Of a stretch of DNA of 64,000 nt, positions 1-64,000 are shown one piece after another (the stretch's first letter is position 1; each line of letters begins with the position of its first letter). Source of the stretch: Catajapyx aquilonaris. Its lineage: Eukaryota. Location: assembly GCA_000934665.2 (NCBI GenBank), contig KZ538315.1, positions 1 to 64,000 of the forward strand. Reading direction: 5' to 3'. The translations under genes and the position numbers were made by a program. Below the pieces are notes generated by a model, which saw only the letters and a program-made list of their open reading frames with translations, was not told the DNA's origin and did not search any database.

Positions 1-656
1 ACCCCTGGTGATACCCCTGGGGCATATGTGGAGGCCTCCGTATGGATTTGCATAGGTCACAGAGAGACAGACATAGGTCTTGAAATATGTATTAGATTAA
101 ATTTCTGAACTGTGCAGAGACTTGGATTGTTGCAGGATATGGGACAACCACAAGAACACCCACGTGAATGGACAGAACCCACCACACAGTTCTTTCCACA
201 TGAGATATTCCCCTGTTCAATCCAGGTATCAAACTCAGGACTTCAGAAGTGGAGAGTTATGGTGCTAACCACTCAAGTAACCATTACACCACTGTGCCAT
301 CCTCATATTCCATATGCTATCAACAACGAATAATAACAAGCAACATTTTGTTTCTGATTTATTATTGACCTGGGCCCAGATAATTTCCTAATGCGAAGAT
401 ATCAAGATAATCCCCAAAAGCATCAGAAGGCTGGGAATAGGCACCCAATTGGCTATTTATAAAACTAATCAATCTGGCTCTTACCAGAATGCTACTAATA
501 AATCCAAGTTGTCAGCTATTGTATGTGATATACACAACTTTTAAAATATAGTGAATCAAGCCTAGGGTGAAATTGCACTGGCTCACAAAAATTTTATTCC
601 AAATGATGAGTGCAACAAAAATACTTCACAGCTATTCTGTCAATACTAATCAAATT

Positions 657-1779
657 GAGGACGTTCCTAAAAGCACTGGTAGCTGACCTATGCGACCAGA
701 ATCATTCCTAAATTCTCCAGTCTCCTGACCGGTAGCAGAGGTGACGCCATGTATGACGTCACCAGTAGCGTACCGGGTGCACCGGGCTAGGGGATATGGT
801 TCGTCCGGTCGATCCGGGTCTATAATCAAAGTGAAACAAAAGAGTAACAATAAAATAACAATATGGACACCTGAACAACAATATTCTGTTTTGATTCTCT
901 CGAAGTGTCCAGAGTGTGAATCGAACTTGTTTCAACTCGTCTCATTCCCTGGATTTTGTTTGATTGGAACAGAGTTGGAGGAACTCTTCCCCCTTCCCTC
1001 CTCCATACATCATCGTCACTATACAGGGTGTTTATTGTAACTCTGCGAAGACTTTCAGGGGTAATAGAGGGGACCAAGACAAGTATTTTTGACATAGGAA
1101 CCCGTGTCCGGAAACGCCATCTAGAGGGGGTTCATAGACAAGGAACGGGTGCGCTCAGACGCGTCAGGCGAGACGCACTAGGCGAGCGGACTGTTTTGTT
1201 GATAGATGGCGCGCAGTTGTTGCCAGGTTATGGCGTATCACGTCGTTGTAAGTAAACAACAACGTGATACGCCATAACCTGTCAACAACAGAACCGCTAT
1301 TGATAATCCGCGCGTCTCCTAGGAGGCGGACTTTCGTTGCTAGATGGCTCTGCTGTTGCCAGGTTATGGCACATCGCATCGTTGGCTACTATCCGAGCGC
1401 CATCTATCAACAATACAGTCCGCTCGCCTAGCGCCTCTCGCCTGACACGTCTGAGCGCACCCGTTCCTTGTCTATGAACCCCCTCTAGATGGCGTTTCCG
1501 GACACGGGTTCTTATGTCAAAAATACTTGTCTTGGTCCCATCTATTACCCCTGAAAGTCTTTGCAGAGTTATAATAAACACCCTGTATAGAGGAGCTATG
1601 CAGATGTTTCGAAAGAGGGTGACTAATTCCATGTTTGAATTCTGCCGTTGGTCGCCATTTTTGTTACCGGTGTGTACCAAAAAAAACATTCCTTTAATCC
1701 GAGCCCTGACGTCGTTTGTACTGGAGGGGAATCAGCCGGGCGCACCGGTCAGTGCACTGGTGCTTTTAGGAACGTACTC
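657..1779. mobile_element. Possible old non-autonomous TIR element enclosing the 1024-1585 MITE
   Basis: acgttcctaaaagcac (661-676) is perfectly inverted at 1760-1775, with imperfect extension on both sides. No clean target-site duplication is visible. Confidence 0.4.
1024..1585. mobile_element. Tc1/mariner-type MITE (fold-back element)
   Basis: Ends CAGGGTG...CACCCTG are flanked by TA at 1022-1023 and 1586-1587. Near-identical inverted arms of about 190 bp (1024-~1213 vs ~1394-1585). The mirror-image ORFs in the track are a by-product. Confidence 0.9.
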
Positions 1780-2078
1780 ATACTTTTAAAAATGGATAAG
1801 CTTCAGTTGAACCCATCATGTGTGGTAGACATTATTCACTCTCATGCATATCAGTTTCTCATAGCTGCACTAATGGGATATGTCTTGGGATACGTAGGAA
1901 ATCCAAGAGGACCAGGTTCAAATGCGGTGCAATATTCTCGTACACATGCAACTACTTCGGTTTATATTTATTGTGTATTCTAGTTATGAAATATTTAAAA
2001 ATGAAACTGAAGTCCACTGCATTAAAGTGGTCAGTTTATTACAACATCCTGATCATAAGCTACTGCAGCGTATAATAA

Positions 2079-2358
2079 GGCTATTTTCACACAAGGCCAC
2101 CATGGACGCGCTGCCAAGGCGGCACCACCACGTCTTTGCATTGCTGCAAGTTGAGCCTTTCACACGTGGTGGTTGGGAGCTCTGCCCACGCACCCCCAGA
2201 AATGCTGGTGGCGGCCAGGGCGACTTTCGGCGCTGCCAGTCACATGTTTGCATTGAATCATGTGAACCCTTTCACACGACACTCACTTTTCTTGCAGCCA
2301 GCAGTGCCTCTTAATTGATGCGGCAGCGCTGCCATGGTGGTCTTGTGTGAAAATAGCC
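2079..2358. mobile_element. PIF/Harbinger-type MITE
   Basis: TIRs ggctattttcacacaaggccaccatgg / ccatggtggtcttgtgtgaaaatagcc; TAA duplicated at 2076-2078 and 2359-2361. Confidence 0.85.
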
Positions 2359-2405
2359 TAAAGTACTACTGTGATTCTCAGGTTAGCTCAGTGCCAACTC
2401 AGTAC

Positions 2406-5400
2406 CTTCATGACAATCTCTTTCCGAGACCAGACGTCAAGTTCCCCCATAAGAGCCTGGTAGTCCCGGGACACCCTGCTCCTCCTGACAGCATCCTGGC
2501 CTCTCTCTGCAGCCTTCTTCGCTAGCTCCTTTTCCCGCTGCGCCTTCCGTTTCGCCTCCTCCCGTGCTTCTCTCTCTCTCTCCTCAGCCTGCTGCCTTGC
2601 ATCTACATCAGTTTTAGGGTCCATTTCCACCCAAGTTTTGGGAACAGTTGTTGACTGGCGTTTCAGTCGCCGATTTAGATCCTCAATTCTGCCTCCTGAT
2701 CCAAAAAACCTTAAATTTAAAAATATCACTGTAAATTTAAATTTGAGCCATGGCCTTAAATATTGGAATGTTTTGCAGTTTTTTTTAGGAGGTATTCATG
2801 GCAACTGGGACACAACAACACTGTCTTTAAGGGAGGTAATTGTTAATATCATATTTTGTCACAACAGCAATCATTCTCCAATGCAGTGCCGAGCCATTCA
2901 CTTGGCACATCATCACTTTCATCATCAGATTAGGCTTCAATTGTTTTCCACTCGTATTAAGCTGCGTTTACATGGGAGCAATTTATCAGCAGCGCAAAAT
3001 TAACAATCGTGGTAATAATATATTGTCGCCCCAAGTAATTGGTCTCATCACTCAGCAACGTATATCGCTAACGAAATCCCTCACGGATAAACTATTGTTT
3101 ATCAGCACCTTAACAACACGGTCGGTGTTAGGCGGGCGTGGGGGCCTCCCGACGGTTGGCAACGTTGCGTCGCAAACAATCGTGTGCCTATTGATACTGC
3201 TGCATGGTTACATGGAACTGTGCTTTATTCTTCTTTTCGGCCTTTCGGGGATTCAATTCGGGATTTTGAGGTGATTAAGTGGATGGAATAGGCCTTTGTC
3301 TTGGTGTTGCTGTATGGCTTTTTGTTACCGCAACAGTACTGTACATTGTTGTGGCCCTGCCAGGCACGGTACGTCGCCCGTGCTTGATATTTTTAGTTTT
3401 TGCGGAGCGAAAGTGGAGCTGGGCGCTTATTGTGGGTTTCTGTATCCGCAACATTATCGTGGGCTGAGAATCATCTTCGGTTAACTCCACTTTTTAATTT
3501 TTTTCAGGAGAGTCATTTACATATTCAGAACTGAATAATTCTGTCACTTGTGGACTTGAACGAAACTGTTTCCAACTCTCAGAAGGTTTATGATGCCATT
3601 ATTACAATATACGTTGGGTGGATATGAACGAACATAACACATCCAATGTCAATCCGCTGTTGGCTCGATTGCATTGAAAAATGGAGATAACCGAAGATGA
3701 TTCTCAGCCCGCGATTTACTGTCCGTCTTATGGCGCCGCAGGCCAACGAACGTTATTGTGGCTTTGCCAAGCGCAAAGTACACCTTCACACGTTCCGTTA
3801 AACCAATGAACTACATGACGCCATGTTCCGCCCGCCACCACCCAGCTCTCCCCTCCAATCATGCCCACGACGACTCACTCTGCAGGCTTACTACTGCACA
3901 CGCTCAAAAAACACGGCTGGTGTGACATCATATCATTCTTTGGGTTAACGGACTGCAGCAACCATCATGGCTTTCATATTTCCCACCTCCTTCATTAATA
4001 CTGTGGTCCTAGCACTCGTCTGAATGGTTTGCGTGGCAGGGGTAAGAAGACGCCCTTTGTTGTGCTCTCCTGGCAACCGGTTGTTTGCGACGCGTAGCCA
4101 ACATGTTTGGAGCACACGACGCCCTGCAAATCCCACCGCGTCGCTAGGTGCAGATAAACGATAGACTTTCCTCTCTCCCATGTAAACACAGTTTTAATTG
4201 CTGATTCAACAATTAATAACAATGAAAAGGACAATATCCCTTGTGTAATATGTATGGAAATGAACAAAGAAAAACCTGCAGGAATGGAATCTCATTGCAT
4301 TGTGTGTCATGCACTATGCGGTCATAATAACCGTAAAGGTCCATACACACAGGCCGTCGACGGTTTTGGTCTTTGGTCACGTTGAAGCCACGGACCAATC
4401 ATAAGTGTAGGAGAAGGGACAGGTGTGGAGGGGCGTCTTGACTTCTGGTGAGTTTTATGGTCCGGGTGGACCGGTGGAGCTGAGGTGGATTGGGTGAGTC
4501 ATGATTGGTCCGCAGCGTCAACGCGACCAAAGACCAAAACCGTCGACGGCCTGTGTGTATGGGCCTTAACAAACATCAGAATAATTTCTGTGTCGTGACC
4601 TTCAGATCTACTTACAGTGAGGTAAGCAGTGAAGTTATATTACTTGTACACAACCAATTAATCTTTATAATTAATAAAGGTAGTACACTATACACTGTGC
4701 AGGTGCGGATTATTATCCATGCATCGCCGTAATAATATCAGGAACAGGTTGAGGCACATGAAAACAACACCAATAAAAATGGTGTACCAGAAAATACTAA
4801 CTGCAACTCATATTTTGCTTGAGTTGTCACTTGAAACACTTACATCAAAATTATATTCACATATTTATTGCACAGAATTTTCATACCTGTCAACTGGGTC
4901 TCTTTTTGGAGGTGGCTTGGAGAGTAACCAAGCAGTTCTGGCTTTCTCCTTTTCTAGAGCCACATGCCGTGATCTTAGGCGCAGAAGGGCCTGCCTCTCC
5001 TCCAGCTCTTTCTGTATTTGCAAAGTACGAAGTGCATCTTTCCCACGTTCTTCCGCAGTGTAAGAGAGTAACGTCACTGAGCTGGAAATGTTGTCCAGTT
5101 TCTGCAAAAAAGTTTTGATACATATTAGGTCACAATAGCTAGAAGCCCTGCAATAACTGAGGCAATAAAAACAGTAATAGTAGTAACTGTAACAGTGGAC
5201 AGGGAAATACCAAATGTCAACTGATGTGAGTGCAAGCAAGCCCATCAACATTATTAATTATTCACACCTGCTCTTCCAGGAAAGCATTTCGATGAGCTGT
5301 TCCAACACATGATACCATGCGTCGGACCTCTTCTTCAAGAGCATGGGTTGCTATCTCCCTCCTGTTCCTTTGCAGGTTCCTGCCTGTTTTCAATAGCATT

Positions 5401-8272
5401 GCCGTTTGTTTCTCAGCTTCTAATTGGACAGAACCGCGAACAGTGACTGACATTTCGCGAGACTGCTGCCTGACCTGTAACAAGTTAAATGGCATCATCA
5501 TTATTGCTCTTTGTTTATTATACCCCTCATTGGAGGTGTGCTCCCAAGCTTCCAGGCTTTTCCCAGGCCTGGGAAAGCTTGGTTACCTGCTTGAACAGTA
5601 GTTTTCATGTGCTTGCCGTTCTGTGGAGTTACAACACACATGCGTATGATGGCCAAAGACAAAATAAGATGTTATTTCCGAAAAATCCTTTTACACTATT
5701 TCTTGAAGACATGTTGATTTTTATGCAAATTTCAAATATCACATTTAAAATTTTTAATTCATATGGAATGAGTTTCAAATTTTTCAACAATTTGAATTTT
5801 CCTTGCATGCGGCTAAAAACCAACCCCACAAAGTCTACAAGATATAATCATAAATATCCCTCAATTGCCAAAATGATAAACCAAGAGATTTGGCATCAGT
5901 GGCATGATAACTGAAGCAACACATCACAATAGCACCACACAACATTTTAAACTTACTGTACAAACTCCTTATCTGCAGATTCAACCAAACGCGGATTGAA
6001 AACATGCGGAAAAAAACATGACTTTCTGAAGAGCATACTTGAATTTGCCACATGCCAAGCACTACAACACAGTATGTAACTATTTACGAACCATTTAGAT
6101 CAGTGGTTTTCAAACTGGTGTACACGAACACAATTTAGAGGGTACGTGAATTATATCGTGCAAGGGCGTCCAGTCTCTACATTTTTTGTTGGGAACCATA
6201 TTCTTATTCAACAAGAATGAACCAGCTCCTGAGAAAAACACAACAAATCGTCATACTCACACATTCCCATCTTTCGTTTTGCTATTACTCTATTATTTTA
6301 GTGGTAATTTATTATATGCAGTGGCATTTAAGGACTTATCCGTATGGCACTGTCGCTCATCACATGCGTTGAAACTCAAGAAACAACACGGCTGTGTTAA
6401 TTCGAACGAGTTCAATTCTAACATTGCGGTTTGCGACGTTGTGAATGATTTGAAAATAATCTCTGGCTGCAGAGCCTGATCTACCTGGCGTAAAAAATTT
6501 CGAGTCTCAACAAATGAAACTCGGGCCTTCAAGACTTCACAGCCAATATATTTAATGTGCAAAACAAAATTGAAGGAACAATCAAAAAAATCAAGTTTTG
6601 GGAATCTTCTGTACTCTTCTGGTCTACCTAAGGCGATGGCAGTGATTGGCTGCTAGGGTACAGCCCAGGACTTGCTTCTGAGTGGACTACCGGCCGCGAA
6701 AATAGTCACCCAGTATCTGTGGTTTTCTCGAATAAACAGTGCTGGTAGATGTAATTCAACTATAATTATCACGGGCAGCCCATGCGGTAGCTGCAGAGCT
6801 ACACATATTGCACATTTTGCTGTGAGGAGCGGAGTAGGGCCCGGCATGGTAGGGACTATTTTCAGGTGGCTCACCCCTCGGCAGCAACAGAGTTAGTCCC
6901 ACGTAGCAGTGGCAAAAGTGGGAGCAGGCTTTGCGTAGATAGGCCTTGCTTAGGAAGCCTGGGTCAGGCCGATTTTTAGTCCCATGTAAACGTACTCACT
7001 GTCTTTGCAAAATCCAGTCTATAGTCGAGATTGGTGGCTAAAAGAGGCAATACACATTTTGCCTTGGTCCGCCATGCCCACACCTGAATATTTACATACA
7101 TATGATGCACTCCTGTCACAACCTAGCTCCTGTCCATGCCTAGCTCAAAATACATAACTGCAACGCTCCAGTAAGTTCATGCTGCTTATCCAGCTCCATC
7201 ACACAACCACAGGCACCTGCAGGAATCTGTGGTGGACATTCAGCAATCAACTTTACTGAACAAATTGAAATCATGGCTCTTTTGCTAAGAACAGCAAAAA
7301 TGCCAAATTATCTTACTAATTGTCTGTTGAGCTGACAAAAATGATGACATTGCCCCTAGTCACATTGGTTTTTCATTGCGTTTGTGTACTTCTAGAATCT
7401 GTATGGGACATTCTCTGCATGCAATGTTTTCAGTTGCTTCAATTTATTTCAGTCACCTTGGGATAAAATCAGACAACCTCTCACCCAGACCAGCTGGGTT
7501 CAGTGGGGCTTAACGTCGGCCTATTTCTGCCTCTCAGGATCAACACAGACGCCAGGGGGTGGTCCTCCTCCTGGAAATTTGGCCACTCTGGGGATCTTTA
7601 ACGTGCACTCACGCAATGTCACAAGCACACGGGACCGACGGCTTTACTTCCCCTCCGAAGGAAGGCGCACTCTCACTTTTCTACCACCCGGAGAAAAGTC
7701 ACTGACCTCGGCCGGGTTCGAACCCACAACCTTGGGACCAGAGGCGAGCGCGCTAACCACTAGTCCACCAAGGCCGGCACCCAGACCAGCTGGCATCAGG
7801 AGTCAAACCTTGGCCAACACAAATGCGCATCCGCTACCCTCACTTGCTAAGACAGAGTCCCTCAGTATTGCAATTTATACCATAACAAATGATCCTATCA
7901 CCTTTTGGGTTATTGTATAGAAAACACCTCTGGCCAATTTACAAGCAATACCACAGGTACTTTGATGCAGAACCTGTGGAGTACAGTATTATGATTCCTT
8001 TTTTCCAGCAAAGTTGCACCTGAGGATCCACCTAAATGAAATGGGGGTAATGTCGTTATGATGGAGCGAGTGATCACCTGCTCCAGCCTCATCCTCCTCC
8101 GTCGCTTCCACTCCTCGCTGACCAGGTTCTCCTTCTCGCTCTGCGTCAACCGAATCACACTGGTCTTCCGCCTGATGAATCCGCCCGATGAGACACCGCT
8201 CCTGCTTCCTCCTCTCCCCGAACCCGATGCCGCCAGGGGCGACGACGTGGCATAGGCAGACCCCCCATCCAT
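2406..8272 (-). CDS. CEP295: CEP295/Ana1-like centriolar coiled-coil protein, 5' part. Exons 8272-8078, 5474-5268, 5101-4887, ~2688-2406; the gene probably continues leftward out of the window
   Basis: GT/AG-bounded exons join in frame (phases 0, 0, 2). The product RLTQSEKENLVSEEWKRRRRMRLEQVRQQSRE...VGTAHRNA...ALEKEKARTAWLLSKPPP...DARQQAEERE...AAERGQDAVRR resembles, from recall, the two conserved N-terminal blocks of CEP295/Ana1. The exon 4 acceptor is ambiguous (2688 or about 21 nt upstream). Confidence 0.7.
2960..4193. mobile_element. Non-autonomous PIF/Harbinger-type element (~1.2 kb) in CEP295 intron 3
   Basis: Left end agctgcgtttacatgggag, right end ctcccatgtaaacacagtt; TTA duplicated at 2957-2959 and 4194-4196. 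Contains an internal 34-bp inverted repeat (3456-3489 / 3682-3715). Confidence 0.65.
4337..4566. mobile_element. PIF/Harbinger-type MITE
   Basis: Inverted arms of about 65 bp (aggtccatacacacaggccgtcgacggttttggtc...); TAA duplicated at 4334-4336 and 4567-4569. A related copy starts at 63890. Confidence 0.9.
6101..6150 (+). mobile_element. Orphan hAT/Charlie-like terminal sequence
   Basis: CAGTGGTTTTCAAACT preceded by atttagat, which resembles an NTCTAGAN-type target. I did not find the matching other end. Confidence 0.35.
7498..7777 (-). mobile_element. Full-length tRNA-derived SINE in CEP295 intron 1
   Basis: Minus-strand head carries an A box (TGGACTAGTGG) and a B box (GGTTCGAACCC). Perfect 16-bp target-site duplication cacccagaccagctgg at 7482-7497 and 7778-7793. 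Confidence 0.9.
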
Positions 8273-8439
8273 CCTTCCAGCGGCTGCTCATGGCAAGGGA
8301 CGACGACGAGGAGCGGCAAAGGACGGCGGAGGAAGAGGAGAGACCCGCTGGACCCGCTCTTCTGATGATCGAACCTCGCACGCCCGACGAGGAGCATGCG
8401 CCATGTTGGACTAACGAATTGGACATTCAAAAGGGCGGA

Positions 8440-8575
8440 CGGGGATTGGCCACGAACAACGCCGCCATCTTGGGACTCGACGCATCTCATTGGATTGCCG
8501 GAACCAATAGAATATCGGATCGGGGGATCACGTGGTATGAAGCTGCAAGATGGCGCCCACTGAAATTGGCTTCTG
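8440..8575. promoter_or_regulatory. Likely CEP295 promoter: two YY1/Pho-like motifs, several CCAAT boxes, one E-box
   Basis: GCCGCCATCTTG at 8461-8472 and CAAGATGGCG at 8546-8555 (opposite orientation); ATTGG/CCAAT near 8445, 8489, 8504 and 8566; CACGTG near 8529. CpG-rich, 170-300 bp upstream of the ATG. Confidence 0.55.
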
Positions 8576-8893
8576 CTCATACCGTACAGCACTGGCCGCT
8601 ACTGTACAACGAAAATGTCTCTAAAAAGTATTCATGCCCATTACGACAGAAATAATTAAAACTTGCTGCATTTGCATGTGTTAGCTGTAGCATACTGATG
8701 ATGGTCCCTCATCGTGAGACTTGATGGCTTGATTTTCCTATTCATTGTCAGTGACATTCATGTCAATCATGTCGGGTTCTGGTAAAGACAAACTATATGA
8801 ATACCTGATGTCCTGATGAGGTAGACACTATTTTTCATAGGAACAAATGAAATTTAAACAGATGAAATCAAGCGTGGTCAATTGGTCATTGAT

Positions 8894-8899
8894 TTTATT
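8894..8899 (-). promoter_or_regulatory. Candidate glypican poly(A) signal (AATAAA), implying a 3' UTR of about 1 kb
   Basis: tttatt on + at 8894-8899, downstream of the glypican stop; a second candidate lies at 9016-9021. Confidence 0.45.
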
Positions 8900-9917
8900 G
8901 ATAAAATTTCATGTAAAACGTACACTTTGCTGGCATAAACAGCACACACATTGCTGAGCCCACTTGGGATTACACGTGGTTAAGCCTGTCCAGAACAGAA
9001 AACAAGAGAAAGTGATTTATTTTCTCCTTTTCCGCAGTATTCACAATGATTGCATTTGAACCCCTCCTAACTGCTTTGTAGGAGGAGGAGAGTATTCCAA
9101 TATGATGGGACTTGTATTGCATCCAAGCCTGCCCTCTTGTTATTTCACACCTACTAAAAAAAAAATACAAACAGTTCCTAAGCCAGAATTTAGAACAATG
9201 TGCCACACAAACTTCTGGTCTCCTGAACTTGTTCCCTAATTTGTAAGAGTATTGTGCAAAGGCACCTGTGCAAACTCGCAGTCTGGCGTAGAGGTGGGAG
9301 AAAGGTGTTCCCTTTATAAATAAATAAAAAGTGAAGTTGACAGAAAGTGAGAGATCTCTCCTCCTGCTGCATTCCTGACTTGCTCACATAAATACACAAC
9401 CTAACTAAGTCCTTACTGAATAATAGCTTTCCATGTGAAGCGTTTCCTGTACAACAGAGAGGCGGCAGGAACATCTTTTTTTTCTGGATAATCACACAAG
9501 TATTGTTCTGTCGATGCACACTTGACTCGACATCACACTCACACCCACACTAACACATATGTCCTTACCAGTGTCTAGATTATGGTACATAAAACGCATC
9601 ATACAATCATGTACACTATTTGAGATGCTGTAAATGCATACAACTTCAGAGCTTCCCTCTGACCTCTTTTTTTTTTTTTTTAGTAAGTGATGCCATCCTA
9701 GCAAACAGCACAGTATGAAAGACTGCATTTCACTCTGCAATCATGATTCTCACTGATTTGGCACTAACCTACATGGTCTGCAGTTCAAAAGTCGTGCCGG
9801 GAGCCACAAGACAGTCAATAAATGTCACTGTACAGGCTGTTCTGCCATGACAAACTCATCATATGGCACAAGTCAATTGATTCTCTCTCATTCACTGAAC
9901 ACCAGGTTCGAATCGAC

Positions 9918-12900
9918 TCAGGAGAAAAGTCCTCCAAACCAGACGACAACGACTGGCACCAAGTAAGTGGCCACTGCCTTCTCCAAAGACATCCTTCCTC
10001 CTCCCATCACAGTTGGGGTCGGTGCTCCTCTTCCTCCACCTGATGTTGCACCACCAGGGCCTTCCTTCACTTCAGGTGCACCTGTCGTACCGGCAAACTC
10101 GATGTCACCACTGCTGTCCATGTTGTTCCTTCCCTTTCCACCACCTCTCCCACCTCCTGGTCTGGGTTGTTTCCTGTCCTTCTTGTTTTTCTGCTTGGGT
10201 GGTACAGGTCCAGATGGAACAACAGGGCCTCCAAAGTCAATGTCGGTTGGGCCCATGCCGCTGCCTGAGCCTTCTTCACCATCACCTGACCCGCTACCAA
10301 ATTGCTCTTCTGGAAATTCACAAGAAATCCAATTAACCCAATTTGTCCAAGGACTGTTCATCAATCCACAAATATTAATTTTCAAAAACTGCATTGCCAT
10401 AAGTGATTATGCAGTGCCACATTATTGCATAAAAACAGGTACGCATGGCAGGGTTTGCAGCTGCAAAATGGGGCTTTATCAATATTCCGCCTACAAAAAA
10501 TACCTCATGTATAATCCAGATTCAACAGTTACGTTTCATAATGTATGGCCTGTTTCAACATTAATTTTAGAAGCAGCCTCTTACAAAAAGTAGTGTTTAA
10601 AATATTGTGCCTATGCACCTGTTGACAAAGCTGCTGTTAAACCTTCCTCAAAAGGGGACATCAATCTGTGCCAGCCAATTATTGATAATTTTTCACATGT
10701 CACTTTGATTCACTGCTCCATGGCACTTCATCCAAGTGCAAACTGCACTGCCAGACTAATATGCAAACAATTCGGGAAAGTGCCACATACATCAAGAGAG
10801 GGATGGGGGGGAAGGGGTAGGCAGTGTTCCCAATCAACAGCTCCAATCAATCCATATTTTGCAGCCCCACCTCGACTAGATATGAAAGTGCACCATTGGC
10901 CCTCACCGTCATCCATCCACTCAATGTCAACGCCAACGTAAGCCGAGTTGAGCCTGGTTGTGATGAGCTTGAGTGCATACAGCTGCTCGTTGAGGATAGA
11001 GCTAAAATGGTAACTGTCAGGATATCGGATTCCAGACCCTGTGGATGGCGATGATGGCAATGAGGATGATTCCAGTGGGTCGTATCGAGCTTTAGCCTGG
11101 CCATTCCAGCAATTGTCTTCATGAACTGGACTGGCTGCCACATCCTCATTGTTGCAGAGCTGGTACGGCAGGTTTCCCCAGAAGCCTTTCGTCAAGCGTA
11201 CCTTCTGCTTTATCTCCCTCACCAGTCGGTCCAGGCTTGCCACACCTCCCCCTCCGCCGCCGCCGCCGCCGCCGCCACCTCCTCCTCCCCCTCCCCCTCC
11301 ATTGCTGTTTCCACCTCCACCATTGTTGTTCTGACGCATGCCACTTCCTCTTCCAAACGGGTATGGCTCGAACCGCAGCTCTGTTGCTTCTCTCTTACCC
11401 AGCCGGGGTTTCCCACAACCATTGAAGACCTGAATTGGAAAAGTGTTCATGCATTCGTGCCATTTCTCAGCAGCTTAAGACTCACCTTTTGTGAGACATC
11501 ATTTCCATTCTCCTGGAAGTTCATGATGGCCTCTGATATCTTGATGTGAATAGGTTCCACCACCACCTCGATGTTGAATGGGCCCACCAATCTTTCTGAC
11601 ACAGACACGAGAGCATCTGGAAGCATTTCCAAACGTCAGGGTTCCACCCTTGATCTGATCCCATGGCGCATAATTGTATTTCCCTTGCTCCTCCCTTGCT
11701 TTTACCACACAATGGCTCAGAAATCAAATTTATCTTCCAAGTGAAAGCCTCCATTTTTCCATTAGGAAATTTGCCCACTACTTACCAACCATAACAAGAT
11801 TGCTCCCTTCAATTTTTGGACTGTCCTCACCTGTGAAGTTGTTCCAGCTGCTGTCCAACTGCGTGTGCTGCGTCAAGCAGCCCTTCATGACATTCACGCA
11901 GTAGCTGTTGCACGGCTTCAGTCCGGATAGTCCCTGACAGGCCGGACAGTTGCTCATCCTCGTCAGTGCCTTCCCGCAGTCCGCATTAGGCGCAACCTGA
12001 AACACCACAATAGGTTACATAAAAATTGTACCCACACCAGAAATGAAACCCCAGACATGATCAACTTTTATTTTTGCCTCCAAGCATCCCAAGGTGGAAT
12101 TTCTGGGTGGGTTTTTATGGGCCTTGTTAAGCGAGTCCATCATGCTGTAGTGGTGGTGACCTTCACCCTCCTTGTTGGAACATTCCTGAGGGACTTTGGT
12201 ATGGCTAAGGTGTGGGCGGGCGAGAAAGGGAAATCCGGCACCATAGAAAGGTGGTTTGGTTGTAATGGGCATTAGGTGGGTTGGGAGGTGGGGGGGCTTC
12301 CCTTGTTGGCACCAAAGGCATGCCGCAGCTTCAATCTCAGTAGGAGATGAGGCTTGGAGGCAGGTGGGGTGAGTCCGGCTGGCTGCTGGCTCAGGTTGGG
12401 GGTCCGCCTGAGTGCCTGTAACAAGCATCGGTGGGAGGCTGGAGGGGGCAGGATGGATGGACGGGGAGGGGCTCTCTGGAATGCAGGCGCCGGACGCCTC
12501 CCAATATAAAAGCCAGAAACTATGCACCCCACTTTCCGCAATTTCTCACGCTCCAGACCCTTCTTTTCATTCCCCCCCTTCAAACGGCAAGGTCTCTCTG
12601 ATTTTCACAGTCGACCTTTTTCGTTCAAATTGGACTTACCAGCAGAATCTTAGAGATGGTCTCCTTGGCCAGCGACAGTGCCTGGGCGAATGCGCGCGTG
12701 GCCACAAACGACCTCTTCACCTGCACAGACAGCTTCTTTGGTACGTCCCCAAAGGGCTTCAGCTCCTTCATGTGCTCACTCACGCACACCAAGTACCTGC
12801 AAAAAACGCAATAGCCGTCAGCAAATCCGCTATCGAATACACCTGGTGTGAAAATTGCGCCCTTTCTCACGACCCCCAAAAACCCATTGGATAAACATCT

Positions 12901-15900
12901 CTTATTGCGCCTATTCATTACAACCCACCAATTAATACCGTGCAATGAGAAAAAAAAGCGCGGTATTTACGATCTCTCCCTCAATCCCCCACCACCAATG
13001 ATCCACAGACCCAATTTCGATGCCCGGGGAATGTGGGTTTGGCATCAGCCTTGAAGTCCACCAAACTCTGAAAAAGAATCTGGCTCGGTGGTCTCTACTC
13101 AGAATTTGATACAAGGTCTAGGAAAAACGTTGTGGAATCTCGAACTGAAGCAAAAATCCTCCTCACGCGATAATCTTTTCCTCGTGTCCCCTTATTTACA
13201 TTCCTTTTTTTTAAACCTCTCTCCCCCCCCCAAGTAATTCGGGGCGTCCCTCGTTCCACCTGCCTGCATGCCACCTTTTATCGACAACCGGCATCGAGTT
13301 TGAAGGCGGAAAAAAAGGAAGAAAAAAGGTGGTGGTCTCTTGATTGGTCCCGTCCGCAGCAAAAAAAAAAACAAAAAAAAAAAACAAAAAAAAAAAGCGA
13401 CAGGGTGTGCACCAACTCATTCACTTCATCAATATTTTCCGATTTAAATATTGAAAATATTCATTAGGCTGTCACTGAAATTTTTTTTGTGTGATCGCAG
13501 TTGTGTACACCCTGTACAGGTGCAAGGCGAAAGGAAAATGCAGTTGAGGATCACACACACTATACAAAAAAAAAAAAAACTATTTTCCCAGCACGCAATC
13601 GGTTCCCTCCTGCCCCCACNNNNNNNNNNNNNNNNNNNNNNNNNNNNNNNNNNNNNNNNNNNNNNNNNNNNNNNNNNNNNNNNNNNNNNNNNNNNNNNNN
13701 NNNNNNNNNNNNNNNNNNNNNNNNNNNNNNNNNNNNNNNNNNNNNNNNNNNNNNNNNNNNNNNNNNNNNTCCCCCCCCCCCCCCCCCCCACTATAGACCA
13801 TCATGCGGTGCATTATGGATCCGGAGTGTCTATAAAGTAAGCCGGCGGGCTCCGATGGAACAAAATGGAAAAGAAGAGGCTCTGGGTCCTGAAGGAAAGG
13901 CATGTTAGACAGTGACGGATGGCCAGGCTATTGTCTGGAAAGCTCCTTTTTTTCTGGAATACCGGCGTGTGGCAAAGAGGGTGCATTATGAAAGTCACCG
14001 GAATCCATCTATGCCATCGCAATGTTCAAGAATGGGGGGAAAAAAGTGTGACAACACCACACTCAGCCATCAGAGATAAATAAATAAATACATATGATTT
14101 AGTAGTTGAGCTCACCTCTCATCGAACCGATACTGAGCGTTGAGCACAGTGAACATCTTCTGGTAGAGTGTGTTGAAGAATCCTTCCAAGGCGTCATCCA
14201 ACCTAACACGTCCTTTGACATAGTAGCTCTCAAGGGCCTCGAACAAGTCAGTGAACACGTACGCGTTCTGCTCGTACAGGATGCCATACGTCCGCTTGAA
14301 CATCTCGTGAAAGTCCTTCTTGGATGTAGCCAGCAGGTTCCGGAAAAATTCTGTCAAAAGAGAAACAATGAGCTCCATGAAATTTCTCGTTTGTGCCTTT
14401 AACATTACCGGTCTGGGGGGATTACCCCTAGCTTTATTTAACTTGTAGGTAATTCATGGCGGGATTCAGGCGCCAAAGGCTCCCGAAAAGAAAGGAATCC
14501 GATGCAATTTACGGCCATCATTAATCACCGCGGCCTCTGTGGCCCCTCATGTGAAAGCGCATGCCTTCCTCACATAATCCTTTGAGGCCTAATCGCACCA
14601 CCCATTGATCTGTTTCTGCGTTTTTCATCGGATTAGGGCAAGTGGCCCACAAGTGGCCAGTTCAGGGGACTCGAAACACTGCTGGCTAGTCATGCAGTCA
14701 TGCCAGATTTTCATTGGGGAAAAAACTGTGACATTTGCAAATTTCATATGCGAGTATTTACTGTTGTTGACTGCAAGCCATTAGTAATAATTAGGCCGGG
14801 TCCGCCCCGGGGCCAACCCCGTGCTAACTCTACCAAGAAAACACATGGGTTCCATGGACAATGCTTTATTGGACCTTCCAGGTCACCACCTTAGTACAGA
14901 CTCTCTTGACTCACTCAACTCTGGATGCCAACTCACTCTCCCCTTGCCAAAGCCAGGAAAACACTGCGCATGCCCCACCCACATCACATGACCAGAAGGG
15001 GGCGGGCTCATACAAACAGGCTATGTAGGGGTGGCCGTATTTCAGATCTCACCACTTTTGACGGCCAAGCAGTCAGGAGAACTTGGCCTTTTATTTTTAC
15101 AGAAATGTTTTTGGTGGTATGTTTTACAAATATTTCATAAATTCTGACAGGAAAATAATATGGAAACAGTTCATAACTGACGTAGACTTTCCTGCATATT
15201 TCTGCACTAAAAATAGGACAAGTCTTTTGCCGCCACGTCGCTCACCAAGCCGCGACTCTCCCTCCGAAACTAACAGGTTGAAAATTAATTTTCAAGCTCG
15301 GAATTTGCAAATGGGAAGGGTCGACTCCCCTTGCTGCAGGGCTCTTCTCCCATACTTTCCATCTGATCTCCATTAGACTTCGTTAGCTCTTACGAGAATT
15401 TCATTCCCAGGCGATTATGTGCGCTTTTCCACTATGCAACCTCTCGATTCCTCCTCCAAATCCATTACAAAAATCAACCCTCATTTTTTATATATAACGA
15501 TGGCCAAGACCGAATTTGGAGGTGACAGAGCCCTCGATTATTGGCTCCCTAAAAGCCCGTTCAAAGTCTTAGAGACTGGCCTTTAATTTCCCGTCCTAAG
15601 GCTTCTTTGGAGACTCTTTCAATTCGCAACCTCCTCGGAAGCACTTCCTCGAGGGGACCATCCGTGCTTTTCACCCAAGTAAGAGAAGGCCCGCCAAGTG
15701 GAAATCGAATTCGAGGGCTGCCCGAGAGACAATGTCTTCCAAGAAACGAGTCGAGGGATTAATCTGATTATGTGCAGGGCTCTTCTCCTGGAGATGATCG
15801 CTGCTGCCGACGGAAAAACTAGAAGATATACGAGAAGGGAACTGCTGAAACTGTCTAATTCCAGAAAAATCGGTGGTAATTATTATCCCGGGGTTGGTAA

Positions 15901-18900
15901 CGAAACGAGAGGCACATTTCGCAGACTCCATTACCAAATTCAATTTTCCGGTTCGCTCCTCCAACCTGATGTATGAGTGCGGCGAATATTTTTCAAAATA
16001 ATGGGCAGGAAATATTATATCCATTTTTTAAAACATCGTTGGTATAGAGCAATTTTTCAAACGAGCAATCGATTATGGAATGTGCTATCGTACAGTAGAT
16101 AAGATTATCATATTGAGTAAGCAAACACAGTACATGCTGATTACAGCTCATATTTACAATTGCATCTACATTTCTCTCGTGAGCAAGTGAAAACCCCCAT
16201 ATTATCCAGCTGAGATTAGAGCAATGCACTGTAACAAGGGGGGGGGGGGGGNGGATGTATCCTATGGGATTAACCCGTTTGAACTCTCACGCACTCATGT
16301 CATATACAGTATTAACGCTAATCAAAATCAACGCTTTTGCAAATCCACGCTGCATGCTCCTTTTGTCGCCAACATTTTTTGTCGCTGTTGCTCCAACCTA
16401 TATACAGCGACTCTTCCTTACACAATAATTACATTGTACAGCCATCAAAATAATTACGCATGGTGGCGTACTGCCACTGCATTTAGTGCGACATTGCAGT
16501 ACCGTAGTGCAAAAGAAACTAACGTAATTTGGCTTCTCCAAAAAATCCATATCTGCAGCCTGCAGAATCAGTCGCATAAACAATGCAACAGGCAAGGAGA
16601 TGCTTCCATTTCACTTATTCATGCCATATACTCTCCCGTGCCTACACGGCACTGCGCATTAAACAGATTTATGCCTACCAAAACAGTCGGCCGAAGTACA
16701 TTTCTAGGACAAAACCTCCACATCTGCATACCAGCCCACCACATTCTACATGCCTGCAGTCGCAAAGCCGCTTGAAATTATGCATCTACATGATTGCAAT
16801 GTAGGCGTTAATAACCCACCGCAGTCCTGAATAGGCCGCTAACAAGGGCATTTACACCTCTGCAAATCAAAAGCAGGGCACGGCAGGGAGGGGGTGGGTG
16901 AGTCAAACCCAAACTTTCCCACAAGTTTTCCCCATTCAGCATGGCATCGGCCTGGGTCAATGGAGCAGAATAGGGGCTTCCATCCTCAGGCACCCCACCA
17001 TCATCAACACTTCTACATAATGCCGCAATCTTGCGGAACGGGGCTTCCCTCGCCAAACGGCTTGGTCATTCCCTCTTTATTGTATCATAAAGCACGGGAT
17101 AACTCCCTTTTCAGCAGCCCCAGGGTATTTCTTCCAAAATTAATTCCCCACCCCCCCCCCCCCCAACACCTGAAAGCAAGATTTTCGCTTATATTTCTGG
17201 CAGATTCGTTTATTTTCGGGAGGTCCAATGTTAACAACGGGCCTATGTAGGGAGGGGGGGAGGGGAGCAAAAGAAATAACTGTCTTTCCGCCTCAGTAAA
17301 TGGACGTCTGTAATGTCATGGGGGGAAGCTGACCACATTTTCTCTAAGGGGAAATGAAAGGATAGGGGAGGTGTAGACAAGTATTGCACACCTACTTTCA
17401 GGGGGGTCAAATTTTATTTCGGGAATCCCTGACATTCCGGGTGAAGGACGAGGAATGGCTAATATCATGGAGTAACGAATGTATGAGCGGAAAATTAGGA
17501 GCATCCAAAATATGACTGGGGGTGACCTAGAAGCTTCGGGATGAATCATTTATGACCTGGTTATTTTCACGTGTGGCCAGTTCCAGACCGCAGGTTTATC
17601 CAGTGGATATATGCAGATGCATGCATCGGGACGAAAATGCTGCGTACACCTGATATCAATACTCATGTATTTTGATATGCGCCACCATGCTCCCGGGAGG
17701 CGATTCTTCATCCTGCGCACGATGGCAACTAATTACTCTTCGTTGTTTACCAGTAAGCCTAAGCTGGTATTTCTTTTTTGCTACATTCAGTGCAAGCCAC
17801 TGCACTGTACACCGGTACACGACTGCAGAATTACCCTACAAATTACAAAAAACTCCGAGTGCACTTCCAGCAAAACATTGCTTTACAAATGCGCCTTGAT
17901 TAAAATCGTTACGGCCTGGTAGCACGCCTCAAGTTGTATAAAAAATAAGAGCATCGTACAGTACCGCATAGCCGTACTTCCAGCAGCAGCAATTATTGAC
18001 GAACTTGATTACATTACAGAAATCAGCTATAAAAATGTGATAATCCATTTGTTGTTGAGCTCTCTGCCCTTCAGTCAACAACCCATCCATCCTCCAGTAT
18101 TCACAAGTTCCGCTCGGGTGAAGAGCCGCACGCAATTCCGACAGGGCTTTTCATAGCTCAGGCCATCAAATCCAGCAGAGGCCACCCCCCCAACACCCAC
18201 TCTGATATTTTCGCCACCGACGGTCAGGAGAAGCACCCCCTTCGACCTGCCAACTTCCGACGGGTTCATTATCCCCTTCTGTGGTCCGCCTCCTGTTACA
18301 ATTTGTGTGTACCTTTCCTCTACTTGTTGGCTCAATCCCCAGCATCTGGTCCATCTTCTGCTGAACTGAGGGTGGACGGCCCTGAGGGTAAATTCGGTTG
18401 TAGCTGCAGATGACGGGCAACCCCCCCGGACTGTCACTGTAGGCCTTTGTTTCCAATCATGCTACCAAACCCCTCTCTGGGCTTTAGTAGATTTTGTACC
18501 GGGGCCACCCTACCCAACAAAGAGACTCCCACGCCTTTATTCGCCCACTCAATTTGCCTGCATAATTTACCCCAAGCCAGTGGGATGTTCGCATCAACCG
18601 CACTTGATGATAAAGATAAATAGATGCTGGGCCCTATAGCCAGCTAGCCAGTGGTAGCCACTAATATTTGTGGTAATAAGTAATATTTTTGCACCAAATT
18701 TGCAACTCTTGCGAAGGCCTTGATGCTTGCACCGTCGGGGACATCTTTCACCGGTCCCGACTCCTGGACCAGATTTACTGGTTTTCGCAATGTGGTCCTT
18801 TTGACTTTTATCGGTCGACCGCCAGGCACTCGCAGGCGCCTAATCCGAAGCGCGGCTGTGCCACAACTATTCGCGCCTTCGGGTATTACTGGCATTCTTG

Positions 18901-19529
18901 CAAACTGACGGTTTGAACTTCCACACCGCAAAAAGTTCGCCCAACTGCCGCCAACGAAGTTCAAACCTTCCAGCTCGCGGCACGTGTCCGCTAACAAAAC
19001 GTTGGTGTGGCGGGGGAGGACGCCATATTGGGACAAAACATTCCGACAGAAGTGAAAACTCGGGGAGAGGCGTCGGCAGTTTCAACGGATCAATCCTGGC
19101 TTCGGTGTTGGCATTGAATAAAGCGCAAGTACTCACTCGGATGAATCGCGAAAGCTGGGGGATGGGGAATTAAAATGAAATTACCCCTAGGGGAAGTCCC
19201 TAGGGTGCGACGACGTTGCCAAATCTGCCGAATTCAGAGACAAACATATAACATTTCAGAAACATATATCGATACCCTTTTCGTGAAAAAAAATCTGGAC
19301 ATGTTTTCTGAACCAACCATGCCACAGATATGAAGTATCAAGCCGGATGATGGTCATTTCGTGGCTGGAGAATAGACTGGATGAAGCCGTAACCCAACTC
19401 GGAAATGATTCATCATTCCTCCCCACCCTCCCCTTGAATGAGGATTGTTCAAAACGCAAGGGGAGATGACGGTTCCAGGGGGAGGGGGTGTGATAAAAGT
19501 GATGCTTCGTTAATGTCGCCATATTTTAC

Positions 19530-19588
<59 letters not shown>

Positions 19589-22500
19589 AAAAAAAGGTGG
19601 TAGAGGAGTGTGAAATCGGAGTTTAGCACACTTGAAAAATTGGCAGGTGTCATAGGAGCCTACTTACATCCCTCATTGTCACGATTTCTAATGCATAGCC
19701 GCAGCTCCGTAGTTAACTGGGCTGCCAAGTACAGGTCGTTATCAAATTGCTGTGTTGGCAACTTTTTACACTATAATTTGTAACGCTGTGTCACATTTGC
19801 ATAACTTGATAGGATATTAGGAAAAATGAGAAACTTGCACAAAGGCAATAAAATGAGCAACTTAATGACCCGCCATTTTAAGAAGTTTTGGCTCGAAAGG
19901 ACTTGTGAATCAAAACTGCTGAACATCAGTACATACCGGTACTCCAAAAATGATGAAAATATGAGACAGAACAGTGCTTTACTGATCCGCCGAGCTTTTG
20001 CCTACGTCAAACACAATGTTCAAATTACTTGTCCAACTTTTGGTACTAAGCTGCTTATCATTACTTATCTGGACTAGCAAAAATATTAGTTGCAATTAAG
20101 CTGAATTAAAGCATCCTTGTTGAACCCCTATACAGGAAAAGGGGGTGTCTGATGCCAATTTGATCACCATGTCAAAGCTCAAAAATGTACTTTAATTCAG
20201 GGCTTGAAAGGAAGCATCCATTTAACCTAATATGGGGCTTTGTTATTTTTTTGTCAGCCACAAGCGCTTCAGTGCGTGGCTTACTAGCAAGTAATTCAGT
20301 ACCATCCAGACTTTAAAAGACGACGACGATCTATACTGAAAAGTTACGTAACTGTTCTTCCATGCCATTAAACCTGACATATTCTCCGAACCCTACTTTA
20401 GCACATTGTAATTCTTAGAATACTATTGATCCAACTGCTCATCTGCCTCAGTTGCATCACTAGTGTCACACTGACGTCATTCTTCGACCATATACAGCAG
20501 GCCAGCACACGACACGTGAAACCCCCCAAGTGCGTGTCCAACACTCCCTACCTGTCCAAGAACCCCCATTCATTTCCAGACCCTGCTTCCGTGCATACCT
20601 TTTTTTGTAATATTTCCACGACCAAGCACTGCAACGTCCGGCCCCAGACTGGCTGGAACCCGTCCCCTCCCATTCTAAACACACACCTCCCATTTTTCTT
20701 GAAGAAGTGGCTGACCCCCCTTGTATATGAGCGATAAGTCATGCGAGTCCTGACAGGTATGCAACCCAGGCGTACCCCGGAGGCATGGTGGTAGAGGCCC
20801 ATCGATTCCAGTAGCTCCGTCACGTGCTGATTATCCCGTCCCGTGTGAAATTACACGTCGACTTGTAAAAGGAGAAGGCTTCAAGCCAGGGAAATGTGCA
20901 AGCTCTGCAAGAAAAATTGGCGGCTTCATGAAAGGGCTGCATAATGATGAATTTTTGTTGCTAAACAGCAAAAATGATACCGGTGCTCAAATTTCAACAC
21001 CCCCCCCCCCCCAAAAAAAAGTGCGCAATTATTCCGAGAATCACTGAAGCAATTGATTCCGTGCACATTATCACCCACGCCAAATGTGAATCATGCCTCA
21101 TCCTAATGATTGCGCTGCTTTTTTTTTACAGGGCGTGGTACTTTTCAGATAAGCAGATGACTGGCGGGAAATAGAATCTACTTCCAATAGCCATCATGGA
21201 AAAATCTACCAGCCTATAAGACTCCCCGTAAATCCCAACTTCTAATGATAATTGGATCTGAATAATGCGATTAGGAATTGACGAGGAATTACTGAGCGGA
21301 AGTGTTATACACGCCGAATTAAATCCTGCGATATGAAGCTGGTGAAAATGCACGACAGAGCTGGAGAAACCTTTCTTCCTGCTAATCCCCCGAACAGGAC
21401 GCAACTTTCGCCGGATTTTGCACAAAAATATATACATATACCTAGGGGATTCATAAAGCTCGACCCAACTCCATTCGGCCGAAAGTAGCAACCCCGGAAA
21501 TAAATGGAACTGTGTTTTCTTAATGAGGAGAAAGAGAAGATAGGCCAAACAAGTGGCGGAGATGAAACTGCTGCCATGACACACGGTGCACTTGCTGAGG
21601 AAAACCGCTCCCCGGTGGAAATCAAATTAAATCCACTGTGCAGCGGCCATGTTTGTACAGCCGAGGCTCTTTTCGCGGCCAGTCCGCAATGACCTGCCAT
21701 GGAAACTGTTCAACCCCATATGCAGATTTGTATCGCAACTAGATTCACATGCCCATCTCATTGGCAGGGACTCGTATAAAAAACATCGCTGTTGGTAGTG
21801 GAACAAGATCTTATCACATATACTCTCTGAAAGTGGCTCCTCGTAATGATGCAGGAAATTGTGGTGAAGTCCTTTTTTTCGGTGCTTTTCATTCCTATCC
21901 TAATTCATTACAAGGGCGATTCTGTATTACTGCAGTTGGACGTGTTCAACACGCGGCGTGTTCCAGCTGAATAGTTGCCAAAATTTTTGGCGCCAGCTGC
22001 TTATTATCGGCAGTTACTTTTAGTGGGGCAGCAAAAATATTGCTGCCAATATTAAGTTGAATGGACGCTTCCTTTGAGTACTTAAATTGGAATTACTAGG
22101 CTTAGGCATTGGACACGAGCCAATTGGAAACACTGGGACCCAAGCGAGGTGAATGACTGAACCACGCTGTGGTCAACAGGGTTGCCTCCATCCAGGAAAT
22201 AATGAATATAATTCACACTGTGTGCGACACGATTGCAAGAAATCACGTGTCAGCTTTCTACAAATGTTTACACTAGATAGCCCATAAGTTATTTCTTATA
22301 GCCGTGATGTAAACAAATATTATATGCGTGGTGGTACAGGCGTTATGGACATTAAACTTTCCTAATAACGCGAGATATAATTGTCCCTACCTATCAGTCG
22401 GACAATCCTGTTCAGTGAGTACCATCAACTTATTATGTGCTTCATATCAAAATCTGTACGTAGCAGCCTCCTGTTTCAGTTTCGAGAGTAATGATGTGGT

Positions 22501-25500
22501 GGGCAACGTCACAGTTACGTAGGAATGCACGTGGCATGGAAATTCCAAATTAGCCCACGGGGACAGCGAGGAGACACTTCCGCAATCAAATTTGCACAAA
22601 TACCCCTGTGGTGGAGGTCCATAGATAATTATATTTTCTGTTATCTATACCATTTTACTATAGTAGCTGTGTGAGCCCTAGGCAAAAGAATTCCACCACG
22701 TTATTAATATTTCAACGCGGGAGTCCACATCCCTTTAGCATTTTACGATGTTGTCCCCCCGCAACTCCTTACAAAACTGCATCTTCACCAGCCAAGCACC
22801 ACCAATTTCTTCTTTCACATGCGACACCATTTTCCTTCTCCTCCCCAGCATCTTTATTTCGAAAGCGACTCCGGCTCATCTCTTAAACTTTGACGAAGCA
22901 TGAAGCGTGCTGCAGCTGCCTTCAAAGAAGTTTCCTCGCATAATCAAACAGGCCAAGAAGGAAAAAGAAGGCAAGATGAGTAAGCGCACGCAAGAGTGAG
23001 AAACTCTACACAAAAAACTATACATATGTGGGAAAAAAAAAACTCAACAAGTCCAGATTGAGCGACTGTTTGCGAAGCTCCACGCGCTACAAATTAAGGC
23101 TGGCTGGCAAGTGTAGTTGCCTCGATATATATTTTTTAAAAACCCAACTAGGAGAATTGAATCTCTGGGGAACTCTCCTAAAGAGACTCACGAACTGATC
23201 ATGTCAAAGGACATGGCAAACTTTCGATTTCATTTCTCTCGGTTCCTCGCCAAAAACCAATATCAAGTCAATCAAATGGATTTCCCCAGTGGCCACTGCC
23301 CACTGGACTTGAATCCCGCCGGTAAATGAAATATACGGCATGTTCATATACTACAGGAGTCCTATAAAAAGGAAGCTCTACAAGGCTCCAATTCCGTCCG
23401 GACACCCTGTACTGTATATCCATGGTTCTAATCAATAAACCCTCCCTTTTACCCCTCCAGTTTATCAGACTCAATAGGCATTATTAGCACATTTCTTTAT
23501 GGAGTCTTTCGCTATTATTCAGATGTGTAAAACGAACCTATCACTTGCCACGCCCTTCCTGAACCCATTGAGTCACTAGCTTATTTATAGGCAGCGCAAT
23601 GTACCCGACCCCGGAAGAGTAGCTACAACAAACATGAACACTAAAACGTCATCTGCATAGACCCATATAATTGCTATTATTTTAGCTCGTTTCAAATTTG
23701 CCTAAAAACCTCGGGGCCAACAGTCTCTGCGGTTCTATATTCCCCCCCCCNNNNNNNNNNNNNNNNNNNNNNNNNNNNNNNNNNNNNNNNNNNNNNNNNN
23801 NNNNNNNNNNNNNNNNNNNNNNNNNNNNNNNNNNNNNNNNNNNNNNNNNNNNNNNNNNNNNNNNNNNNNNNNNNNNNNNNNNNNNNNNNNNNNNNNNNNN
23901 NNNNNNNNNNNNNNNNNNNNNNNNNNNNNNNNNNNNNNNNNNNNNNNNNNNNNNNNNNNNNNNNNNNNNNNNNNNNNNNNNNNNNNNNNNNNNNNNNNNN
24001 NNNNNNNNNNNNNNNNNNNNNNNNNNNNNNNNNNNNNNNNNNNNNNNNNNNNNNNNNNNNNNNNNNNNNNNNNNNNNNNNNNNNNNNNNNNNNNNNNNNN
24101 NNNNNNNNNNNTTTTTTTTTTTTTTTTTTTTTGTATGGAATGTTTGAACGGGGCTAGGTTCTGGGAGGAAACCAAATTGAAAATAGGCTGATGCTATATA
24201 AGAGGAAGAGTAGGTGTCGAAGCGGGACATGTCAAAGGCCCCTAGGATCAATATTCCATTAAGAAGCTTCTCTCTCTCTATAGGTATATGTCACAGTCCG
24301 TCACAGTATGGCTGGATATTTAGGCATAACCGAGCACGCCCCAATAATAGGGAGGAGCTGTTGTCCTCTTCCAAAGAATACAAATCGTCCATCGAAAAAA
24401 GGAGCCTCTAATTACAATCATCACCCGCGATCGAACATGCAAATTGGCCCTGGGGGCAGAGTCCTCGCCGGCAAAGGTCAATGGGCGTTGCCGTCATCCC
24501 ATCACACACTCACATGCATATCCATGTGGTGGTGGGGATCAACACCGGGGTCCCGAGAGAGAGACCCCGCCAGCGATATTATGGTCAAGTACACTCGACT
24601 TTTCAGCGTTTCATCACCTCCATGTCCGACATTGCCACACGTGTACACATACTGGTGCGACCTAAAAAGACTGGGTTAAAATGAATGAGTTCTCATTCCT
24701 ACTGGAGAGCCTCAGGGAATTGAGATCTGTCACTCATGTCAACACGCGATTCCCCCAGAACCATTTCCGTAACTCCCGGAGAATGGGCCACGGTTCCATT
24801 ATGCTCGGCACACACAATCCGGATTCTATCTCACGATTCAAATAGAAGGTTAATCAAGATCTCGGGGGGGCCACGACCGTATATATACTACCTGGGTGCT
24901 GTCATCTTCCTTGAAAGCAAGGGACGGGCCAAAGACGCCTACAATGGATAGGCGAAAGGGGGAGGCCTATGGCTTGCAAATTTTAGACGCTCCCTGTCTT
25001 CTCCCCTCGGCGAGATGCAGGCTCAGGGGCTTTTCAAAATTATGAGGGCCTGAAATTCCCTGAGTCGGCGAGAGATAGCGTGAGTAATGCGCCTCCTGGC
25101 AGCATCTCATCAGTCTCGCCATCTATTGCCGAGTTAGGGAAAACTTCAATGGCATCGGGACGTCAAATGCACGCCATCAAACTTTGCCTCTTTGTTTCGC
25201 TCTAAATTGGGATTTCCACTTGCTCGCCAGCGAACAGCACACAGGACTAGTGGACGAACACATGGCTAATTCTATCTATGATTTTGAGCATGTAGAAACC
25301 CTGCACGTCACTTGCCAACAGCCACATTGTGACAGGCAAAGTTGGCATCGCCAATAAATCGTCTCGGTATCAAACAGTGCGGCCCTAGCAAAATTCCGGA
25401 TGCAGTTCACAACTATACCTAAAAAATTACTGCGCGTATCATTTTGCTGATTCCGCTCGGTGCTCCGGAGCGTGGTATCCTGTAAAGCTGGGGGGATACG

Positions 25501-28500
25501 GGAACTGCTCCCTCCGGATGGGATTTCTGCTCGGCGTCCACGAAGAGGCTGGAAATCAAAAACCTAGGGCTCTCCGCAGCATCCAAGCTGACAAGGATGA
25601 TCATTGGGATCTTGGAAATCCGGTCAAAAAAAAAATACTGTCCCCCCNNNNNNNNNNNNNNNNNNNNNCCCCCCCCCCCCCCCCCCTATCCAGAATGGCC
25701 TGAGAACCTATTAGGCTCAGGGCTATAGAAATTGGGCCAAAAAACCGGTTCGATCAGTGTCGTACATCCAAGCATAAACTGTGTTGCAGACTCTTTCTGT
25801 CCCCTCGTTCCCCATCCTGCTGATGTCAAATCGAGAGCCCCGGGAAAGGATGTGAATGGGGTGCCTGAATAATGCACATGGTTACACACCCCCTAGCATA
25901 GGGAGGGAGACAAACGAAAAAAGAAAAAAAAATACAGCGGGGGAAAAAAAAGGTCCTTCATTATTTTTGTTGACTGGCCACCCCCTCAGGGCCGGGTCCG
26001 CTAAGAGCAATGTGAATGATGACGATTGTTATGCGAATCACCATTATACGCTCTGTCCTAATGACGGGTAATAGTGACTCATGATTTTGACCGCGAATCG
26101 TCCCGAATTGAGGAGTGTAATCACGTTCGAGAGGCGCGTTGTTGTAAATCGAGCGAGCCATTATTATTTCATTAGAGGAGAGAGCAGCAGGTTTTCGAGA
26201 TTTTTGCCACAAACTACCTTTTCCCTCCCTTCCCTAATCGTCGCCACGTGGTCATGTACGCAGCATCCCTTCCTCTCAATTTCCGGCGAATTGCAGCGAG
26301 TAGAAAAATTCAGGCGCACGAGCACTGGATGCTGGGCAAGTTACGTAAGTTTTGGGCGTCCTGTTTGCGTGGGTTCCGCCATGTATTTTCTCCCAACCCG
26401 AGCAGAATGCCCGGTGGTTTCCGGATCGGAAATGACCTTCTGTAGCCAGATGCGGACACGCTCAATCTCCCATGCTCCGGGTCCATTCCGTCACATCGTT
26501 TTCTACAGGGGGGCGACCGCGAACCCCCAACTTCCACCGTCTGTTCGGCGAACGCCAGGCGCCTCAAATCTCCCCTTCGAATGAACCCCCATCTTCTTCC
26601 CAGCCAAACTAACTTCATAGGCATGCTTTCCTCTCCTGATTCCCCCATTTATCCCCTTCCAAAACCCCCCCCTCCACACTGCCAAGGCATCTTCGCAGCC
26701 ATGATCTTTCCTTCCGTGTCCATAAATCACCGCGCAGCTTCTTTTTCTTCGCCACCACACTTCCTGCACAATGCTGGCTACATCATTGTCAAGCCCCCAC
26801 AGAATCCAGCTCTTGCCGCTGGGAATAAACAATCCTTTTCCTGCAAATGTAAGTAACCCGTGTCCGGTGTTGGAAACCCCAGCTGCATGTCTCTCAGCAC
26901 GCGACCAAGAGCTCGGTTGACATTAGAAGCTTTTGAGCAGACATGCAGGAAGACATTCATAATATTGAACAGGGTCACTGGTGATTTGTATATTTGGCCA
27001 GTATGGGCGTTGATCATTTAGCACTGAAGGTTACCCATTGACATAGTACCGAATGTTGGATTACCTGTGACAAGGACAAATGCTAGATCCGTACAGTAAA
27101 TCATAAAAAAGTGGGTCGGCGGCTTTACATGGACCAAAGGGCGAACCTTACATTCTCGTCATAAAAATCAAAACTGCTGGCCTTTGAGTTGCTGACTACC
27201 GCTTGGCGACTTTGACAAGGCTCCTGTATCGGCCGGAAAAAAAACAAAAAAAAACACGAGAGAGGGCCTCCCTTCACCCAAAGTCGACTTGGCCAAAGGG
27301 AATGGCTTTTCAGACACAAGGGAACATCAAAGAAGGACCTGTTCCTTTGATGATAGGTTTGGATATGAAGGCAGCAGAAACGGAGCCTGCAAACACCGGC
27401 TAGAGAAATTGAACTTGACATATCGCCTACAGTTGACAACGATGGACAAACGCTAACTTGTGGTGTCCACGAAGTGCCCTGCTGGAACACAAGTCGCCTT
27501 ACGGACTTGGCACGTGTTTTTTCCGAACTTCTGCTTTTGGCAATTCTGACTGGTCCAACCTGAGAATTGAGTGTACGGGTCTGGAAGGATTTATGTTCCT
27601 TCCATCCGCGTCCGTGCATTCACACCCCATTCCAACCTACGCCCTAGAATAAAACGGCGCTTCGTCCTCCTTGTCTAATTACTCCGGTTCCCAATAGGAT
27701 TTCACACGCCCGGCATTTTCTAATCCAGATCGGCCCTCTTCAGTGCCGCCATTACATGAAAGTGGGATTATAAAATACCTCGCGGGAGACCCAAATGTTA
27801 TTATTGCAGGCAATTTCAATGGTCGATTCTTTCTTTTTTTTCGGTGGGGACGGCGGGGGGGGGGGGGGGGGGGGNGGGGGGGGGAGAGAAAAAAAAATCG
27901 TTATTTGCAGTGGGCTTCCGGAGACGACTTGACGTGTAGAGTTGTTGAAAGCCCAAAGTGCGGCGGTGCTTATTTGTTTTTATCGACAGGTGGTGTCGAA
28001 TATGTTCCGATATATCGAACCGTCACGTGGTGTCGCGGACTGATCGTTACGTTCTTCCTGATGGATGCCCTGTAGGTGTAGGAAGTTTCTACATGGTGCT
28101 ACATGTTGACACAGGAGGCGTCGCTTTGGTATTTTCAGAGCTCGTTTGAAGTGTTTCGTTCTGGTTTGTTATTGCTGGATATTTACATGTCTTCAAAATA
28201 CTAAAATATGGCTGAAGCTCTCAGGTGGTTGAGAGATGCATGAAGCGTTAATTACAGGTGTGTAAATTTTAGTTTCTTTATTTAAAAGTCAAGAAAAAAT
28301 ATAATCATCCACTATACGCAGGAGCAGTCGTCATATAGACATGTTCCAAAATGACCGCACCGACAATAACGTCTGGGCTGGACGCAGTGACAATTAATTA
28401 CCTCTAACAACATCCTACCGGTAAGGCATTATATCACTCAGCCTTTCAGATAGCCCGATAAACCATACGCCTTTATTTTTATAACGAACCCCAATCCCTT

Positions 28501-31500
28501 CACACCTTAACTTTCAAACCTAATGTCCCATTGTGATGTCGTCCCTGAGATGAGTTTTCTGACACTAATCTGCATCACACCCCACGCAGTTTACATGCGC
28601 ATATCAATGATTCCGTGCTGGTTACTCAAGGATATTGACTTGAGAGGAATTCAGAAACCCCAGTCATACCCTATAGATTTCCTTTCATATCCTTCACAAC
28701 CCCCACTTTTTGACTTTCCCCATCCCTTCTCAATAACGGAGGAGAATTCGCCAAATATTTGATCTGCCAGATAGCAGCATGAGGCAGAAAAGGAGTGGTT
28801 AGCTGAAGCCAAACAACTCCCCTGCAAAGTCAACTCTGTGATACCCACATCGGTCAGGTACAACCGGACAAAATCCTGGAGTGTTATATTACACTACCAC
28901 CTTCCAGGGAGGGAAAAAGAAAGGGGTCGTTGATACCTAGGGAACTATAGCCATGTTAGACACAGACGTAATTCCTCACGTCGTTATCTACAAGGCGTCG
29001 CTGGAAGGAGAAATGAATTGGGGAGGCTTCGAGAGAATTACCGTTGGCAGCCCTTGTCGCCAGGCGCAAAATTATAGAGGCAGCCAATGGGAAAATTGAA
29101 TTCTTCCAGACAAGTTGCATCCAGCAGCTACTTCTTATCGAGGATGGCAGTCAAAACCCTAGGGCCCCGTGTAGGCAATAATGCCCAATCTCCTGCGAAC
29201 TCACGGAATTCCCCAAAAAATCGTGTTTATGCTAATTCCACCCACCAAGTACTTTGGATGGGGATAGAAAAAAAAATATGCGCACACATTATAGAGGCTT
29301 GTTTGTTGCCGTTTACCATATGCAATGAAAAGTTTCTGCGCGAGATAGCGCTCGTTGCCAGTGATTAACGTGCCTCCATTCTGCTCTCATGAAAATCAAC
29401 TAATGACGTTCCTGATAACTATCCGTGGTGCTGTTGTCGGGATTAATAGCAGGCTATAATCCCGTAATTACCAACCATGCAGCATCATAGGATTACCGTC
29501 GCCGGTCACTCGTGCAAAGGTCCACACATGTTCTTGCACGAATTCTGAGTGGTTTTGGTCAACTTTGAACCCGGTGGCAACAAACACCTGCTGGGCGCAT
29601 TTTTGTATAACTTACTATAAATTCATAGCGAATACAAACATCAGCACCGAGTTATTTCAGTGCGAGAATCTCGTTACTCCAGAAGTGAAGGTGTGACCGC
29701 TGCTTCCATGCTTATGCGTACGTACCCTGCATAATGTAGATGCCAGGAAGTTCCTTTGACGTAGAGAATTTATATCTTCAGCCCTTATTCTCAAACCCAT
29801 TTACTTGCTTAATATAGCACTGTGCCTTTGTTGAAGGCTTGCCTTTTTAAAACGCTTCCAGCTGAATTCACCAAAATTGGGCACAGAAAGATTATTCCAG
29901 TCAGTTAGCTGTCACTTGGTGCCACATTGCTTCCTAAAGCATTAGCTTCCCAAATGTAAAATTAATTCCCCTGCTTCATTGTTTCCCGGACAAAAGGTGG
30001 GCGCATTCGTCCCCGTATCCATTTATACTGTATGTATACCTGTCACTGTCTTTTATAGAGAAGCAGGGAAATGGACGTCGAGCTCTGGCTGTAATTCTAT
30101 TCCTTCCTTTAAGACTTAAAACAATACGACTGTCATGTCACAGAGTATAATACTCTGTCCGTGTCTCTATAAAACTGCCAGATGAGTTCATCACAATTCC
30201 TACATTAAGAAATAATCCACCGCTCTTCATTGATTTATCATAAAACCTGCCTAAGCACATAGAGTACATGCATATCATGTGGTTGTTTACCGCCCTATTT
30301 TCCGTGGCATAAACTTACATCCGGGCTTGCATCACAATTCCCAAGCCCCACATAGCCCATCAACTTGATGTCCATATCGGTCCCCGCCGGCTTTCGGCGC
30401 CTCGTCGTTTACGACCCAGATAACGAAATATAGCTCTACAGCCGATAATTTGGTGCCAGTCGCATTTCTTAACCCCTCGGATCACACTTGACCCTGCGGA
30501 TAATTCCAGCTCACACTTTCACGGCTGCAAAAATCTTTTTATTTACTAACAACGCCACAAAAACACGGTTTGGCAGAACCAACGTCTCCAAACAGGCGGT
30601 TGAATTACGTCGAACGAATATATTCAATTTTTTTAAATGAATTTATTTGCCCAATTGGGGTTATTCCCCCATCTGGAGTTCCTGTTCAATGTCCGCCCTT
30701 ACAAGCCATAAAAGAGTGGAGTGGGAAAAACTGGGCTGGCATTTTGTAAGCATGGCTGACTGCTTATTTTTTTAAACACCCAAAATTCATTTTCAAAGCA
30801 TTCACTCATAATAGATATTAATATCTATGCATTTCCTGAATGACAAATGACACGACTTGTTGTGAAAACCGCAGTACGCACCATTATTTAAAATATTAGT
30901 ATCAGTCAACAAATGACCGCCCTTGATTTTATAGCGGTGATTCATACTCAGTGCGACAACAGTTATCATCGGCCCGATTTAATTCAGTGACACATTTATT
31001 GCCAACAGACAGTGCCGGTACATATTTCATCCTTCGAGATATGCATAGAATGTGCTTAACCCCCTTGTCTCATGCAAATCGTAGCCCATATTCGCCACTT
31101 CATCCATCACGCCCCAATACACATGATGCGTGGGCAACTGCCCCTCCTCGACCAAAGGAAGTTTTCATCTGGCGAAATAATGACGTCACAACAGTCTCTC
31201 CCCCCCTCTCCAAATCGCAATCTGGCACTCGTGAATTGAATGCCCTACCCAATTTGCAGTCATATCGCGAACTTAAAGTCGGAACCTTTGTCTCAGCCAT
31301 TACGTGACCTCCATAAGAATCATCTCTCTCTCTATATATATATGAAACGAAATCCCCTCAAGACTCATTGCGAAGAATATTCCGAGCATGCATGCAGTTT
31401 CGACGACCTCGCCCTTGCCAAATCATCCATCATCAAAGCATGCAAAAAAAAAAAAAAAAATGTGCCTATTCGTTCATCTCTCCTTATTTTTTCCACCAGC

Positions 31501-34500
31501 ATCCCTGTATGATTGCCAGGCCTGACTGGAGGGATCCTATGCAGACGGGTCCAGGCATATAGCAGGTATTTTTACTGGCTAAAGGAAGCATGGGAAGCCC
31601 TTTTTCTCCCACGTGTCGGAAATGGTTCCTAACACTCTGGGGGTACAGTATTCTGAGCGGGTGCTGAAAAGTGGGGAGGAGAAAATACAGTCGAGCGACC
31701 TGGCTGCATACATTTAAATGGGGAAATAATTCGCTTAGCAGAGTACACGCAATCGATAGCTGCGAAGGTGGAAATTGAATTACACTTTTGCACGGAACAG
31801 AGTTACTGCACAATGGAATGAGCTGGATTCGCAAATATTCGCAAACTCAAGCTGCTAGATGAATGTTGCAATAGTAACAGAGGGGGGGGAGTTATACTTT
31901 CATTGTCTGTAATTAAATGCAAATCTAGAGCAGGACTCGGTATACATTTGCTCTGCGATTTGCTAATTATCTTGTTGCTCACGAAGCTTAAGTTTATTGC
32001 CCTTTGTCACTTCTAGCTGATAGCAGAGCTGCTGACGTCCACGGCCATAAACGAAACTTGACATGATAATTGCCTGCAATTTACGTACAGTGTCTTACTT
32101 GCTCCGAGTTGAAACCCTCTTATTTAATCTCTCATCAATCGGCTTGTAACTTGGTATAACAGATTTTTGCATAAAAATATCCTGGCAGGTTTTCACAATC
32201 GGAAGCCTCGGCAGAAAGCCAGAGCTCTGAAAATGAACCCGTCAGATGGCAGTAAAACTATCCGCGTCCAAATATGCGACATTTTAATTCAACAAATTAA
32301 GACAAGACTGGTTTGCTCACCCTTGAAAACGATATTAGTTACACGAAGCACCGTGTTAATTACGTGACACGTGCCTGAGTACATAACGGACCGAAAAATG
32401 GTTCCCACATCCCTTGCCACATCCTTGGCCGTAACTTTTCTAATGCACCGTTTTCCATCCTTCAGATCCTATAAAACTAGTGTAATAATAGCCATAACAT
32501 TCACTCACCATTTCGACTCGAAGTAACCCCCAACACTTCTCAAGTGGCACCTCCCATTGAACTCTTTATGAGTACAATATTTTAGATCGTATAGCCCTTA
32601 AAATTTTGTGGCCCGCTACATAACCTGATCGTAAATCTTTGTTTAAGGTTGACGGGGACATGCCGCGGCAGAAGGTAGGCGCCTGGGAATGAGTTCAAAC
32701 CGAGGGCAAACCTACCCCCTGCCCCTGGATAGCCCCCATAAGCAACATGCGGCCATTCCTAGAAACATTAGCATATGTAATCCTCAGTTAAAGAGAAGCG
32801 ACAATCACAATGCAGTGGCTTTCTGTGGTAAACAATCCATAAAGTCCCTCGAACTAGAAGCACCTGGTTCATATAAAAATCTCATTCATTACAAAACAGC
32901 TCATTTTACCAGTGCCACCTGCAAGTCCCAAAGTGCCTGCATAGCTAAGTCAGCCCCACAGGATCCGGAAATGACCATGATTATGTAAAGCCACCTCCAT
33001 ATCCGAAGGGCGTTCCCCAATAAATCCTCAGGCGTCTCTCCCATCTTGTTATGGAAACTGCTTGCATTCATCACGATTACCAAGATTTGTGAGCGCCGTT
33101 TTCAAGCCTTCTCCCGAGTAACCAGATCGGCTTCCAAAATCTTGCCAATTATGGAAATACAATAAAAATTCCCCTCCTTCAAGCACAGTACCCCTGCCTC
33201 GAGCACAATGAATCACATAACAGTTCTTCGCATAATTCGCCCCAGGGAGTCGAGAAAAGAGAATTTCGTAGCTTCCGAGCGAAGCACTCCTGTAATTCTT
33301 CAAGGAAACTGAAGAACACCGTGTCGTCTTCGAGAAAAGCTTATTTATCATCGTCAGTTTTGCGACGAACACAAAAAGTTTCCCATAAATCAGCCCGGAG
33401 ATGGGGGGTGAAAACAGATGGCGGGCGGATAAAGAGCCACAATCCGGACACAATCGCAAAGGTGCGGAAATGCATGAGACTCGCCACAACATATCTCATT
33501 TCTGATCGCGACAACCATTTGCCCACGATGTGACAATACACGTTTCCATCAAGACAAATGGTGCTGTTCTGTATAGGCGCCCTGAAAACAAATGGCTACT
33601 ACATTTAAGGTGGCAGACAACTCGCTTTATGGCCGGTTTCATTTAACTGACAGTTAAGTCTAACGACGATTGGAGAAACCTGGCTTACGTTTTATTTCTC
33701 TCTAACGCATTTATTGCCCAGGTTGTGAAGAAACAATCCCGTATATGGCTTGATCCATGACCTGTTCAAACCTCCATTGGCATCCCATAAAAAGAGAGTC
33801 ACAAAGTCCGCAGTCACATGAAATAACCCGTCGCAATAAAAGAAAATAGTCGCAGCAGAGCTTAAATAAGCAATGAAATGGTCCTCCGAAGACAAAACCA
33901 GGGCTGTAGACTGCACATGGAGTGAAATAATCGCTCGAAAATACGTCTGGAAAATCCCCTTTTCAAATCCTCCAATCCGCACATAATGCGCCTATCATCC
34001 GTGAGAAAACATACTTTAAGCAGCTTACGGTTTAAGCTGCTTACACGAGCTCACGAGCAATATACTCATCCTTTAGTTACGAGCCATAATCCATAATAAG
34101 CGCAGGCTTTATAGCCTATACGAAAGCTCGAATGGCGACAATAACTTGTGTAGATGTCACATGTACTCACCATCGAAGCGCTGTGCCCTTGTTCTGAACA
34201 TGCTCTGAAGCGACTGCGTGCTCTCTCGAAGGACCCGGTCGAACTCTTTGCGACTCTGTTCCCTCAGCTGGTGCTCCATATGCTCTGTGCAGCAAGTCTG
34301 CCCCTGAGGACATATCTGCAGGTGCTCGCCTGTAATGAACACAATTAATCATGCATAAGTGGAAAACCAAGAAGTTGGAAGTGGGAGTCAGCCATGACAC
34401 TTAGCCAACTTCTGAAAATGTTAGTCATCGCCTGCTCCCCCCCTTTAAAAAAAAAGGGTTTCTCCCCTTCCACCTAGGGTGAAACACTCTCATGCACTTC

Positions 34501-37500
34501 CCTCCTCTGTAAACACCCGTCCAACTCTTTGAATGGAGCTGTCATTAGTGGTGACTTGGAGGGCCTCCGTTCAGAATGCTTCTGCAACACGGCCGTAATT
34601 ATATCACCTTTCTTGATCCCATCCTCATACACGAGCATTATCAGGGAGTCGGCTCTACTTCAGCCTGGCTTTTCCCACAGCTCCCTATCCTGATTATTTA
34701 CCATGACAAAACGTCTCCGAACTAATTAAAACCCCCCCAGCCGATGGCATTGCCCCGCGTGACAACCAAAGCCATAAAACACCAGGAGGGGCCGGGAATG
34801 TCTACCCAATTGATAACGAGACAAAATACCGCCTACCCCAACTTGTAAAGGTGACAGGTACGCTCACCAGTCTTTGGAGGTAAAGTCACCCCAACTCTCA
34901 TGAGGGGAAGCTTTACCCCATCTCTTGTCTACTTAAAAGGCTAGCCACATGCTGGCTCTTAATCCTCTGAAAGTGCACCTGTGGTTAAATCCAGCTGGAT
35001 TTTAGGATATTTTTGAGCAGCTGGTGTATGGCAGTATCCTTGACCCTTTTTTTAACAGAGTAGTTGTGATTTTAGGCAGTCATACACCAGGTGATGCGCC
35101 TCATTTGGTTATTCGGATGACCTCATCAGGCGAGCAGGCGTCTCGCGGTAAATCTGCTTCTCACAGTCGATACATACCAGCCATCCTAGAATTATCTTAG
35201 AAAACGATCCCTTCTAAGAGACGGCGGATATAATCCCAGCCTCTAGTACTCCCCGTCAATCAGACCAGACCCAGACCCACTCCAAGAAACGAAAAGTGGC
35301 CTTCGGGTGCCACTTCCTGGCTTAGGTTTCAATTTATACATCCATCAAAGACCTCCAGTGGGGACCGGATTCAGAGTCTGCTCCAGGCTTCCAGGCCCTG
35401 GAGGGCCAAAAGGTGAAGTCTGGAGTGGGCGGATCCAACCTATAGGATTCACACAGGTGGGGGGCCGACACCCCCTGTCTCTCAGGATGGGGATTAGGGA
35501 CGGCCAACACAATACAGATGAGGATGACTGTATCCACCACATGCTACGCATTCCTCAAACCCACTTTGATCAACCCGACACCTACAGGCCTGACTTGTGG
35601 CACAAAAATGTGGTTTAGGACGTGTGAAATCGCAACCTTTGTCACAGACATTGATGGTCCTTAGCCGTGACATATTTGTGTTCATGTCCTTACCAACACC
35701 TTTCGAGTGCTGAACGATCGTGTTACGATCTCCCATAAAGATTCGCCGAAGAAGTCTGGCCTAACAACAAACCTACCGAAAAAAAAAAAAAAGTTCGGCG
35801 AATTTACATTTTGTCACGACAAGTCAGGTCTCAAAAAATCGGTTCGGAACGAGAAAATTACAGGGAGATGTGACCTCGAGTCCAATTAATGCCGCGGCGA
35901 CCTAATTGAACATTCGTGACAACAATCAGCATAATAGTGTAGATAAGGAAAGATACCTTAAAAGGCCGCGTATCAAGGCCGCACTTTAGGAATATAATGA
36001 ACACAAACATCTAGACGCCATGTCCAGAATTTGGGACCTCCCAAATGGTCAGAATCCGGTTTTTCACACCAAATCCTGGGGGGTGTCCACAGTTGACGGA
36101 CTCCATGGCGACAGGAGAAGTGAAGGGTGAAGAAGACTCCTCTAGTCTAACAATCCCTCGTAAAACTTTCTCCCCTGGCGTGCCTTACAATAAAAGACCC
36201 GCGGTAGTTGGGCTTGTTCTGGATCTTTACAACTCTGTCTCCACTTCTCTTGGGGGAATGCCAAATTCTTTTCCTTTTTGTCCAGCTTCCAAAACAAAAA
36301 AGGGGCGGAGAAAATTGACGGGGGCCTCTCAAAGTTCCGTTTTTCACGACAGTTTCACTCGGAACTAGTGCCGGAGACTCCCGATTTTGGGTCATTAAAT
36401 TGCTCGTAACGTGGAGGACATCACGGTGCTTTTGTTGCAGCACGATTACGCAATTTCTCGTGGATCAAAAAGTGGGCGTCCCTGTCATATTGCAGTCATT
36501 ACAGACGTTAGTGCTTGTTACCGTTTCGGAAAAAATGCAGAATTAGCCATCACGCTATTATAGCAACTACAAGGAAGACAATTTCTTTAAAAGGCTCCCA
36601 CGCAATCTTGCTATTGGCTAAATCAGACATATTATATTCGCGTGATAACAAGATATGTACATTGATAACTCACGCATATATTTTTGCTGTGAAAAAATCT
36701 CAGCACGACTTGGGAAAAGTTAGAGGACACCTTGCAGGCTGTGACAAAGAGTTGCGGAAAGTAATGGCCCCAAGGAAAAAAAGAAAGAAAGAAAGAAAAT
36801 AAACAACCTTCGAAAAGTGGGAAACAGCGTTCATTTGAAATAACGAGACTGGATAATTTAGGCTATCATAAAATGCGAGTCTAGACTGAAATGTCCATTT
36901 ATGCCACAACTACCAGGCTTTTCAGTGTGAAAAGTGAGTCAGTCGATGTTCCAAGAATTCTTCGCATAAAAACGTTTCAAGGGGGGGGGGGGGGGGGGAA
37001 AGAAACTTGTAGGGAATCAGTTATATACAAGTTAATCACTTCAAAGCTTGACAGAAGAGCTTACTGTAGACCTGACATTTGCGTACTGCAATCACAGCAA
37101 CAGTCACAGGCACTAAATACAGCGTTGTCGTCATTTATTAAAATTGAAATGCCGTCATTTCTTCTCAAAGGCGCCAGTGATATTCCAATTTGGTTGTGCA
37201 AATAAGTACATAAATTTCCCTACTGTACTTTCTCAAAAATTCTCAATTAATTTAACATCTCCCTAATGCACGCTTCGACTACATTATAGTATGCTACCGT
37301 GTAACACAATTTAGACCCTATATAAAGTACGCAACTGCTGTTGAATATTATATTTTGCATATTGTATATACATATACAGTATACCCAACCGCTACATATT
37401 CATAAGTCCTTTCAAATTTATTAAGGTGCATTACTATAAACGCACTGAGTTGCTCAAAAGGGAAATTAGAGAAGCGCAGGGCCTGTTCAACCTCGTAATT

Positions 37501-40500
37501 AAGCAGCTAAACAACTTTGCTTGTTTGTCCGGAAGCATATCCAGAAGGGGTACGTCATTATAACTCAGTTCTACGGACAGAGGATCAAAATATTCGGTAA
37601 TTGTACGAATCCAAGTTCATAAGCAAAGTGCTACCCCCAATGATTAATATTGTAGGATTTCTGTGTCACAGGTACGGTTTTGGACAGAACCTAAACTGGC
37701 AGCTCAGCAATTTTGTGAGCAGGAAACGCCACTAACGCGACGTTGAAGAGCATCACAATTAGCAAGATAGATATTTACAAACTACAAATTCCGGGTGGAA
37801 ACTGCACAAATGCAACAATCAACTCTGAATCATTTTCAGATCACATTTCGGTACTTCCTCTTGAGCATGTTTTTGACAGTCATTTAATTAATTAATACAG
37901 TATAGTAATTTACTCAAAATTTCAGCTGGATTTAAAGCGTGCTGCATGTTTTTATACTACAAGCTTCAGATAATGTAACGAAACTCCAGTAATTGCCCCA
38001 TGACATAGTTAACTACTAGTTAATTAAACTGCTGTTACAGGATCAAAGCTACAGTGTCACTCGGCTTTAATCCAAATAACACCAAAGTGACTCCATAAAA
38101 CCGTGCACGTATGGTCAGTCTATCCAATGTTGCCAATTTAGTAAGTCACTGCCACACCGGTAAGTTACAATCAACGACCCAATTACTGTCTTACCCCCTC
38201 CAAACGAAACCGCCAGTCGCTTCCAAAAAAACCCGTCTTGTATAAACCCTACGCCTGAAACGACAATTCCTCCGACTTCTCCTTCGCCAGCAAGGTAAAC
38301 TGTCTCCAAGAGTGGCAACCAACCAACCGTCCACGTCTCTTTTGGAGCCGAAAATCAGATGATGGCAGCAGATGCCGCACCCTTAAAACAGCAGGCAGTT
38401 GCATTTTACGACCCCCAAAGCCAGATTCCTTCCTCTCTTTTTTTTCCTTCAAAAAACCTTCCCCCCAAAAAATCTTCTCTGAAAACCCCAGGCTTCCAGA
38501 AACTGCAACGCTTCTGGAATGGCGATGGGACACAATCTAACATTATACTGGCTGAGACTAGCTTGCTATCTAAATGGTTGCAGTATACAGCATATTGCTA
38601 GTTTCAGGGTGGGGTGACTGGGAGGCCATGGGGTGAATGACTCATGGGGTCTCAGCAGGGGGTCCAAGGAGGACCTTCCCCTCACCATTCTACTGGTCCA
38701 CATTTGCATGGCGCCCAATTCAAGACTGGATGGCCTGCTGATGGATGAGTGCCGGAGGGGGCAAAAGGGGAAACTTGGCTACGTTTTGTAACTAGGAGCA
38801 ATCGGGGTCCTAGTTTGCATTTAATCAGAGGACTTACATGGAAAGACTTGTGCAATGTACTGTACTAGGAAGAAGTATGAATGCCTTCCAAGTATGAAAG
38901 TGGGTCAAAAAGTTTTTTTGCCACTTTTCATACTAGACTGTTGTCCATCAGTACAGTACATTAAAATGCCCCTTAGAAAATGTGGTAGAAACAGCGACAG
39001 AAAAATCGTTGATCTCAGAACGCTTTCAAAAAACTTGCATAAATTATTACTGTTCATAAATATTCTACGAGCCATCCTCTCTTTGTCAGCAGCACTCGGT
39101 TCCTCGACTTATCCTAAGAGCTGAACTTGCGCCTCTTTTTCCACTGGGAATTTGTGCCAGCCCAACTTTGCTGCGGTGTTCCTTTCTTTCTCTCTCTCAA
39201 AAAAAAGGACCAAAAAAAAAATGAGAAAAATCTACACAATTCTGCGCTGCGAATACCAAACTTTGTTGGTGCCTCGTTTGCAATTTTTTGGGGGGAGGTA
39301 TGAGGCAAGGCAATGATGGGAAGGGGTTAATCCAGGCGAAAACTGGAAGCCCAAAAGAATCTGCTTTCATGTGCTCCTCTAGAGCGAAAACCCTCCGGAA
39401 GCTTCGGACTTCCCCATATTCCACCCTGTCTCTTTATATTTCTGCGTTCATTAGACGGTAGCTGATGCCAGCAAAAGGAGGGGATGCTGTGAGGACACCA
39501 AGCGTGACCTCCGACCTTGGAAAGTTACTGGATGGGGAAACATTTTGCCTCGAATATTTCGCTTCCCTCCAGGCCATAATCTGGACTCTCACAATGGGGT
39601 CCAAAAATCGTGGCAAGCGTAAAAATCGCATGCAAATGAACGCTTAAGGACTGTGCGTGAAACACGTACAGCACATTTGTCTGCCCCCTCCCCTTCTGCC
39701 GAAAAAAAAAATTGGGGGGTGATATGGCACATTATCGTTTGTCCTGGAATATGAAAAAGTGCACTTCGGCATGCCTGGAATGGAAGGGTGGGCAGGCACC
39801 GGTTTTCACAGAAGAAACGTATGTGTGCTTAATTAATTGCTGGTAAAAACACACTACCAACTGAATTTACCAACCCTTCTCATAACTCCCATTTTTTTCA
39901 GGAGGAGACATAATGTAGCTGGCAGCCATCAAGCTACCCCCACCCAACTTCTCCGTGACTCAAATCGCTGCACGCACTCACACTCTCCCCTATACACATG
40001 TCTTGACCTTTGTGAGTGAAGGTTTAATGCGGTGGTACCACTTTTTTGGGTCAACCGCCACGCTATTTCGTAACACATGCTATGCACCTTATTGGGTAGG
40101 TTACGTTACCGGGACCTGGACACGAGCGGTGTAAAATAGGACGCACGCTTCACAACAAAGTAGCACTAACAGTTCAATATGGGGGGGAATTTTAAAAGTA
40201 ATTTTTAACAATCAAATTTTTTAGTGAACTTCCTTCTGAACACGACTGAATTTCACATTACTGAGGCACCCTATATATTTTCAACTCGACTCTAAAGTAA
40301 CAGACATGTTGTCCCTGTTCACTTAGAACCAGCCAAGCATTGCCACATGTCAGACAATAATGAAGACGAAGCAGGCCCGCAAGAGAATTTTGTTTAATAT
40401 TTTATCCTCTTCGTGCTATTGTTGGAGTCGCTCATAACTTTTTCATACCAAAGGTGCTCGATCTTTCCCATTTCCTACCTTAAAAAAATACCTTATCTGG

Positions 40501-43500
40501 GAATTTTCCAGAGAAAATACCATGTCGTGTACCGCTCAATGTGATATTACACGTCCAAATCGGAACAAAAAAATAAATAAAATCTTTTGCTGACAGTAAC
40601 GTTTGGTTTATTTTGGAGGCAACTAAAAGCCCACATGGCACAACCCTAAGCAAAAAAGGCATCATGCTTCAGCGATACGGTTCCTCAAGAAGCTCTGCTC
40701 AAAACAGCGTAAAATACAGCTTCGTCCGTCGCGAACGCGTGAAACCGTATCAAAAAAATAAAATAAAAATCATCTTCATTTAGACGTACCAATTTTTTTT
40801 TCTTATCTCCTTCTCCTTTGGCTATGAATGATGAGCAGGCCCAAATTGCTCCTCAGCCAAGTCTCTTCGCAAAGATAAATAAGGATGCGGCCGTGACTGT
40901 GGTTGTTCCTGGGCCCCTCCCTCGGACACCACCCTCTTCCCTTTGATAGCTGCCTCTAAACCGCAAACCTGCTGGACCACTACACACTCATGCATGCCCT
41001 TCCCCCAAGCTATATCCTTTTTTATATATATTTCTCCACTATGCATGGAATTTATAACCGAGCGCCGAATTATTTTCGGCCCGTGTCTATCACCGCCCAA
41101 TGGAATGCGGGGCATCTCCGGCCCATTGCATTTCGACCGAATCATATCGGACAGTTTATCTAAATTACCATATTGCAGGCTGGATTCACACGGAGCGTTG
41201 ATTAGTGGATCCCCAAATGCATGTTGGAGTTGTCGAACGATATTTATTGTAAATTGACACATCCATGTCAATAAGCAACAATTCGATAAATAGATTTTTT
41301 ATTATCATTTCATACTCTCGATGCCGATTTTTGATACCGGTATTCAATTTACTAGACGTGTGAACCCAAAATGTCAGTTCATAGTTGGACAGAGAAAGCC
41401 CTTCCAGGCTCGACCCTAGGCAGCGTTGCCAACATTCTTGGGCCAATTCAGCTGAAAAGAATTCGGTTGAAGACGCCTCATATCCAAACCACCCCTCCCC
41501 ATAATCTTACAGCGGGTGTAAACTAACTGGGTGCACTTTCTTCCCATCGCGTGCCTAACAACCTAATAGTCCTAATTATCCCATGCCCCCAACTCCTGGC
41601 CCTTAAAATGGGAATTTCCAACCATCTCTATCCCCCTCTCCTGAACACACTAAACAGGTATTAAAGCACTCGTTATGATCGTTATGAGAGAGCCTGCACT
41701 CTCTCTCTCTCTCCCTGTAACCTACCCCCTAGCAAAATCCAATCTCCATTAACAGCTCCGGATCAATCGAACAACTTGATACACCCTGTTGATCGACCTC
41801 TCTGCAAATTTTCTTTTTTTACCAACTCCCTTGCGTGCCGCTCGCAAAATGATAATGGAAGCTCCGCTTATATGTCATAGGGTCTATTCCCAGATCAATC
41901 CTGGGAACAAAATCCCTTCTCATTCCGCCCTGATAATCTTCTACTATTCAATAGCAGGCCCAATGCACACTTCAATATACAATTTTCTATCGGAAGCACT
42001 TACACCCTTTGCAAAGCGGGCTTCCAAACACACTTTCCAAGCGTGAGTGACGTCACAAATGCACTTGCCGTTGACTTTTTCAATCCGGTTCGCTTTAGCA
42101 AAAAAAAAAAAAAAAACGGTAAATTACTCTTTCATTACAGCCGGGCTTAAATTCGCACACTTGTTAAATCCGGTAACAGTTGGGAAAAAAGCATCGGGCT
42201 TAAATGCAGAGGTTAAATCCCTTTAATACTTACACACAACGTATAGTCAGCACCCATACCGTCCTGAGTTCGAACCTGGATCAATCAGACGTTTTTCTCA
42301 CACCATCAAAATTTATTACCATTGTTGTTATGAAGTTAATTGGACAAAAAGTGATCCCCAATTATTCACTAATTCCTTTTTAAATGGCTACATATTCAAA
42401 TTCCATTCACTCAATTTTAGTTATTTTTAACTCAAAATATGCACACAAAGCTGGTAATTGCCAACCGGCCCGCAACAGGAAACAGGAAGCGCACCCTGAC
42501 CGGTAGCAACATGGCACATAACCGTAACTCCTTTTGTAGCAAACCAACAACACGTCCATAAAAAAAGGAGGCCTGGTCATCCCCGAATTAAAAAAGTCGC
42601 CATTTTTAACCCTCAACTATTTTAGTAACCTTGGCATTCCCGGCGGGACGTGACTGTACCCTCCCACATCAAACAGCGTTTCCAACAACCGGGTGGGCCA
42701 TAATAAATCCGACTTATTTTCCCCTTCTTCCTATAGACTATCAGCTGTTTCCTCCTGAAGAAAAACGCCAGCTGCCCTGGATACAAACAAAAATATGTGA
42801 AGAATGGGGCGGAAACTCTAGGCTGCGTTTTTCTATTGGGGAGGTCTGAGAGATCATCATCAAGGGTAGGCGGCATTACGCTGTGCTTTTCCACGTCCTC
42901 CCAAACAACGAAGCGCACGGCAAAAACCAGTTGGATACGACAGGTAATTACATAGTGAATAAGCTGCTCCCTGAATCCGAGCTTGCCTCGATTGAGGGGG
43001 GCCCTAGATTTCCTTCCAGCCAACTGGAATAATAATACGGCGCCACAAGGTGCACCGGAAAAATCGGGAACACAATAATTAGGGACAGAAAATGCTGAAG
43101 GTGGGAGTACCAGCTGCGGAATGGTGCAAAGTGAGAATTATAACTATAATTAATTCCTAATCGTAAAAATGAATCTGGACTATTGTTGTCTGACGGGCTC
43201 GCTTCAAACCTGCTGCCTCGATAATCTGGATCGAATGTTGACGTATATACAGCAGCACGTTATAGTAGTTATACCGGCACCTGCTGTGCTAGAGGCAGCT
43301 TGATTAAGACCATGTTGTTTATGATAAGCATGGCAAACTTGCAGATATCGCGCTGCAACTTTCCTTGCGATTTTAAATGTAAGCCATATCACACGATTCA
43401 CTCAATGGACACCATCAACGTAAATTGCCTGAGAATGGCCTGACGTCACAGCAGCAGTGAGCATGCGCCGATTGGGCCGGTTGGATACGGGCTAAACGTG

Positions 43501-46500
43501 ACGTCAGACCATTCCCTCGTTTCACCGACTTCTAGACAACATGGTGCAATATTACTGACAAATATATAAAAATATCAGTGGAACCCACATGCGCTGTATG
43601 TGGGTCAAGGCACCGAGTGCAAGGGTCGACCATTAAACATTTTTAAAAACCGGGCGTGGTGATTACGTAATCCCTTAAATTATTGGCTCCTACAGTACTG
43701 CTCAGCCCAGTCATTTTTATCCCCACACCTAGCCTTTTTGGCCTTCCCATTCAAACTCCGGGAACAACTGCAAGGCGTGAATGTACCGGTTGCCCCCGTG
43801 GTCGACTGGGTGAACAAAATGCAAGGGGCCAACATCGCCCCTGAAACGACCCCACTGGATGTTATCCAAAAAGAGGGGTCCCAGCACGCGTCCCCCTCTT
43901 TTGAGTCCCGCGTTCCCTGCGTTCCAGTCCCCGTTTCTCCCCCTCTGAAAACCCGAAACTCCCTCAGCGCCCACCGTTGCAGAGGCACACGCTTGGAAAT
44001 GAGAAATCATCCCTTGTATACACTGCTATTGATCCGCCTTCCTGTGACTGACTTTCCAACAAGCAAAGCTCTGAGACATATCTTCAGCAAATAAAAAGTC
44101 ACATTTGATCAAACTACACATTACCAAATAAACCAGCCGGATTTAATTACTATAATGCTTTGTCATTTAGAAGCTCCCCCTGAAAAAAAAGCGGCTAATT
44201 AGCGTGGGTGGAGTCGCTGTAATCAATTTCAGACTTAAAGATGGGGCCTGGAGCAAAAACTGGTTTTACTACCTGCCATCATCATAATTACAGCAAATAC
44301 TACAATTAGTACGGGAAACTAAATTAATCAGCAACTAATAACATGTGACATAATGTACCCATAGCTGTCATGTTGCCTCCAGCACAGTGATTTTATTCTG
44401 GCTGAAGCCCTCTTCAACCAACTCCCTGGTCACACCTCGGAGAATCCCCCGATGGCAATCAATTGGGCAAACAACAAGAGGACGATCGATCACCTTACTC
44501 CTGTGTCTGGTTGGTTGCCTGCCTGGCCAGCTTCCCCCCTCTCTCATGGAGGTTCCGGAAACTAACTTGAACCTCGACACAGAGTATACAATCAGACCTA
44601 TACCCGGTTCTAATACCTGTTACCCAGAATTACAAACGGAAATGGCGCCGAGGAGTCGTTACGTAGCCCAGAACTGTCAGAGTTTATGCCCTTGTCACGA
44701 CCTGTTTTGGCGCGTAAACCTGCGGTTAGAAAGTAATTTCATAATGGACAGTAATTTCAGCCTGTCACCTTATTGCAAATCTTGAACGTTGCTGATTTGA
44801 ATGGCTAATCAGCCCAAAGTGGTCACAATATAAACGAACCCGCCTTCATTGGCTTCATTTTCAGAAATCATCTTTGCCAGCTGAAATAGTACCTAATGAG
44901 ATTCCAACAGTTACAAATAATGGGCACTGGCCAAACCCAACTGAAATTAATGATCGCTTCGGCTCATTAAATGCTTCTGATTCTAATTGATGATACATAC
45001 GTTTTGCATCAATTCAACCTCCCCTGACACTTTACTGTCATGAAATAAACCGAACCTAATTGGGTCAGACGTCCCTTTTTCCGCCCAATATTTCACCAAC
45101 AATTGTGCAAAAGGTGGCAAATCGGTTCCCTAATCCTCACAAATCTGAGCATTTCCAGGCCTGTTGAAGGTGTACCCATGCCATGGGTGTGTAGGGTAGG
45201 AATTAGTGGGGAGGGGGAAAAGAAAAAGACAGGAAAAAAATGGTAGTGACCGGTTCCCACACTTGGTTGCCACATTTCAGTTCCAAACACCCCTCCTTTT
45301 TTTTTTACGATCTCAGCTGACGAGGTCTTAATTTGGACGTTCCTTCCACTTCCCTTAGCCACCATGAATCTTGTGTTTTTCCCCTGATATCCGCCTTCTT
45401 GAATGAAGTGCCCGAGGAAGGACAAGATGGGAAATCGATTATCAATGGCGAAGAAAAAGCAACGGTATCAATCACTTTGTGACATGGAAAGTGGCTCCGA
45501 CCAGAACTTTGCACGATGGAAAACCACCCAATCTTTAACCCCGTATTAATCGCTGACAAATTAGCCCTCGCTGCCATCACATCGACAAGCCGCAAATCCG
45601 GTTGCCACCCTGTCCCAAGAGCCAGAAACGCAACATTTCATACCCATTTCACACCCATTTTTCAGCAGATGCTACATGGCCAGGGTGGACCTGGGAAGAG
45701 GCTATCGTGTTTAGCAGGTACCTTCAATCGAGGCTAATATGTTGGGGGCCATATCCTATATAGTGACTGTAGCAACTTTGTCGTACACCACAGATGTCCA
45801 TTTGGTCCCACCTTCACGGCAGCAACGCAGCAGACTATTCCCAAAATGGTGGGCCATAATCCACAAGCTACATAATGCCCAACAAAGGCTTTTCATCGGA
45901 AACTCCGAATGGAAGCTGGGTCCCCTCGAATGTTGAAGGGGGAAAAAGATGCAGGAGGGAACCACGGTTCAGCTGCGGCTTTTGGCCTCAACACCATCAA
46001 GGCCAGCTCTCTTGGACCTTATTCTGTTAGGGGTTGTCCATGACTTGAGGTACACATGGTGTACCTAAACTCTTGGGTCAACTCCCTCCTGGCGCTGGAA
46101 TAATGCACATGGCGTGTCGGTCAGACCAAAAAGGTCTCCATCCTAGATTATTCATTGCCTTGATATTGGGCTTTTGCTTGATAAGTACCTCCCCCATACA
46201 ACCCCCTCTTGCGTTTCGTGGATCAATATGTCTCTTCGATATTTATTCGGCAGGCGACGCTACTACTTGTCCGAGGACTGATTGGTTTGTTCTGCACTTG
46301 GGCAGCCATCTTTTTTTTTCTATGGCGAATAAAAGACGAGGCTTGAATTTCGTGTATAGAAAGGAGGGGGGTCTTCTTCCAAGAGGATTAGCAGCAGAAA
46401 AGACCTGGACCCAAAAGAACACCCTAATCCTCCAGGAAAGTTTCTAGTCAGAGAGAGTGGATGTCGCCCTCCCACCAGTCTGGTCAAATTCAAGGATAAG

Positions 46501-49500
46501 ACCCTGGCTTTTTTTCTTTGGTGTCTCACATTTTTTTTCATGATCAGAAAACTACACATGTGCAGAAAAATGAGGAACTGCTCCGTTGCAGAACAATAGC
46601 CGGAAGACACTGCAATATCATGAAAACACGAAGAGCAGGATGTCACGGCGGCTTTTCATTTCCCTCACACACACAACAATACACCTTTTTAAAGCTATTT
46701 TTGAAAATGGAGAGAGAGTTTTTTTTCTGTACCAAAAACGCTTGCCAACTTGGGTTTTGCAGATTGGTTCCACCAGCAGAGCGGCTTCTCCCAGAATAAT
46801 CTCCGCAACAAAAACAAGCCTAATGGGGCTATTCTGAGTGGAATGAGACACGAGAATGGCGATAAAAGAAGAAAAAAAAACGGAGGGAAAGTTTCGCTTC
46901 GAAAAGTGCAAAAATAAGCATAATAATGCGAATTGAATCGTGGGAACCGAGGATCAAGATAAGCGCAGCCAAACTGTATGAATGCGTGCAGTTATCTGGC
47001 TGTTCATTAACGGCATACAGTAGACTCTGCGAGATTCCATGTGGCAGGGTATTGACATATGTATTGTCAATGTGATTTGGATTTGCATTTCATGAACAAT
47101 TCGCATCGGCATCTACATGCCGCGGGGGAAGCATAATTATAAATACGGCCAACCATGAAACTGGAATTAGAGTACAAACTAAACTGTGCCCTACAACAAT
47201 TTGTGCCGGAAAAACATGTGGACATAGCCGTTATTGACGTGCTGTCCTGTATAGGTAACCAATTTGCACAATGGCTTGTTCAGTGTTTGTGTGGTTAAAT
47301 TGCTTATAAATCGGATTTAACTGTTTACTGATTCACTGCACTGTCATGCTAACCACTATTCAATATAAATCTAATGCAGTATACATTAGCATCAACATAC
47401 ATCCAGTTATTTACAGATATCAAGATAAATTCTGTTGCACGTTAGTCACGGTCATTGACAACAAGTGTCCCGTTTTAATAAGTAGTCCCATAAAAATTAA
47501 GAGTTACGACCAAAAGCTTTCACGCCAAGTGCACCAGCTTGGTACTTGTGGTTGACAAACTGTCAGCAGCTGCCATTATACAGTGCAGACCTATTTGCTT
47601 GCCATTCACATTCATATGCATTGATCATGCATTGCTCGCTTTGCTACCTGCATAGCATTGTCCGAGAGACCCACCAACCTGAATCAGGTAACAATCCGAT
47701 GTGGCGCAAAGCTATGAAAAGTGCTATTGTGAAAGGGGTCGGTTCAACCAATTGTAAAAATTGTGGGCCATAATGTGACGGGACAAAAGGCACTCTGTCG
47801 CCTTTCAATTGGTCTATACAGTCGATCTGTTCAAGCCTTTTGATCCGCCAAAAAATTATCCCCCCCCCCAATTGAGAGTAGCAACAAAAAGCTTCTCCTC
47901 GCTAAATGCACATGAAACAGAGTAACACGAGCTATTATTCGTGAAGAGTGGATAGGGGGGGAGAGGATATAACCGTTTAATTGCAACTGACAGGTGGAAG
48001 CAGTGGAGTTAACCACAATAGGCATTCCCAAAATACTTGTACATTTGAATTCGGCCCAATTTTGTGGCTCAATCATGATCAGAGAAACCTGCCTAGCAAA
48101 TGAACTAGTTGCTCCAATGTACAATCCATAACTTCTCCTCCACCTCCATTGCTGGACAAGAGCCCTGGGCAGTACAGTGCATACCACAGGGAATCATTCT
48201 TCTCCAAGAGAGCAGGCATCCTATTGACATCAACTGTACTCACTAGTACATTAATAATGCATGTGCTATGCTGTAAGTCACCATCCAGTGGCCTGAATTA
48301 TTTCAGTTACACCCCGATAATCCAATGCAGAGTTAGAACTGCAATAAATTATTCCCTTCTCTTGCTTGAATTAGTTGTTGCAGGTGTCTCTGCACACAGA
48401 CTGCGAAATAATTCACCTTTTCCTTTGCCAACCTTTGTTTATTTTCCCAAGCTATTGTTTTCAAACACAGTTCTTGACCAATGCCTCCTCATCTGGGCAG
48501 CACGGGTAACTTGTATTTTGTTCCAACAGTCTTCTAGCATACTGGTACTTCCTACTATACAGTAGATATGTATAGGCCACGTTTTTCAACAGTTCCACAA
48601 TAACATCACATTTTTTACTAGCTAAAAGTCATAGCAGTGACTGAAACAATTTTGTACAATTAGGGTTGATTCTCAATTACCTGTCATTGAATGTGCCAAA
48701 AAAAACAACTTCAGGGACGCCACAGCTACAATACACGAACTTCACATTAAGATCACAAGTAGTTGTTTTGTTACATATCACCCTCTCATGACTGTTACAA
48801 ACGCTAGCACTATAAACAAACAATATAAGATAATTTTCACAGGGTGAACTGCCTTCCACTCAACCAAGGTTGTTCAGAGTGGCAAGTACTGTAGAATACA
48901 TAAAATACACAATAAACAAACTCCTGTCGTTGTAAGTTGATAAGTCATGGCAGCAAGTGACGTCATTTTAAACATTAAAAAATTGGGCTATACATATTTC
49001 ATCCAGGATTGCATCACGATCATACGACTGATGGCTTTGTTGTTGTTTACTAGCCAATCAGCAATGAGATACCATCCAGAAAAACTACAGTCATACAACT
49101 GGCTCCTAGTCTGGCCAGATCTTCACACACCACCATGTACTGTTTGTATTGTTACGACCCTTTCACACGGCCCGAGGAAACTTCAGAAGCTCCTTTCGGC
49201 AATTAAAAACAAACATCTTTTGGGGACAAGACGTTGTCGTTTACTCGATCAGCAATGGCCACAACACCGACTTGAAATTCCCTTTGAATATCTTTCTTTT
49301 ATCTTTCTTTGTCCTCCCTGATTATACAGACCTGAGAGCGGCTCCTGGGGCACATCCTTCCCGTCGAGTCCCTTGGCACTGTAGGCAAAGCGCGCGTTGG
49401 AGCAGGCCAGCTCCTCCTTGGCCCCTGCCTGGACACAGGTCACACTACAGGACACCACCAACACCACCATCAGCCACAGGCTAGTCCTCCTCCTCCTCAT

Positions 49501-49563
49501 CAACACAGCACAGACTGTCCTGTCCCTCTTCCCGTCCCTTCTCTGCTCCACCATGTTGGGCAT
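9918..49563 (-). CDS. dlp: Glypican, dally-like / GPC4-GPC6 type, ~664 aa. Exons 49563-49332, 34329-34171, 14350-14116, 12796-12640, 11996-11831, 11616-11486, 11429-10907, 10309-9918
   Basis: Eight GT/AG exons sum to 1995 nt in one frame (phases 1,1,2,0,1,0,1). Signal peptide; 14 glypican-pattern cysteines (e.g. [33 protein letters not shown]); [26 protein letters not shown]; acidic SGSG heparan-sulfate attachment sites; hydrophobic GPI-type C-terminus. Alternative starts at 49554 or 49500 are possible. Confidence 0.95.
11244..11300 (-). repeat. Coding GGN repeat: 19 consecutive glycines in glypican exon 7
   Basis: 57 nt of GGA/GGG/GGT/GGC codons, including a pure (GGC)7 core. Confidence 0.95.
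13620..13769. other. Assembly gap (150 N)
   Basis: N run adjacent to a poly-C tract. Confidence 1.
19535..19582. repeat. (GA)24 microsatellite in glypican intron 2
   Basis: Perfect dinucleotide run. Confidence 0.95.
23751..24111. other. Assembly gap (361 N)
   Basis: N run between poly-C and poly-T tracts. Confidence 1.
25648..25668. other. Assembly gap (21 N)
   Basis: N run inside a poly-C tract. Confidence 1.
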
Positions 49564-50175
49564 TGTCTCAAAGCAGTCAGTGTCCGTTTGGTACGGGCCG
49601 CCCTTGGTGGCTAGGAGTGTTGATCTGGCCGGGGTTGCCCGGGGGAGGAAGGCATGACCAGCCCGCGTGAGCTATACACACAGAGAGACTCCAGAGCACA
49701 ATAAACGCCCGCCTCTCTCGGACCGATTCTGCCGGGGAGGGACCAGCAGAGGTGAAGGGAGGAGGTCAGCGACACCTCTGAGCGCCATGTGAAGGCTCAT
49801 CCCACGCGCATCCACCATCGCGCATCCACCCTCCCATTGGCTGCCCTATCGACCAATACATCACCAGATACATTATACTATTAAATGCAAAATAAATGCA
49901 GCAAATATATTTGAGCAGGCAGTGTTGCCAGATCGCCATGACCTTGAGTGGCTGCGACCCCCCTCCAGTCGCCATACTATAAATCACCAATGAAGGCCCC
50001 CACAGAGCCTGCTTCTTTGGGAGGCTCGTAAATTCAAATCCTGGTTTATTTCCTGCCACGGTCGGCGTCTGCTTCCTTGCCTGGTATTATATTACGGGGA
50101 GGTGGACTTTGGCCTACTCTTTCAGCGGAGGCTAGAGGAGACGGACAGGGCTGCGTCGTAGATTGAGGACCAAGC
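49564..50175. promoter_or_regulatory. Divergent (head-to-head) promoter region, glypican / HDHD1-like
   Basis: 612 bp between opposite-strand ATGs. CCAAT boxes in both orientations (49836, 49853, 49987), TATAAAT at 49978, and CGCGCATCCACC twice (49805, 49819). Confidence 0.65.
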
Positions 50176-52724
50176 ATGTCGGGGGAATACCAGCCGGTGA
50201 CACATGTCATTTTCGACATGGATGGACTTCTTCTGGGTGAGTGGTTGTTGGTTGGCCTCTGTGGCACATGTGTTGCATTATGCTCATCATTGGAGTTCAT
50301 TTACACTACACTATATGCTGCAAACCACTAAAAGAGCATCACTTCTGAGTCTCCAATGTGCTCTTGTGATGCTTTTTTGTTGCTGAAAAGCATCACAAGA
50401 GCGTCAGTTCCATTGGAGACTCACAAGTGATGCTTGCAGTTTTCAGTGTAGTTGCCTGCGTATGTCCAGCGCATTCACGTACATGATGTGAAACTGGAGG
50501 TAATTTTATAGGTGTACTGTACCAACCACTACACAACGACGAGAGTTTGACCTGGAGTTTAGACTCACCTTGTGCATCAGTTTGGCATTTATTACAGTCT
50601 TGACAGTATTGCTGAATAATCAATTTGTCAAATATGCATGTGTGATACAATCGAAATGCCTCGGAAGCAGAGTGTAGCATAACAATATGATTGGTTCTCA
50701 TGGAGCTGCCGTTTTATGTGTAGAAGAGGTTGATCAAAATTGTCACCTTCAAAATTAAAGAGATAAGGACAATTTATGGGCAGATACACTCGTGGCACTC
50801 GAGTCTACAACATTATGATGGCAACCACTTATTCAAGCAGAAGGCCATAGTGAATGTTCTTATCAGAATATGTTTCTCGTATGCAGCTCGACTCGGAGGT
50901 TATATGAATCGCAAAATGGAGACACCTCAATTCAGAAGAGAGCATCTGCCTGTAATCATATGCATATGAATGACTCCACCAATGCATGCATATTTTTTTC
51001 TTGGAGTGTATCCAATTTGATGTTCTTCACCGGACAAACACATCATAAAGGCGCTCAATTGTGAGGATGAATCATCACAAAATTGGACTCCCTTGGTTGA
51101 AATGTCCCCTCACCCCACCTCATAAATCAATTTGCTCCAGTGACAGCCAACCCCTTGGTTCTTAATTATGTGGGAATTGTACAAACAAGACACTTACAGA
51201 CACAGAGAAGCTGTACACAGATGCTACCCAAGAGGTGTGCAACCCACACAACAAGGTGTACACTTGGGAGCTGAAGGCCCAGTGTATGGGTTTCACCGGA
51301 TTAGATTCAGCCAAAAGGATTACCTCTGCCCTGGAACTGCCGATGACACCAGAGGAATTCATGATGAAAGTGGCTGTTGAACACCAACGCCTGTTTCCCA
51401 CTTCCGAGATGCTCCCAGGTACATGGCTCTTTCTGACTCGATTGAGTTGTTGTTGATGTTGTTACAGACTCTGAGAGGTTATACATGGAAGCCACTCAGC
51501 AGATAGCAGCCAGGTATGGTAAGGAGTACACAATGGAACTCAAGTCCAAAGTCATGGGCCTGACCACAGATGAACTTGCAAAAGTTGTGACGGAAGAGCT
51601 GCAGTTGCCCCTCACCCCAGAGCAGTACAATTGTGAAAAGGCCAAACTCCATGTAGACATGATGCCCAATTGTCAAGTTATGACAGGTGAGGGGCCATTA
51701 GTGGGGACAGTGCAGTGAATCTACTTACAACCATATCATTGGCTTCCTATATTATTTTTGGGCCTTTCATTAACTTCGCTAGATAAAACTAAAAGTGGCT
51801 TTCCTAAGAGAAATTGTAAATATTCCAAAATTTTGACAGAAATATTGCAGGTAGTTTTCATAAGTCAATATCACATATGTCCAATTATAACAATAGCAGT
51901 AGAAGCATGTGGTGCAGAGTGTTTACATGGTAAGGCAGCCTTCAACATACATGCACAAGCCAAATTTTATGTACACGCGAAAATTTAAAACTCGTCAATT
52001 TTGAGATTTTTCCATACCATTCCCCGCCCACTCCTCTCCACTCCAAATCTACCCCACACATTCCCCTTGTAGCCCCATGAAAGCTTGAGTTGGATGCACA
52101 ATTTAGAACCCTGTTCTACAAACTGTGTCCACCACATGCATTCAAGGGAGGTGAGGGTCATGACCTAAATAGTGGCTCTCACATTGGATTCATGAATCTG
52201 GATGCATAATGTGAAAGAGCTTTGCATAATCCTCTTCTAATGCATTTAAATTTCAAATACAGGTGCTGAGCGTCTAGTCAAACATCTGCACAAATCTGGT
52301 GTTCCTATGGCAGTGGCAACCAGTAGCAGCAAAGAAAGCTTTGACCTGAAGGCCCAGAGACATGGCGAACTCTTCAAACTCTTTGATCATATTGTGATGG
52401 GCAGTTCTGACCCTGAGGTAAAGAGAGGCAAGCCCCATCCTGACATATATGAGGTCTGTCGGAAGCGATTTGCTAATGTCCCATCATCAGAGAAGGTCAG
52501 TTGAAGCATTGATAAGCAATTTTTAGATGCCAAAACAGATGTCTTTACAGTGTTTAGCATTTGAGGATTCACCAAATGGGGTCCAGTCTGCGAGGGATGC
52601 TAACATGCAAGTTGTGATGGTCCCAGACCCACGCCTAGATCCAAAGCTGATGGAAGGGGCCACCCAGGTGCTTAAGTCATTAGAAGACTTCAAGCCTGAG
52701 CTGTTTGGTCTGCCACCTTATTAA
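50176..52724 (+). CDS. HDHD1: HAD-family pseudouridine-5'-phosphatase (HDHD1/PUDP/GS1-like), 228 aa per isoform. Exons 50176-50236, [51200-51418 OR 51468-51686], 52263-52495, 52551-52724
   Basis: HAD motif [12 protein letters not shown](T/S)E, motif II AVATSS, motif [11 protein letters not shown], motif [12 protein letters not shown], and a family-typical C-terminus [15 protein letters not shown]. 61+219+233+174 = 687 nt in frame. Confidence 0.93.
50309..50448. repeat. Long fold-back hairpin / small TA-flanked MITE in HDHD1 intron 1
   Basis: Inner perfect 17-bp stem (50360-50376 / 50386-50402) plus an outer 24-bp stem with one mismatch (50335-50358 / 50411-50434). Degenerate ends TA|CACT...AGTG|TA. 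Confidence 0.75.
51200..51418 (+). CDS. HDHD1: HDHD1-like exon 2a (cap region, variant A)
   Basis: ttacag|AC...CCA G|gtacat; 219 nt, phase 1-1. Encodes [73 protein letters not shown]. Confidence 0.9.
51468..51686 (+). CDS. HDHD1: HDHD1-like exon 2b (cap region, variant B)
   Basis: ttacag|AC...ACA G|gtgagg; 219 nt, phase 1-1. Encodes [73 protein letters not shown]. Confidence 0.88.
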
Positions 52725-52859
52725 TGGATAGAAATTTCCAACGTGACTGCCATAAAGGGTACAATGTCGTAACAGATAAAAGTGACATATTTTAACCCAG
52801 AAGCACTGTTGTTTTATTTACTTGTATCTACACGAACAGGTGAGGAACTCCGGTAATGA

Positions 52860-54286
52860 CTAGGACTTTTGAGCCAAGGTCTCCATTGTCTGGAGAACTT
52901 TGTCAGCATCCATGTTGTCTAGGGACATGCTGCTTTCTTTCCCCATCTCTAGAGAAAATAAGAAATGGGAACATCAGCAAAACTACTTCACATTGGCTAT
53001 TAGATCTAACGTTTTGCATGGGTAGTTCACAGAAAATCTTTTTAAAAGGTCACACTGAATTACATTTGGACCACTGAATGTAAGTGTAGTAGACCAGTTA
53101 ACCTGGCTATTTTCAATTTACCAACCAACCCAATTTGTCTGTGTGAATTCCGTTTATTGGCCACTGTCTGGTGCACTCTCAGATTGGACAGTTTAAGGCT
53201 GTAACATCATTAAGCTATCCCTTACACTGCACCGGCCGATAAATGTAAAGGTATTATTATTATCATCAGTCTGCATTAGCTCTGGCACATGCAAAAGGTT
53301 CTCAATGCAAGTTTGCCATCAACTTTGTCCTACACACTTAATCAAGCAGAGTTCAATCATTATGGGGCAGATTCACAAAAGCAAATTATGCAAAACATCT
53401 TGTATAGGTACCTGTATTGACAAATTATGATCAGACATAATTATAACAGATTTCCAGTTGATTAAAACTTGCTTATGAAGTAATTCTACATTACTACACA
53501 AGTAGATGAGAGTCACTGGAATTAATAAAATACTAGGGACATTTAAAAATCTTGAACTGAAACCCACCATATCGGGCAAACATCCGTGGCTTGACTCCAC
53601 TGCACTCTCGGATCAGGATGGGGAATTTGGGGTTGTTCTTCTTGACCCCTACATAGTGTTTCTCCACAAAGTCCCTGAAACAGAAACACAAATATCAATA
53701 TAATGCTCCATCCTGAAACCATCTGAGTTCATGCACACTTTATGGTTAGTCACTGACAAAAAGTGGGCCTTGCTAATCAAGTCAGTGGCACCAATAATAT
53801 ATTGCGCGTTCATTATATTCCTAGCTGGCACCCCAATATTTTGGAAAAAGCTGTGATGTATATGAATGAATGAAGGATATTCCTAGATGCCATTTACACA
53901 GCAACAAGTAACCAAACTTGTTTGAATCATCTGATTTCAGGTGAACATGGTTGGCAGGCATTAAAATGAATACCACGACAATACGAATGTTAATCCTTTT
54001 TGACACGAAATCGAATTAGCAACAATATGGCTTGTCAATCCGATCCTAATGGGCCAATTTGGTTTCTCATTGCTCTGTAAATGATTTTCAAAAACCCGCT
54101 TGGGCATCCGCTTGATTAACTTTGTAGAATCAGGGATGAAAGTCTGTACCTTCCCGACAGCAAAGAGTGTCCCCTTCCCATCTCCCAAACCCACCTGACT
54201 CCCTTGCTGGCCTCTCCCTTCTGGCAGAGATGGATCCTCAGCTCTTTCAAGTGAGGAGCGAATTTCAGAGCCTTCGAAGTCGCCAT
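52860..54286 (-). CDS. NDUFA2: NADH:ubiquinone oxidoreductase subunit A2 (B8), 95 aa. Exons 54286-54195, 53674-53568, 52948-52860
   Basis: Spliced product [95 protein letters not shown] carries the ELRIHLCQ...GVRDF...PILIRECS signature. 288 nt in frame; AATAAA on - at 52813-52818. Confidence 0.95.
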
Positions 54287-57200
54287 CTTTACCTTCGTCC
54301 CCTTCTCTACGAACCGGTTCGAAATGGAATGGAACAGTCCGTTCCTTCATTTGGACTGGTAAAGGAGGTCGTCTGCTGATCACAGGAATGCCCGTCCACC
54401 TCCGTCGCTCTTATGCTTCCCTGTCCGCTTCGAACCGCAGAAAAGCGTGTTTAACCGAACTGTTTGGTTGCTCCAACCATATAATATACCCTGCGATTTA
54501 TCGCCTCTTTAACTACGAAACAGTTTGTTGCAATTCTATTCATTTCTCTTTACAATCCCTTTATGGTTTACACATTCAATACGGATGGAAAATTATACTG
54601 CACACCACTGGTAGGGACGGTTTTATGTATTGTTAAAATTTACTGTAGATTTTATTCATACTTGTGGGGACCTGTAAGGAGGGTGCGGATACTGCTGTTT
54701 TTTGGTGGTATGATACCATGTTACAAAGTTGTAAACGCCAAACGTGCAATAACCCGCAATAACCATTATTGGTAGAAGTGTAATCTGCAGCGAATATTTA
54801 TGGAAAAAATTATATATTAAAAGATTCTTGTTCAGTTAGTGTATTCAACACTAGGTGAGACCAATCTAATAAGCTAATAGACTCGCACTACGAAAAGGAG
54901 GGGAATGAAAAACTTTTTTCTAGGAGTCACAAGCAATGGAAGTTCATGTTACAGGGTCAAAATGGAACTTGAAATTGCAAAAGAAGTGGTTTTCATTATT
55001 TTGTATATGGTTTTACTGAGGTGGTTTACCCATGTCTCACAGAGACGGCTTGGTGTAGTTAGGCACAGAGGCTACACTTTTGGAGATCCTGTTGCGGGGC
55101 TCTCCATGGAGCTGGGGATGGTTCCGTAGCAGATTTGGCACACGATCTTCGCTTCTGATCCTGTCGTTTGATTAGATGGGTGTTACAGCAAAAGACTCTT
55201 CCAAGCTGAAATTCCTGATCCTATGAACCAACTGATCAATTTCACTTCTGAAAATGCTTCCTAATTGCAAGATGCACATCTACGTAATGTAACACCCACT
55301 TCAGAGCTCAGTGGTGTAGGTGAAAAGCCCAATAACAATGTGGTCTCTGCGAGGGTCTCTGACAGTATCACCCAGAGAGGAGAATACCACATTGTCATAG
55401 GCACCTAGTTAAATAAGGCAACTGAACAGGTTTCAATTTGTTTATTCAAACAGGATTTTTGCTGCATGCTCCAGTGTCACCCAGTGTCCATTTGATAATA
55501 TGACTGATTATTAGATCTACCTATTAAAACTAGGAATAAAACTTGTGGACATCATTAGGAGGCCAAACAAATAAATCAAACCCTTTCAGGAGGGGTCGGC
55601 TATATCACACTGGCCATATTCGCTTTTCAGGCAACAAAACTCGTGCTAGGCTGTCAAAAGATGTTATGGAGCTAAGTTAATGACAATGAACTGGATGCAG
55701 CAGAAGCATGTCCTGAAAAGATCCAGCTATCTCTTACAATGCACAATGTAATAGAGTTTGTGATCAGTCCGAGTAGAAATGAAGAAAAAAAGAAAGTCGC
55801 CAGTCCGGCAGCACAACAAGACCTTTTTACAAACACAACTCTTCCGGCTACAGTGCTATCATTTTCAACACCAAAAAAGCAAACAAAAATCTCCCTTTTC
55901 TCACTATGATCTAGCCAGTAACTGATTTGTAAAGGAAAATAGAATTTCATAGAAAATACACAAGGTTTATATTTCCTTGAATTGCTGCTATGACTTCCGT
56001 ATTTAAATTGCGAGTGACCTGCCGTCACTTATAGGGAATCATTTGATTTGTCATAAAATGCAATAATATTTTACCTTAAAACCTCGATTACGTGTCAACT
56101 ACCAAGCAGATATTTCTACACGCTGATTCCAGTTCAGATCATTTTAATAGATTCATAATGTTTGTGAGGCAGGCCACTCTTAGAAAAAACTGGGAGCACT
56201 GATGTCCGCTGCATGTCCTTTTTTTAAATACATTTTACCATTTCCATCTGTTGTTGGGGGGTATCATGCATGCCTCAGTGACATGTAATTCTGAATAATG
56301 AGTTACACTCCACTCTTTTTTGGTCTACTATAATCATTATATACATTACGTTTTGGTCTTGAGAGTAATCTATCTAATTAATCCGGTTTCTTTACACTAT
56401 CTACATTACTGTAACAAGTCAGTTTCAAAGTTAGTTCAGTTTTCTTTTTGCAAATTGCCACACCAGTGACTCAATCATGTTCAGAAGGGCATAAAAGTTT
56501 ACAATTTGGTGAGAACCAGTGGCCTGCTTTTAAAGTTACAAAAATAAGGTGAAAACTGGTGCGATATACATATGCTTGTCTCGTTTTTTGACACAACACA
56601 ATATATTATTCCTGCAAGAAGTCGGTAGAAAAAACTAGCAGTGTAACAGAAAAGGATGGCTCCACACTGGAATCACTCGATAGAACAACAAACTCGATTT
56701 CAATCATTTTTTTCTTTTCTTTAAATCTTCCTTGTGACAGCCACCTTACGCACAGTTCTCATTAACTTTTAGTTGTATATTTTCCCACTCGTTTCACATC
56801 ACTTGTATGCCACACACATTAGTTTCACAACTCCACCTTGTCCATAAATAAGTGGAGTGCAATTTGCATACCCAGCAAGTAAAATGCTGGTTCTGCTCAC
56901 AGCACAACTCAAATGTAAAAAAAAAATTATTATTATTATAATCAATGCCTAGAAGTAAAGTGGCAAAACTTGTGTTGTATGGTTCTGGCTTTGTTCACTG
57001 TCCAGGTACGTGATTCTGCCACTTTTTGTCCTATTCCATGGTCCAAATTGCAAATTTTGAGGGTTGTAAATTTTGATTCTTAGATTTGGACTTCCAACAA
57101 TAACATGCCCGGAGAATGAGAGCAAAAGAAAATACTTGCAGCTTCCCTGCTTCTGAGCCCTGTCTCATGTTGAAAGCAAAATGATAAAAAACGCAGAATT

Positions 57201-57402
57201 TTTTTTCCGAGTCGATAGTAGACTACATCAGGAATTAGACAAATTCATGATGAGGTCCGGGCTCCTATTTTTCTCTCTCTATCCCTCTTTCTCCCATGTG
57301 AAACACTGCATTGAGCCCATGACACAAGAAAAATAACAGGAGGGGGATGACACACACTATTGCGCAAAAACTATGGGGGGGCTCTCCTCCTCCGCCCCAA
57401 TG

Positions 57403-60400
57403 TTAGACCTGCGTTCCACGAGCATTGACAATGGGCCTGGCCCATTCAACAAAATCATCAATGAGGACAGGCCAGGCACCCTCCTCATCGTAGTTGGACA
57501 TGTCCTCGTTGATCATAACCACAAAGTCCAGCAAAAGATTCCAGGTGTCCTTTGGAATTGACCGTTTGTGGTGCTCCTGGAATTACAAAAATTAAGATTG
57601 ATACGAAGTGGAAATTTGGAAAATTACTTGATGCAAGTTTTAATCCTCAATTAAACATTTGTACCTGAAGGAACCGACACCACAAATCGAGAAACTGGAA
57701 GCGTCCCCTCAACACAATATTCCAGTAGGCAATGGCCATGTCTAAGTCCAGTCCCTTCTGGCCTGGGTTCTTGGCATAGTTGAAGGTAAACTGATACAGG
57801 TCCTTGAATTTCTGCACCTCCTTCAGTTCTGCCTCCAGAGAAGGAAGTTTTGCCTTCAGCTTGTCAATGCTGTCACACCTGAACACAAATGACATGGGTT
57901 AAGATTATGCCAAGTCTTCCCTGGGGAAATAAACCATCACTTACCCTAATTCAGTCATCCCTGAAACAAACTCATCCCTGGAGAATTCACACTGGGTTGC
58001 TGCCCTAAATTTCCATGCCAGGAGGAGAACTAACCGCGACTCTGGACTCAAGTTGAGATCATCCAAAAATTTCATAACACCATCTGCTGTCATCTTTTCT
58101 GGTTCTGATGGGTCTAAAAAGGCAATGGAATGGGATTGGCCATTAAAATCCTCGGATCCAGTGGTCTGTTACAGCAAGTTTGATTGTAACTTGTTCACAT
58201 GAAACAATGATAGCAAGAGCTAATAGCTCTTGGTGATAGTAATAATTCATCAAGAATAGGGCTTGTTCAATGAAGTGGCCATCTTGTCCAATCATGGTGT
58301 CTGTCATTCCTGAACAGTTGCAGTAAGTCGCCACTGAAAACATTAACTGCCTGCGATTTGCCAAGCCCTCTGTATGAACTTCCCCCTTGCTTTTGGTGAT
58401 GATTACACTGCCATAAAATGCAGCAGCCACTGCCAGTACAGGGCTAACTCTGAACAACAACAGTCAAGATAAGAAACCTCTCAAATATCGCATCAACATC
58501 AAGACCTCTCATTGTGTTTAGAACCACTGCAGGTCAAGGTACTCTCCCCAAATGCAAACATCCTGGATGAAATGGAAGCCACACACATGTTTGACATGTG
58601 ACAGTATTTTCCCCATGCTTCATGAAAAGTGTAGTTAGGTTAATCTGGATTTATTTTCTGCTGCACTTTTTCACAAAATCTCTGCCTCCACAAGGCTGAA
58701 GACTCTGAATAGCAATGCTGGTAACAGGTCGGGCACCCTGGAAAAGGGTTTTGATGCTAGTGACATGTAGTTGGCAGTACAGTAGAAAAATCTGAAATAT
58801 GAACTCAAACATATTGTTACAATAGCAAAGATAAAAATGGTACACCACCCACACAGCATCATCACCAACATTATTACCTACCCTGCAGATATTACATAAC
58901 TGCCAAAACTTGGAATTTTCTCAACAAAACCAGTAAAAGCAAACTTAAACAAAGTGACCTTGGCTGTTCAAATAGCAGGTATTTCCAAAACCCATTTTTT
59001 GGACCAAAAACCGTAACTCTTTGTTCTCTGCAACCTAAAGTAACGCATCAAAAAGTAATACTCAACACTAATACTTTTGTAGAAGGTCTGACTGGTAAGC
59101 ATACCCAATTCCTCAGAGAAGATGACACTGTTCCACATTTGGTGGGGGAACACAGGAACAGTGAACCGCATGATATGTGACACCTTTACATTTCTCAGTT
59201 TATCATCTTTGCCTCTGCACCCTTACACATTGTCAGTGACACTCGCTACCAGCCTTGGATAAGTCGCTGAACCCAAACGGCTGTAGACTGAAGCGACATG
59301 CGAGCGATTTATCACCTATGTTGCAGCGAAGTACAACCCTGAGTGATGAGATGATTGTTTGGGCGAAAATATATTGTTACCACCTTTGTTACTTTCACTC
59401 AGCAGTGTACATCGCTGCAACATTGTTGAAGCCACGTTTACATGTGAGCGATTTGACAAGCAGTCTCCACCGAGTGGTAACATCACTGAGTAACCCGAGT
59501 AACCAGTACTATTTGAGGTGAACATCAATTGTTACGGTTACTCGCCGATGTTACCACTTGGTGGAGACTTCGCTCGTCAAACTGCTCACATGTAAACTTG
59601 GCTTAATACGAAGTCTGCAAGTTGAGATTGTATGTTCATGAGAACATATCCCATGTGCTCAATACATTCCAAATTCTCCAATGTGAGACGTACAGCCCCA
59701 ACATCTGCTCAGTTACCACAGTTCATATGTAAGTGTCCTGCATAAACCCCTCATGTAATCAGCTGTACTACTCAGTGTTACAAGTGGACGGTGTTATGCA
59801 ATAATGAGTCAACCCACACGAGACCAGTTTTGAGAAAAGGGGCTTTGAAGGTCATACCGCTGAAATTAATTCAGTGTTCTTTACGGTCATTTACGGCTGA
59901 AGTATCAGATTTCACCAGCATGAATTTAACGAAATAAAGCAGGATCCTTTAGGTATATGTTCCTGGGCTTGGCTCAATTTTGACATTTTTGTGGGTTGAC
60001 CCATTATTGCATAACACCATCCATGCACACCATTTGTGAGTTAGCTTTCGGGTTATTTGTGGCAGAAGTATGCAGATTTCATCACCTTGGTTTTAACTGA
60101 ATGAAGTACTATCCTTTGGGTGCACAGGTTAACCGTTTTGTGGGTTAACCCATTATTGCATAACACCGTCCAAGCAGCCCTTATTGTAGCCGCACAGCAG
60201 CCTGTACTCATCCTGTGCTTCAACATCCCATCAGCGTCCTGTGTGCAAACCTTCCCAATCCCTGTGACTGACCATTGTCCCTCCAAATTCACCTCTGTAT
60301 CTGTTGTAGACATGCTCGAGCTTCTTCCTGTCGATAGATACTTTGGGCTCCTTGAAGTAGAGCTCTGGGTTCTGGAAGTAGTTGTCCGAGGCGAGGTCCA

Positions 60401-60582
60401 GCTTCCAGTCATTCTGCGAGAGGCAGTAGATGGCCGTCTTCTCTCCAGTCTGGGTGAACGCGATGAACTGCTTGACTTTCTCCTTCTGCGACGACTTCAG
60501 CTTGTGCTGTACGGATATGTATAATGCGGGCAATAGAACGCGGCGTGCCCCCAACCAAAAGTGGCGATTGATACGTTACCAT
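57403..60582 (-). CDS. DCUN1D1: DCN1-like protein 1 (cullin neddylation co-E3), 257 aa. Exons 60582-60580 (ATG only), 60506-60293, 58113-57945, 57878-57665, 57576-57403
   Basis: N-terminal UBA-like [51 protein letters not shown]-domain motifs [43 protein letters not shown] and [13 protein letters not shown]...[16 protein letters not shown]. 774 nt in frame. Confidence 0.95.
59430..59603. mobile_element. PIF/Harbinger-type MITE in DCN1 intron 2
   Basis: agccacgtttacatgtgagc / gctcacatgtaaacttggct, with internal inverted arms (agtctccaccgagtggtaacatc / gatgttaccacttggtggagact). Flanks are TGA and TAA (imperfect duplication). Confidence 0.75.
59785..60172. mobile_element. TIR element with one left end and two right ends
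   Basis: tggacggtgttatgcaataatgagtcaacccaca (59785-59818) is inverted at ~59990-60023 and again at ~60139-60172. Confidence 0.65.
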
Positions 60583-61415
60583 TTTCCGTCGCCGTTTCAG
60601 CTGCTGAGGGCCCAGAGAGAGTGCCTCAGGAACCATGACACAACATTGTCTACTCCCGATCGGGGATAGGAAAAGGACTAGGACCCGCAAGGTGCACGGG
60701 CGCATGCGCCAAAAACATTCGCATCGCGGGTACTCATCGCCGCTATTTCACATATAAAATTGGTTCTCATTGTTCCAACCCGATCCTACCTCATTATTGG
60801 CAATATCCATGCTAATTACATGCCGAATTGTTGGTAGGGTACACTATGAACGTGGAGGTACGTTTCGATTGTATTCCGACGAAATGCACAGTTGTGATTG
60901 ATGTGATCGAAAATCGCGTTTTAGGTCATCCCATCCCTTTTCTGGCAGTGGAGGGAGGGGTGGAGAGGAGTGGGGGGAAGGGAGGACCGCACTAAAACCT
61001 GGCGACACATGTGGAGGAAACACCGGGCTTTACCGAACATTGCAGTCAAAATCTGCATCAAGAAACTGACAGCAAATTTTGCAAAATTGTGTAACTCGCC
61101 ATAAGACAAGAAAACGAGAGTAAAATCTCAAAATATTAGCACGGCGGTTGAGTAATATTTTATTTTAAGCAACTTATAAAAAAGTAGCAGCTGCTTCCGA
61201 AATGAAATCGGCGATTTTTAAAGCTCCTTTAAGTGTTAACAGCTGCGTTGTTTTTGTAGAGTCGCCATTTTGGTTTTTTCTTCTACGTTTCCCGCCATTC
61301 TAACCGGCTGGTCTCTGAGAAAAGGGCTCCATTTCCTTTGTTTGTTGCTCCGGCTTCCTCTGCCTTCCTTCTCGGCTGTTGGTCTGCTGCGGACTCCAAC
61401 GAACGACTGACAGCC
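60583..61415. promoter_or_regulatory. Divergent promoter region, DCN1 / MCM7
   Basis: 833 bp between opposite ATGs. NRF1/ewg palindrome GCGCATGCGC at 60700-60709 overlapping E2F-like GCGCCAAA; YY1-like CGCCATTTT near 61263; E2F TTTCCCGCC at 61288-61296. Confidence 0.65.
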
Positions 61416-63849
<2,434 letters not shown>

Positions 63850-63889
63850 GTAAGGGTTGCATCTATGTCCAGCAACAATCATCGCATAA

Positions 63890-64000
63890 AGGCCCATTCA
63901 CACAGGCCGTCGACGGTTTTGGTTTTTGGTCTCGTCGACGCCGCGGACCAATCAGAACGGGGCCTCACGTAAACAACGCGTCATGGTTACCGTGAGGGCC
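63890..64000. mobile_element. Left end of a Harbinger-type MITE in an MCM7 intron (same family as 4337-4566), truncated by the window edge
   Basis: taa|aggcccattcacacaggccgtcgacggttttgg...gcggaccaatca matches the arms of the 4337-4566 element. Confidence 0.85.

What the first reader, a model, noticed from the sequence alone, without database searches (positions are those of the whole stretch)
51200..51686. Cap-swapping HAD phosphatase: two tandem, probably mutually exclusive exons in the HDHD1/GS1-like gene
Seen: two consecutive exons of exactly 219 nt, both phase 1-1 with GT/AG sites and no stops. They align without gaps at 28/73 identical residues (~38%, counted by hand). Either one joined to exons 1, 3 and 4 gives a complete 228-aa enzyme; including both would duplicate the segment. 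Known: in C1-cap HAD hydrolases the helical cap inserted right after motif I (DxD) closes over the active site and largely sets substrate specificity, while motifs I-IV lie in the core. Here the core motifs sit in the shared exons and the duplicated exon covers the cap. Inference: one gene makes two phosphatases with a common catalytic core and exchangeable caps. 2a ([17 protein letters not shown]) looks closer to canonical pseudouridine-5'-phosphatase as I recall it; 2b may act on a different substrate. Deep divergence with intact frame and length suggests long-term selection on both. I know of no description of this arrangement but could not search for one.
Basis: partly seen in the sequence, partly recalled or inferred. 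Interest (0 to 1): 0.88.

Follow-up and report, generated by a model that had tools for sequence, protein, structure and literature searches.

The report
Alternative cap exons in pseudouridine phosphatase gene
An animal gene for pseudouridine-5'-phosphatase carries two tandem, equally long copies of the exon that encodes the enzyme's lid domain; fruit flies are already known to use such a pair as alternatives, so this is a further example, not a new kind of system.

Summary
Exons 51200-51418 and 51468-51686 are each 219 nt, phase 1-1, AG/GT-flanked and open. They are 38% identical (BLASTP E 5e-18). Either one gives a 228-aa HDHD1A/PUDP/Gs1l-type phosphatase. Each encodes residues 21-94, almost exactly the solved human cap (Asp21-Ala89).

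A spliced 912-nt transcript contig joins exon 1 > 2a > 3 > 4 and skips 2b. Use of 2b could not be tested.

2b is not decaying. It keeps its frame, its splice sites, a four-helix fold (TM 0.85 to human HDHD1A) and a shorter tree branch than 2a.

The arrangement is not new. In Drosophila montana Gs1l both single-exon isoforms were cloned (Hopkins 2018). NCBI lists matching isoform pairs for a stick insect. Five cockroach-like metagenome loci carry the same 219-nt pair. The exons are separated by 49 nt here, 44-51 nt in those loci and about 39 nt in D. montana, which suggests exclusion by an intron too short to splice.

The idea that 2b acts on a different substrate is not supported. Both caps keep Glu23, Tyr26, Tyr41, Lys46 and Met50, the residues that recognise pseudouridine monophosphate (ΨMP) in the human enzyme.

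Verdict: a new member of a known kind, of modest interest.

The parts
50176..50236 (+). Exon 1, coding part (61 nt). Met1 to Leu20 plus the first base of codon 21. Holds HAD motif I (Asp14-x-Asp16-Gly). The transcript contig starts at 50027, so the 5'UTR reaches at least that far.
50237..51199 (+). Intron 1 (963 nt, GT..AG). Contains a MITE-like nested inverted repeat at about 50305-50452 and, at 51101-51114, a 14-nt stretch 93% complementary to the 2b donor.
   Evidence: (joint 50236>51200)
51200..51418 (+). Exon 2a (219 nt, phase 1-1). Cap domain version A, residues 21-94. Ends ..[10 protein letters not shown]. Weak donor GTACAT. Present in the transcript contig.
51419..51467 (+). Mini-intron of 49 nt between the two cap exons. 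If retained it gives an in-frame TGA after 13 codons and a frameshift.
51468..51686 (+). Exon 2b (219 nt, phase 1-1). Cap domain version B. Open frame, consensus donor GTGAGG, T-rich acceptor. Skipped by the only transcript contig available.
51607..51695 (+). Predicted hairpin. A 10-bp stem pairs 51607-51616 (inside exon 2b) with 51686-51695 (the last exon base plus donor positions +1 to +9). It would mask the 2b 5' splice site. Single-sequence prediction only.
51687..52262 (+). Intron between 2b and exon 3 (576 nt).
   Evidence: joint 51418>52263 skips it together with 2b
52263..52495 (+). Exon 3 (233 nt). Core domain with Thr113, Lys123 and Lys150 (matching human Lys149). Pfam Hydrolase E 6e-10.
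52496..52550 (+). Intron 3 (55 nt). It is spliced out in the transcript contig, so introns of 55 nt are spliceable in this organism.
52551..52724 (+). Exon 4, coding part (174 nt including TAA). Holds motif IV, Glu176-Asp177 (matching human 175/176). The transcript contig runs on to 52800 (3'UTR).

Best explanation
This is an animal orthologue of pseudouridine-5'-phosphatase (HDHD1A/PUDP, insect Gs1l). The single exon that encodes the four-helix C1 cap has been duplicated in tandem.

The two copies are most likely used as alternatives. Exon 1 is spliced either to 2a or to 2b, and the chosen exon is spliced to exon 3. This yields two 228-aa enzymes with one catalytic core and different caps.

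Exclusivity is most likely enforced by the 49-nt spacer between the copies. It leaves too little room between the 2a donor and a branch point for 2b, so the two exons are rarely joined to each other. If the spacer is retained, it brings a stop codon.

In the one sample available, the 2a form is the form seen. A predicted hairpin over the otherwise stronger 2b donor may explain why.

Both caps keep the residues that recognise the pseudouridine base. They differ mostly in the outer half of the cap (helices 3-4). Both isoforms are therefore probably ΨMP phosphatases that differ in kinetics, stability or regulation, not in substrate.

Shown: the gene model, the homology, exon = cap, the 2a-only mRNA, and the same arrangement in insects.
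Inferred: use of 2b, the steric mechanism, the hairpin, and the functional difference.
For: - Gene model and duplicate exons.
- Family: exon 3 matches Pfam Hydrolase/HAD_2. In one search, 104 proteins had E <= 1e-5 among 163 candidates; those that carry a name are almost all called pseudouridine-5'-phosphatase, and the best is 68% identical. Both cap exons hit human HDHD1A structures 9m7l/3l5k at chain residues 20-91.
- Exon = cap: the human cap is Asp21-Ala89 (PMC12212127 section 4 passages). Window numbering is identical up to residue 123.
- mRNA: one 912-nt contig with 0 mismatches carries joints 50236>51200, 51418>52263 and 52495>52551, all GT..AG.
- 2b looks functional. It has an open frame and good splice sites. 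E23/Y26/Y41/K46/M50 are kept. Its four-helix model has pLDDT 79 with helices at the same places as 2a, whose pLDDT is 89. The best fold matches are 3l5k and 9m7l, TMq 0.85/0.84, rmsd 1.0/1.3 A. Its terminal branch is 0.36 against 0.57 for 2a. It is more identical than 2a to 24 of 36 relatives' caps, less to 9, equal to 3 (my count from the lists).
- Precedent: in D. montana both single-exon forms were cloned, and 9 of 12 long clones retained the spacer. Bacillus rossius X1/X2 are both 227 aa and differ only within residues 21-91. In gene predictions, Blattella, Timema and Clunio carry both caps back to back, as do 10 of the 150 listed representatives.
- Short spacer conserved: 49 nt here, 44-51 nt in loci L001, L002, L007, L008 and L009, and about 39 nt in D. 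montana (my count from Fig. S2).
- Retention gives a stop codon.
Against: - No RNA evidence for 2b. The only contig over the gene bridges across it, so 2b is at best a minor form in that sample.
- The same gene has a 55-nt intron that is spliced. The 'too short' threshold would therefore have to lie between 49 and 55 nt in this organism, which is not shown.
- One exon of the pair can be lost. In 3 of 5 cockroach-like loci the first cap exon is broken (L001 has stops; L007 and L009, which are identical over the stretch, have a frameshift).
- The hairpin is weakly supported (z -1.70; 12 of 200 shuffles fold as well) and has no comparative support.
- Whether this duplication is the same event as the insect one is unresolved.
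Confidence: 0.6

Rival explanations
1. 2b is an unused duplicate (a silent or decaying pseudo-exon). The gene makes only the 2a enzyme in this organism.
For: The only transcript contig skips 2b. In related insect-like loci one member of the pair is broken in 3 of 5 loci, so loss of one copy does happen.
Against: 2b has no stop or frameshift in 219 nt. It has a consensus donor and a better pyrimidine tract than 2a. It keeps all five critical base-binding residues. It has a shorter terminal branch than 2a and higher identity than 2a to 24 of 36 relatives. It folds as an HDHD1A-like cap. Identity between the copies is highest at codon position 2 and lowest at position 3.
Confidence: 0.2
2. The exons are alternatives, and the 2b cap redirects the enzyme to a different substrate.
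For: In C1-cap HAD enzymes the cap carries the specificity residues (PMC12212127 section 8 passage). 2b matches human HDHD1A less well than 2a does (34 vs 49 bits). The copies are only 14 of 43 identical over residues 52-94. In other, unnamed relatives (P0120, P0133) the second cap has lost Glu23 and Lys46, so re-targeting may occur elsewhere.
Against: 2a and 2b are identical at E23, Y26, Y41, K46 and M50, and both have Thr at position 30. They differ only at position 49 (Cys vs Val), where the human V49A mutant keeps 89% efficiency. Hopkins et al. reached the same view for the fly isoforms by homology modelling.
Confidence: 0.12
3. Both exons are normally included together, giving a 301-aa enzyme with two caps.
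For: 219 nt is a multiple of three, so co-inclusion stays in frame. Automatic gene predictions in other species often include both.
Against: The transcript contig joins 2a directly to exon 3. In D. montana only 3 of 12 long clones lacked the spacer, and the authors suspected them to be artefacts. No solved HAD structure with two tandem C1 caps turned up among the fold hits.
Confidence: 0.03

Closest known systems
Drosophila montana Gs1l exons 2 and 3 (Hopkins et al. 2018, Sci Rep 8:7577, PMC5953924; I read the abstract, passages, section 8 and supplement 1 Fig. S2)
   Same: Same gene family. Two adjacent exons of equal length encode the cap (residues 25-94 in their numbering). Both single-exon isoforms were cloned. 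A tiny spacer intron brings a stop codon when retained. The core is shared.
   Different: A different and distant animal. The fly's second cap has Arg at position 46, whereas both window caps have Lys. The fly spacer is about 39 nt against 49 nt here. The authors did not frame it as HAD cap swapping or as steric exclusion.
NCBI isoform pairs of insect pseudouridine-5'-phosphatase (Bacillus rossius redtenbacheri X1/X2, P0041/P0042; Periplaneta americana X1/X3, P0011/P0008)
   Same: The Bacillus isoforms are both 227 aa and differ only within residues 21-91 (23 of 73 identical in the cap). This is the same swap as 2a/2b.
   Different: These are annotation only; no study was found. Periplaneta X3 starts inside the first cap exon and lacks motif I.
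Human HDHD1A/PUDP (PDB 3L5K, 9M7L/9M7M; Seo et al. 2025, PMC12212127)
   Same: Same fold, and the same numbering of the catalytic and base-binding residues. Both window caps align to chain residues 20-91.
   Different: No alternative second cap is reported in the passages I read. Human position 30 is Phe, where both window caps have Thr.
Mutually exclusive exons enforced by a branch point too close to the upstream donor (alpha-tropomyosin exons 2/3; recalled, not checked here)
   Same: Two homologous neighbouring exons separated by an intron too short to be removed.
   Different: The mechanism is only inferred here. This organism splices a 55-nt intron in the same gene.

Membership tests
HAD superfamily phosphatase with C1 cap | Motif I DxDG at the N-terminus | tested here: met
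   Asp14-Met-Asp16-Gly in exon 1
HAD superfamily phosphatase with C1 cap | Motifs II-IV (Thr/Ser, Lys, acidic pair) in the Rossmann-like core | tested here: met
   Thr113, Lys150 and Glu176-Asp177 lie in exons 3 and 4. Pfam Hydrolase E 6e-10 and HAD_2 E 1.7e-7 on exon 3.
HAD superfamily phosphatase with C1 cap | Four-helix cap inserted directly after motif I | tested here: met
   Both exon products are modelled as four helices at the same positions. The 2b model matches the 3l5k cap at TMq 0.85, rmsd 1.0 A, although the Foldseek E-value is only 4.6e-3 for this 72-residue query. A fold search was not run for 2a.
Pseudouridine-5'-phosphatase (HDHD1A/PUDP/Gs1l) | Closest sequence relatives are members of the family | tested here: met
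Pseudouridine-5'-phosphatase (HDHD1A/PUDP/Gs1l) | Base-recognition residues Glu23, Tyr26, Tyr/Phe41, Lys46, Met50 (human mutagenesis, PMC12212127 sections 5-6) | tested here: met
   Present in both 2a and 2b. The numbering offset was checked against the alignments.
Pseudouridine-5'-phosphatase (HDHD1A/PUDP/Gs1l) | Selective hydrolysis of ΨMP | not testable with these tools
   Needs an enzyme assay of both isoforms.
Mutually exclusive exon pair from tandem exon duplication | Adjacent exons of equal length and phase that are homologous | tested here: met
   219 nt each, phase 1-1, BLASTP E 5e-18
Mutually exclusive exon pair from tandem exon duplication | Each exon occurs alone in mature mRNA | tested here: inconclusive
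   The 2a-only form is seen. 2b is not covered in the single run available, which is kept as contigs. No further run could be searched.
Mutually exclusive exon pair from tandem exon duplication | The two exons are not joined to each other | tested here: inconclusive
   The one contig joins 2a to exon 3. No read-level data were available.

The most novel reading that the evidence does not exclude
The cap-exon pair with its spacer of about 40-50 nt is an old, or repeatedly re-invented, device of animal pseudouridine phosphatase genes. The spacer is kept too short to splice, so exactly one cap is chosen. A hairpin over the 2b donor sets the default. The two caps keep the same base-recognition residues but differ in helices 3-4, which tunes cap closure (kinetics, temperature dependence or regulation) and leaves the substrate unchanged. 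This would fit the cold-acclimation shift between isoforms reported in D. montana.
Probability: 0.3. Interest if true: 0.5.

Novelty: new member of a known kind. Interest (0 to 1): 0.3.

Why it matters
The finding gives a clean example of alternative splicing that swaps exactly one structural module (the lid of an enzyme) on a fixed catalytic core. The exon borders coincide with the domain borders of a solved structure.

The comparison made here adds three points that I did not find stated in the papers I searched:
- The same architecture (two 219-nt exons, then a 39-51-nt spacer) occurs in flies, in cockroach-like insects and in this more distant animal.
- Both caps keep the ΨMP recognition residues.
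- One member of the pair decays in some lineages.

For annotation, it explains why gene predictors produce 300-aa 'double-cap' proteins in this family.

Tried and rejected
- RNA evidence. The look-up of sequencing runs listed no holder on record as RNA. It listed one run of unknown kind (X1). Laying it gave contigs only, and 2b is without cover. This says nothing about whether 2b is silent.
- Word-based search with 2b among longer proteins: none at E <= 0.001 among 47 candidates. The database does not hold this organism's protein at all (best exon-3 hit 68%), so this is uninformative.
No whole genome is held for the window. Hatje & Kollmar 2013 is not held, so I could not check whether Gs1l is in their list of mutually exclusive exons.
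- Organism. An MCM7 exon from the window is 55-64% identical to vertebrates, insects, ticks and crustaceans alike. The taxon stays unresolved beyond 'animal'.
- Age of the duplication. In the cap tree (103 rows, 74 columns) 2a sits with polyneopteran first exons at SH-aLRT 82-86 and 2b is unresolved. By pairwise scores 2a is nearer the first cap in 13 of 14 double-cap relatives, but 2b is nearer the second in only 6 of 14. An AU test run after dropping five long or gappy rows (98 rows) does not reject 2a+2b as one clade (p 0.549, constrained tree 2.08 lnL better). C-terminal motifs did not separate the types.
- Third cap copy. tblastn of eight relatives against the whole window found only 2a and 2b. 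A weak hit at 30534-30707 (E 0.05) does not look cap-like when translated.
- Rfam scan of the window: 0 matches. The 49-nt spacer has no special fold (z 0.08).
- Literature. The searches found nothing on cap-exon swapping in HAD enzymes. One search (mutually exclusive + haloacid dehalogenase + cap domain + alternative splicing) returned 0 papers.
Full report
**1. The observation**

The region was read and the gene model computed.
- Exon 1: 50176-50236.
- Exon 2a: 51200-51418.
- Exon 2b: 51468-51686.
- Exon 3: 52263-52495.
- Exon 4: 52551-52724.

All introns are GT..AG. Exons 2a and 2b are each exactly 219 nt, phase 1-1 and open. A 49-nt intron separates them. Either exon gives a 228-aa protein. 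Including both gives 301 aa in frame, and skipping both gives 155 aa in frame.

The two exon products align without gaps. 29 of 74 residues are identical when split codons are counted. BLASTP gives 27/71 identical, E 5e-18. Nucleotide identity is 113/219; it is highest at codon position 2 (48/73) and lowest at position 3 (29/73).

**2. What the gene is**

Exon 3 matches Pfam Hydrolase (E 6e-10) and HAD_2. Exon 4 and exon 2b match HAD_2 weakly, below the curated cut-off. Exon 2a matches nothing in Pfam at E <= 1.

A search with exon 3 among longer proteins gave 104 proteins at E <= 1e-5 among 163 candidates. Those that carry a name are almost all called pseudouridine-5'-phosphatase. They come from insects, ticks and some vertebrates, and the best is 68% identical. 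The organism's own protein is not in that database.

Both cap exons hit the human enzyme's solved structures (9m7l/9m7m, 3l5k) over chain residues 20-91. 2a scores 49 bits (E 4e-12) and 2b scores 34 bits (E 3e-7).

The catalytic residues lie in the shared exons:
- Asp14 and Asp16 in exon 1.
- Thr113, Lys123 and Lys150 in exon 3.
- Glu176 and Asp177 in exon 4.

The organism is an animal that I could not place. An MCM7 exon from the same window is 55-64% identical to vertebrates, insects, ticks and crustaceans alike. No whole genome is held for the window.

**3. The exon is the cap**

Seo et al. 2025 (PMC12212127) define the human cap as Asp21-Ala89, between catalytic segments 3-20 and 90-228 (passages of section 4). 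I read the abstract, sections 5 and 6, and the passages on 'cap domain'.

Window numbering equals human numbering up to residue 123. The duplicated exon encodes residues 21-94. Its 5' border is therefore the cap's N-terminal border, and its 3' border lies about five residues beyond the cap's end.

AlphaFold models of the two exon products, each built from a 38-row alignment, give four helices at the same positions:
- 2a: helices 2-16, 22-28, 33-43 and 50-64; pLDDT 88.6.
- 2b: helices 3-15, 22-28, 33-43 and 50-64; pLDDT 79.3.

The best fold matches of the 2b model are 3l5k and 9m7l (TMq 0.85 and 0.84, rmsd 1.0 and 1.3 A over 65 columns). The Foldseek E-values are only 5e-3 to 9e-3 because the query is short.

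**4. RNA evidence**

One public run holds the stretch (kind not on record, kept as contigs). Laid on 49900-53100, a 912-nt contig with no mismatches joins 50236>51200, 51418>52263 and 52495>52551.

So a spliced mRNA with 2a alone exists, and it bridges across 2b. Exon 2b has no cover in these contigs. Contigs drop minor variants, so this does not show that 2b is silent.

**5. Is 2b alive?**

Several results argue that it is.
- It has no stop or frameshift. Its donor is consensus (CAG|GTGAGG), against the weak CAG|GTACAT of 2a. Its acceptor tract is the richest in pyrimidines of the four in the gene.
- It is identical to 2a at every residue that human mutagenesis showed to be needed for ΨMP (see section 7).
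- In the cap tree its terminal branch is shorter than that of 2a (0.36 vs 0.57).
- Against the same 36 relatives it is more identical than 2a in 24 cases, less in 9 and equal in 3. The means are about 37% and 34% (my arithmetic on the lists).

A long-dead exon would not show this pattern. A recent loss of use cannot be excluded.

**6. The arrangement elsewhere**

*(a) Literature.* Hopkins et al. 2018 (PMC5953924) studied Drosophila montana Gs1l. I read the abstract, passages, section 8 and supplement 1 Fig. S2.
- They cloned variants 1/2/4 and 1/3/4 of identical length.
- They also cloned long variants with both exons. 9 of 12 long clones retained the intron between the exons, which brings a stop codon. 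They suspected the other 3 to be artefacts.
- The alternative segment covers residues 25-94 in their numbering.
- They modelled it on human HDHD1A and concluded that both short forms should work like HDHD1A.
- From their Fig. S2 I count the retained intron as about 39 nt. This is my count from printed text, and line breaks could shift it slightly.

*(b) Annotation.*
- Bacillus rossius isoforms X1 and X2 are both 227 aa and differ only within residues 21-91.
- Periplaneta X1 and X3 share the core and carry different caps.
- Gene predictions for Blattella (304 aa), Timema (310 aa) and Clunio (329 aa) contain both caps back to back.

*(c) Exhaustive phmmer search with 2b.* Against 1.84 billion representatives there were 318 proteins at E <= 1e-3. 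Of the 150 listed, 17 have more than one cap-like stretch. Ten are back-to-back double caps and seven are whole-gene fusions.

*(d) Genomic loci.* A scan of metagenome contigs with exon 3 returned 80 loci. Five of them (L001, L002, L007, L008, L009) have exon 3 at 66-69% identity and caps closest to those of Blattella. All five carry two cap exons in tandem.
- The second exon is 219 nt, AG/GT-flanked and intact in 5 of 5.
- The first exon is intact and 219 nt in 2 of 5 (L002, L008) and broken in 3 of 5. L001 has stops. L007 and L009 have a frameshift; they are identical over the stretch, so this is at most two independent cases.
- The spacer is 44-51 nt.

Most other loci have a single cap contiguous with the core.

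**7. Same or different substrate?**

In human HDHD1A the uracil of pseudouridine is held by cap residues Glu23, Tyr26, Phe30, Tyr41, Lys46, Val49 and Met50. Mutagenesis gave these catalytic efficiencies relative to wild type:

| Mutant | Efficiency |
|---|---|
| E23A/D/K | not detectable |
| E23Q | 0.010% |
| Y26A | 0.013% |
| K46A | 1.4% |
| K46E | 0.010% |
| Y41A | 0.38% |
| M50A | 1.1% |
| F30A | 21% |
| Y41F | 77% |
| V49A | 89% |

At those seven positions the window caps read:
- 2a: E, Y, T, Y, K, C, M.
- 2b: E, Y, T, Y, K, V, M.

The caps are 15/31 identical over residues 21-51 and 14/43 over residues 52-94. The divergence therefore sits mainly in helices 3-4, away from the base pocket. 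A difference in kinetics, cap dynamics or stability remains open.

Two asides from the same comparison:
- Most insect second caps have Arg46 and often Leu50.
- Two unnamed relatives (P0120, P0133) have second caps without Glu23 and Lys46, so re-targeting may occur in other lineages.

**8. How exclusivity could work**

219 is a multiple of three, so a frameshift cannot police co-inclusion. The conserved feature is the tiny spacer: 49 nt here, 44-51 nt in the cockroach-like loci and about 39 nt in D. montana.

With a branch point 15-35 nt upstream of the 2b acceptor, only about 14-34 nt would remain between it and the 2a donor. This is the classical steric-hindrance situation (alpha-tropomyosin; recalled, not checked). 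Retention of the spacer gives TGA after 13 codons. That fits the fly result that long clones mostly retain the spacer.

One caution applies. The 55-nt intron 3 of this same gene is spliced, so the margin is small and the mechanism is an inference.

**9. A possible switch (weak evidence)**

The 9-mer complementary to the 2b donor occurs 4 times in the 64-kb window, against 0.58 expected. Three of these four lie in this gene:
- in intron 1 at 51106-51114,
- inside exon 2b at 51608-51616,
- at the donor itself (51686-51694, on the other strand).

Folding 51595-51710 and 51090-51710 puts a 10-bp stem (51607-51616 with 51686-51695) in both the minimum-energy and the centroid structures. The stem covers donor positions -1 to +9. 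The z-score of the 116-nt fold is only -1.70, and 12 of 200 shuffles fold as well. There is no comparative support, and I noticed the motif after the fact.

If the stem is real, it would mask the stronger 2b donor and make 2a the default.

**10. Age of the duplication**

This is unresolved.
- Exon 2a groups with the first exons of stick insects and cockroach at SH-aLRT 82-86, and 2b sits in a polytomy.
- By pairwise scores, 2a is nearer the first cap in 13 of 14 double-cap relatives, while 2b is nearer the second cap in only 6 of 14.
- An AU test does not reject 2a+2b as sister copies (p 0.549).

A single old duplication and independent duplications in different lineages both fit the data.

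**11. Verdict**

In this organism only the 2a form is shown. The arrangement is already published for Drosophila and annotated in other insects, so this is a new member of a known kind. The 'different substrate' idea is not supported.

The conserved mini-spacer, the retention of the ΨMP recognition residues in both caps, and the occasional decay of one copy are modest additions. Searches that found no paper framing this as HAD cap swapping.

Noticed in passing
window 51101-51114, 51607-51616 and 51686-51695: The 2b donor (G|GTGAGGGGC) has two upstream complements. One lies in intron 1 (14 nt, 93% complementary). One lies inside exon 2b (a 10-bp stem present in the minimum-energy and centroid folds). 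The 9-mer occurs 4 times in the window against 0.58 expected, and 3 of the 4 are in this gene. This may be donor masking or competing structures.
   Followed up: partly
window 50305-50452 (intron 1): Nested inverted repeats (24-nt arms 96% complementary, plus a 17-nt perfect palindrome) that look like a MITE. Two other contigs of run X1 match 50359-50402 and continue with unrelated sequence, so it is a dispersed, transcribed repeat.
   Followed up: partly
window 50472-50709 (intron 1): A 238-nt low-depth contig of run X1 lies wholly inside intron 1 with no mismatches. It could be unspliced pre-mRNA or a separate small transcript.
   Followed up: no
window about 10731-14453, minus strand: Glypican gene exons (Pfam Glypican E 1.5e-19 at 14115-14453 and E 4.8e-19 at 10731-11474). 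The latter exon carries a long Gly run.
   Followed up: partly
window 61570-63002, plus strand: Start of an MCM7 gene (Pfam MCM_N E 2.4e-13, MCM_OB E 1.6e-9). Its best database matches are only 55-64% identical, spread over vertebrates and arthropods.
   Followed up: partly
window about 13.6 kb and 23.7-24.1 kb: Runs of N (assembly gaps), seen as X runs in the ORF listing.
   Followed up: no
L001, L007, L009 (first cap exon); L002, L008 for comparison: In cockroach-like loci the first cap exon is broken in some (stops in L001; a 10-nt shortening with frameshift and Glu23>Lys in L007 and L009). The second exon and the mini-intron stay intact. This shows lineage-specific loss of one alternative cap.
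   Followed up: partly
P0120 and P0133 (unnamed representatives): Their second caps are open and similar to each other (a strongly supported clade on a long branch) but lack Glu23 and Lys46. They are candidates for a cap with a truly different substrate.
   Followed up: no
window 52796-52949: A further X1 contig (383 nt, laid on the minus strand) overlaps the end of the gene's 3'UTR and continues with unrelated sequence. It could be a longer UTR variant or a convergent neighbouring transcript.
   Followed up: no
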